The notes beneath the pieces were generated by a model. The model saw only the letters and a list, made by a program, of their open reading frames with translations. It was not told the origin of the DNA and did not search any database. From Mustelus asterias (Eukaryota): DNA of 64,000 nucleotides. This document shows, piece by piece, positions 1 to 64,000 of this stretch. The position numbers and the translations under genes were made by a program. The DNA is taken from contig NC_135808.1 of assembly GCF_964213995.1 (NCBI RefSeq), forward strand, positions 20,584,001 to 20,648,000, read 5' to 3'. Each line of letters starts with the position of its first letter. Positions within the stretch are counted from its first letter, which is position 1.

Positions 1-218
1 TTTGTGTGGGTTTCCTCTGGGTGCTCCGGTTTCCCCCCATACTCCAAAAATGTGCGGATTAGGTTGATTGGCCATGATAAATTGCCCCTCAGTGACAGGG
101 GGACTAGAAGGGTAAATATGTGGGATTACGGGGATGGGACCTGGGTAGGATTATTATCGGTGCAGGCTTGATGGGCCGATTGGCCTACTCTGCAGTGTAG
201 GGATTCTATGATTCTACG
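1..218 (+). mobile_element. HE1-like V-SINE (cut by window edge)
   Basis: V-domain gggtttcctctgggtgctccggttt and CR1-derived tail ending ggattctatgattcta. Confidence 0.85.
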
Positions 219-798
219 AATTAGTTGCCCAGTGCTTTGGAAATATCTCAGTCGGTGCAGACTCAATGGGCCAAATGGCCTCCTTCTGCACTGTTGATTC
301 TATGATTGAGAGAATGAGGCTTTGCACTTGCGAGATTGATTTCTTTTCTACAGCCAGATAGGTTATTGCTCATTGATTTTCATTCTGTTAATAAGTCACA
401 CACGTCTATATACACCAGCTCTAATTAATTCTGGCTCCTTAGGGGGATTAGTTAGGATGTAATTCAGGTTTGAGGGGTTGTCTCCCTCTCAGTGCCAAGA
501 GTTTGGCAAGGGCAGCACCAGCAGACTGTACAGGGGAATGGGTTATATCAGACAACAGAATCTCAGTTTTCAGAATGAACAGCAGACACCAAGCATTGTG
601 GTAGGTTTACTGTCAGCCTCAGTTATTCTAGTCATAAAAACTGACCCATGTTCTGTATAGGTATTCGTTCTCAGTCCAATTATACCTGTGTCTAATCTGT
701 GATTTCATAAAGGGGATAGTGTGGATTTATTGTTCCAAACCTATACTGGGTATGTGAAGTTGAAATAATGCAATTTGTTTTCTAATTAGGTTACTTAC

Positions 799-839
799 CA
801 GATCTTGCTCCATCTCATCTGGAGGTGACGTTATGTTGT
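799..839 (-). CDS. Cytoplasmic exon (Y)NITSPPDEMEQDL
   Basis: tttctaacttgttttgcag| 41 nt |GTAAGT, phase 1 to 0. The Tyr codon is formed across the junction (T|AC). Confidence 0.75.
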
Positions 840-3800
840 CTGCAAAACAAGTTAGAAACATAAATCAATGAGGTAAATCTCCTCTGTAACTGCACATGGT
901 GAGTCTAAGATTACACCATTTATAGTAATGGCAGTCTATGTTTGAAAAAAGCATTACAAGTATCAGTGTTGTCTATTGGAAATGTTGCTAGATATACGAT
1001 GTCTCACAACTATATCTATTGTACTGTTTAGCCAATCCAGAATACTACAGTGCAGAAGTGGCCCTTCGGCCCAGAGTCTGTACCAACCAATATGAGACCC
1101 TGACCTGCCCACCTTATCCACTTGCCAGCACTTGGCCCATGGCCTTGCATGTTATGGCGTGCCAAGTTCTCACCCAGATACTTTTTAAAGGATGCAAGGC
1201 ATGTGGATATGGATGTGAATCAGGTTTTTCTTAGTTTGTGACACTAGATGGTGTTCAGGATTGGGTCTGCATGCAATCACTGAAGCTAAAGTCACAGGAT
1301 TCTAGAGGAAGGAAAGTTTTGGGGGTCCCGGGAGGAGGGAAGTCATGGTTGTTTTCAGTCGGGGATTGGGGACTGGGCAGAGAGGCAGGGGATAGGGAGG
1401 TCAAGCAGTTACTGGAATGTAAATGGAGGGCACTCAAACTTAAAAGGGAACTTCTGATGGAGGTAATCCCCTTTCCATACGAGACCTAAACCCAATTATT
1501 TTCCAGTCTCTTCCATGTGCAGGAACTCTTCCCGCCAAAATGGTGAGAAATGACTCTCAAATGGTCAATAATTCGATTCCCGGCTTGGGTCACTGTCTGT
1601 GTGGAGTTTGCACATTCTCCCCGTGTCTGCATGGGTTTCCTCCGGGTGTTCCAGTTTCCTCCCACAGTCCAAAGATGTGCAGGTTAGATGAATTGGCCAT
1701 GCTAAATTGACCCTAGTTTCGGGGGGGATTAGCAGGGTAAATATGTAGGGTTACAGGGATAGGGCGGGATTGTTGTTGGTGCAGGCTCGAATGGTCTCCT
1801 TCTGTACTGTAGGGGTTCTATGAATAATTTGTCAGTTAAAGGCCTTAATTGTTGAAAGATCAGTCCTTGCCTATCCCACTTTTAACTGTTGGGAGGATGG
1901 GGCAGTGGGAAACCAATCGGGAGCAAGCACATCCATGCTATTTCACACTCACCTGCGTGACTTGTGACCCCCATCGTGCCTCATTTCAACTCTTAGGCAA
2001 CAAAACAGTGGAATGCCTCATGTTCATTCATGTCATGCATTAGATAGGATCACGGAGCAGTACAGCACAGGAGGATGCAGCTTGACCCTGGTTCCTTTGC
2101 ACAGACATTGAGTTCCTAACACTGCCCCACTTTTCCCCCCACATCTCTGCAATTTTCCTCTTTTTCCAAGAACATATCAGATTCCCTGGGTTTGCAAATT
2201 TGCTATCCCTGCACAGCTCCTGCAAGGTGCATTAATACATGTGGTGAACTGGGATCCTGCTGAGAGATGCAATTGTAGTTATAGACATGGCATGGTCCTA
2301 TCCCCATAACATGCAGAGGTGGTGGCCTCGTGGTATTGTCGCTAGACTATTAATCCAGAAACTCAGCTAGTGTTCTGGGGTCTTGGGTTCAAATCCCGCC
2401 ACGGCAGATTGTGAAATTTGCATTCAGTAAAAAATATCTGGAACTAAGAATCTACCGATGACCATAAAACTATTGTCGATTGTCGGAAAAACCTGTCTGG
2501 TTCACTAGTGTCCTTTAGGGAAGGAAATCTGCCATCCTTACCTGGTCTGGCCTACATGGGGGATAGAATATAAAAGCAGGGATGTCTTGATGCGCCTGTA
2601 CAGGGCATTGGTGAGGCCGCAGCTGGAATACTGTGTGCAGTATTGGTCCCCTTATATGAGGAAGGATATATTGGCATTGGAGGGAGTGCAGAGAAGGTTG
2701 ATACCGGAGATGAGGGGTTTGGATTATGAGGAGAGGCTGAGGAGATTGGGTTTGTACTCGTTGGAGTTTAGAAGGATGAGGGGGGATCTTATGGAGACTT
2801 ATAAGATAATGCGGGGGCTGGATAGGGTGGAGGCGGAGAGATTCTTTCCACTTAGTAAGGAAGTTAAAACTAGAGGACACAGCCTCAAAATAAAGGGGGG
2901 TCGGTTTAAGACAGAGTTGAGGAGGAACTTCTTCTCCCAGAGGGTGGTGAATCTCTGGAATTCTCTGCCCACTGAGGTGGTGGAGGCTACCTCGCTGAAT
3001 ATGTTTAAAGCGTGGATGGATGGATTCCTGATCGGTAAGGGAATTAAGGGTTATGGGGATCAGGCGGGTAAGTGGTACTGATCCACGTCAGATCAGCCAT
3101 GATCTTATTGAATGGCGGGGCAGGCTCGAGGGGCTAGATGGCCTACTCCTGCTCCTATTTCTTATGTTCTTATGTTCTTATGTGACTCCAGAGCCACAGC
3201 AATGTGGTTGACTTTCAACTGCCCTCCAAGGGCAACAAATGCTGGCCAACCAGCGACGCCAATGTCCCACGAATGAATAAAAAAAATGTTGTGACATAGA
3301 AGAGAAGTAAAGAGTGGTGCCTTGTAAAAAAAACCAAACCACAGACGGAGAAGTTATACAAACCATCACAAGTGTGAAAATCTTCAATTTAAAAGAAAAA
3401 TTAAATGAGTTCAGATAACTGCAGTGCATGACCCATAATTAGGGTTTGAATTGTAACCTTTCAAACACTTTTGAAGCAAACCATTGAAATTTAACTATTT
3501 TGGTTCTAATGACCCCATAGAAGTGTAAATGTTTGTCCACGGCATAAAATCCTATATAACTTACAATCCGTGCAAGCGATTTCCGGAGTAATTGTGCTTT
3601 GTCTGCAAGGGAAGAACATTAACAAAAAAAGTCAACCATATTTTCTCATAATGATGCCAAACATTGAAAGCTTTAAGGCACAGAAGGAGACTATTCAGCC
3701 CATCTTGTCTCTGCTAGCCATAAATGAGCTATCCAGCCAAAGCGGACTTCTCCGTTCCTGGTCCGCAGCTCTTTAGGTTGTGCCACCTCAATTGCATAGA

Positions 3801-6800
3801 ATCTCTACAGTGCAGGAGACCATTCGGCCCATTGAATCGGTACCAACTTTGCATCTTACCCAGCAACACCCCCCCCCCAACCACCACGGCAATCCAAGCT
3901 CCTCAACCCCGATTCTGCATCTTACTGCCCCCCCCCCACCCCCACCGCAACCCGAACTCCTTAACCCCCAATACACCTTACCTACACAACCTGGGACACT
4001 AGGGTAAAAGCAAATTAGTGCGGGATGCTGGAATCTGAAACCGAAAGAGAAAAGGCTGGAAAATCTCAACAGGTCTGGCAGCATCTGTGAGGAGAGAAAA
4101 GAGCTGACGTTTCGAGTCCAGATGACCAACTCTGACCAGCTTTGACATCGAGTCATAGAATCATAGAAACCCTACAGTGCAGAAAGAGGCCATTTGGCCC
4201 ATCGAGTCTGCACCGACCACAATCCCACCCGGGCCCTACCACCATATCCCTACATATTTTACCCGCTAATCCCTCTAATCTACGCATCTAAGAGGCAATT
4301 TTAGCATGGCCAATCAACCTAACCCGCACATCTTTGGACTGTGGGAGGAAACCGGAGCACCCGGAGGAAACCCACGCAGACACCAGGAGAATGTGCAAAC
4401 TCACACAGACAGTGACCCAAGCCGGGAATCGAACCCAGGTCCCTGGAGCTGTGAAGCAGCAATGCTAACCACTGAGCTACCATGCCGCCCCATAGGGTCA
4501 TCTGGACTCGAAATATCAGCTCTTTTCTCTCCTTACAGATGCTGCCAGACCTGCTGAGATTTTCCAGCATTTTCTCTTTTGCTTTGGGACACTGAGGGGC
4601 AATTTAGGAAGGCCAATCCACCTAACCAAGCATCCAAGTGCCTTTTTTTTTTGAAGTGGTGAGTGTTTCGGTCACGACTACTATTTCACGCAGTGAATTC
4701 CAACCCCTGCCCCCAAACTTTGGTCGAAAACTTCTTCAATCTCTTTGAATGTTATCGGTGTGAATTTCCAAACAATGGATGCATAAATGCTGACAATTAC
4801 TCACCTTTGGGCCTGTCGAAGATCTAACGAACAAGGAGACAAAAAAATTGTATTACATACCACATACCCTCATACATTCTCTCCATCAATCCCATCCTTC
4901 CTTTATAGAATAGAATCCCTACAGTGCAGAAGGAGGCCATTCGGCCCATCAAGTCTGCACTGACCACAATCCCACCCAGGCCCTATCCACATAACCCCAT
5001 GCATTTTACCCTAGCTAGCCCCCCCACCCCCCCACCCCCCCCACACTAAGGGGCAATTTAGCATGGCCAATCCATCTAACCCGCACATCTTTGGACTGTG
5101 GGAGGAAACCGGAGCATCCGGAGGAAACCCACATAGATACGGGGAGAATGTGCAAACAGTGACCCAAACTGGGACTCGAACCCGGGTCCCTGGCGCTGTG
5201 AGGCAGCAGTGCTAACCACTTCCTCTCACTTTCCTCCACCTCACACCCACATGCGCTGTGTTGTGCATCACTCCCTTAAATGCCTCCCTCCCTCTCGCCC
5301 CAATCTCCCTCGTATACCTCCCTGCGTGATACTCTACCTCCTACAAACCCCTTTCTCCCTCTCACCCTTCCCTCCTGTATGGCCCTCACTACTCAGATGC
5401 CTCTCTCCGTCATATCGCTCTCTTTATTCGGCCATTTTAAACCTTTGATTAAAATAAAGCTGGAGATTGATGAGTCAAAGCACAGCATGATCCCAGGACA
5501 TGGAGAAATAGAGACTTTGCTTCAAAATCATCAGTTGTGCCAAGTGATTCAATAGGTACAAGAAGCATGCACCATATAAATAGAAGGTGATTGAGGGGTG
5601 GTCTAAGGGAAATTTTGAGACTTTCATGGGGGCGCGGGAAGTGGAGGGCATAATATTTCTGTTTGTCAGGAAGGTGGAGGCCATACAAGATGATTTCCTC
5701 AAGTCGAACCGGGAGATGCCGGATCTGATCCTGGAGCAAGAGCAATAAACACTGCCCGGCACCAGAGCTTTCTGGCCTGGAAGTTGTCCTACTACCCGCT
5801 GGAGAGCACAAGACCATAAGATACAGGAGCAGAATTAGGCCATTTGGCCCATCGCATCTGCTTCCCCCATTCGATCATGGCTGATAGGTTTCTCAACCCT
5901 CATTCTCCCAGCTTTCCCCCGTAACCTTTGATCCCCTTATCAATCAAGGACCTATATATCTCTGTCTCAGATATACTCAATGACTTGGCCTCCACAGCCT
6001 CCTGCGGCAATGAATTCCACAGATTCATCACGGGGTGGCACGGTAGCGCAGTGGTTAGCACTGCTGCTTCATAGCTCCAGGGTCCCGGGTTCGATTCCCA
6101 GCTCGGGTCATTGTCTGTGTGGAGTTTGCACGTTCTCCTCGTGTCTGCGTGGGTTTCCTCCGGGTGCTCCGGTTTCCTCCCACAGTCCAAAGATGTGCGG
6201 GTTAGGTTGATTGGCCAGGTTAAAAATTGCCCCTTAGAATCCTAAAATGCGTAGGTTAGAGGGATTAGCAGGTAAAATATGCGGGGGTAGGGCCTGGGTG
6301 GGATTGTGGTCGGTGCAGACTCGATGGGCCGAATGGCCTCCTTCTGCACTGTAGGGTTTCTATGATTTCTATGATTTCTATGATTACCCTCTCTAAAGAA
6401 ATTCCTCCTCATCTCGGTTCTAAAATGTCGTTTCTTTATCATAGAATCCTAAAATACCGCGAGAGTACAGAAGGAGGCCATTCAGCCCATTAAATCTGCA
6501 CCAAACACAATCCCACCCAAAACCTATTCCCGTCACCCCACACATTTACCCTGCTCATCCCCTGATACTAGGGTCAATTTAGCATGGCCAATCAACCTGA
6601 CATCTTTGGAGAGTAGGAAGAAACTGGAGCACCCAGAGGAAACCCACACAAACATGGGGAGAAAGTACAAACTCCACACAGACAGTGACCCAAGGCTGGA
6701 ATTGAAACTGGGTCCCTGGTGCTGTGAGGCAGCAGTGCTAACCACTGTGCCACCAATTATTATTCTGAGGCTGAGTCCTCGGATCCTAGTCTTTCCTAAG

Positions 6801-9800
6801 AATGGAATCATCTTTCTCACATCCACTCTATCCAGGCCTTTCAGCATTCTGTAAGTTGCAATGAGATTCTACTCTCCCCAACATTCTTCTAAACTCCATC
6901 AATTACAGACCCAGAATCCTCAAACTCTCCGCATACATCAAGCTTTTCATTCACGGAATCATTCTGGTGAACCTCCTCTGGAGCCTCTCCAGAGGAGGTT
7001 CACGAGAAAGACCTGGTCACGCTGTCCATGGTCTGGGCCAACCCATGCCATAGTGGGCTGCCGTTAGAGTGGGCAAATTATGGGGAAGGTTTTGGAAATG
7101 GCAGATGGAGTTGAGGTTGATGATACACCGTGTTTCACTACAAGAGATGAGGTCATGAAACAAAGAAGATTGAAGCGTTTCCAAGGCAGAGGTCTTTTAA
7201 TGGAACTGTGGTTTCAAAAAACAAAGAACAAAGAACAAAGAAAATTACAGCGCAGAAACAGGCCCTTTGGCCTGCCAAGCCTGCACCGACCATGCTGCCC
7301 GATTTAACGAAAACCACCTCCCCTTTCGGGGACCATATCCCTCTATTCCCATCCTATTCATGTACATGTCAAGACGCCCCTTAAAAGTCACTACCGTATC
7401 CACTTCCACTACCACCCCCGGCAACGAGTCCCAGGCACCCACTACTCTCTGTGTAAAAAAGTCTGCCTCGTACATCTCCTTCAAACCTTGCCCCTCGCAC
7501 CTTAAACCTGTGCCCCCTAATAATTGACTCCTCCACCCTGGGAAAAAGCTTCTGACTATCCACTTTGTCCATGTCCCTCAGTCCTGTAGACTTCTATCAG
7601 GTCGCCCCTCAACCTCCGTCGCTCCAGTGAGAACAAACCAAGTTTCTCCAACATCTCCTCATAGCTAATGCCCTCCATACCAGGCAACATCCTGGTAAAT
7701 CTTTTCTGTAATCTCTCCAAAGCCTCCACATCCTGCTGCAAGATTTCTGGGGGTTGCCAAGAAGAAGGACTGAGTGCACTGAGTCCTTAGTCCCTGATGC
7801 AACAAACAAATCAAGTTTATTGCAAAAGTCTAATCTGAATCTCTGGCAAGATTTTATTCATCTGGTTACATAGAATCCCTACAATACAGAAGGAGGCCAT
7901 TCGGCCCATTGAGCTTGCAGCAACAACAATCCCACCCAGGCCCGATCCCCATAACCCCACACATTTACCCTGCAAATCCCCCTGACACTTAGGGGCAATT
8001 TGACATGGCAAATCAGCCTAACCCACACATCTTTGGAGCATTGAAACAGTGTTACATTGTTAACTGTAAAGCATACAGGGAAAAAAATGTAGCCCTCATA
8101 CACAGTTGTAAATGGGAATTGGGGTAGAACTGGTTAGGGAGTGGCAGTCACAATGCAAAATATCTTCAGCTGGGGTTCAACATTTTAAACCACTTTAGAA
8201 TTGGCATCAAATGCTTGCTTTTAAAACTCAACAGTTAAATCGATGTTCAAGCTACTCTGTTCCTGTGCCAAAATTAAATAAATGATGCCGCTTTTTTCAG
8301 CTATTGCAGGAGGAGAAATCAGTGGGTTTTTTTAAACTGCTTGAAGCAAACACTTAAAGTCTATTTTAATGCAATTAATTTCAGTTGCATTTCACAATCA
8401 GGTTATCTGATGTTGCTTGTTTCATTTTTAAAAATGAAACAAAAGTTAAATTTATGATGGGCACAGTGGTTAGCACTACTGCCTCACAGCGCCAGGGACC
8501 TGGGTTCAATTCCAGCCTCAGGTCACTGTCTGTGTAGAGTTTCCACATTCTCCCCGTGTCTGCGTGGGTTTCCTCCGGGTGCTCCGGTTTCCTCCCACAC
8601 TCCAAAGATGTGCAGGTTAGGCTGATTGGCCATGCTAAAGTGATCCTCGCATCTGGGGGATTAGCAGGGTAAATATGAGAGATTCTGGGAATAGGACAGG
8701 GGTGGGATTGTGGCCGGTGCAGACTTGATGGGCTGAATGGCCTCCTACTATACTGTAGGGATTCTATGATTTTGCTGTTTCAAATTCTAGTTTTGTGGCC
8801 GAAATTGACTCCTCAACATGAAGGGGCAAACTGATTTCATATTATTTCCTGACCTAAACATCGTGTTGTGAGCAGAGTAGATAGTCGGATATATCTTTTT
8901 CATGTGGGGATAGTTTGACACCAAAAACACTCGGTGAGAGATGCACCAGTTGGGTTCCTTCAATGTGTTAAAGGCCTGATACATCTCTGTTCTTGGCCAA
9001 AATACAGAATACTTGTTATCCAGTATCATGTTTCTTTTTTGATTATGATAAAGCCTAAGATTTTAAATATCTGGAGGCTTGGATGCAGAATTAAAAACTC
9101 TTGATCTATTACAGTCTACTCTGGATCTATTGCATGCTACTGATTCTACTTTATTTCTGGAACGCAACAGAAATTCACAATGTTCTGTGTGATTAACGAT
9201 AATCTGCCAAGCGAGGATTTGATCATATTAGACCTTTGTGCTCTTGTGACGAATGTGAATGAAAATGCATTTATGTGGTGCACATTACTTTGTCCTAATT
9301 ACAATTCTGATCTTCTCCGGCATGTAGTGCATTGTTTTTTGACATGGACGATATTTAAAACTGGTGGATGGATGGACGGAAAGAGGAAGGGACAGATGGA
9401 TGGATGGACGGACGGCCAATACACTAGCCAGTGATCAGACCTTGTCCAGGAAATGGATTTAGTTGCATAGTCATAGGATCTCTACAGTACAGAAGGAGGC
9501 CATTCAGTCCATTGTGTCTGTCCCAGCCACAATCCCACACAGGCCTTACTCCCATAACCCCACACATTTACCCTGCTAATCCCCCTGAAACTAGGGTCAA
9601 TTTAGCATGGCCAATCAACCTTACCCGCATATCTTTGTAGTGTGGGAGGAAACCGGAGCGCCTGGAGGAAACCCACGCAGACACGGGGAGAAAGTGCAAA
9701 CTCCACACAGACAGTGAACCCGAGGCCAGAATTGAACCTGGGACCCTGGCACTGTGAGGCACCAGTGCTAACCACTGTGCCGTGATCATGTTGCTGTGCC

Positions 9801-12800
9801 AGTAATCTAGAGGCCCAGGCTAATGGTGTGGAAACATGAGTTGCAAAACTACCCAGTAAAACCAATCTGGTTCACTCATGCCCTTTAGGGAGGAAATCTT
9901 CTCACGTTACCTGGTCTGGCCAGAAATGTAATCACTCCTGACCCACAATAATGCACTTGTATCATTACTGCCCTCTGAAATAACATCACAAGCCATACAG
10001 TTGTCTCAAGGATATCCTCGGGATGGGCAATAAATACCAGCCTTGCCAGTGGTGCATACATCTCATGAATAAGGAGGCAAAATGACTGAATATTGGACGA
10101 GTATGTAACAGACAGCCAGGTGATACTGACCATTCTGTGTTAACATTGCAATGCTAAATGGAATGTTGTAATTTACTGCAAGGGAAGCAACATATCTAAA
10201 TAGGACTATTTTGCTACAGTTGTAGCGGATGTTGGTGAAATCACATATAGAACACTATGTACGGTTTTAGTCTCCTTAATAAGTAAGGATATAAATCATA
10301 GAATCCCTACAGTGCAGAAGGAGGCCATTCGGCCCATCGAGTCTGCACTGACAACAATCCCACCCAGGCCCTATTCCGTAACCCCACATATTACCCTGCT
10401 AATCCCTCTAACCTACATACCCGGGACACTAAGTGGCAAGTTAGCATGACCAATACACCTAACCTGCACATCTTTTGGACAGTGGGAAGAAACCGGAGCA
10501 CCCAGAGGAAACTCACGCAGACACAGGGTGAATGTGCAGACTTCACACAGACAGCGATCCAAGGCTGGAATCGAACCCAGGTCCCTGGAATGATGAGGCA
10601 ACAGTACTATAGCCACTATGCCACCGTGCTGCCCTAAATTAAGTTTACTTGACAGGATGGGGCTGAGGGGATGCCTTATGAGAAAAGGTTGAACAGACTG
10701 CACCTATATTCAGTGGAGTTTAAAAGATTGAGCTGTGATCTTAGTGAATCATAGAAGATCCCAAGGGGACTTAACAGGCTGGATACTTAAAAGCTGTTTC
10801 TCCTTGAGAGAGAGACTGGAACAAGCTTACATCATTTAAAAATAAGAGGTCTCTCAATTAAGATAGAGGCAAGAAGAATTATTTTCTCTCAGAAAGTCGT
10901 AAATCTGTGGAACTCTCTTCCCCAGAGGGCAGTGGAAACAGGGTCAATATTTTTTCTGAGGCAGAAGTTGATAGATTCTTGTTTAAAGGAGGTGGGGTGG
11001 GGGGGGGGGGGGGGGGGGGGGTGCATTCAGAGGTTATCGAGAGGTAGGCAGAATGAGGCCACAATCAGATTGGCCATGATCTTATTGAATGTTGGACCAG
11101 GCTGAAGGGGCCAAATGGTCTACCCTTGCTCCTAATTCATATGGCCATATGTCTGGATCAAATTCCTACCTGTTGCGCACAAATTATATAGTTGTTGCCA
11201 TAATTTCGACAGTTGTGTTGCATGGTATCAGGATGCATATACTTTCATTTATTTGCTTGTGAAGGTAATCTTTCTAATCCATTTATAATTTCCCTGAGAA
11301 GGTGTCAATTCGATTTTTCTTCCAGGAATTGATAATTATAACTATTGCCAACATCATGAGCTCATTGAAATGAGCTGTAGTTCAGGACAAGATAGATTCC
11401 CCATCTGCACATTTCCAAAACTCTTAACTTTATCGACATTGTCCACACAGTCAAATCATCACATTACCGTTAAACTAGGGTGCAGTTTTCACTGACCTCC
11501 ACTGTGTCCCTGGTCAAGTGGCAACCCTAATATATTACTCGAGTCATTCTCCCATATGCCAGTAGAGCGGTTAACTGAATACCTCAACCATTATTCAATT
11601 CCACACCTTCCCAAGGCAATATTTCATAACCATAATACTTGAAAATCAGCAAAAGATGCATGCCCTTACCATTCACTCTGCGTAACCTCAAACAGTAGAA
11701 TGCAACGCTGAGAAAGATGCCCAGTTCCACCACTGTGCTGACCACCAGGATTAACAATAGAACCGCCATAGGCTTTGCTTTCTCTGTGGAGAGAAGACAG
11801 CAAGTCAGATGGGAGCATTGTGTCAGAGGGAACACGACCGCTCCATTCAGCACTCCAAAAACACATCATCATTCAACTAGGCCATGGTGGAGTTGAATCC
11901 TAACTCCATCAACCTGTCGATATTCCGTGTCCCTTCCTATCATTGTCCTGAGGCGACCTACCAAATCTTTGTTTCAAAGGTTTCCGTTTTCCTCAGTTGA
12001 ACAACTTTATTGGCAAGAGTTCAAGTTTCCATCACCCCTTTGTAAAAATAACTCCTCTTTGTTCAATTTCAGATCTCTAGTTTCAGAGCCAAGTCTCACC
12101 GGTGTTGACTGTCCCACCAGAAGAAACAATTTCTCCCAATATACAGGACCAAATCCTTCCATCAACTTAGAAATCAAACCCAAGTTTCATTCTGGGGAAT
12201 CAGGATTGTGACCCTCAACAGCCAACAGATCCTCCCTCTCCTGTCTTGAGCTGAGTGCAATTCTCCAAACGTGGTCCAAACAGTGCATGAAGCAACAGAG
12301 GAGAGTTACAGAACAAAGAGATCTAGGGGTACATGTTCATAGCTCCTTGAAAGTGGAGTCACAGGGAGACAGAATGGTGAAGAAGGCATCCGGCATGCTT
12401 GGTTTCATCGGTCAGAACATTGAATACAGGAGTTGGAATGTCTTGTTGAAGTTGTACAAGACATTGGTAAGGCCACACTTGGAATACTGTGTGCAATTCT
12501 GGTCACCCTATCATAGAAAGGATATTATCGAACTAGAAAGAGTGCAGAAAAGATTTACTAGGATGCTACCGGGACTTGATGGATTGAGTTATAAGGAGAG
12601 GCTGGATAGACTGGGACGTTTTCCTCTGGAGCATAGGAGGCTGAGGGGTGATCTTATAGAGGTCTATGAAATAATGAGGGGCACAGATCAGCTAGATAGT
12701 CAATATCTTTTCCTAAAGGTAGGGGAGTCTAAAACTAGAGGGCATAGGTTTAAGGTGAGAGGGAGAGATACAAAAGTGTCCAGAGGGGCAATTTTCTCAC

Positions 12801-15800
12801 ACAGAGGGTGGTGAATGTCTGGAATAAGCTGCTAGAGGTAGTAGTAGAGGCGGGTACAACTTTATCTTTTAAAAAGCATTTAGATTGTTACATGGGTACG
12901 ATGTGTATAGAGGGATATGGGCCAAATGCGGGCAATTGGGATTAGCTTGGCGGTTTAAAAATAAAGGGCGGCATGGACAGGTTGGGCCGAAGGGCCTGTT
13001 TCCATGCTGTAAACCTCTATGACTCTACCATAACTTCCCCACTGGTGTATTCCAGTCTGTCTAACAGAATGTAATTGCAATCCTTCACTCGTATATTTAA
13101 TTAGTTATTAGACCTGACACTTTTATTCATTTCAGAATACTCTTCCCAATTGAATTACAAGTGAGTGCCAGGGTCTGAGATAGGATACATGATCCTGACT
13201 CCACAAACCGGAATGTCAGGTAATCGGGATGGTGGTGAAAGAACTTGCACAAAGGGCTGATAAGGGTTATACAGCTGTTTTGCCACTGAACCCAGCCTTT
13301 TTACAAATGGCAGAAGAAGCTGAAATCCACCATGTGGAATCCCAGAGGGGGGAAGGGTGTCTGACCCACTCTCCCACCCAGCCCCAGAGGGGAGAAAAGG
13401 ACAGTGTCTGACCCACTGTCCCACCCAGCCCCAGAGGGGGGAAAAGGACAGTGTCTGACCCACTGTCCCACCCAGTCCCAGAGGGGGAAAGGACAGTGTC
13501 TGACCCAGTGTTCTATCCAGTCCCAGAGGGGGAAAGGACAGTGTCTGACCCACTGTCCCACCCAATCCCAGAGGGGGAAAATACAGTGTCTCACCCACTC
13601 AGTCCCAGAGGGGAAAAAGACAGTAGCTAACTATTATCCAGAGTACATGGACTACGGTAGTTTCAGATATCGCAGTCGGGAGAATCCCTTACCCGTTACA
13701 GTGAGGTGCGTTCCTGCTCCATATTCCGGGACCTGACCCTTCATTTTGACACTGCAGTAATACAGCCCGGAATCGTTCAATCTCAAGTTCCTTATTCGAA
13801 TGGAAGCGGTAAAAGCATCCTCTTCTTCAGGCCTGAAGATCCGCCCTTTGTACTCTGCTGTTCCATTGGAAATTTCCGTGCCATTCCTAGTATTCTTGTA
13901 CCACTGAAAACTCCCTTTTCCAGCAGAGACAGGAGCTGTGTGAGTACAGGGAATGAGCACTGTCTGTCGTTCTGCAGCCTGGATATTCGGCAACTTCTGA
14001 ATCACTCGGAATTCTGCCTTTCTTTCTGGAAATTGAACAAAAAATTGCAATCCGATTTGGAATTCAAAAGTACCCCAGTAGAATGACTAAAATCGTCAAC
14101 TTGCAGCGAGACTTGTCTTTCTCAGTACATGCCTGGTTGTGTAACTAACCAGTAGGGCTGTTCTTCACGTATGGGCTATTTTAACAAGGGGCTTCCTTTG
14201 CTATTTAAACACAAACAGGGGCGGGGTGAAATTGAATAGAACAGGCGGTGTCGCACCAGCAACACTAAACTCGCTACTGTTGTCAGACTTTTGAATGGAT
14301 CTACCTTGCATTAAGTTGATCTTTCTCTACACCCTAGCTATGACTGTAACACTACATTCTGCACTCTCTCCTTTCCTTCTCTATGGTGTACCCTGTCTGT
14401 ATAGCGCACAAGAAACAATACTTTTCACTGAATGCTAATACATGTGACAATAATAAATCAAATCAAATCACCCCTTAGACACATCGCCCCATATTCAATT
14501 CCACTGAGTTCAGTAGCGCTGAGCATGGGATGTGTGGTACAACAAGAGTTAGAAGCCCGTATCCCATCCCTGTTCCACCCACCCCTACCAAGTGACAGTC
14601 TAAAATAAGCGGTACAATTCTTAAAGGGGTGCAGGAGCAGAGGAACCTGGGTAGATATATGCATAAATCATTGAAGGTGGCAAGACTGGTGGAGGGAGCA
14701 TTTAATAAAGCATGCAGTATCCTGGAACAAAAACAGAAAAATGCTGGAAAATCTCAGCAGGTCTGACAGCATCTGTGGAGAGAAAGAGTAGAGCCAATGT
14801 GGGCGGCACGGCGGCACAGTGGTTAGCATTGCTGCCTCACAGCGCCAGGAGCCCGGGTTCAATTCCAGCCTTGGGTCCCTGTCTGCGTGGCTTTCCTCTG
14901 AGTGCTCCGGTTTCTTCCCACAGTCCAAAGACATGCAGGTTAGGTCGATTGACCATGCTAAATTACTAGGGTGCATAACTATAAGGTTCATGGTGGGAGA
15001 TATAGGAGGGATGTCCGAGGTAGGTTCTTTACTCAGAGAGTGGTTGGGGTGTGGAATGGACTGCCTGCTGTGATAGTGGAGTCGGACACTTTTGGAACTT
15101 TCAAGCGGTTATTGGATAGACACATGGAGCACACCAGAATGATACGGAGTGGGATAGCTTGATCTTGGCTCCGGACAAAGCTTGGCACAACATTGAGTGC
15201 CGAAGGGCCTGTACTGTGCTGTACCGTTCTATAAGATATTCTATAAATTGACCCTAATGTCAGGGGGCTTAGCAGGGTAAATATGTGGGGTTATGGGAAT
15301 CGGGCTTGGGTGGTGTAGACTCGATGGGCCGAATGGCCTCCTTCTGCACTGTCGGGATTCTATGATTCTATGATTCTATGAACGTTTCGAGTCTAGTTGA
15401 CCCTTCGTCAGAGCTGTTTTTAACAAAAAAATGCTGGAAAGTCTCAGCAGGTCTGACAGCATTGTTTTTCAACGGAAAATCGAGACTCATCTCGACTCCA
15501 AACATCGGCTGGAATCTTACTGCCACACCCGCCCTGGAATCACGGCAAGCGGGGCTCGCAGAATGGAATTCTGCGTTGGCTTCGGCTGGGATTTTATGAG
15601 CCTCGCCCGCACAAGGTAGTAAAATCCTAGCCATTGGCTCTACCCTCTCTCCACAGATGCTGTCAGATCTGCTGAGTTTTTCCAGCATTTTTCTGTTTTT
15701 GTTTCGGATTCCAGCATCCACAGTATTTTGCATTTATCGTTGTATTTATGCAGTATCCTGGCTTTACTTATAGCAGCTCAGAGTACAAGAGTAAGGAGGT

Positions 15801-18800
15801 TATGGTGAACTTATGCAAGGCACTAGTTTTACCTCAGCTGGAATATTGTGCACAGTTTTGGGCATCTCACTATTGGAAGGTTGTGAACGCATTGGAGAGA
15901 GGGCAGCTGAGGTTCACAAGAATGGCTCCAGGGATGAGAAACTTCAGTTATGAGGATAGATTGGAGAGGTTGGGACTGTTCTCCTTGGAGAGAGGAAAGC
16001 TGAGAGGTGATTGGACAGAGATGTTCAAAATCATGCGGGGGATGGATAGAGTAGATAGGGCAAAACTGCTCCCGCTCATAAAAGGATCAAGAATGAGAGG
16101 GCACAGATTTCAAGAGATTTGTAAAAGAAGCAATTGTGATGTGAGAAAAAACTTTTCCACATCAGCAATGTAGGGTCTGGAATGGGCTGCCTGGAAATGT
16201 GCTGGACGCAGATCCAATTGAGGCATTCGAGAGGGCATTAGATGATTATTTGAATAGAAACAATGTGCAGCGTACAGAGGAAACTGTAGGGGAATAGCAC
16301 TAAGTCATGATGCTCATTGGGAGAGCCAGTGAAGACATGATGGGCCCGATGGCCTCCTTCTGCACCATAACAATTCTGTGATCAGTTATTTAAGATGGTT
16401 CAATATTCTCTTCTCCGTAGCTGAGTGGGTTTCTGTCTTTGGCATTCCCCAGCCTGGCAGTGGCACCAGTCACAGATCCCACTAGCTGACCGTGGTGCTG
16501 AATTCCCCCCTCTGTCACTCACCCGATACCTCAGATTGTCGAGTCACTTACCTCTCACTGTGAGCTGTGTCCCTGCTCCATATTCCTCACCCAGTTGCAT
16601 AATCAGCACTTTGCAGTAATAGACCCCGGAATCATTCACTCTCACATCTCTTATTACAATGGAGGCATCTCGCGATCGCAAAATATCCGCTTTGGACCTG
16701 TAGATCCGTTCTCTGTATTCTGCCGTCCCATTGGAAACCTCAGTGCCATTTCTGCCATCCTTGTACCATGTGTAAGACCATATCTTACTCTGGATGTTGG
16801 CTGTGAAGTTACAAGGGATGAACACCTCTTCTCCTGCCTTTGCCAAAATCGTGGGGCGCTCTTGAATAACGCTGAACTTTTCAGCGTTAAGTCCTGGAAA
16901 GAAGAGAGAAAAGTGTTACTGTATTACGGTGAGCGCTCTGGATGAAAGGGGAACTGGTGGATGTGCTGTACTTGGATTTCCAGAAGGCATTTGATAAGGT
17001 GCCACATCAAAAGTTGTTGTGGAAAATGGAAACTCAGAACATAGGGGCTGAGGGAGAATAATACCCATACTAATATGGAAGAGAGTAGTAATCTTTCCAC
17101 ATTGGTAACTGGCCAGTGAAAGCATTAAAAACAAAAAAATATATAGCTTGCACACAGTTATTAGCAGAGACATCCATGTTAGGATACTAAGCTGTTTTAC
17201 ATAGAATAACTATCTTTCAGGTAAGATAGGGAATCTTATTCTGGGGAAAGGCCATTAAAGTAGACATTGGGATGATTTATGTTCTAACATTCATTCACAG
17301 CTGAGATGTCTAAAGATAGTTGGAATGATACCCTATTGATGCAATGAAAAACCCTAACTTGGATTGGATATTATAAGTAAGCAAGGGTAAGGTAATTGTG
17401 ATTGGTTTTAATATCTGTACTTAATATATGATGTAGCATTAATCAATAACTGTGAGTGGACAGAGATAAGTCCTATATTTTGATTGGTATATGCTAATTA
17501 CTTGTAATCGAATTTGAAACTATAATTGCTTGCGTATTTCTCAATTCTGCACTCTGACTGGTCTTAAAGATTGGATCAGAGTCCTGTCGCTACAGGTGTC
17601 AATAAATCATCTTAAACCACTCCGTGACTTTGTCTGGCTATTTGAGGGAAATGGTAGTTTTAACTATGATAACAAGAAAAACATCGGACATCACACGTCA
17701 TACAACAGGGGCTAACCTTTCGGCATGGATTGGATAGCTAACCGCAGAGAGTTGTTCTTTTTCTGGTTTGCAGGATGTGCCAAGTGGTGTGCCATGGGGA
17801 TCAGTGTTGTGGCCCCAACCTGTTTTGTTAATAACTTGGATGAAGGCACAAAAGGTGTGGTTGCTAAATTTGATAATGCAAAGATAGGTAGGAAAGTAAA
17901 TTGTGAAGTGGACATAAGGAGGCCACAAAGGGACATAGATAATCTAAGTGATTGGGCAAACATTTGGCAAGTAGAATATAATGTGGGCAAATGTGAAATT
18001 GTCGATTTTGGCAGGAAGATTGAAAACTAAGCATATTCTCTAAATGGTGACCACTGTCCCAGCATTGAGCATTGGAAAAGACAAGGCCTACCTAATAGAT
18101 GCCTCCAGGATTATGGAAGCGGTTTACTGGATAGATGCAATGAATATTTTTTGCACTTTTAGGGAAGTCCAAACTAGGAGCCATGAATGTAAAATGGGCA
18201 ATAATACATTCAATAAGGAATACAGGAGAAACTAATTTACCCAGAGGGTGATGAGATTGGGGTACTGTCTACCACCTAGAGTGCTTTTGCTGAATATCAT
18301 GGATGCTGGTTAAACATGAGGAAGAAAGCATGAGAAGGGTACATTAAATAGGGACATGAAGAGAAAAGAGTGGAGGTTCGTCTGGGGCATAACGATATGA
18401 ATGGAGTGTGTGGGTCCCTTTGCCTCTTTCTGTGATGTACATTCTATGTAATCCAATTTAGTTATGCATTTGGACAGAATCCAATTGGCAAATGTCGACC
18501 AATAGACAGTAATATCAACCTGTGTTTATATATATGCCTTTTAACATTGGACACAGAGGAGCTGTGACATAGTGGTATTGTTACTGACATTGTTAATGAA
18601 CAACGTCACTGATACTGTTTTTGAATTAGTCATGAAGAGACCCAGAGTGATGATCTGGAGTCCCAGGTTCGAATCCAGCCACTGCAGATGGTAAAATTTG
18701 AATTCAATAAAAATCTAGAATTAAAAGTTTAACGGTGAACATCATTGTAAAAACTCATAATGTATCTTTAGTCAAGGAAATCTACCATCCTTACCTGGTC

Positions 18801-21413
18801 TGGCCTACATGTGATTTCAGATACATAGCAATGTGGTTGACTCTTAACTGCCCAGTCATCAATAAAAGAAAACAAGTTATATAAGGCCAGAGTTGGGCAA
18901 ATGGCCAAATATTTGATGCAATAGGAGGGTGTTAAAGGAGAAAAGAGAGGTCCCAGGAGGCAAGGGCACAGCCACCAAAGGAGTGCTGTCAAAACCAGAA
19001 TTAACCAAGTGCCTATATCCTGGAGGATTGACGATTGGAAGTGGTTACAGAGACACGCCAAGAAGGCATTTGAAAACAAGGATGGGAATTTTAATCAAAG
19101 CAAAACACTGTGGGTGCTGGAAATCTGAAATAAAAGAAAGCAAATGCCGGAAATATTCAGCAGGATTGGCAGCATGTGTGGAGAGAGAAACAGGGGTAAT
19201 GTTTCCAGTCGGTATGACTCTACTTCAGAGCTGAGAATCTTAAAATCGGGGCTTTGCTTAATCTGTGTAGGTCAGGGAGCAGAGATTTTTTTCCTCACTC
19301 TTTATTTATTCTTTAATGGGATTTGTGCATCAAAGGCAAAGTCAATATTTGTCGCCCATCCCTAATAATGTGGGGAGGCAGTGACGCAGTGGTATTGTCG
19401 CTGGCCGAGTAATCCAGGGTAATGCTCTGGAGACCCGGGTTCAAATCCCATCACAGCCGATGGTGACATTTGAATTCAATTAAAAAATGGGGAATTAAGA
19501 ATCTACTGATGACCTTGAAACCATCGTCGATTGTCGGAGAAACCCATCTGGTTCACTAATGTCCTTTAGGGAACATGAGTATCTGTGATGGAGGAAATCA
19601 CATCTGTTATCACTTGTCCTAAAAACTCATCTGGTTCACTAACGTCCTTTAGGGAAGGAAATCTGCCATCCTTACCTGTTCTGGCGTACAAGTGACTCTA
19701 GACCCACAGCGATGTGGTTCACTCTTAAATGCCCTCAGGGATGGGCAATAAAGGGTGGCCCAGCCAGCGACGCCCACATCCCATGAACGAATAATAAAAA
19801 AAAAATTGCGAATTGCCCTTGAACTGAGCGAATTGCTGTTTATGAAAGCAAGGAAGAGAGAAGCACATTGCTGTGGCTCTAGAGTCACATGTAGGCCAGA
19901 CCAGGTAAGGATGGCAGATTTCCTTCTCTAAAGAATATTCATGAACCAGATGAGTTTTTAGGACAAGTGATAACAGATCTGATTTTCACCATCACAGATA
20001 TTCATTCCAGATATATTTTTATTAACGGAATTTAAAGGAACAAGCTGCCGTGACAAGGTTTGAATCCATGCCTTTCACAGCATGAGCTTGGCCCTATAGA
20101 TAGCTCATCCAGCAACATTGCTTCTCTGCCACTCGGTGAGGGGAAAACAGGACTTGTTTCGGACGGGGGCTCCGGTTTACAGAAAGAGGGAGTTCAGTCA
20201 GGAATGCATTGGAATGGTCAAGCCGAGAGGCCACTAAAGCATGGATGACAGTTCCGGAACAGATGAGTTGAGGCAGAGCAGAATAAGGCTATTTGGGCAG
20301 CACAGTGGCACTGTGGTTAGCACTGCTGCCTCACAATGCCAGGGATCCGGGTTTGATTCCGACCTCGGGTCACTCTCTGTGTGGAGTTTGCACATTCTCC
20401 CCATGTCTGCGTGGGTTTCCTCCGGGTGCTCCGGTTTCCTCGCACAGTCAAGAGACATGCGGATTAGGTGGATTGGCCATGCTAAATTGCCCTTCAGTCG
20501 CCCATGATGTATAGGTTAGATGGGATTAACCAGGGTAAATTTTGGGATTACAGGGATAGAGCAGGGGATAGTGCCTGGATAAGATACTCTGTCAGAGAGT
20601 CAATTTGGGTGGCACAGTGACACAGTGAATAGCATTGTTGCCTCACAGTGCCAGGCACCCGGGTTCAATTCCGGCCTCGGGTCACTGTCTGTGTGGAGTT
20701 TGCATATTTTCCCCATGTCTGCGTGTGGGCGCTCCGATTTCCTTCCATCGTCCAAAGATGTGTGGGTTAGGTGGATTGGCCATGCTAAATTGCCCCTTAG
20801 TGTCAGGGGATTGGCAGCGTAAATAAGTGGGGTTATGGAAGTAGGGCCTGGTTGCGATTGTGGTTGGTGCAGACTTGATGGGCCGAATGACCGCTTCTGC
20901 ACTGTAGGGATTCTACGATTCTATGAGAGTCGGTGCAGACTCGATAGGCCGAATGGTCTCTTCTGCACTGTAGGGATTCTATGATTCCCTGAACCTCAAG
21001 ATACTTGCCCAGGACAGGGTTGGAGTCGTTTGATAGGAAACAGGATACCGAATCTGTAGTTGGGGAGGGAGGAGTGGGAGGAGGGATCCTGACTGCAATG
21101 GCTTTAGTCCTCAGAATAAAGGGGAAATCTCTGCTCACCCAGCACAGAGTGTTACACAAACAGTTTGATCAATCAGCAACAGCAGGGGAGTGCAGGGTGA
21201 GGTGATGTGTGGCGGAGCAAGCAGCAGTTTGGACAGCAAGGTAAAACAAGAGACAGTGACTGGGTGCTGCAAACCACTTTGATTTCCCACTGCCCATTCA
21301 CTGTTGTCCACTTTTGCATAGTTGCCCGAGACAGACTTGCAGCGTAAGCAACAAGGAAATGCCCACTTACCCCAGAAGGCAGCCAATATCCAGAGGATGG
21401 GACTTACGTTCAT
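799..21413 (-). CDS. Multi-exon gene (3' end probably beyond the window): NKp30/NCR3-like type I IgSF receptor with two VJ-type domains. Exons 21413-21371, 16893-16552, 14025-13693, 11783-11670, 4823-4805, 3602-3565, 839-799
   Basis: All seven exons have GT donors and AG acceptors with pyrimidine tracts. Phases chain 1/1/1/1/2/1/0 into a 930-nt open frame: MNVSPILWILAAFWGLNAEKFSVIQ..V1..LTVR-ERKAEFRVIQ..V2..LTVT-EKAKPMAVLLLILVVSTVVELGIFLSVAFYCLRLRRVN-DLRQAQ-RQSTITPEIACTD-YNITSPPDEMEQDL. Confidence 0.85.
1572..1825 (+). mobile_element. HE1-like V-SINE, 5' truncated
   Basis: Box B, V-domain and tail. Confidence 0.85.
2316..3285 (+). mobile_element. Deu-domain tRNA-derived SINE (SacSINE1-like) split by a CR1 insertion
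   Basis: tRNA head gtggtattgtcgctagactattaatccag..ggttcaaatcc and core ctggttcactagtgtcctttagggaaggaaatctgcc. Resumes at about 3180. Confidence 0.7.
2557..3180 (+). mobile_element. CR1/HER1 LINE 3' fragment (RT C-terminus + tail)
   Basis: ORF 2587-3081 LYRALVRPQLEYCVQYWSP..FFSQRVVNLWNSLP, (cttatgtt)n tail. Confidence 0.92.
3565..3602 (-). CDS. Cytoplasmic exon (R)QSTITPEIACTD
   Basis: gttcttcccttgcag| 38 nt |GTAAGT, phase 2 to 1. It restores the frame between its neighbours. Confidence 0.75.
4010..4585. mobile_element. Palindromic Penelope-derived element (family B) interrupted by an HE1 SINE (4153-4490, minus)
   Basis: Inverted arms gctggaaaatctcaacaggtctggcagcatctgt / acagatgctgccagacctgctgagattttccagc with hammerhead remnant gggtcatctggactcgaaa. 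Confidence 0.7.
4805..4823 (-). CDS. Cytoplasmic micro-exon (D)LRQAQ
   Basis: tttttttgtctccttgttcgttag| 19 nt |GTGAGT, phase 1 to 2. Confidence 0.7.
4906..5220 (-). mobile_element. HE1-like V-SINE
   Basis: Head, V-domain and tail. Confidence 0.85.
5812..6992 (-). mobile_element. CR1 3' fragment with nested HE1 SINEs (6031-6385 plus, 6440-6755 minus)
   Basis: CR1 peptides NLWNSLPQEAVEA and LKGLDRVD continue across two full SINE copies. Confidence 0.85.
7222..7733 (-). mobile_element. CR1 LINE 3' fragment
   Basis: ALERLQKRFTRMLPG..FFTQRVVGAW with frameshifts. Confidence 0.9.
8460..8772 (+). mobile_element. HE1-like V-SINE
   Basis: Full head to tail. Confidence 0.85.
9466..9785 (-). mobile_element. 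HE1-like V-SINE
   Basis: Full head to tail. Confidence 0.85.
10296..10635 (-). mobile_element. HE1-like V-SINE inside a degenerate CR1 (about 10140-11145, plus)
   Basis: Full SINE; flanks carry decayed CR1 RT sequence. Confidence 0.8.
11670..11783 (-). CDS. Transmembrane exon EKAKPMAVLLLILVVSTVVELGIFLSVAFYCLRLRRVN
   Basis: Acceptor tcttctctccacag|, donor G|GTAAGG, 114 nt, phase 1-1. Hydrophobic stretch followed by basic stop-transfer RLRR. Confidence 0.9.
12300..13027 (+). mobile_element. CR1 LINE 3' fragment
   Basis: ORF 12287-12814 RDLGVHVH..LYKTLVRPHLEYCVQFWSP. Confidence 0.92.
13358..13622. repeat. ~45-bp minisatellite, about 6 copies, in the V2-TM intron
   Basis: Unit tgtctgacccactgtcccacccagtcccagagggggaaaggacag repeated. 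Confidence 0.92.
13693..14025 (-). CDS. Ig V-set domain 2 (VJ-type, NKp30-like)
   Basis: Acceptor tttccag|A, donor G|GTAAGG, 333 nt, phase 1-1. Motifs IPC, QWYK, EISNGTAEYKGR, DSGLYYC, YGAGTHLTV. Confidence 0.95.
14272..14470 (+). mobile_element. Rex1/Babar-type LINE 3' end
   Basis: Matches the 3' end of the 43810-44865 copy, (aatca)n tail. Confidence 0.75.
14609..16380 (+). mobile_element. Nested stack: CR1 interrupted by Penelope-derived family B element (14726-15747), which contains an HE1 SINE (14800-15380, itself holding a CR1 3' end) and a MITE (about 15508-15632)
   Basis: 14-bp duplication atgcagtatcctgg at 14712-14725 and 15748-15761. CR1 ORF resumes at 15748. Imperfect TIRs ggctggaatcttac / gtaaaatcctagcc. 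Confidence 0.78.
15381..15414 (-). ncRNA. Minimal hammerhead ribozyme core (Penelope family B)
   Basis: Reverse strand reads CTGACGA-A-GGGTC-AACTA-GACTC-GAAA-CGTT. Confidence 0.7.
16552..16893 (-). CDS. Ig V-set domain 1 (VJ-type, NKp30-like)
   Basis: Acceptor tttccag|G, donor G|GTAAGT, 342 nt, phase 1-1. Motifs IPC, W (TWYK), DSGVYYC, J-like YGAGTQLTV. EVSNGTAEYRER and IRDVR resemble recalled human NKp30 EVRNGTPEFRGR and IRDVR. Confidence 0.95.
16938..18450 (+). mobile_element. Degenerate CR1 RT fragment (host of the solo LTR)
   Basis: VDVLYLDFQKAFDKVPH, then AKFDNAKIG..LSDWANIWQVEYNVGKC. Confidence 0.8.
17049..17707 (+). mobile_element. Solo LTR (659 bp) inserted into a decayed CR1 in the leader-V1 intron
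   Basis: TG...CA ends, 5-bp TSD ggggc (17044-17048, 17708-17712), TATAA at 17521, AATAAA at 17601. The CR1 RT sequence continues across it. Confidence 0.7.
18570..20135. mobile_element. Cluster of Deu-domain SINE copies and fragments (both strands)
   Basis: Repeated catctggttcactaatgtcctttagggaaggaaatctgcc core and tRNA-like heads. Confidence 0.7.
20294..20985 (+). mobile_element. Two HE1-like V-SINEs, nested or tandem
   Basis: Two heads and V-domains, duplicated tail. Confidence 0.85.
21371..21413 (-). CDS. Signal peptide exon MNVSPILWILAAFW(G)
   Basis: ATG at 21413, hydrophobic 14 codons + 1 nt, donor G|GTAAGT (phase 1). Joins V1 as ..FW-GLNA-EKFSVIQ, a plausible signal cleavage site. 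Confidence 0.85.
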
Positions 21414-21549
21414 TTTCCTGCAGGAAGTGGAGAAATAAATGACTCAAGACATGAAGTTAACACTCAAAATTCGCAAACAAAAAGGTCATTGCAATGTGAA
21501 GGATAAAAACTGAAGACGGGAGTGCAAAAAAGGGGAAAGCACAAGAAGC

Positions 21550-21892
21550 AGAATCATAGAAACACTACAGTGCAAAAGGAGGCCATTCGGCCCATTGAGT
21601 CTGCACCAACAACAATCCCACCCCAGGCCCTCTCCCCGCAACCCCACACATTTACCCTTCTAATCCCTCTAACCGACACATCCCAGGACACAAAGGGGCA
21701 ATTTAGCATGGCCAATGCACCTACCCGCACATCTTTGGACTGTGGGAGGAAACTGGAGCACCCAGAGAAAACCCACGCAGACACGGGGAGAACGTGCAGA
21801 TTCCACACAGACAGTGACCCAAGCCGAGAATCGAACCTGGGTCCCTGGCGCTGTGAAGCAGCAGTGCTAACCACTGCGCCACCGTGCCACCC
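21550..21892 (-). mobile_element. HE1-like V-SINE
   Basis: Full head to tail. Confidence 0.88.
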
Positions 21893-21959
21893 ACAATGCT
21901 GTGAAAAATGGAGTTGTTGTAATCCCAGAATGCTGTGAAAAATGATGCACCAGTGCAAA

Positions 21960-23556
21960 TAATGAACCTGGACAAGCAGAGAGGGTTAGAACTTGCTGTG
22001 CCTCTAGTCCAGCTGTTCCAATGCAGCAGCAACAAAGCTAACCCATCAGTCTCCTCGCGTTCATCAGCAAAGTAAAGGGAGGGACCATGACAATGCTATC
22101 AAGTGGCACTTACTCGGCAATAACCTGCTCACTCACGCTCAGTTTGGGTTCTACCAAAAGCACTCAGTTCCTGACCACAATCATAGAAACCCTACAGTGC
22201 AGAAGGAGGCCATTCGGCCCATCGAGTCTGCACCGACCACAATCCCACCCAGGCCCTATCCCCACATATTTACCCGCTAATCCCTCTAACCTACGCATCC
22301 CAGGACTCTAAGGGGCAATTTTTAACCTGGCCAATCAACCTAACCCGCACATCTTTGGACTGTGGGAGGAAACCGGAGCACCCGGAGGAAACCCACGCAG
22401 ACACGGAGCACCCGGAGGAAACCCACGCAGACACGAGGAGAACGTGCAAACTCCACACAGACAGTGACCCGAGCCGGGAATCGAACCCGGGACCCTGGAG
22501 CTGTGAAGCAGCAGTGCTAACCACTGTGCTACCGTGCCGCCCCTATCACAGCCTTGGTTCAAACATGGAGAGAAGAGCTGAACATCAGAGGTGAGGGGGG
22601 AGTGACTGCCCATGACGTTAAGGCAGCATTTGATCGAGTGTGATATCAAGGACCCCAAGCAAAACTAGAGTCAATGGGAAGTAGTGGGAAAGTCACCGCA
22701 GGTTGGAGTGACACTTGGCACAAGGGAAGGTGGTTGTAGTTGTTGAAGGTCAATAATCTCGGTCCCGGGGTATCACTGCAGGAGCTCCTCAGGATAGTGT
22801 CCTCGGCCTCATCAACTTCAACTTCTTCATCAATGACCTCCCTTCCATTATAACGTTAGCAACGGGGAAATTTGCTGATGACTGCACAATGTTCAGCACC
22901 ATTCCAGACTCCTCAGATACTGAAGCAATCTATGTCCAAAAGCAGCAAGCCCTGGACAATATCCAAGCTTGGGTTGACAAGTAGCAAGTATCATTTACGT
23001 CACACAAGTGCCAGGCAATGACCATCTCCAACAAGAGAGGATGTCACCATGTACCCATGGCATTCAATGGCATTTCCATCATTGAATCTCCCACTATGAA
23101 CATCCTGGGAGTTACCATTAACCAGAAACTGAACGGCACCAGCCATATAAATCCTGTGGCTGCAAGAGTAGGTCAAAGGTAGAAATCCGGTAGCGAGTAA
23201 CGCACCTCCTGACTCCCCAAAGCCTGCCCACAATCTGCAAAGCACAAGTCAGGAGTGTGATGGAATACGCTCCACTTACCTGGATGAGTGCAGCTCCAAC
23301 AACACTCGACACCATCCAGGACAAAGCAGCCTGCTTGATTGGTACCTCTTCTACAAACATTCACTCCCTCCACCACTGACAAGATGCACTGCACCAACTC
23401 CCCAAGGCTCCGTTAATAGCATCTTCCAAACCTCCACTGCATGGACTGCAGTGCTTCAAGAAGGCAACTCACCACCATGTTATCAAGGGGCAATTAAGGA
23501 TGGGCAACAAATGCTGGTCTGGCTAGTAAAGCTCATATCAGGTGAATGAATAAAAA
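21960..23556 (+). mobile_element. Old CR1/L2-superfamily LINE RT remnant with inserted HE1 SINE (22179-22543, minus)
   Basis: Decayed RT motifs (AAFDRV, PQDSVLG, FADDCT). A second related copy lies at 24570-25035. Confidence 0.7.
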
Positions 23557-23638
23557 GTTGCTCACTCTGATATCTGTACTCACACGGACTGGGAGCCAGG
23601 AGCAATGAGAAGTAAGCAAATGGATTTTTATTTTATTT

Positions 23639-24340
23639 TCATAGAATCACAGAATCCTGCATGCAGAAGGAGGCCATTTGGCCCATCAAGTCTGCACCAA
23701 CCACAATCCCACCCAGGCCCTATCCCCATAACTTCATATATTTACCCTAGCTAGTCCCCCTGACTCTGGGGGCAATTTAGCATGGCCAATCCACCTAACC
23801 CGCACATCTCTGGAGTGTAGGAGGAAACCGGAGCACCCAGAGGAAACCCACGCAGACACGGGGAGAATGTGCAGACTCCACACAGACAGTTACCCAAGGC
23901 GGGAATCGAACCTGGATCCCTGCGCTGTGGGAGGCAGCAGTGCTAATCACTGTGCCACAGTGGACTAACACATAAAGGTTTGGAACTATAAAATAATGTC
24001 AAATCAAAATATGCATTATTTCAGAGAAATATTATACTTAATAAATAAAGACCCTCTTTTGTATTCGGCACAGTGGCACAGTGGTCAGCACTGCTGCCTC
24101 ACTGCGCCAGGGACCCGAGTTCGATTCCTGACTCAGGTGACTGTATGTGTGGAGTTTGTACATAGTCTGCGTGGGTTTCCTCCCACAGTCTGAAAGGCGT
24201 GTTGGTTAGGATCATTGGCCATGCTAAATTCTCTCTCGGTGTACCCGAACTGGTGCTGGAGTGTGGCAACTAGGGGATTTTCACAATCACTGAATTACAG
24301 CATCAATGTAAGCCTACTTGTGACACTAATAAAAAAAACT
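23639..24340. mobile_element. HE1-like SINE (23639-23962, minus) and alternative-tail V-SINE (24067-24340, plus)
   Basis: Shared head and V-domain, different 3' tails. Confidence 0.8.
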
Positions 24341-25278
24341 TTTATTTTGGAACAATACAGAGGTTATTGCTTGTGATGTTCCCCACCAAATGTAAAGCTT
24401 TCCTCTGTCCATAATTCTGGCCAAAATCCCAGGCAGTTTATAACAAAGCAGCTGATCTCTACACTGGGATAAGGGACAGTTGAAGTTTGTGCCACTGAAT
24501 ACCTCACTAGTGACAAAGATCATTGAATTCTTCACTGTATTAAAGATAGAGTTTTAATATTAAACGATCAGCATCCTGGGGGTTACCATTGACTAGAAGC
24601 TGCACTGGACCAGCCATATACATACTGTGGCTACAAGAACAGGTCAAAGACTAGGAATCCTGCAACAAATAACTTACCTCTTGATTCCCCACAGCCTGTC
24701 CACCGTCTACAAGGCACAAGTCAGGAGTGTGATGGAATAGTCTCCATTTGCCTGGATGAGTGCAGCTCCAACAATACTCAAGAAGCTTAGCACTATTCAG
24801 GAGAAAGCAGCCCGATTGATTGCTACCCCTTCTACCAACATCGAATCCCTTCACCAGCAACACACAGTGGCAGTGTATGTACCATCCACAAGTTGCACTG
24901 CAGGAACTCGTCAAGGCTCCTTTGACAGCACCCTCCAAACCCACGACTTTGACCATCTATAAGGACAAGGGCAGCAGATACATGGGAACACCACTACCTG
25001 GAAGCTCCCCTCCAAGCCACTCATCCTGACTTGGAAATGTTAAGTGTTAAAGTTTCAAGTTAATGTATTATTGTCACAAGTAGGCTTATATCAACACTGC
25101 AATGAAGTTGCTATGAAAATCCCCCAGTCACCACATTATGGCAACTGTTCAGGTACACTGAGGGAGAATTTAGCATGGCCGATGCACCTAACCAGCACAT
25201 CTTTCGGACTGTGCGAGGAAACCGGAGCACCCGGATAAACTCACACAGACACATGGAGAAAGTGCAAACTCCACACAG

Positions 25279-25543
25279 TAAGAAGTCTCACAACACCAGG
25301 TTAAAGTCCAACAGGGTTTATTTGGAATCACGAGCTTTCGGAGCGCTGCTCCTTCATCAGGTGAGTGTTCGTCATCTGTAGTCCTTTCGGGATCTTGTCT
25401 GCTTTATTGCATCTTTGTAGAAACTTGATGAAGGAGCAGTGCTCCGAAAGCTTGTGATTCCAAATAAACCTGTTGGACTTTAACCTGGTATTGTGAGACT
25501 TCTTGCTGTGCCTACTCCAATCCAACGCCGGCATCTCCACATC
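25279..25543. mobile_element. Palindromic Penelope-derived element (family A) with hammerhead cores, inserted in a V-SINE
   Basis: Inverted arms taagaagtctcacaacaccaggttaaagtccaacagg. Near-perfect TSD aaa(c/t)tccacacag. CTGATGA..GAAA on minus at 25336-25360. Confidence 0.8.
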
Positions 25544-26235
25544 AAATTCCACACAGTGACAGGAGGAATTGAACCTGGGTCCCTGGCGCTGTGAGGCAGC
25601 AGTGCGAAAGTAAAAGTTAAAGTTTATATATTAGTCACAAGTAAGGCTTACATTACACTGCAATGAAGTTACTAACCACTGTGCCACACATTTATTTGAC
25701 ATAAATTTATTTATTTCACATAAATGGCACAAATTGTTCATTAAAAAACACACACCCGCTGACCAGGGGATGTGAGCTAGTTCGCATGAACTCCCGGTAA
25801 TTGATACAACGAGTTCGCTTGCAGGTACATCATTTTATCTTTTTTCGCAAGTTTGTGCTCATGTCTGGCCTGTGCACCCCAGCCAGACTGAGCTTCACAG
25901 TGCGGCTACTTCCCGTCCCCTTGCTCGCCGCTTCCACAAATAAACCCGCCCGTTTATCTTCGCAAGCGGTTTTGAATGGCTGACGACAGGTTCTATTTTA
26001 ATCCGCCGAAGCGGGCCGGATGAACACAAGCGCAAAAACCCATTCCCCACACGATCGTCTGTCCAGATCGTCTGTTCAGAGAGAAATAATTTGCAACAAA
26101 AAAAACTGCTTCTATCTTCAACGCCAACCCCAGATAGCTCGCTTTTAGGATGAGCAGAGGGGTGAAAAATGTCATCAAAAGGACATAGACATTCTTACAG
26201 AGAGAAAGATACCAACCAACACACACACACACACT

Positions 26236-26549
26236 TTGATTTGACTTATTATTGTCACATGTATTAATATACAGCAAAAAGTATTGTTTCCTGCACGGTA
26301 CACAGACAAAGCATACAGTTCATAGAGAAGGAAAGGAGACTGCAGAATGTAGTGTTGCAGTCATAGCTAGGGTGTAGAGAAAGATCAACTTAATGCAAGG
26401 TAGGTCCATTCAAAAGTCTGACGGCAGCAGGGAAGAAGCTGTTGTTGAGTCGGTTGGTACATGACCTCAGACATTTGTATCTTTTTCCCAATGGAAGAAG
26501 GTGGAAGAGTGAATGTCTGGGGTACGTGGGGTCCTTGATTATGCTGGCA
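26236..26549 (-). mobile_element. Rex1/Babar-type LINE 3' fragment
   Basis: ASIIKDPT..HSLFHLLP..RLNNSFFPAAVRLLN. Confidence 0.85.
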
Positions 26550-26706
26550 ATGACACACACAATGACATAGATATTCACACAGATATACGTGCACACAGTG
26601 TGGTAGAAATGTCCACGGAGGAACTAAAGCATTAATATAGATAAATCATTGAAGAAAAATTGATGCACTGATCGGCATGTTCACACAGGCAGATTCACAG
26701 ACTCAA

Positions 26707-28441
26707 ATCATAGAATCCCTACAGCGCAGAAGGAGGCCATTCAGCCCATCGAGTCTGCACCGACAACAATCCCACCCAGGCCCTATTCCCGCAACTCCAC
26801 TTACTTACCCTGCCAATCCCTCGATACTGAGGGGCAATTCAGCATGGCCAATCCACCTAACCCACACATCTTTGGACCATGGGAGGAAACCGAAGCATTC
26901 GGAGGAACCCCATGCAGACACAGGGAGAACGTGCAAACTCCGCATTCCAAGCCAGGTCCCTGGAGCTGTGAGGCAGCAGTGCCAACCACTGTGCCACTGT
27001 GCCATCCATAGGTGACATAGATATTCACACAGATATACATGCACATAGTGTGGTAGAAATGTCCACAGAGAAATAAAAGCATTAATATAGATAAATCATC
27101 AAAGAAAGGTTGTTGCACTGATAGACATGTTCACACAGCACAGAAGGAGGCCATTTGGTCCATCGAGTCTGCACTGACTTTCCAACAGAGCATCCCACTG
27201 AGCCCTATCCCTGTAACCCCACATATTTTACCCAGCTAATTCATCTAACCCACACATCTTGGTACATTAAGGGACAATTTAGCATGGCCAATCCATCCAC
27301 CTGCACATCTTTGGACTTTGGGAGGAAACCGGAGAACCCCGGCGGAAAACCACACAAACATGGTAGACATTTGTGTGGCGTTTACACATTCTACCCATGC
27401 CCGCGTGTGTTTCCTCCAGGTGTTCCAGTTTCCTCTTACAGTCCAAGGATTTACAGGTTAGGTTGATTGGCTAAATTGCCCTTAGTGTTAGGGGGATTAG
27501 CAGGGTAAACATGTGGGATTATGGGAATAGGGCCTGGGTGGGATTGTGGCCAGTGCAGACTTGATGGGCCAAATGGCCTCCTTCTGCACTGTAGGGATTC
27601 TGTGATTCTATCATGGGGAAAATGTGCAAACTCTACACAGTCACCCAAGGCTGGGATTGAACCCAGGTCCCTGGCACTATGAGGCAGCAGTGCTAAGCAA
27701 CCTGCTGCCGTGCCACACACTCAGACTCGGAGAGACCCAAATACAAAGTGAAGTTATGCTTCATTTGCACAGCAGGGCAACAGTGAGACAACATTTGCAG
27801 TGCTGTGTACAGTATCAGTCATCTTATTGAAGGAAGGATGTAAATGCATTGGAAGCAGTTCAGAGAAGATTTACCAGACTAATCGCTCGAATGAGTGGGT
27901 TGTCTAATGAGGCAAGATTGGACAGACTAGCTTTGTATCCGCTAGAGATTGGAAGTAAGAGGCGGCTTGATCAAAAGCTTTAAGATCCTGAGAGGCCATG
28001 AGAGCACAGCGACACAGTGGTGCCACTCCAACACTTAACAAGATTATGGTTGATCAGATATTAACCTCTAATCCCCGATAACTCATCACCCCTTTGCTGA
28101 TGACGAATTGATCACACAGTGGGTAGCACTGCTGCTTCACAGCACGAGGACCCGGGATGAATTCTGGCCTTGGGTCACTGTCTGTGTGGGGTTTGCATGT
28201 TCTTCCTGTGTCTGCATGGATTTCCTCTGGATACTCCCGTTTCCTCCCGCAGTCCAAAGATGTGCAGGTTATGTGGATTTGGTGATGTTAAATTGTCCCT
28301 TAGTTTCCCAAGATAGGTTAGGGGAATTGGTGGGGTAAATATGTGGGGTTACAGGGATAGGGCTTGGGTAAGATGCTGTTAGATAGTCGGTGCAAATTCG
28401 ATGGGCCAAACGGCCTCCCTCTGCACTGTCAGGATTCTATG
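26707..28441. mobile_element. Cluster of HE1-like SINEs and CR1 remnants
   Basis: At least four SINE copies or fragments in both orientations. Confidence 0.8.
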
Positions 28442-28809
28442 AGGGTCGTGAGTCTTTCGAACTGTCTTTGAATATTTTTAAGGCAGAGATGGATAAATTT
28501 CTGGTCAGCAAAGGGGTGCTGGGTTCCCGGGGTAAAGTTGGGGTGCAGATTTGAGGTTAATTTCAGATCAACCATGATCTGGCAGAGCAGCTCGAGGGGC
28601 TGAATGGCCAACTCCTGCTCTTTGTTTCTATGCTCTTATGACGGACACAACAGAGAGGTAGGAATCACAGACACACACACTGAAGCACACGCAGACACTC
28701 AGCACAGGTACGCCATCACAGCGCACAGAGGCAACACTGACAGATACCACACAGAGACACTCACACAGAAGTTATACAACAGAGACAAATTCACCGAGAC
28801 ACCAGAGTA

Positions 28810-31800
28810 CTCAGAGAGACACACTCACCGAGAGACACACTCACAGAGAGACACACTCACCGAGAGACACACTCACCGAGAGACACACTCACCGAGAGAC
28901 ACACTCACAGAGAGACATACTCACAGAGAGACACACTCACCGAGAGACACACTCACCGAGAGACACACTCACAGAGAGACACACTCACAGAGAGACACAC
29001 TCACAGAGAGACACACTCACCGAGAGACACACTCACCGAGAGACACACTCACCGAGAGACACACTCACAGAGAGACACACTCACAGAGAGACACACTCAC
29101 AGAAAGACACTCTCATCGAGAGACACTCGCACCGAGAGACACACTCACAGAAAGACACTCTCATCGAGAGACACTCGCACAGAGAGGCACTCTCGCAGAG
29201 AGACACTCTCGCAGAGAGACACTCTCGCAGAGAGACACTCTCACAGAGAGACACTCTCACAGAGAGACACTCTCACAGAGAGACACTCTCACAGAGAGAC
29301 ACTCTCACCGAGAGACACTCTCATTGAGAGACACTCTCACAGGGAGACACTCTCACAGGGAGACACTCTCACAGGGAGACACTCTCACAGGGAGACACTC
29401 TCACAGGGAGACACTCTCACAGGGAGACACTCTCACAGGGAGACACTCTCACAGGGAGACACTCTCACAGGGAGACACTCACACAGGGAGACACTCACAC
29501 AGGGAGACACTCACACAGGGAGACACTCACACAGGGAGACACTCACACAGGGAGACACTCACACAGGGAGACACTCACACAGGGAGACACTCACACAGGG
29601 AGACACTCACACAGGGAGACACTCACACAGGGAGACACTCACACAGGGAGACACTCACACAGGGAGACACTCACACAGGGAGACACTCTCACAGAGAGAC
29701 ACACTCACAGAGAGACACACTCACAGAGAGACACTCTCACAGAGAGACACTCTCACCGAGAGACACTCTCACCGAGAGACACTCTCACCGAGAAACACTC
29801 TCACCGAGAAACACTCTCACCGAGAAACACTCTCACCGAGAAACACTCTCACTGAGAAACACACTCTAGAGAGACACACTCACCAAGAGACACACTCACA
29901 GAGAGGCACACTCACAGAGAGACACACTCACAGAGAGACACACTCACAGAGAAACACACTAAACCGAGAGACACACTCACAGAGAGACACTCTCACAGAG
30001 AGACACTCTCACCGAGAGACACTCTCACCGAGAGACACTCTCACCGAGAGACACTCTCACCGAGAAACACTCTCACCGAGAAACACTCTCACCGAGAAAC
30101 ACTCTCACCGAGAAACACTCTCACCGAGAAACACTCTCACCGAGAAACACTCTCACCGAGAAACACTCTCACCGAGAAACACTCTCACTGAGAAACACAC
30201 TCTAGAGAGACACACTCACCAAGAGACACACTCACAGAGAGGCACACTCACAGAGAGACACACTCACAGAGAGACACACTCACAGAGAAACACACTAAAC
30301 CGAGAGACACATTCACAGAGAGACACTCTCACCGAGAGACACTCTCACAGTGAGACATTCTCATTGAGAGGCACACTCTTAGAGAGACACTCTCACCGAG
30401 AGACACACTCACAGAGAGACACTCTCACAGAGAGACACTCTCACCGAGAGACACTCTCACCGAGAAACACTCTCACCGAGAAACACTCTCACCGAGAAAC
30501 ACTCTCACCGAGAAACACTCTCACCGAGAAACACTCTCACCGAGAAACACTCTCACCGAGAAACACTCTCACCGAGAAACACTCTCACCGAGAAACACTC
30601 TCACCGAGAAACACACTCTAGAGAGACACACTCACCAAGAGACACACTCACAGAGAGGCACACTCACAGAGAGACACACTCACAGAGAGACACACTCACA
30701 GGGAAACACACTAAACCGAGAGACACATTCACAGAGAGACACTCTCACCGAGAGACACTCTCACAGTGAGACATTCTCATTGAGAGGCACACTCTTAGAG
30801 AGACACTCTCACCGAGAGACACACTCACAGAGAGACACTCTCACAGAGAGACACTCTCACAGAGAGACACTCTCACAGAGAGACACTCTCACAGAGAGAC
30901 ACTCTCACAGAGAGACACTCTCACAGAGAGACACTCTCACAGAGAGACACTCACACAGGGAGACACTCACACAGGGAGACACTCACACAGGGAGACACAC
31001 TCACCGAGAGACACACTCACCGAGAGACACACTCACCGAGAGACACACTCACCGAGAGACACACTCACAGACAGACACTCTCACAGAGGGACACTCTCAC
31101 AGAGAGATACACCTTCAGAGAGACACACTCATAGAGAGACATTCTCACAGAGCGACACACTCACAGAGAGACACATTCACAGAGAGACACATTCACAGGG
31201 AAACACACTAAACCAAGAGACACATTCAGAGAGTCACTCTCACCGAGAGACACTCTCACAGAGAGACACTCTCACAGAGAGACACTCTCACAGAGAGACA
31301 CACTCACCGAGAGACACACTCACCGAGAGACACACTCACCGAGAGACCCTCTCACAGAGAGACACTCTCACTGAGAGACAATCACAGACAGACACTCTCA
31401 CGGAGAGACACTCTCACTGAGAGACACATCCTCAGAGAGACACACACACACACAGAGACACTCTCACCGAGAGACACGCTCACCAAGTCACACTCACCGA
31501 GAGACACACTCACAGAGAGACATAGTCACAGAGAGATGCACTCAGCGAGAGACATACTATCAGAGAGACACTCTCACCGAGAGACATACTCAGAGAGAGA
31601 CACGCTCACCGAGACACTCTCACCAAGAGACACACTCACCGAGGCACACTCACCGAGAGACACACTCACAGAGAGACACTCTACCGAGAGACACTCTCAC
31701 CGAGAGACACTCTCACCGAGAGACACTCTGACTGAGACACTCACAGAGAGACACACCCTCAGAGAGACAGACTCACAGAGAGACATTCTCAGAGAGACAC

Positions 31801-32012
31801 TATCACAGAGAGACACACTCATGGAGTGACACACTCGCAGAGAGACCCACTCGCAGAGAGACACACTCGCCGAGAGACACACTCGCCGAGAGACACACTC
31901 ACAGAGAGACACACTCACAGAGAGACACACTCACAGAGAGACACACTCAGAGAGACACACTCAGAGAGACACTCTCATAGAGAGACACACTCAGAGAGAC
32001 ACACTCACAGAG
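28810..32012. repeat. ~3.2-kb minisatellite of 16-bp units (agagacacactcacag and variants) with higher-order duplications
   Basis: Direct reading. The marker ctctagagagacacactcaccaag recurs near 29865, 30200 and 30615. Confidence 0.97.
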
Positions 32013-32248
32013 AGAGCCTGCTCCACCATTCAACACGATCAGGGCTGATCTCAGCTTCAATTCCACTTTCCTTTCTGTCCCTCAGAAAGCTTAATTCCCT
32101 GAGAGACCAGACATCTGTCTTCGCAGTCTTAAACATGTTCAATGATGGAGCATTCACAACCCTCTGGGGTCGGCATCTCCAAATTCTCACAGCCATTTGA
32201 GTGAAGATGTTTGTCTTCATCTCAGTCCGAAAGGATCTTGCAGAAACA

Positions 32249-35200
32249 GGGGCAGCACGGTGGCGCAGTGGTTAGCACTGCTGCCTCACAGCGCCAGGGA
32301 CCTGGGTTCGTTTCCCGGCTTGGGTCACTATCTGTGCGGAGTTTGCACTTTGTCTGCATGGGTTTCCTCCGGTTTCCTCCCACAGTCCAAAGATGTTTGG
32401 GTTAGATTGATTGGCCATGCTAAATTGACCCTAGTTTTGGGGAAATTAGCAGGGTAAATATGTGGGGTTATGGGAATAGGGTGGGATTGTTGTCGGTGCA
32501 GACTCGATGGGCTGAATGACCTCCTTCTTTACTATCGGGATCCTATGATCTGCCCCTTTTTCTGACGCTGCACCACCATGTTTTACATTCCCCAACCAAT
32601 GGAGACAATCTCCCAGCGTCCACCCCATCAAAGCTCCCTTGGAACCTTGTATGCTTCAATAAAATCGCCTCTCTTCTTCTAAACTCCTGAGAATATCAAC
32701 CTGATTCACTCAGCCTCCCATCATAGAACAATCCCCTCATCCCAGGGACCAATTTAGTGAACCTTCGCTGTTGCAAGTATATCCTTTCTTAAACAAACAC
32801 AGAAAATGCTGGAAAATCTAAGCAGGTCTGACAGCATCTATGAGGAGAGAATAGAACCAACGTTTCAAGTCTAGATGACCTTTCCTTTCTTAAACGTGGA
32901 GACCACACCTGCACACAATATTCATACAATCCCTACAGTGCAGAAGGAGGCCATTCGGCCCATCGAGTCTGCACTGACCACAATCCCATCTAACCCCTGC
33001 CCCCGTATCTCCATTTATTTACCCTAGCCAGTCCCCCTGGCAATAAGGGAAAATGTAACCCCATTCCAGATATGGTCTTACAAAAATCCCTGTCGAACTG
33101 TAACAAGACTTATTTATCCCTGTGCTCCAATCCCTTTGCCATTAAGACCAATATTCTATTTGCTTTACTAATTGCTTGCTGCATCTGCGTGCCAACTTTC
33201 TGTGTTCCTTGTATGAGCACATCCATATCTCTTTTGACCTCAACACAAGTTTCACACTTTTCAAAAAGTATTTCTCTACTCTTACATCCAACGTGAATAA
33301 TTTCACAATTCTCTATACTATAGAAAACATAGGAAACCTTCAGTGCAGAAGGAGGCAATTTGACCCATAGAGTCTGCAGCGACAACAGTCCCACCGAGGC
33401 CCTATCCCCATAACGCCACATATTTACCCCGCTAATCCCTCCAACCTATGCATCCCGGGACACTAAGGGCAATTTAGCATTTTAGCCAATGCACCTAACC
33501 CGCACATCTTTGGACTGTGGGAGGAAACCGGTGCACCCGGAGGAAACCCACGCAGACATGGGGAGAACCTGCAAACTCCACACAGACAGTGACTGAAGCC
33601 GGGAATTGAACCCAGGTTTCTGGAGGCAGCAGTGCTAACCACTGTGTTACCGTGCTGCCCAAATTACAATACATATATTACGCTCCATCTTCCATCCCAT
33701 TGCCCACTCACCTACCCTGTCGATGCCTCTTTGCAGCCTCGCTGTGTGACCCCCATAGCTCACCTTCCCACCTAGCTTTGTAATATCAGTAAACATAGAT
33801 AAATTACTCTACGTCTCTTCATCTAAGTCATAAATGTAGATTGTAAATAGCTGAGGCCCCAGCATTGATGTCCCCTCATCCCCTCCACTCTGTGCAATGC
33901 AAATTCAATATGCCCTGTTTATCGGCCATTTGGCCCATCTTGTCTGTACCACCTCTCCAAACAAGCATCATGATTTAGTGCCATTCCTCTGCCTTTTTCC
34001 CAGTGACCCCTGCGCATTGCTTCCATTCAAATAATCATCTAATGCCCTCTTGATTGCCTCGATTGAACCTGTCTCCATCACACTGCCAGGCAGTGCATTC
34101 CAGACCCCAACCACTCGCTGCGTGAAAAAGTGTTTTCTCACATCACATTCGCTTCTTTTGACGATCACTTGAAATCTGTGCCCAGCTTCTACTTGCTGTC
34201 TGTTAACCAATCCTTTATCTCTGCTGCAATATTGGCCACAAATTTTTGGCCGTTGACGCTGGCGGAATTCTCTGGTCCCACCGGCAGTGCGCCAATGCCC
34301 ACGGATTTCCGGTCGGAGTGCGGTGACGTAATAGGGAATTCCCATTGACAGGAGCGGGACCAGAGAATTCCATTGCCAGCAAACAACATGCCACCTCCCG
34401 CCAGGGAATCTCGCCCAGTACTTCCAACCCTAGGAAGCTTCATCCCCAGGAAGGGCAGAACAGTGGCACAGTGGGTAGCATTGCTGTCTCACAGTGCCAG
34501 GGACCCGGGTTCGATTCCGGCCTCGGGTCACTATCTGTGTGGAGTTTGCACGTTCTCCCCGTGTCTGCTTGGGTTTCCTCCGGGTGCTCCAGTTTCCTCC
34601 CACAGTCCAAAAATGTGCGGGTTAGGTTGATTGGCCATGCTAAATTAACCCTTAGTGTCAGGGGGATTAGCAGGGTAAATATTTGGGGTTGCGGGAATAG
34701 GGCCTGGGTGGGATTGTGACCGGTGCAGACTCCATGGGCCGAATGGCCTCCTTCTTCACTGTTGGGATTCTATGATCTTGTCTAGTAACCGAAGGCAGAA
34801 TACATAATCTCAGCATCACGCAATCACACAGACATAAGACGCAGTCACACACCAGCACGATACAAATATATTCACATGGACACAGAAAGCACAGATACTG
34901 ACTAACACAAGATATACAAGGGTGGCAGAAAATAGACACTTACACATGGATGTATACGAGTTTGTTGTTGATGCAGGGTCTCACAGCCACATATTATTGT
35001 CACTGCCACAGCAAGTTCAACATGCGCTTCAATAACGCTCAAAGAGGTTCTCTCTCTAAGAGCGCTGGGGGTATACCTACACCACATGGTCTGCAACAGC
35101 AGCAATTCAAGAAGGCGGCACATCACCACTTGCTCAAGGACAGTTAGGGATAGGCAACACATCCTGGCCTAGCCAGCGAAAACCACACCCAGTAAGAGAA

Positions 35201-35965
35201 TCAAATAACAAATAAAACATTACCTCAATACAACAGTCACAAGCAAACAGCAAGGTTCATAATATTAAAGGATTCTGATAGTGTAATTAAGGAGAAACAT
35301 CTTCTCATGGGGGGAGGGTGGGTAATCTAAGGATAGAGATTTCCAATAATTGACAAAAAGAGAGAGGGTCATTTTTAATGTAACCCTACTGTGTAGAATC
35401 CGGAATGCACCATCTGAAAAGTTGATGGAAGAAAGTTCAAGAGTAACAGTCAATGGGGAATTGAATAAATGGCTGGAAAAGAAACAGACACATCGGAAGA
35501 TTAAAGGGCGAAGACCAGATTCTTCCAAAGAGCTAACATTGGCACAATGGGAAGAATGGCCTCCTTTTATTGAGCCGCTGGATTTTATGACGACCTACTC
35601 AAAACAGGGGCCCCTCCACAACATTGCGATAATCCATTTCTCAAAACAGTGGCACGGTGGCACAGTGGTTAGCACTGCTGCCTCACAGTGCTAGGGACCT
35701 GGGTTCAATTTCTGGCTTGGGTCACTGTCTGTGCGGAATTTGCACGTTCCCCCCGTGTCTGTGTGGGTTTCCTCTGGGTACTCCGGTTTCCTCCCACAGT
35801 CCAAAAGACGTGCGGGTTAGGTTGATTGGCCATGCTAAATTGACCCTAGTGTCAGCGGGATTAGCAGGGTAAACATGTGGGGTTGCGGGAATAGGGCCTG
35901 GGTGAGATTGTGGTTGGTGCAGACTCGATGGGCTGACTGGCCTCATTCTGCACTGTCGGGATTCC
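32249..35965. mobile_element. HE1-like SINEs (32249-32549 plus, 33328-33660 minus, 34460-34776 plus, 35648-35965 plus) among CR1 remnants
   Basis: Recognisable heads, V-domains and tails. Confidence 0.8.
34234..34416. mobile_element. Palindromic MITE-like non-autonomous DNA element
   Basis: Internal inverted repeat gaattctctggtccc / gggaccagagaattc. A related copy lies at about 37640-37777. Confidence 0.55.
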
Positions 35966-36818
35966 AGGACTCTAGGAAAACATTGGCAGGGAATCATTTG
36001 AAAAATAATTTGTTTTAAATGCTGGCAACAGTGTTGAGATGATCAAGGAAATTTCTGCAGCTACACAGCGGGTTTCTCAAGTGTTTATTTTGGTCCGACC
36101 AAGACTTCTTCTCTGAAACCCTGCTCAGACTTTTCTGTGTATGTGTGTGTTTTTTTTAGATTAACGTTATACAGTGGTTTCCCTTCTCTGAGAATCTGCA
36201 TGTCCTACTAAAGGCTGAAGGAACAGGGCCTTATTGGCCAGATAGCTGCAGCAGAACGTCAAACCTTTTACTGTTAAAATGAAAAGGAAGATTTGCAATA
36301 AGCCTGTGGACTAGTCCCCAGATTTTGACTCCAGGGCAGTGGGCTAAAGCTCTTGATTTATCAACCCACCCCCAAGACGACCTCTGTGGCCTTAAACCAG
36401 ATGGTCTCCAATGAGTCGTGTTACCCTGTTTTTTCTATTCATTGGTGGGACATGGGTGTCGCTGCCTGGCCAGCATTTATTGCCCATCCCTAGTTGCCCG
36501 AGGGCAGCTGAGAGGCAACCACATTGCCATGGCTCTGGAGTAACATGTAGGCCAGACCAGGTAAGGACAGCAGATTTCTTTCCCTATAATTCTAAAGGAC
36601 ATTACTGAGCCAGATGGATTCATGAATTCCCTTTAAGACATTGCCTGTTGCTTCCAATGGACTGTTTCCATCCATATTCTGGGTCCACAAAGAATGGATC
36701 AAATGAAGTCAACTTGGGAGCAGTTTCAACTTGCCAATGTTCAGGGGGACGACTTAACAAATTGATTGGCGCTCAATTGCTATCCCATCCCACCCTCTCC
36801 CCAGCACACCCCCCTACC

Positions 36819-36849
<31 letters not shown>

Positions 36850-37907
36850 TACACACACACACACACACCCCTACACAATCATCTCCATAGCTGTTGATGC
36901 CTTACCAATCGCTGTCGCCTCACTTTCCGCCCAAAGACCTGCTCATCTTCTCTGTTATGTCTCCCCTGCCTTGAATTCGTGGGTTAGGACAAAGTAATCT
37001 GCTTGCATTCTTCCAAAGTGACTTTACAGATTAGAGCACCGGTTGGGGGTGGGGGGTGGGGGGGGGGGGGGGGGGGGGGGGGAGGGGGAGGAGCAACCTC
37101 ACATCCTTGCATCATCAGCCCAAGTCTTGGGGAAGGCGGAGGGGATGCAAGCTCAAGAAGCAACACTCAGGTACCGCCAATCCCCACCAAATCCCATCCC
37201 CAGAATTTAGGATTGATCCTCAGCATTTCTGATACCATCTACTGCCTTAAGAAAGTAGATATTCTTGGTTGAGAATCAACTGAGCAGCAGGACAATGTTA
37301 CAATGATGAGGTTTACAAGAATGGTGTATTTTGCAATGGTGTGGTTAACTTAAGTTGAAACGAAGGGTTCACTTTGACCTATTCGGAAGCCTGGGTGGTT
37401 TGACAAAGATTAAAGGCGCGTTAAAGTTTACTGTTTTCGATTTTAAGACAATGGCAGTTGCACATGTGCTCACAGTGGATGGACTGTCAGTCTCCAAAGT
37501 CCCAGAATTGGGTTGCGAATGTTGTTGATTTTCTCTTCATTCGTTCGGGGGACTGACAGTGTCAGAATTTGTTCCCCACCCCTAATTGTCCTTCACCTGA
37601 CCTTACTTGGTCATTTCTGAAGGAAGTTAAAAGAGTCAATGGCCAGAATTTTCCAACCGTTCATGCCAGCGGGATTTTCCCATCCCGCTGCAGTGAATGG
37701 AAATTTGGTTTGTTGCCAAATTCTCCCTCTTCACTGCAGCAGGAGCATGGTATGAATGGGTGATAAGATCGTGCCCAATCACACTCACAGAATCACAGTG
37801 CAGAAGGCGGCAATCATGGCCCATCAAACTTCGGAGTGTGTGAATACCATCTCCCTGAGTTATGTTGCAAACAACTGTGCTTTAAACTGCCATTTATGTC
37901 CATAGTC

Positions 37908-38262
37908 TAGAATCATAGAATCCCTATGGTGCAGAATGAGGCCATTTGGCCGATGGAGTCTGCATCAACTCTTTGAAAGAGCATCTTATCCAGGCCCAAT
38001 CCCCACCCCAAACCCGTAACCCTGTTCATTTACCATGGCTAATCCAACTAACCTACATATCTTTGGACACTAAAGGAGAATTTAGGATGGCCCATCCATC
38101 TTATCTGCACATCTTTGGACTGTGGAAGGAAACTGGAGTATCTGGAGCAATGCCACGCAGACACAAGGCAAATGTGTAAACTCCACAGAGTCACCCAAGG
38201 GCAGAATTGAACCTGGGTCCCCGGCACTGTGACGCAGCAATGCTATCCACTGTGCTACTGTG
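37908..38262 (-). mobile_element. HE1-like V-SINE (diverged)
   Basis: Head, V-domain and tail. Confidence 0.8.
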
Positions 38263-38790
38263 TCATTCAGCACTGATCAACATCTTGAACTAGATACAAG
38301 GCCCGTGTGATTCATATTGCTAAGTTGATGAATTTTGAGATGGGAATGTGAGAGAGAAATAAATGGTGATATGGATTTTAGTTCCTGAATACAGCAGAGA
38401 GGTTAAAATCTGATGCTTAGTCTGCCAGGGTCTGGACGAGAGAGCACGGTTGGAGGCCAAGAGTCTGTATGGTCCATCATGCCAGAATGTAAGTGGGAGC
38501 TACCACTGGATTGGGAATTTGAAACCTATTAATATTTATAATGAAGCTGGAAGATTGCCCAGCTAGTGCTAGAGAAAGAACTCCAGCGATACTGAAGCAG
38601 CTCTCTCTGGGAGAGAAGAGTGTCATAGTGACTGTCATAGAGTTTTACAGCAGAAAATGGGGCCAGAGCCCCTTTGGCTCATCATGCCTGTGCCAGCCAT
38701 CCAGCACCAACCTGTTCTAATCCCATTTTACAGCACTTGCTATGGCATTTCAAGTGCTCATCTAATTGCTTCCTAAATGCTGGTAGCCAT

Positions 38791-38992
38791 GATGTGGTGA
38801 TGCCGGCGTTGGATTGGGGTGGGTACAGTAAGAAGTCTCACAACACCAGGTTAAAGTCCAACAGGTTTATTTGGAATCACGAGCTTTTGGAGCGCTGCGC
38901 CACTCCCTGATGAAGGGGCAGTGCTCTGAAAGCTCGTGATTCCAAATAAACCTGTTGGACATTAACCTGGTGTTGTGAGACTTCTTACTGTG
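38791..38992. mobile_element. Palindromic Penelope-derived element (family A) with hammerhead core
   Basis: Inverted arms. CTGATGA-AGGGGCAGTGCTCT-GAAA at 38907-38931. Confidence 0.8.
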
Positions 38993-40630
38993 CTTAAATG
39001 TTGTGAGGGTTCTCGCCGCGACCACCCTTTCAGGTAATGAGTTCCAGATTCCCACCATCCTCTGGGTGAAAAAGCTTTCCTCAAATCCCCTCGCAATCGT
39101 CTGCCCCTTACCTTAAATCTAAGCCCCCTGATTATTGACCCCTCGACTAAGGGAAAAAGTTCTTTCCTATCTACCCTCTCTATTTCCCTCATAATTCTGT
39201 ACACCTCAAACAGGCCCCCCTTCAGCCTTCTCTGCTCTGAGGAGAACAGCTCCAGCCTAACCAGTCTCTCATCAGAGCTGAAACGCTCAAGTCCAGGTAA
39301 CAACCAGGTGAATCTCCTCTGCACTCTTTCTCGTGCAATCACATCTTTCCTATCGTGTGGCGACCAGAACTGCACGCAGCACTCTCGCTGTGGCCTAAGG
39401 AGTGTTTTATACAGCTCCATCATAACCTCCCTGCTCTTATATTCTCTGCCTCTGCTAGTACAGGCAAATATCGCATATGCCTTCTTAATCATCTCATCTA
39501 CTTGTCCTGCTGCCTTCAGGAACCTGCACATGCATCCCAAGGTCCATCTGATCCTAGCGTCCTACCATTCATTGTATATTCCCTTGCCTTGTTCGTCCTC
39601 CCAAAATGCATCACCTCACACTTTTCAGGGTTAAATTCCATTTGCCACTGCTCTGCCCATCTGACCAGCCCGTCGATATCACTCTCTCAGCTAAGGCTTT
39701 CTACTTCACTATTTACCACACCACTAATTTTTGTGTCATCTGTGAACTTACTGACCATACCTCATACTTTCACATCTAGATCATTAATCTACACTACAAA
39801 CAGCAAGTGATCGAGCACCGATCCCTGTGGTACCCCACAGGGCACAAGGTTCCAGTCACTAAAACAACCTTCAACCATCACCCTCTGCCTCCAGCCACAA
39901 AGACAATTTTGGATCCAATTTGCCAAATTGCCCTGGATCCCATGGGTTCTTACCTCCTTGATCAGTCTCCCATGCAAGACCCCATGAAAGGCCTAACTGA
40001 AGTCCATGTACTCTGCATCAACTGCATTGCCCTCATCTATGCACCTAGAATCATAGAATCCTACAGTACAGAAGGAGGCCATTCAACCCATCGAGCCTGC
40101 ACTGACCACAATCCCATCCAGGCCCTATCCCCATTACCCCATGTATTTAACCTAGCTAGTCCCCCTGACACTAAGGGGCAATTTAGCACAGCCAATTCAC
40201 CTAACACACACATTTTTGGACTGTGGGAGGAAACCGGATCACCCGGAGGAAACCCACGCAGACACGGGGAGAATGTGCAGACTCCACACAGACAGTGACC
40301 CAAGCTGGGAATTGAACCCGGGTCCCTGGCGCTGTGAGGCAGCAGTGCTAACCATTGTGCCACCTAGTCACCTCCTTGAAAAGTTCAATGAAATTTGTTA
40401 GACATGATCTCCCCTTGACAAAGCCATGCTGACTGTCCTTGATTAATCCTTGCCTCTCCAAGAGAGATTAATTCTGTCCCTCGGAATGTTTTCCAATGGT
40501 TTCCCTCCCACCGACGTTAGACTCACTGACCTGTAATTGTCTGGATTTTCACTACTTCTTTTCTCGAATAAGGCACCACATTCGTTGTCCTCCAGTCCTT
40601 GGAAACTTCCCCTGTAGGCAGAGAGGATAT
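38993..40630 (-). mobile_element. CR1 LINE RT fragment (frameshifted) with HE1 SINE 40046-40363
   Basis: NYRSVSLTSV, GVPQGSVL, LYKTLLRPQRECCVQFWSP. Confidence 0.9.
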
Positions 40631-40667
40631 GGCAATTAGCATCAAAGCTGCTGCAATCTCTTATCTT

Positions 40668-40968
40668 GGGGTAGCATGGTGGCACAGTGGTGAGCATTGC
40701 TGCCTCAAAGTGCCAGGGACCCGGGTTTAATTCCCAGCTTGGGTGCGAAGTCTGCATGTTCTCCTCTGTGTCTGTGTGGGCTTCCTCCGGGTGCTCTGGT
40801 TTCCTCCCACAATCCAAAAGACGTGCAGGTGAGGTGCATTGGCCGTGCTAAATTCTCCCTCAGTGTAACCGAATAGGTGCCGGAGTGTGGCGACTAGGGG
40901 ACTTTCACAGTAACTTAATTGCAGTGTTAATGTAAGTCTACTCGTGACACTAATAAATAAACTTTAAA
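40668..40968 (+). mobile_element. V-SINE with alternative (non-HE1) tail
   Basis: HE1-type head and V-domain, then ttctccctcagtgtaaccgaataggtgccggagtgtggcgactagggg..aataaataaactttaaac. Confidence 0.8.
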
Positions 40969-41402
40969 CAAAGCAGCGTGGGATACATCACGTCAGTGGA
41001 TCGATCCACTTTTTGGCCCACTAAAACCACTAATATCTCCCACCAGTAGATGGTGGTATGGAGGCGGTGACTGACGGCAGTGACACAGGGGCACCAGCAG
41101 ATGGTGGTAGAGGAGTGACTGAGGGCAGTGAGTTACAGATACAGCAGATGGAATCGTCGAGTCGTCCTGCGCAGGAAAGGCCCTTCGGCCCTTCGGCCCA
41201 TCGAGTCTGCACCGACAATAATTACCGCTAAAGTCGCACTAATCCCATTTTCCAGCACTTGTCCCATATCCTTGAATGTTGTGATATTTCAATGCCCATC
41301 AAAATAGGTTTGAAAGGTTGTAAGGTTTCCAGCCTCCACTACCTTCCCAGGCAGCGCATTCCAGATTCCCACCGTCCTCTGAGTGAATTTGTTTCTCAAA
41401 TC

Positions 41403-41440
41403 TCGCTTCTCGGCCTTTTGGCTAAGATCAAGTGTAGTAT
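41403..41440 (+). pseudogene. RNU2: U2 snRNA 5' fragment (stem I + branch-point recognition GTAGTA)
   Basis: tcgcttctcggccttttggctaagatcaagtgtagtat matches the recalled vertebrate U2 5' end. No Sm site or 3' domain. Confidence 0.92.
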
Positions 41441-41736
41441 GGATCGCCTGCACTTGGTTGAGGTCATCAGGTTACGCTGAGGCTTCATATGTTTCATATG
41501 AAGCAATTTTTAAAAGCGGCATCTCGGCCTTTTGGCTAAGATGCAAATGAGCTCAAGTCTTGGAGGAGGAACCTCCCCCTTCTCCAATCAGCTTGGCTCA
41601 TGAAGATCAGGCCCAGGACAGGGTGGTTTTGGTCTCCCGTCCTGTCTTGTCAGCCTGGATCTGAAATGTCTCAACTTGTTGAGACTCTGAATTGGATTTG
41701 ATTTGATTGAATTGGAAAAGTATTTTTTTTTTTTAA
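41403..41736 (+). mobile_element. U2 snRNA-headed structured retroposon (SINE-like) with 14-bp TSD
   Basis: 41403-41440 is identical to U2 nt 2-39. A second U2 piece (nt 7-27) lies at 41522-41542. TSD ttgtttctcaaatc at 41389-41402 and 41737-41750, splitting a CR1 fragment. Confidence 0.85.
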
Positions 41737-42124
41737 TTGTTTCTCAAATCCCCTCTGAATCCCCTGCCCCTTACCCTAAAACTATGCCCCCTCGTGATTG
41801 ACCCCGGTTACTGTTCACCCTGTCCATCCCCTCATAATTTTATACACCTCAATCATGTCTTTGCTCCAAAGAAAACAATCCAAACCTATCCAGTCTCTCC
41901 TTATAGCTCAAATGCTCCATCCCAGGCAACGTCCTGGTGAACCTCCTCTGTACCCCATCTCGTGCAATCACATCCTTCCTATAGTGAGTCCCAGAACTGC
42001 ACACAGTGCTCCAGCTCCGACATAACCTCCTTGCTCTTATATTCTATGCCATGAATGATAAAAACAAGTCTCCCATATGCCTTCTTAACTATCCTCTTCA
42101 CCTGCTCTGCTGCCTTCCGTGATC

Positions 42125-43003
42125 TGTGACGGTGATGGTCACAGAGAGGCGTGACTGAAGGTAGTGTGACAGGGGCACCAGCAGATGGTGGTAGAGAGAG
42201 AGGTGACTGAAGGCAATGAGACAGGTCACCAGCAGATGGGGATAGAGAGCAGGCTAACACAGGGCAGTGAGACTTTGATTTGGTTTGATTTGATTTATTA
42301 TTGTCACATGTATGAGTATACAGTGAAAAGTATTGTTCGTTGTGCGCTATACAGATAAAGCATACCGTACACAGAGAAGGAAAGGAGAGAGTACAGAATG
42401 TAGTGTTACAGTCATAGCTGGGGTGTAGAGAAAGATCAGCTTAATGCAAGGTAGGTCCATTCAAAAGTCTGACAGCAGCAGGGAAGAAGCTGTTATTGAG
42501 TCGGTTGGTACGTGACCTCAGACTTTTGTATCTTTTTCCCGGTGGAAGAAGGTGGAAGAGAGAATGTCCGGGGTGCGTGGGGTCCTTAATTATGCTGGCT
42601 GCTTTTCCCAGGCAGCGGGAAGTGTAGACGGAGTCAATGGATGGGAGGCTGGTTTGCGCAATGGATTGGGCTTCGTTCATAACCCTTTGTAGTTTCCTGC
42701 GGTTTTGGGCAGAGCAGGAGCCACACCAAGCTGTGATACAACCAGAAAGGATGCATTCTATGGTGCATCTGTAAAAGTTGGTGAGAGACACGGCACTCAG
42801 AAATGGTAATAGAGAAAGGGGTGACAGAGGGCAGTGAATCAGGTGCACCAGCAGATGGTGATAGAGAGGGGGGGGTGACAGAGGGCAGTGTGACGGGGCA
42901 CCAGCAGATGGTAATAGAGAGAAGGGGTGACAGAGGGCAGTGTGACGGGGCACCAGCAGATGGTGATAGAGAGAAGGGATGACATAGGGCAGTGTGACAG
43001 GGA
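42125..43003. repeat. ~50-bp degenerate tandem repeat (gggcaccagcagatggtg..gagggcagtgtgac) split by a Rex1/Babar fragment (42277-42788, minus). More copies at 41040-41150
   Basis: Direct reading. The Rex1 peptide in ORF 42441-43061 is CILSGCITAWCG. Confidence 0.8.
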
Positions 43004-43408
43004 GATTTGCCCCTGCTGGTGTCTGAGAGGGTAAGGAGATTTTAACAGAGTGAATATTCACTATGGTTCAAATTTATGTGAGTGAGAGAGCAGTGTGTGA
43101 TACTGAGAGAACATAAAGTGAAATATCATTGAAAATGTGTACATGGACAGTGTGTGATGCAGGCAGTTATTGTCTGCTGTCCTTTGATTTGAGAATGACA
43201 TTACTTGATTCTGATTTTTCATGTGATTCAACAGGTTATATCTCAACCCGCAGCACTCTGGACATATAGGGCAGGAAGTCAGTATTCAGTCTATTCTAAT
43301 TGATGTTATAGGAGTTTTGTTGGATACTTGCAAAGTCTAAAGATGTGTAGGTTAGGTGGATTGGCCATGCTAAATTGCCCCTTAATGTCCCAAGATGTGC
43401 AGGTTATT

Positions 43409-43805
43409 TAATTTGATTTGATTTGATTTATTATTGTCACATGTATTAGCATACAGTGAAAAGTATTGTTTTTTGCGTGTTATACAGAGCATACAATTTA
43501 TAGAGAAGGAAAGGAGAGGGTGCAGAATATAGTGTTGCAGTCACAGCTAGGGTGTAGAGAAAGATCAACTTAGAGCGAGTCCATTCAAAAGTCTGATGGC
43601 AGCAGGGAAGAAGCTGTTCTTGAGTTGGTTGGTACTTGACCAGACTTTTGTATCTTTTTCCGATGGAAGAAGGTGGAAGAGAGTATGTCCAGGGTGCATG
43701 AGGTCCTTGATTATGCTGGCTGCTTTTCCGAGGCAGCGGGAAGTGTAGACAGAGTTAATGGATGGGAGGCTGGTTTGTGTGATGGACTGGGCTTCGTTCA
43801 TGACC
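43409..43805 (-). mobile_element. Rex1/Babar-type LINE 3' fragment
   Basis: [22 protein letters not shown], (atttg)n tail. Confidence 0.85.
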
Positions 43806-43809
43806 TCCC

Positions 43810-44865
43810 CAAATTCTGTGACCTGGGCCTGGGCTCCTCCCTCTTGCGACTGGATCCTAGACTTCCTAATCCACAGACCACAATCATTAAGGATAGACAA
43901 CAAGACCTTCTCCATGATCATCCTCAACACCAGTGCCCCACAAGGCTGTGTTCTCAGCCCCCAACTGTACTCCTTATAAACCTATGACTTTGCGGCCAAA
44001 TTGCCCTCCAATTCGATTTTCAAGTTTGCTAACGACACCACCATAGGGGGTTGGATCTCAAACAATGATGAGACAGAGTACAGGAATGAAATAGGGAATC
44101 TGATGAACTGGTGCGGCAACAATAATCTCTCCCTCAATGTCAACAAAATGAAGGAGATTGTCATCGACTTCAGGAAGCGTAAAGGAGAACATGCCCCTGT
44201 CTACATCAATGGGGACGAAGTAGAAAGGGTCGAGAGCTTCAAGTTTCTAGGTGCCCCAATCACCAACAACATGTTCTGGTCCCTCCATGCTGACACTATC
44301 GTTAAGAAAGCCCAACAACGCCTCTACCTTCTCAGGAGGCTAAGGAAATTTGGCATGTCCATTATGACTCTCACCGATTTTTGCCATAGAAAGCATTCTT
44401 TCTGGATGTAGCACAGCTTAGATATGGCTCCTGCAACACCGCAAAAAACTACAAAGGGTCATGAACAAAGCCCAGTCCATCATGCAAACCAGCGTCCCAT
44501 CCACTGACACCATCTACACTTCCCGCTGCCTTGGCAAAGCAGCCAGCATAATCAAGGACCCCACGCACCCCGGACATTCTCTCTTCCACCTTCTTCCGTC
44601 AGGAAAAAGATACAAAAGTCTGAGATCACACACCAACCGACTCAAGAACAGCTTCTTCCCTACTGTCATCAGACTTTTTAATGGACCTACCTCACATTAA
44701 GTTGATCTTTCTCTACACCCTAGTTATGATTGTCACACTACATTCTGCAGTCTCTCCTTTCGTTCTCTATGAATGGTATGCTCTGTCTGTATAGCACGCA
44801 AGAGACAATGCCTTTCACTTACACTGATACATGTGACAATAATAAATCAAATCAAATCTAATCAA
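43810..44865 (+). mobile_element. Rex1/Babar-type LINE RT fragment
   Basis: [53 protein letters not shown]. Confidence 0.9.
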
Positions 44866-45424
44866 AGTGATATTTCTGACTTTCTCTCTCTCCCCAGATT
44901 TTGCTCTCGTTCTCTCCCTCACTCCGCCTGCCTCCCTCCACCACCTGTCTCACTCTGGTTTGCCCTTACTCCCTGACCCATCACCCCCAATGACATTGCC
45001 TGCCCCATTCACCTTCCCAACCTCTCTGGGTTCCTTTATAAAACTTTTCTCTCATCTCTCTGTGTTTCCTTTTAGCTCTTGTTTCTTGCTCTCTCCGACT
45101 TTCTCTGGCTTTATTAATGAGAGTTGTCAGTATGCTTCAGAGACTTACAAGCTCCGATTTTCACTCTCCCCGGCCAGTGGGGTTATTAGGCTGGGAGGAC
45201 CAGCATGAAATCGTATGAATGGCCTTTCCACCGGGTTCCTGCCCATTCCGACCTTCCAGAGATTTTACGCTGCAATGCGCCAGGCCCACTAAGGCCCACC
45301 TTGCCCCAATTGAGGTCATTAATTGGCTAATTATTGGCCACTTGAGAGCACTTTCCCGCCCAGCTTCAACTTTGAGGCAGGCAGGGGATTTCACAGGTTT
45401 GCGGAAAGCCAAAATATGATCTGC

Positions 45425-47660
45425 AAAATAATGAGGAGCATAGATCAGTTAGATAGTCAACATCTTTTCCCAAAGGTAGGGGAGTCTAAAACTAGAGGGC
45501 ATAGGTTTAAGGTGAGAGGGGAGAGATACAAAAGGATCCAGAGGGAAAAGAAATTCACACAGAGGGTAGTGAGTGTCTGGAACAAGCTGCCAGAGGCAGT
45601 AGTAGAGGCGGGTACAATTTTGTCTTTTAAAAAGCATTTAGATAGTTACATGGGTAGGATGGGTCCCGAGGGGTATGGGCCAAACACGGGCAATTGGGAC
45701 TAGCTTAAAAAGGATGGCATGGGCAAGTTGGGCTGAAGGGCCTGTTTCCATGTTGTAAACCTCTATGATCAGGCTTAGGCCTCTGGCTGAAATCTCCTGA
45801 GGTGACTTCTGGACTTGCATCGGCAAACCCATCTGTCATACATGAAAGTAGATTCTGTACTCTAATCAGTTTCGCTGACGCAGGACCATTCAGACTTGAA
45901 ACGTTGGCTCTACTCTCTCTCCACAGATGCTGAACGTCCTGCTGAGATTTCCCAGCATTTTCTGTTTTTATTTCAGATTTCATCATCTGCAGTAATTTAT
46001 TTTTATCCGACCAGTTTATTCCTCAGAAACATAGGAACGCAGAAGATAGGAACAGGAAAAAGCCATTTGGCCCTTCAAACCTGCTCTGCAATTCAGTACA
46101 ACCATGGCTGATCATCCAACTCAATAGCCTAATTCTGCTTTCTCCCCATAACCTTTGATCCCATTCACCCCAAGTGCTATATCCAGCCGCCTCTTGAATG
46201 CATTCAATTTTTGGCATCAACTACTTCCTGTGGTAATGAATTCCACAGGCTCACCACGCTTTGGGTGAAGAAATGTCTCCTCAACATCATCCTAAATGGT
46301 CTAACCTGAATCCTGAGACTGTGACCTCTGGTTCTGGACTCCCCCACCATCGGGAACATCCTCCCTGCATCTACCCTGTCTAATCCTGTTCGAATTTTAT
46401 AAGTCTCTATGAGTTCCCCACTCATTCATCTGAACTCCAGCGAAAACAATCCTAACCTAGTCAATCTCTCCTCATACACCAGTCCCTCCATCCCCAAAGA
46501 TATGACTGGTGGTTGATTTAAAGTGGTACCTGTTGTGAGCCCTTGAGAATGCAGGGCTTGGCGATGTGCTCCAGGTTGGATCAGCAACCAATGCTGGAAT
46601 TAAATCAGAACAGACACTGCCGCCGTGCTGTCCTGGAACCAGGCAGCTCCCCGTCAGGGAATTGAACCCTGGTCTCCCGCAAGGATACTAACCTCGACAC
46701 TAACGAGGAAGTTGCGGAGAGTAATTCCTCTGTGCTGCCGTTCAAGCTCACACTTTGTAAATTCACTCCTGACCATTATTTTTGGGTCTCTTCAAACGAG
46801 AAGTTAGACTTATAGCGTCATAAAGGTTTACAGCATGGAAACAGGCCCTTCGGCCCAACTTGTCCATGCCGCCCTTTTTTTAAAAACCTCTAAGCTAATC
46901 CCAATTGCCCGCATTTGACCCATATCGTACCCATGTAACTATGTAAATGCTTTTTAAAAGACAAAATTGTACCCGCCTCTACTACTACCTCTGGCCGCTT
47001 GTTCCAGACACTCACCACCCTCTGTCTGAAATAATTGCCCCTCTGAACACTTTTGTATCTCTCCCCTCTCACCTTAAACCTATGCCCTCTAGTTTTAGAC
47101 TCCCCTACCTTTAGGAAAAGTTATTGACTATCTAGTTGATCTATGCCCCTCATTATTTTATAGACCTCTATAAGGTCACCCCTCAACCTCCTACGCTCCA
47201 GAGAAAAAAGTCCCAGTCTATCCAGCCTCTCCTTATAACTCAATCCATCAAGTCCCGGTAGCATCCTAGTAAATCTTTTCTGTGCTCTTTCTAGTTTGAT
47301 AATATCCTTTCTATAATAGGATGACCAGAATTGCACACAGTATTCCAAGTGTGGCCTTACCAATGTCTTGTACAACTTCAACAAGATGTTCCAACTCCTG
47401 TACTCAATATTCTGACCGATGAAATCAAGCATGCGGAATGCCTTCTTCACCACTCTGTCCATTTGTGACTCCACTTTCAAGGAGCTATTAACATGTACCC
47501 TTAGATCTCTTTGATCTGTAACTCTCCCCAATGCCCTACCATTAACTAAGTCCTGCCCTGGTTCAATCTATCAAAATGCATCACCTCCCATTTGTCTAAA
47601 TTAAACTCCATCTGCCATTCGTCAGCCCATTGTTCCAATTGATGAAGATCCTATTGCAAT
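45425..47660. mobile_element. Three CR1 3' fragments (45425-45768 plus, 46025-46495 minus, 46815-47660 minus)
   Basis: CR1 RT C-terminal peptides in ORFs 45323-45703, 46204-46425 and 47121-47531. Confidence 0.88.
46647..46709 (-). pseudogene. tRNA-Asp pseudogene lacking the anticodon loop
   Basis: Reverse strand TCCTCGTTAGTGTCGAGGTTAGTATCCTTGCGGGAGACCAGGGTTCAATTCCCTGACGGGGAG matches canonical tRNA-Asp(GTC), with about 9 nt deleted over the anticodon. Confidence 0.85.
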
Positions 47661-48411
47661 TCTACTTTTTCTTGCAATGACTCAACTTTTCCTTGTCATC
47701 CCGAGACTCATGATTTGCATTTCAGCTGTTTTCTCTTTCAGCAACTCAATATTTCCCAGTTGGGTTGGCAAGTGGACTCTGATTGGTACAGGTACAGGCA
47801 TGGCAAATGCACCAGTTGAATGTGATCACAGTTAACTGCCAAGCGACAATTAAAATTTAAACCAGGCAGCCTGACTCTGACTGGTCAAGGCATTGCACTG
47901 AGCTTGCAAAAGTCTGTCACTTATTTTGTCTAGCTAAAATGTGTTTTCATCCATTACTTTTACCTCCAGTTCCTTGATCTTCAGCTTCATAGTTACATTT
48001 TCCCACCTTGCTTTCTATCTTGTCCTTTTCAGCCTCACGCAGGCTTTTGTCCTGGCCCTTCGTTTTGGTTTCATTGTTAGCCAAGTGTGTCTCCGGTGAA
48101 GCTCCCTGTAATTGCGCTACCCATGAGTTCATTGCTGACTTACAACTTCCCCTTCACAGAGAGACAGCTGCCTGCTCAGCACTGCCACCTGCTGTTACAG
48201 TCTGCATACTGCGTCGGCATTTTCAAAAAGATCTATTTTTCTAAGCCTACCAGCTGCCTCTCAGCCCTCGCTTTCTTCTGCACTAAACTCCTCTGTCCAT
48301 GCACTTCACTGTGTTGACATCGTCGGCCACTATGGTGTGGTTTGTTTGGGTATCGCCTTTTGGTCTTTGATTACTGGACGTTTCCAGCCTTCTTTTTAAG
48401 ATGAAGTGAAG

Positions 48412-48757
48412 TGGGCAGCACGGTGGGGCAGTGGTTGGCACGGTGGGGCAGTGGTTAGCACTGCTGCCTCCCAGCTCCAGGCACCCGGGTTCGATTCCCT
48501 TGGGTATGTGTGGAGTTTGCACATTGTCCCCGTGTCTGCTTGGGTTTCCTTCAGGGGCTCCGGTTTCCTCCCACACTCCAAAGATGTGCGGGTTAGGTTG
48601 ATTGGCCGTGCTATATAGCCCCTTAGTGTCCTGGGATGCGTAGGTTAGTGGGGTAAATTTGTGGAGTATAAGGGATAGAGCCTGGGTGGGATTGTTTTTG
48701 GCGCAGGTTTGATGGGCCGAATGGCCTCCTTCTACAATGCCGGGATTTTATGATTCT
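48412..48757 (+). mobile_element. HE1-like V-SINE with duplicated head
   Basis: gcacggtggggcagtggtt occurs twice. Confidence 0.85.
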
Positions 48758-49461
48758 GCACGCTCCACTGCTTGAAGATTGAAATACATGAGAAAGATAG
48801 TCGTACCCTCACCCCTCCCACCCCCGGGCTTTCATTTCTCTACAGCAAACCATCTTCTCAAACCCGCTCCCCTGCCCCCTCCACCATCACTCCTGTTAAA
48901 GTTAACATTTATTTATTAGTGTCACAAGTTGACTTACATTAACACTGCAATGAAGTTACTGTCAAAATCGCTTAGTCGTCACACTCCGGGGCCTGTTCGG
49001 GTACATCCTGACTATTTGTATGACACTCACGGACTTCTTTGTCACTAAGATTGAGATGATCCTATTAGCTACCTCTGCCTCGCTTCCCCCATCACTGCCT
49101 CCAACTGGCCCACTGGATCAAACTTGCCCTAATACTGCTGCCCCAAGCCCTCAATTCACATTTTTCTTCAGTTTCCTTCTGTCACCCCTCAACCCCTCAC
49201 TGAACCTGTCTTATCCCTGCGACCCACCTCCTGTGCCCTCAGCCTGACTGCTCTGACCACTCAAATCTGCCTCTGGATCCCCCTGTGTTTGCCCATTTTG
49301 TAAACAGTTCCCTCTTTTGAGGTGGCACGGTGGCGCAGTGGTTAGCACTGCTGCCTCACTGCACCAGCGACCCGGGTTTGATTCCCTCGCTTTCAAATCC
49401 CTCCATGGCCTCTGAGGACCCATCGGTCTATTCAAATCCCTCCATGGTTAAAGCAAAGATT

Positions 49462-50325
49462 GTAAGAAGTCTCACAACACCAGGTTAAAGTCCAACAGGT
49501 TTATTTGGTAGCAAAAGCCACTAGCTTTTGTGGTCCAGGGTGAAGCGGATGAGAGAACAGTGAGCACGACACCACACAACCCTGCCACAGCAACCTCTGC
49601 AAGATGTGCCGGATCATTGACACGGATGCCATCATCTCACCTGAGAACACCATCCACCAGGTACACGGTACCTACTCTTGCAACTCGGCCAATGTTGTCT
49701 ACCTGATACGCTGCAGGAAAGGATGGCATGGTACACTGGGGAGACCATGCAGATGCTACGACAGCGGATGAATGGACACCGCTCGACAATCACCAGGCAA
49801 GAGTGTTCTCTTCCTGTTCAGAAACACTTCAGAGGGCATTCGGCCACTGATCTTCGGGTAAGCGTTCTCCAAGGCGGCCTTCACGACACACGACAGCGCA
49901 GAGTTGCTGAGCAGAGACTGATAGCCAAGTTCCGCACACATGAGGACGGCCTCAACTGGGATCTTGGGTTCATGTCACACTATCTGTAACTCCCACGACT
50001 TGCCTGGGTTTGCAAAATCTCACTAACTGTCCTGTCTGGAGACAATACACACCTCTTTAACCTGTGCTTAACCCTCTCTCCACTCACATTGTCTGTACCT
50101 TTAAGACTTGATTACCTGTAAAGACTCGCATTCCAACCATTATTTTGTAAATTGAGTTTGTGTCTTTGTGCCCTGTTTGTGAACAGAACTCCCACTCACC
50201 TGACGAAGGAGCAGCGCTCCGAAAGCTAGTGGTTTTTGCTACCAAATAAACCTGTTGGACTTTAACCTGGTGTTGTGAGACTTCTTACTGTGTTTATCCC
50301 AGTCCAACGCCGGCATCTCCACATC
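49462..50325 (+). mobile_element. Penelope-like element, 5'-truncated, GIY-YIG endonuclease remnant + pLTR, with inverted pLTR piece at 5' end
   Basis: NVVYLIRC..WYTGETMQMLRQRMNGHRSTI..VAEQRLIAKFRTHEDGLN. TSD taaagcaaagat at 49449-49460 and 50327-50338. Confidence 0.88.
50197..50231 (+). ncRNA. Minimal type I hammerhead ribozyme in Penelope pLTR
   Basis: CAC-CTGACGA-A-GGAGC-AGC-GCTCC-GAAA-GCTA-GTG. Confidence 0.78.
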
Positions 50326-50724
50326 ATAAAGCAAAGATCCACAGGCTTGCTTGGTGGGGAGGGGGGTAGGGGGGTAGGGGGGTGGGGGGGGGGGGTGCAG
50401 GGGATGGGGGGTGGGGTGGTGGGTGGGGGGGCGGGGGGTAGGGGGGAAGGCGGGGGGGGCGAGGGGAGGGTGGGGGGGCAGAGGGCTGGTGTAAAGGATT
50501 CCAGGTCATGATCTCAAATAAGTTTCAGGGAGTTCTCTCTCGTGCGCTGGCTAATATTCATCCCTTCGTCAGGGTAGGGCTGGTGGGGGGATGTGGGGCG
50601 GGGGAAAATCTTTTTCCTCCTGTTTTCGAGCTCCTTCCACAAACACCATCCCTACGCTGCCCCAGAACCGCCTCCCTCCCCTCCCCCGCCTCTCAATCAT
50701 ACATGTTATTATTTCAGGGGAGGG

Positions 50725-52095
50725 GCTGGTGTAGTGGTATTGGCATTGGACTAGCAATTCGGGGATCCACGGTAATGCTCTGTGGACCCGGGATCGAATC
50801 CCACCACGGCAGATGGTGAAATTTGTAATCAATTTTTAAAAAATCCAGAACTAAAACTCCAGTGATCATCATGAAACCATTGTCGATTGTGGTAAAAACC
50901 CATCTGGTTCACTAATGTCCCTTTAGGGAAGATAATCTGCCGTCCTTACCTGGTCTGGCCTACATGTGACTCCAGATCCACAGCAATGTGGTTGACTCTC
51001 AACTGCCCTCTGAAACTCAGTTCAAGGGCAATTAGGAATGGGCAATAAATGCTGTCCTAATCAGTGATGCCAGTGAATGAATTTAAAAAGTACTTCCCTC
51101 ACCCATCCAGATTCACCAATCAGTCCACCAGACAATCTCAGTGAGGTCCCCGTTAAATGATAACAGCCATTATTATCCCCTTATAGCCTGATAACAGAAA
51201 CACAAAAGATAAAGGCTATTCAGAGATGATCACTTTGCTGTGATGTCCCGCTCACAATTAGTTGATGTATTTCCTGCACACTTTATTTTAACTCATTTGA
51301 GGGACATGGGTGTCGCTGGCTGGCCAGCATTTATTGCCCATCCCTAGTTGCCCTTGACAAGGTGGTGGTGAGCTGCCACCTTCATCGCTGCAGTTCATGT
51401 TCTACGGGTTGACCCACAATGCCATTAGGGAGGGAATTCCAGGATTTTGACCCAGCGACTGCGAAGGAACGATGATATATTTCCAAGTCAGGATGGTGAG
51501 TGGTTGGAAGGCAACTTGCAGATGGTGGTGTTCCCATTTATCTGCTGTCCATGTCCTTCTCGATGCAAGTGGTGTCTGGGGTGTTATCTGTAAGCTATGA
51601 TACAGTGCGGATGACTATGTCAGGCTGTTGCATGACTAGTCTGTGGGACAGCTCTCCCAATTTTGGCACTCGCCCCCCAGATGTTGTAAGGAGGACTTTG
51701 CAGGGTCGACAGGGCCGTTTGTTTTGCCGTTGTCTTTTCCGGTGCCTCGGTCGATGGCAAGTGGTCCGTCCGGTTTCATTTAGAGACTTCGTAGCGATTG
51801 ATACAACTGAGTAGCTTGCTGGGCCATTTCAGAGGGCAGTTGAGGCTCTAGAGTCACATGTAGGCCAGATCATATAAGGACTGCAGATTTCCCTCCCTAA
51901 AGGACACTAGTGAACCAGATGGGTTTTTCCGACAATCAACAAAGGTTTCATGGTCATCAGTAGATTCTTAATTCCAGATATTTTTTATTGAACTCAAATT
52001 CCACCAGCTGCTGTGGTGGGATTTGAACCCGGGTCCCCAGAACATTGGCTGAGTTTCTGGATTAATAGTCTAGTGATAATACGACTAGGCCATCA
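50725..52095. mobile_element. Deu-domain SINEs (50725-51088 plus, 51845-52095 minus) and LINE remnant
   Basis: Same head and core as the 2316 copy. Confidence 0.72.
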
Positions 52096-52213
52096 CCTTC
52101 CCTGACTGCATATCAAACATTACTCTGGCTACTAAGTGGCGATTGCGAAAAGGACTGTATAAATGTAAATCTTTCATTTGCCTTCATGATGAGTTGCTTT
52201 TAAATAGAGAGGT

Positions 52214-52670
52214 GCGTGTGTGTGTGTGTGTGTGTGTGTATCTGTCTGTCAGTGTGTGTGTGTGTCTGTCTGTTTGTCAGTGTGTGTGGGAGTGTGTGTG
52301 TGTGTCTGTGCATCAGTATGTCAGTGTGTGTGTTTGTGTGGGAGTGTGGGGTGAGTGTATGTGCGTGTGTGTAAATGTCTGCTTGTGTGTGTATGTCAGT
52401 GTGTGTGTATTAGTGTGTGTGTGGGTGTATGTGTGGGTGTGTATCGGTGTGTGTCTGTCAGTGTGTGTCTGTCAGTGTGTGTGTGTCTGTGTGTGTGTGT
52501 GTGTGTGTCTGTGGGTGTGTGTGTCTGTCAGTGTGTGTGTGTGTTTGTCTGTCAGTGTGTGTAGGTGTGTGTGTGTCAGTGTGTGTGTCAGTGTGTGTGT
52601 GTGTGTGTCTGTGGGTGTGTGTGACTGTCAGTGTGTGTGTGTTTGTCTCTCAGTGTGTGTATGTGTGTGT
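52214..52670. repeat. Imperfect (TG)n microsatellite abutting an assembly gap
   Basis: Direct reading. Confidence 0.97.
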
Positions 52671-53041
52671 NNNNNNNNNNNNNNNNNNNNNNNNNNNNNN
52701 NNNNNNNNNNNNNNNNNNNNNNNNNNNNNNNNNNNNNNNNNNNNNNNNNNNNNNNNNNNNNNNNNNNNNNNNNNNNNNNNNNNNNNNNNNNNNNNNNNNN
52801 NNNNNNNNNNNNNNNNNNNNNNNNNNNNNNNNNNNNNNNNNNNNNNNNNNNNNNNNNNNNNNNNNNNNNNNNNNNNNNNNNNNNNNNNNNNNNNNNNNNN
52901 NNNNNNNNNNNNNNNNNNNNNNNNNNNNNNNNNNNNNNNNNNNNNNNNNNNNNNNNNNNNNNNNNNNNNNNNNNNNNNNNNNNNNNNNNNNNNNNNNNNN
53001 NNNNNNNNNNNNNNNNNNNNNNNNNNNNNNNNNNNNNNNNN
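52671..53041. other. Assembly gap (N run)
   Basis: Ns. Confidence 1.
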
Positions 53042-53294
53042 CGCTGCCTCACAGACCCTGCTGACTGCACTGGGTTTCCAATTGTCTCTGTCACCTCCCC
53101 TCCCTCACCCCCCCATTCTCAGCCGGAGTTTTTTTTAATCTCTCTTTCTAGTTAATTTTGTAAACAGGATGCTGAGGAGGAACCTGAAGTTCAACCCTGT
53201 GACTTCCTTCAAACACACAGTTACTGAGCTTCACAGGGTCATGACCAATGGCTGCACCCAAGACCTGGAGCGGATCATGCCGCGACTCGGGTGG

Positions 53295-54360
53295 AACACA
53301 AAGAACATAAGCAGAAGTAGGCCATTCGGCCCATCGAGTCTGCCCCACCATTCAATGAGATTATGACTGAGCTGATAATCCTCACCTCCACTTTCCCGCC
53401 TTATCTCCATAACCCTCGATTCCCTTACTGATTAAAAATCTCTCTATCTCAGCCTTGAACATACTTAAGGACCCAGCCTCGACAGCCCTCTGTGGTAAAG
53501 AATTCCACACATTCACTACCCTCTGAGAGAAGAAATTCCTCCTCATCTCTGTCTTCAATGGGTGACCCCTTACTCTGAGATTATGCCTCTGGTCCTGGAC
53601 CCTCCCACAAGAGGCAACAGCCTCTCAGCAAGACCCCCTGAGAATCCGATATGTCGCAATAAGGTCGCCTCTTGTTCTTCTAAACTCCAGTGAGTACAGG
53701 GCCAACCTACTCAACCTCTCCTCACAAGAAAATCCCTCCATATTTCTGATCAACCTAATGGACTGCCTCCAATGTCAGTATATCTTTCCTTAGATAAGGG
53801 GATGAAAGCTGTTCACAGTATTCCACCTGTGGTCTAACTGGTGCCCTGTATAGTTTTAGCAAGATTTCCATATTTTTTTACTCCATTCCCTTTGAATTAA
53901 AGGCCAACATTTCATTTGGCTTCCCAATTATCTGCTGAACTTGAATGCTGGCTTTTTGTGATTTATGCACCAAGATCCCCAGACCCCTCAGTGCTGCCGC
54001 TTTCTGAAGTCTTTCTCCATTTAAATAATATTCAGCGCCTTTACTTTTCCGACCAAAGTGCAGAACTTCACATATTCCTGCTTTATATTCCATCTACCAA
54101 GTTTGTGTGCCTTCTCACTCAACCTGTCTATATCCGTCTGTAGACTCTTTGTATCATCCTCACCAGTTGCCTTTCAGCCTATTTTTGTACCATCCTCATA
54201 CTTGGATCAGTACATTCACGTCCCCCGGCCAAGTCATTAATATATATTGTAAATGATTGCAGTCCCAAGACTGATCTCCGTGGCACTGCTCTAGTTGCAG
54301 GCTGCCGTCCTGAAAATGCCCCTCTTATTCCTCTTCATCCTCTATCAGTGAACCAATCCT
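53295..54360 (-). mobile_element. Degenerate CR1 RT fragment
   Basis: MEYKAGICEVLHFGRK, CR1 tail. Followed by an alternative-tail V-SINE at 54365-54650 (minus). Confidence 0.85.
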
Positions 54361-54650
54361 TTTCAAAGTTTGAAGTTTATTTATTAGTGTCACAAGTAGG
54401 CTTACATTAACACTGCAATGAATTTGCTGTAAAAATCCCCTCGTCGCCACGCTTTGGCACCTGTTCGGGTACACTGAGGCAGAACTTAGCGTGGCCAATG
54501 CACCTAACTAGCATGTCTTTCGGACTGTGGGAGGAAATCAGACACTGGGAGAACGTGCAGACTCTGCCAGACAGTGACCCAAGCTGGGAACCAAACCTGG
54601 ATCCCTGGCTCTGTGAGGCAGCAGTGCTAACTACTGTGCCACCATGCTCT

Positions 54651-57600
54651 ATAAGAACATAAGAAATAGGAGCAGGAGTAGGCCATCTAGCCCCTCGAGC
54701 CTGCCCCGCCATTCAATAAGATCATGACTGATCTGAAGTGAATCAGTTCCACTTACCCGCCTGCTCCCCATAACCCTTTATTCCCTTACCGATCAGGAAT
54801 CTATCTATCCGTGACTTAAACAAATTCAACGAGGTAGCCTCCACCACTTCAGTGGGCAGAGAATTCCAGAGATTCACCACCCTCTGAGAGAAGAAGTTCC
54901 TCCTCAACTCTGTCCTAAACTGACCCCCCTTTATTTTGAGGCTGTGCCCTCTAGTTCTGGTTTCCTTTCTAAGTGGAAAGAATCTCTCCACTTCTACCCT
55001 ATCCAGCCCCTTCATTATCTTATATGCCTCTATAAGATCACCCCTCAGCCTTCTAAACTCCAACGAGTACAAACCTAATCTGCTCAATCTCTCCTCATAA
55101 TCTACACCCCTCGTCTCCGGTATCAACCTGGTGAACCTTCTCTGCACTCCCTCCAAGGCCAATATATCCTTTTGCAAGTAAGGGGACCAAAACTGCACAC
55201 AGTATTCCAGCTGCGGCCTCACCAATGCCTTGTACAGATGCAGCAAGACTTCTCTGCTTTTATATTCTATCTCCCTCGTGATAAATGCCAACATCCCATT
55301 TGCCTTCTTGATCACCTGTTGAAAATGCAGACTGAGTTTTTGCGACTCATGCACAAGGACCCCCAGGTCCCTTTGCACAGTAACATGTTGTAATTTTTTT
55401 CCATTTAAATAATAATCCAATTTGCTATTATTTCTTCCAAAGTGAACAACCTCGCATTTGCCAACGTTATACTCCATCTGCCAGATCCTCGCCCACTCAC
55501 TCAGCCTATCCAAATCTCTCTGCAGACCTTCCACTTCCTCCACGCAATTCACTTTCCCACTTATCTTAGTGTCGTCAGCAAACTTTGATACCCTACACTC
55601 AGTCCCCTCCTCCAGATCATCTATGTAAATAGTAAACAGTTGAGGCCCCAGTACTGATCCCTGCGGCACGCCACTAGTCACCAGCTGCCAACCAGAAAAG
55701 CACCCATTTATTCCAATTCTCTGCTTCCTGTTGGATAGCCAATCCCCAATCCACGCTAACACCCTACCCCCAACTCCGTGTACCCTAATCTTCTGCAACA
55801 ACCTTTTGTGAGGCACCTTATCGAATGCCTTTTGGAAATCTAAAAACACCGCATCCACCGGTTCCCCTCTGTCAACCGCACTAGTCACATCTTCATAAAA
55901 ATCCAGTAAGTTCGTCAAACACGACTTTCCCGTCATGAATCCATGCTGCATCTGCTTGATTGAACCATTCTTATCCAGATGTCTTGCTATTTCCTCTTTA
56001 ATGATGGATTCCAGCATTTTCCCAACTACAGACGTTAAGCTAACCGGCCTGTAGTTACCCACCTTTTACTTCCTTTTTTAAACAGCGGCGTAACATTAGC
56101 CATTTTCCAATCAGCGGCAGTACCCCAGAGTCCAGTGAATTTTGATGAATAACCACTAACCCATCCGCTATTACCTCTGACATTTCTTTCAGTACCCTGG
56201 GATGCATTCCATCCGGGCCCGGGGACTTGTCCACTTCAGTCCCGTTAGTCTACCAAGCACTGCCTCTCTGGTAACATTAATTGTATTGAGTATCTCTCCT
56301 CCTACCAATACTCGATCGTTAATATTCGGTAAACTATTTGTGTCTTCCACCGTGAAGACCGACACAAAAAACCTATTTCAAGTCTCAGCCATTTTCTCGT
56401 TTTCCACTATTAAATCCCCCCTCTCGTCCTCCAAGGGTCCAACATTCACTCTAGCCACTCTATTCCTTTTTATATATTTGTAAAAACTTTAACAATTATT
56501 TTTTATGTTTAGAGCTAGTTTAGTTTCATAATCTATCTTTCCTTTCTTTATCGCTTTCTTAGTCGTTCTTTGTTGTTTTTTAAAGCTTTCCCAATCTTCT
56601 AAGTCTCCACTATTTTTGGCCACTCTGTACGCATCGGTTTTTAATTTAATACTCTCCTTAATTTCCTTTGTTATCCACGGCTGGTCATCCCTTTTCTTAC
56701 AGTCCTTCTTTATCACCGGAATATATTGTTGCTGAGTACTGAAAAAGATCTCCTTAAAAATCGTCCACTGTTCCTCAGCTGTCCTACCTACCAGTCTGCT
56801 CCCCCTGTCCACCCTAGCCAATTCAGCTCTCATCCTATCGTACTCCCCTCTGTTCAAGCAGAGGACATTGGTTTGGGACCCTACTTTCTCCCCCTCCAAC
56901 TGCACCAGAAATTCGACCATATTGTGATCACTCGACCCAAGAGGGTCCTTCACAAGAAGATCCTTAATTCTACCTGTCTCGTTACACATTACCAGATCTA
57001 AGATAACTCGTTCCCTCATAGGTTCTGTAACATACTGTTCAAGGAAACTGTCCCGACAGCATTCTAAGAACGCTTCCTCCATCCCACTCCTTCCAACACA
57101 AGTCAGCCAATCAATATGCAGGTCAAAATCCCCCATGATTATTGCCGTTCCGTTTTTGCACGCATCCATTATTTGTTTGTTTATAGCCCTCCCCACCTCA
57201 ACATTATTATTTGGGGACCTATAGACCACATTTACTAGTGTCTTTCTCCCCCTACTATTCCTTATCTCCACCCATAATGATTCCACGTTTTGCTCCTTAG
57301 AGCCTATGTCGTCCCTCACTACTACCCTGATATTATCCTTTATTGTAAGAAGTCTCACAACACCAGGTTAAAGTCCAACAGGTTTATTTGGTAGCAAATA
57401 CCATAAGCTTTCAGAGCAATGCTCCTTCGTCAGATGGAGTGGTCTCTGTTCTCAAACAGGGCACAGACACAGAAATCAAATTACAGAATACTGATTAGAA
57501 TGTAAATCTCTACAGCCAGCCAGGTCTTAAGGTACTGTTTTCTACTGTGGTACCGGGGGAGGCTTGGTTGCTGCTAGAGATGGTTGCGGCTGTAGAGATT

Positions 57601-58005
57601 TACATTCTAATCAGTATTCTGTAATTTGATTTCTGTGTCTGTGCCCTGTTTGAGAACAGATATCCACTCCATCTGACGAAGGAGCATTGCTCCGAAAGCT
57701 TATGGTATTTGCTACCAAATAAACCTGTTGGACTTTAACCTGGTGTTGTGAGACTTCTTACTGTGCTTACCCCAGTCCAACGCCGGCATCTCCACATCAT
57801 TATCCTTTATTAACAGAGCTACCCCACCACCTTTTCCATCCTGTCTATCCTTCCTAAATGCCTGATACCCCTGGATATTCATCTCCCAGTCCTGGTCACC
57901 CTGTAACCACGTTTCTGTAATGGCCACTAGATCGTACCCATTTGTGCTGATTTGTGCCATCAACTCGTTTACTTTGTTCCGAATGCTTCGTGCATTCAGA
58001 TCCAT
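54651..58005 (-). mobile_element. Near-complete CR1/HER1 LINE ORF2 (AP endonuclease + reverse transcriptase), disrupted
   Basis: LNARSIRNK..AITETWL..GGGVAL (EN), MGDF, SDHNMV, then a 439-aa RT frame with NYRPVSLTS, DFQKAFDKV, GVPQGSVLGP, KFADDTK. Confidence 0.95.
57345..57798. mobile_element. Palindromic Penelope-derived element (family A) with two hammerhead cores, inserted in the CR1 endonuclease
   Basis: ~170-bp inverted arms. TSD attatcctttatt at 57332-57344 and 57799-57811. Cores at 57409-57433 (minus) and 57673-57697 (plus). Confidence 0.85.
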
Positions 58006-58014
58006 AGATCCATA

Positions 58015-58880
58015 GAAAAGTTCCACACTTACATACTACCTCCAACACATGGGCTTTTATCTTATTAAGTAGACTTTTGTCGCGATATGTTATCGAATGC
58101 TTTTTGGAAATCCAAGTATACTACATCTACCAGTTCCCCTTTATCTATCCGGCTCATTACCATCTCGGAGAATTCTAATAAATTTGCCAGGGATAATTTC
58201 CCCTTCCTAAAGCTGTGCTGATGCTGCTTGATCATATTATGCATTCCTAATTTCTCTGCTATTACATCCTTTATAACAGATTGTAACATTTTCCAAAGAC
58301 AGATTTTAAGTTAACTGGAATATAGTTACCTGTTTTTGTCTCCCTGCCTTTTTGAAGAAGGATGCTACATTGTTTTCCAATTCTCAGGAACGTTTCCAGA
58401 ATTTAAGGATCCTTGGCAGATTAAGTAAGTTTATTTATTAGTGTTATGAGTAGGCTAACATTAACACTGCAATGAAGTTACTGTGAAAATCCCGTGAGTC
58501 ACCACACTCCAGCACCTTTTTGGGTACATGGAGGGAGAATTTAGCATGGCCAATGCACCTAAGCAGCATGTCTTTCAGACTGTGAGAGGAAACCGGAGCA
58601 CCAGAAGGAAACCCATGCAGACACGGGGAGAACCTGAGTCCCTGGCGCTGTGAAGTGGCAGTCCTAACCACTGTACCACCACGCCGCCCCTACCAGTGCA
58701 TTCACTATTTCTGTAGCTACTTCCTTTAATATCGGTGGATGCAACCCATCAGGCCCAGGGGATTTATCGGCCTTTAGCTCCATTAGTTTCCCTCTAGTGA
58801 TAGCTTTGTATTTATTTTCTCGTCCCCTTTTCCCCATCAATTATTTAGCATACTTGGTATGTTATTAGTGTCTTCCACGT
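58015..58880 (-). mobile_element. Degenerate CR1 RT fragment with alternative-tail V-SINE (58422-58690)
   Basis: VDVVYLDFQKAFD. Confidence 0.8.
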
Positions 58881-59283
58881 GCCACACGGCATTCCAAAAA
58901 ATACGACGGTATCTCTTTGATAGGTGTTAAGTTACAGTAGGCTTATCAAAGGCAACTTAAAGAGATAATAGTCCATCTTCCACTGGTCTGGGTAATGTAT
59001 GGTTAAGCTGAATTAATTCAATATGTTTCAAAGACCCCACGCCTTCTTCTGACCCTAAATCGAATAGGACACAAGCTAGAAATCTGAAATAAAAGCAGGA
59101 AATGCTGGAGCTACCCAACTGGTCAGGCAGCATCAGTGGAGAGAGAAAGAGAGTTAATGTTACGGGTCCATTCATCAGAAAGTCCCATTGAAAGGTCACA
59201 CACCTTCATTCCATTTTCTCTCTCCACAGATGCTGACGGACCTGCTGAGTCTATTTTCTCCCCAGCGTTTGCTTTTGTTTTAC

Positions 59284-60358
59284 TAGAATCACAGAATCCC
59301 TGCAATGCAGAAGAGGCCATTTGGCCCATTGACCCTCTGAAGGAGCCCTCTACCTCGGCTCAATCCCCCACTCCACACCCATAACTCCGCACCCAATCCA
59401 TCCAACATGCAAATCCTAGACATCAAGGGGCAATTTAGCATGGCTAATCAACCTAACCTGCACATCTTTGGACTGTGGGAGGAAACCGGAGCACCCGAAG
59501 GAAACCCACACAGACACGGGGAGAACGTGCAAACTCCACACAGACAGTCACCCGAGGCTGGAATTGAACCGGGTTCCCTGGTGCTGTGAGGCAGCACACT
59601 GTCACTGTGCTGCCTCTGCTGCTCCTGAATATCATTGCAGTACATTGCACCGGGTAAGTCCATCAAGATTTAAAGACATCCAGGGTGGGAGGATTGGGGG
59701 CGGGGTGGGGGGAGAAAAGTGAACTTCAGCCAGAAAACTGACAGGATTGGGTACAATTTCAGTTCTATCGCCGTCTGGTTTTGCTCTCCATTGAAGTCAA
59801 CAAAAAATACTGCACAAAATGGAAAGTCAGCATTCTACCAGATCCCATGCGCATCTCACTCAGTGAGTTAAGTTAAAATAAGAAACCCTGAATCCATAGA
59901 ATTCCTACTGTGCAGAAGGAAGCCATTTGGCCCTGCAAGTCTGCACTCTCTGAAAGAGCATCTGACCCAGAACCGCGCCAGTCCCTGGAGTGAATGGAGA
60001 TTTCACCGGGCGGCACGGTAGCACAGTGGTTAGCACTGCTGCTTCACAGCTCCAGGGACCTGGGTTCGATTCCCGGCTTTGGGTCACTGTCTGTGTGGAG
60101 TTTGCACATTCTCCTCGTGTCTGCGTGGGTTTCCTCCGGGTGCTCCGGTTTCCTCCCACAGTCCAAAAGATTTGCGGGTTAGGTTGATTGGCCATGCTAC
60201 AAATTGCCCCTTGGTGTCCTGAGATGTGTAGATTAGAGGGATTAGCGGGTAAAATATGTAGGGATATGGGGGTAGGGTCTGGGTGGGATTGTGGTCGGTG
60301 CAGACTCGATGGGCCTAATGGCCTCTTTCTGCACTGTAGGTGTCTGTGATTCTATGAT
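59284..60358. mobile_element. HE1-like SINEs (59284-59612 minus, 60008-60358 plus)
   Basis: Heads, V-domains and tails. Confidence 0.85.
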
Positions 60359-60535
60359 TTGGCTGAGCACTAAATTATCTGTTCTTACTGACAGTGGTAA
60401 TAGGGCGCGCGAGATTGGAGAATTCCAGCCCTTGCCTTATTGCCAAAATTCAGGCACCCCCTTATTCCGCCCCCCCCCCCCCACCCCCATTGCCCTGTAC
60501 TCAGTGTCTTTAGCCATTTCGTGATATCACAGAGA

Positions 60536-61022
60536 TTTTGATTTGATTTGATTTAATTTGTCACATATATTAGTATGCAGTGAAAACTATTATTTCTTAC
60601 ATGCTATACAGACAAAGCATACCGTTCATAGAGAAGGAAAGGAGAGAGTGCAGAATGTTGTGGTCCAATCATAGCTAGGGTGTAGAGAAAGATCAACTTA
60701 ATGCGAGGTAGGTCCATTCAAAAGTCTGACAGCAGCAAGGAAGAAGCTGTTCTTGAGTCGGTTGGTACGTGACCTCAGACTTTTGTATCTTTTTCCCGAA
60801 GGAAGAAGGTGGAAGAGAGAATGTTCGGGGTGCGTGGGGTCCTTAATTATGCTGGCTGCTTTGCTGAGGCAGCGGGATGTGTAGACAGAGTCAACGGATG
60901 GGAGGCTGGTTTGTGTGATGGATTGGGCTACATGCACGACACTTTGTAGTTCCTTGTGGTCTTGGGCAGAGCAGGAGCCACACCAAGCTGTGATACAACC
61001 AGAAAGAATGCTTTCTATGGTA
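60536..61022 (-). mobile_element. Rex1/Babar-type LINE 3' fragment
   Basis: IESILSGCITAWCG..RLKNSFF. Confidence 0.88.
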
Positions 61023-61179
61023 ACTGAATGGAATTGTTTCAGGACTGGCATCTTCAGTGCTGGGAGACCTCCTGAGGAAGCCATGATGAGTCATCCATTT
61101 AGCACTTCTGGTTGAAGATAGTTGCGAATTTTTCAGCTTTATCTTTTGTACTGACGTGCTGGGCACGCCCATCACTGAG

Positions 61180-63424
61180 AACAAAGAACAAAGAACAATA
61201 CAGCACAGGAACAGGCCCTTCGGCCCTCCAAGCCCGCGCCGCTCCCCGGTCCAGGATTGAATCCTGAATCCAGGATCCCCGCCCAATTTTCCAGCCTATC
61301 TACATACCAATATCCTATCCACCGAGCTGTCCCTCACAGCTACGATGCTTTGTTCATTACAACCTATTAACTTACCCCCACCCCCCCATTCCAGACCATG
61401 TGATCTCCAGGGAGAGGCGAAAACCCAGAGTGAAAAACCCCAGGGCCAATATGGGGAAAAAAAAATCTGGGAAATTCCTCTCCGACCCCCTGAGGCGATC
61501 GAAACGAGTCCAGGAGATCACAATGGCCCCGATCGGAAAATGCTTCCCAACCCTAGTCATTTCCACTTCCACGAACACCATATGAATCCCCTGCCCCCGA
61601 GACAGGTTCCCAACTATCCGCAGTCTCGCTCTGTACTGGCACCAGCAAGATGATCGTAGAATGAAGCCTTGAAACGAGAAAACAGGAACAATTAGCCCCC
61701 GCCGCTCCCTGGTCCAAACTAGATCACTCTTTTGTATCCCTCCATTCCCACTCCGTTCATATAGCTGTCTAGATAAGTCTTAAACGTTCCCAGTGTGTCC
61801 GCCTCCACCACCTTGCCCGGCAACACATTCCAGGCCCCCACGACCCTCTGTGTGAAATATGTCCTTCTGATATCTGTGTTAAACCTCCCCCCCTTCACCT
61901 TGAACCTATGACCCCTCGTGAACGTCACCACCGACCCGGGGAAAAGCTTCCCACCGTTCACCCTATCTATGCCTTTCATAATTTTATACACCTCTATTAA
62001 GTCTCCCCTCATCCTCCGTCTTTCCAAGGAGAACAACCCCAGTTTCCTCAATCTCTCCTCATAACCAAGCCCCTCCATACCAGGCAACATCCTGGTAAAC
62101 CTCCTCTGCACTCTCTCCAAAGCCTCCACGTCCTTCTGGTAGTGTGGCGACCAGAACTGGACGCAGTATTCCAAATGCGGCCGAACCAACGTTCTATACA
62201 TCTGCAACATCAGACCCCAACTCTTATACTCTATGCCCCGTCCTATAAAGGCAAGCATGCCATATGCCTTCTTCACCACCTTCTCCACCTGTGACGTCAC
62301 CTTCAAAGATCTGTGGACTTGCACACCCAGGTCCCTCTGCATCTCTACACCCTTTATGGTTCTTCCATTTATCGTGTAGCTCCTCCCTACATTATTCCCA
62401 CCAAAATGCATCACTTCGCATTTATCAGCATTGAACTCCATCTGCCATTTCCTTGCCCAAATTTCCAGCCTATCTATATCCTTCTGTAGCCTCTGACAAT
62501 GTTCCTCACTATCTGCAAGTCCTGCCAGTTTTGTGTCGTCCGCAAACTTACTGATCACCCCAGTTACTCCTTCTTCCAGATCATTTATATAAATCACAAA
62601 CAGCAGAGGTCCCAATACAGAGCCCTGCGGTACACCACTAGTCACAGGCCTCCAGCCGGAAAAAGACCCTTCCACTACCACCCTCTGTCTTCTATGACCA
62701 AGTAAGAAGTTTAACAACACCAGGTTAAAGTCCAACAGGTTTATTTGGTAGCAAAAGCCACACAAGCTTTCGAGGCTCTGAGCCCCTTCTTCAGGTGAGT
62801 GGGAATTCTGTTCACAAACAGAACTTATAAGACACAGACTCAATTTACATGAATAATGGTTGGAATGCGAATACTTACAACTAATCCAGTCTTTAAGAAA
62901 CAAAACAATGGGAGTGGAGAGAGCATCAAGACAGGCTAAAAAGATGTGTATTGTCTCCAGACAAGACAGCCAGTGAAACTCTGCAGGTCCACGCAACTGT
63001 GGGAGTTACAAATAGTGTGACATAAATTCTGATTCTAGGATCGCATGATAAAGACTCAGGAGGAAAAAAGCAGAAATATTTATGTGAAATAGTGTGACAT
63101 AAACCCAATATCCCGGTTGAGGCCGTCCTTGTGTGTGCGGAACCTGGCTATCAGTTTCTGCTCCGCGACTCTGCGCTGTCGTGTGTCGCGAAGGCCGCCT
63201 TGGAGAACGCTTACCCGAATATCAGAGGCCGAATGCCCGTGACCGCTGAAGTGCTCCCCAACAGGAAGAGAACAGTCTTGCCTGGTGATTGTCGAGCGGT
63301 GTTCATTCATCCGTTGTCGCAGCGTCTATGACCAAGCCAGTTCTCCACCCATCTAGCCACCTCCCCCTTTATCCCATGGGATCCAACCTTTTTCACTAGC
63401 CTACCATGAGGGACTTTGTCAAAC
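61180..63424 (-). mobile_element. CR1 LINE RT fragment with long 3' UTR, interrupted by a Penelope-like element
   Basis: GVPQGSVLGP, KFADDTK, LVRPHLEYCVQFWSP. The N-terminus of ORF 61719-62996 is Penelope sequence. Confidence 0.92.
62703..63324 (-). mobile_element. Penelope-like element 3' end (GIY-YIG C-terminus + pLTR with hammerhead core)
   Basis: MNEHRSTITR..GEHF..VAEQKLIARFRT. TSD tctatgaccaag on both sides. CTGAAGA..GAAA at 62768-62794. Confidence 0.88.
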
Positions 63425-63793
63425 TGAACTGAGGATGGAGATAGTTATGGAACCTCCTCCTCCAGTTTGTTGTTCAATTGTCCACCAGCATACACGCTCG
63501 GGTGTGGCAGGACTGCAGAGCTTAAGCTGATCTGCTGGTTGTGGGATTGCTTAGCTATGTCTATTGCGTGCTGCTTCCTCAGTTTGGTTTTTGAAGGCAT
63601 CCTGTGTTGTTGCCTCACTAGGTTCATAGAATCATAGAATCCCTACAGTGCAGAAGGAGGCCATTCGGCTCTTTGAGTCTACACTGACAACAATCCCACC
63701 TAAACGCTATTCCCACAACTCCACACATTTACTCGGCTAATCCCTCCAATTTACACATCCCGGGAATCTAAGGGGCAATTTAGCATGGTCAAT

Positions 63794-64000
63794 GTAATAG
63801 AGATGTGGAGGAAGAAATTGCTAAGCAGATTATGGATTGCTAAGCAGATTGCTAAACAGATTATGGATTGCTAAACAGAAATTGCTAAGCAGATTATGGA
63901 TTGCTAAGCAGATTATGGAGGAAGTAATAGAGATGTGGAGGAAGAAATTGCTAAGCAGATTATGGATACGTGTGGGGGTCACAGGGTAGTTGTCATGGGG
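63794..64000 (+). repeat. Scrambled tandem duplications of a CR1 endonuclease segment
   Basis: attgctaagcagattatgga repeated, ends in VVVMG. Confidence 0.7.

Follow-up and report, generated by a model that had tools for sequence, protein, structure and literature searches.

A U2 snRNA-headed retroposed insert of Mustelus asterias, probably belonging to an undescribed SINEU-like family in elasmobranchs

The closest described counterparts of the element reported here are the short interspersed elements SINEU-1, -2 and -3 of crocodilians, which carry heads derived from U1 or U2 snRNA, have gained such heads by serial addition, contain internal oligo-T stretches and end in polyA tails, as given in the available part of the original description (PMC4494074, Kojima 2015). 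The same part reports that they prefer Mariner-N4_AMi as a target, have Tx1-Mar as a partner LINE and were not detected outside crocodilians, poses their mode of transcription as an open question and states that U2 has no internal promoter (PMC4494074). U2 genes are also the target of two groups of LINEs, Keno (Tx1 clade) and Utopia (RLE), which share an insertion site before U2 nt 39 according to the accessible sections of PMC4640811 and PMC6136364. SINEs mobilized by RTE-type LINEs, such as Au, AFROSINE and Sauria, are described in the available text of PMC6007223 as having a T-rich or microsatellite tail, a target site duplication (TSD) starting with T and a stem-loop near the 3' end. In addition, tailless U2 retropseudogenes and snRNA/LINE chimeras are by-products of LINE activity, as described in the portions at hand of PMC5322556, PMC2912911 and PMC13174262.

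In the literature found by us, largely available in part, snRNA-headed SINEs occur in crocodilians only. No snRNA-headed element in cartilaginous fishes is mentioned in the accessible text of an article on chimaera and shark SINEs (PMC5499810, which lacks the word "snRNA"), of a review of vertebrate transposable elements (PMC5381603) or of an article on a hagfish SINE (PMC7245038). We found no paper describing an snRNA-headed SINE in this group in a literature scope that left most subscription journals, Repbase Reports and Dfam outside, and within this scope the element can still be called undescribed, as the initial annotation of this DNA had supposed. The DNA concerned, called the window below, is the whole stretch of 64,000 nucleotides analysed from Mustelus asterias (NCBI RefSeq assembly GCF_964213995.1, contig NC_135808.1, positions 20,584,001 to 20,648,000). 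It contains a nearly intact U2-headed insert, distinct in its tail and with a head predicted to mask itself, which probably represents a SINEU-like, undescribed family of elasmobranchs.

The insert and its target site

The insert occupies 41403-41736 (334 bp), is non-coding and interrupts an old LINE fragment. Its parts and surroundings are listed below with the basis of each in brackets.

41151..41388, - strand: host LINE, left part, decayed 3' ORF region (paralogue alignments)
41389..41402, + strand: left TSD, first base T (exact over 14 bp; 16-17 bp if one indel is allowed)
41403..41440, + strand: U2 snRNA head, nt 2-39 (Rfam RF00004 alignment)
41447..41482, + strand: antisense arm pairing with the U2 head as hairpin 1, imperfect (duplex energy, shuffle control)
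41482..41504, + strand: hairpin 2, perfect 10-bp stem (predicted fold)
41505..41513, + strand: A/U linker, single-stranded, containing T5 and placed near the position of the U2 Sm site (unpaired in the fold)
41519..41544, + strand: second U2 copy, nt 4-27, extended stem I as hairpin 3 (identity to head, Rfam, predicted fold)
41547..41601, + strand: hairpin 4, with a 1x3 internal loop, 41559 opposite 41588-41590 (predicted fold)
41604..41662, + strand: hairpin 5, with a 1x3 internal loop, 41613 opposite 41650-41652 (predicted fold)
41668..41685, + strand: hairpin 6, terminal 7-bp stem-loop before the tail (predicted fold)
41691..41736, + strand: T-rich tail, a degenerate GATTT repeat, spacer, T12 and two A (sequence)
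41737..41750, + strand: right TSD (identity to the left TSD)
41751..42117, - strand: host LINE, right part (paralogue alignment 41740-42117)

The two copies of the TSD (41389-41402 and 41737-41750) are identical at 14/14 bases, and this 14-mer has no further occurrence on the + strand of the window. On the left side, the flank (41313-41387) aligns to a paralogue at 38996-39070 with 76% identity and also to 61801-61856, inside an ORF with a match to Pfam RVT_1, and the right flank (41740-42117) aligns at 67% to 39077-39517, the direct continuation of the left part. Because the TSD is exact and the empty site, composed of the left flank, one TSD and the right flank, is colinear with two paralogues in the window, the insertion is genuine. 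Since the paralogous ORF has the RVT_1 domain, the insertion hit the decayed 3' coding part of an opposite-strand LINE, which we take to be CR1-like. No U2-like sequence was found in this target fragment, and an Rfam search of the window gave no sequence from U2 nt 39/40 onward on the 3' side of the insert. The copy at 41403-41736 has neither an snRNA promoter upstream nor the remainder of U2 downstream, because it is placed within the LINE fragment. The insert is real and young, a retroposed copy in full length of an RNA that has a U2 head and is densely structured. When the TSD is extended leftward it becomes 16-17 bp long with a one-base indel and the tail is then pure T12, so that the two A after the T-run may be target sequence instead of tail. 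The head shares 1-2 bases of microhomology with the TSD.

The U2 head matches Rfam RF00004 at 46.2 bits against a gathering score of 46, with the strong alignment confined to model positions 1-39, and this is the sole match at gathering level in the window. Its 3' limit is U2 nt 38 or 39, the insertion position of Keno and Utopia. A second U2 copy was aligned by Rfam at 41522-41541 (U2 positions 7-26), and it is identical to the head at 23/24 bases over 41519-41542. At 41593-41609 there may be a third fragment of U2, but it is weak, as 17/3511 control windows score equally well, and we do not claim it. The insert shows none of the features of a functional U2 gene: the strict Sm pattern is absent, only nt 2-39 align well, and the upstream sequence is the LINE fragment. 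Over the insert body no Rfam family besides U2 reaches its gathering score; weak sub-threshold matches to SNORD94, miRNA and other families were regarded as chance hairpin matches, and apparent resemblances to 7SK, U1 and U4 were dropped since Rfam did not support them. A ribozyme or retrozyme was likewise rejected, as neither strand has a hammerhead core and no ribozyme family is among the nine Rfam matches with E of 10 or less.

The tail begins with GATTT units, about 2.5 of them, followed after a short spacer by T12 (41723-41734) and two A, and the insert contains no polyA tail and no polyadenylation signal. With consensus patterns, no A box and no B box were found in the insert. Five T-runs are present, namely four internal runs of 4-5 and the tail. 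Transcription by Pol III is unlikely because of the internal T-runs and the lack of A and B boxes, and a Pol III SINE head was rejected on the same early T-runs and missing boxes. The longest stop-free run in the insert is 53 codons, and a coding role was also rejected. The perfect 14-bp duplication around an insert of about 335 bp, the start with U2 nt 2-39, the second stem-I copy at 41522-41542, the halt of the head at the Keno/Utopia position, the ending in (gattt)n with a T run and the retroposition to a non-U2 site had all been proposed in the initial annotation, and every one of them agrees with the alignments given above.

Half of the RTE signature is present, that is, the T-rich tail and, in the 14-bp reading only, the T-starting TSD. 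T is found at 3/9 positions around -10, where the expected T stretch is a statistical signature and weak from one copy. RTE-type priming fits a T-rich tail at a T-starting TSD, and Tx1/L1-type priming on the two terminal A would suit the longer TSD. Within the 64-kb window no partner LINE shares the tail in the sense direction. The tail at 41691-41736 aligns, with a 23-nt gap, to the 3' end of a different LINE family of the window when that end is reverse-complemented; this family is presumably Rex1-like, and its tail-like 3' ends lie at 42277-42350, 43410-43480, 60534-60600, 44870-44790 and 14470-14400. The first TSD bases resemble the continuation of this LINE. A master copy may have read into such an antisense LINE end, or the likeness may be a low-complexity coincidence.

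The remainder of the window is rich in repeats, and its self-repeated share amounts to 35,775 bases, more than half of the total. An interspersed repeat of roughly 330 bp, probably of the HE1/V-SINE type of sharks by our assumption, has about 35 copies in the 64 kb (e.g. 40648-40969, 4902-5223 and 9458-9788). Broken LINE coding regions with reverse transcriptase (RT) domains and an endonuclease domain lie at 54743-57367 (-) and 61719-63005 (-). When an RT ORF of the window was compared with known proteins, the named vertebrates with the highest identity in the 120 matches listed were Chiloscyllium punctatum (68%), Hypanus sabinus (66%) and Pristis pectinata (60%), and birds, turtles and bony fish reached at most 54% among the same matches, which places the host with the elasmobranchs. 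Seven hammerhead-core motifs with a paired stem II were found outside the insert (38907+, 50200+, 57673+, 62794-, 57433-, 25360- and 15411-), all unreported by Rfam at gathering level; several are within a repeated element forming long palindromes (about 38815-38995 and 25275-25505), which we take to resemble the minimal hammerheads of Penelope-like terminal repeats. A near-perfect inverted repeat with arms of about 80 bp (57449-57660) lies between two copies of this hammerhead-bearing repeat. A satellite of 3.2 kb (28812-32015) contains 201 copies of a 16-bp unit, and its long ORFs and their matches to the Pfam domain "Fibrinogen_BP" were rejected as repeat artefacts. A minisatellite of 51-52 bp (42143-42273 and 42803-43002) is split by a LINE 3' fragment and has related sequence at 41041-41151, and an assembly gap of 371 N (52671-53041) adjoins a GT-rich microsatellite.

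Predicted fold of the element

All of the evidence on the fold is predicted and comes from one sequence. The insert folds with a z value of -7.7, or -9.2 without the tail; with the TSDs included the value is -8.4, and 0/100 shuffles were as good. In raw folding energy, seven other 334-nt tiles of the 378 in the window are lower than the tile of the element, and the three strongest of these are long perfect palindromes. The predicted structure favours the + strand (z of -9.2, 12 G-U per 100 pairs) because both its z value and its number of G-U pairs are better than those of the - strand (z of -5.7, 5 G-U per 90 pairs). An element on the minus strand, which would begin with an A-run and finish in antisense U2, folds worse and was rejected. 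Four consecutive hairpins had been read from the letters in the initial annotation (41482-41504, 41547-41601, 41604-41662 and 41668-41685), and the folding recovered all of them with a mean pair probability of 0.83-0.99 per helix.

In hairpin 1, the U2 head pairs with the antisense arm through an upper helix (41426-41437/41448-41459) of 12 bp with 3 G-U and zero mismatches. The head/arm duplex has an energy of -33.4 kcal/mol, and among 6691 scanned windows of both strands just four do better, each of them a reverse complement of one of the U2 copies; the limits of the arm entering this comparison were chosen after the fold was known. The mean unpaired probability of U2 nt 25-36 is 0.006, a level reached by 0/200 shuffled-body controls. 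Folded alone, the head leaves 5/6 of the branch-point-pairing bases open. The antisense arm would lock the U2 head in the predicted fold, so that the branch-point motif is kept but masked. The initial annotation had stated that GTAGTA is retained: the hexamer is indeed present, but the usable arm that this implied is contradicted by the full predicted fold, in which 4/6 of its bases are predicted to be paired. The arm equals the reverse complement of the head at only 22/40 aligned columns, and pairing is still kept. Because native stem I, if forced, costs just 4.5 kcal/mol, stem I itself may be switchable.

The linker at 41505-41513 fits a relaxed Sm pattern and misses the strict consensus for want of a G; its alignment with the U2 Sm site is of low confidence. 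A bipartite module of 16 nt surrounds the 1x3 loop, itself identical, in both hairpin 4 and hairpin 5, and 13/16 of its bases agree. Pairing is retained at all three differing positions, two of which make up a double change within one pair. When only independent positions are counted, 8/10 are identical (binomial P of 4e-4, uncorrected for the post-hoc choice). If up to three differences are allowed, 19 out of 3.3 million placements in the window carry the module, four of them within the element. In global alignments of the hairpins, shuffles were as good in 8/2000 cases for 4 versus 5, 0/2000 for 1 versus 4 and 57/2000 for 1 versus 5, where the nulls ignore self-complementarity and overstate significance. 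Hairpin 6, which precedes the tail, may serve as a recognition element for reverse transcriptase.

Occurrence in sequencing runs and possible origin

The 64-kb window has a single copy of the element, compared with about 35 of its commonest repeat, and any family is thus of low or moderate copy number. Outside the window, 20 of the 24 listed sequencing runs, from 13 studies, hold the stretch or part of it. In a list that was ranked by holders and in which the coded organism labels may not all be elasmobranchs, 17/24 runs hold a share of 0.26-0.65 of the 31 sampled words; these come from 11 studies and bear 10 organism labels and two metagenome labels. When the study coded P1, a possible source, is left out, there are 13 rows from 10 studies with nine organism labels other than that coded A. 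The U2 part wholly contains just 8/290 words, so shares of at least 0.35 do not derive from U2 genes, since at most 8 words can come from that part; a share of 0.26 from U2 genes would require all 8 words (P of 7e-9 under uniform sampling). Rows X18-X20 (shares of 0.10-0.13) were set aside because U2 alone could give 3-4 words (P of 0.043 and 0.006), and rows X7, X16 and X17, guessed to be RNA, were excluded from the evidence. Rows X21-X24, added from the same study, hold next to none of the sampled words. There is no RNA holder of the element among the sequencing runs listed.

The holder runs include nine of 17 with 1-380 million contig letters, compared with about 2,400 million for the deepest, and nine of the 17 rows cluster at a word share of 0.35-0.39. 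Small holder runs and a shared level fit a repeated or abundant sequence with a common core, and the same table could also result if slowly evolving relatives had inherited one orthologous copy. Word shares of 0.35-0.65 correspond to a divergence of 1.4-3.3%. The body of the candidate element is present in many other sequencing runs, and a family of several copies would be one reading of this. Two pattern scans for body motifs gave 0 matches in viral contigs, and 0/36 loci (seven in metagenome contigs and 29 in genome contigs) were similar beyond the motif; the collections scanned are mostly microbial and exact matches were demanded, so that these blanks say little.

We consider the insert to be probably one copy of a small mobile-element family, putatively multi-copy and expressed. 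The origin to which we give somewhat better than an even chance is a family of short non-autonomous SINEU-like retroposons that arose independently, with a master copy behind a U2 promoter and movement by a LINE in trans. As U2 lacks an internal promoter and this copy lies in a LINE fragment, the source would be elsewhere, most simply behind a U2 promoter. The master copy would be placed behind the external Pol II promoter of a U2 gene, its RNA would start at the U2 5' end, and this RNA is predicted to fold into six hairpins with the antisense arm locking the U2 head. A head locked in this manner would stay out of spliceosome assembly and shield the RNA. The body may have grown via repeated addition or duplication of U2-derived units, each stabilized by a complementary arm, and the full-length U2 5' end and the second U2 copy resemble the recurrent head additions of SINEU-1. 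Since the head and TSD are intact and the arm is diverged (22/40) yet pairing, head and body are co-adapted, and the fused RNA must have evolved before the insertion, which speaks most strongly against a one-off chimera. The TSD shows target-primed reverse transcription, by which the RNA of this copy was written into a staggered break in an unrelated old LINE with a duplication of 14-17 bp. The enzyme would have been supplied in trans by an APE-type LINE, and this copy would be a young, promoterless daughter.

Several other origins have been weighed against this family. An unlikely one is that the insert is a processed pseudogene of a conserved, expressed host ncRNA, that is, a U2-derived snRNA-like gene with the promoter and 5' end of U2 and hairpins replacing the rest, whose masked head would serve as a conformational switch or decoy. 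Such a gene would account for the beginning at the U2 start site, the dense + strand structure with G-U pairs, the Sm-like linker with U5 that separates hairpins near where the Sm site of U2 lies, the repeated identical internal loop, which could be a protein site, and a native stem I that refolds for 4.5 kcal/mol; the nine of 17 holder rows at 0.35-0.39 are also expected if many organisms share one conserved source. However, the strict Sm consensus is missed, the body lacks a non-U2 Rfam family at gathering score, serial U2 fragments are typical of template switching in retroposons, and mobile RNAs are selected for stability as well, so that structure does not equal host function. In a bolder version, which we regard as unlikely, the insert would be the footprint of an undescribed, expressed, U2-built RNA of elasmobranchs with a U2 promoter, a self-hidden splicing arm (a locked branchpoint-interacting stem loop) and a repeated hairpin module for protein binding. 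Such an RNA would be conserved in many species, as an snRNA-like regulator of the host or as a selfish, long-lived parasite of snRNA transcription.

The junction at U2 nt 38/39 brings in a non-autonomous deletion derivative of Keno or Utopia, formed at that site with a co-transcribed U2 5' fragment and copied off target, which seems improbable to us. The head does end at the shared site, after which downstream U2 starts at nt 39; the available text on these LINEs records Keno from frogs, fish, lancelet and hydra and off-target insertion of reptile Utopia, and for an element transcribed out of a disrupted U2 gene it would be fitting that the U2 fragment is masked. But U2 nt 39 onward is missing 3' of the insert, the LINE-fragment target is not U2-like and no coding remnant is present, and truncated U2 5' pieces arise without Keno or Utopia. 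According to the same partial sources, the 20-bp U2 duplications of reptile Utopia would extend the upstream U2 piece past nt 39 and off-target Utopia copies rarely show TSDs, and the main text of PMC4640811, as far as available, does not contain the word "shark". In the initial annotation's idea of a non-autonomous U2-targeted element, the junction stands but the target is not U2. Nor is the position of the junction diagnostic, given that LINE activity is known to yield 3'-truncated U2 retrocopies and U2/LINE chimeras as by-products. We think it very improbable that the insert is a single-copy chimeric retrocopy, made by switching template from a structured RNA to U2 and inherited by related species as an orthologue from one insertion in their common ancestor. 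The single copy in the window, the known U2/LINE and U2/Alu chimeras and a divergence of 1.4-3.3%, possible at one locus among related slow-evolving species, are consistent with it; a one-off switch, however, leaves unexplained the head-complementary body with its diverged, wobble-tolerant pairs, the second U2 copy and the paralogous hairpins, and many of the holder runs are small.

The head-masking antisense arm, the 16-nt module of the paired hairpins and the word matches in other sequencing runs are new beyond the initial annotation. If an independent elasmobranch element is the true source, the snRNA-headed design recurs and the transcription question of SINEU becomes testable, and the predicted masking of U2 by the arm suggests how such an RNA avoids disturbing splicing. 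If the source is a conserved host RNA, a new snRNA-like gene is at hand, and if the insert is single-copy or already in Repbase, its value is that of annotation.

Comparison with known systems

The insert resembles U2 retropseudogenes and chimeras in having a 5'-complete, 3'-truncated U2 piece in a TSD-flanked insertion, and differs from them, as far as they are described in the sources available, by a structured, head-complementary body of 295 nt between the U2 piece and the TSD. With Keno and Utopia it shares the junction at U2 nt 38/39. In contrast to these LINEs it has no ORF, lies outside a U2 gene and lacks the 3' part of U2; they are set apart here by their description in the accessible text, and not by their termini. 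The T-rich tail, the T-starting TSD and the stem-loop near the 3' end are common to the insert and the RTE-mobilized SINEs of PMC6007223, whereas the Pol III heads and the T stretch near -10, both reported for those SINEs in its available part, are absent here.

The most extensive likeness is to SINEU. Both are shorter than 500 bp and non-coding, with a U2-derived 5' head, a TSD and serial snRNA-derived pieces, both contain internal oligo-T and no Pol III boxes, and both would depend on an outside promoter and a LINE in trans. The insert, however, has a T-rich tail, whereas all SINEU groups in the available description have polyA. Its target is a LINE fragment and not Mariner-N4 as described there, although a single insertion says little about a preference. 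Its host is an elasmobranch and not a crocodilian. The predicted head-masking antisense arm and the repeated hairpin modules are also unlike SINEU as described, the bodies being compared by partial description only. We therefore do not file the insert as a member of SINEU: it works alike, but differs in polyA tail, target and host.
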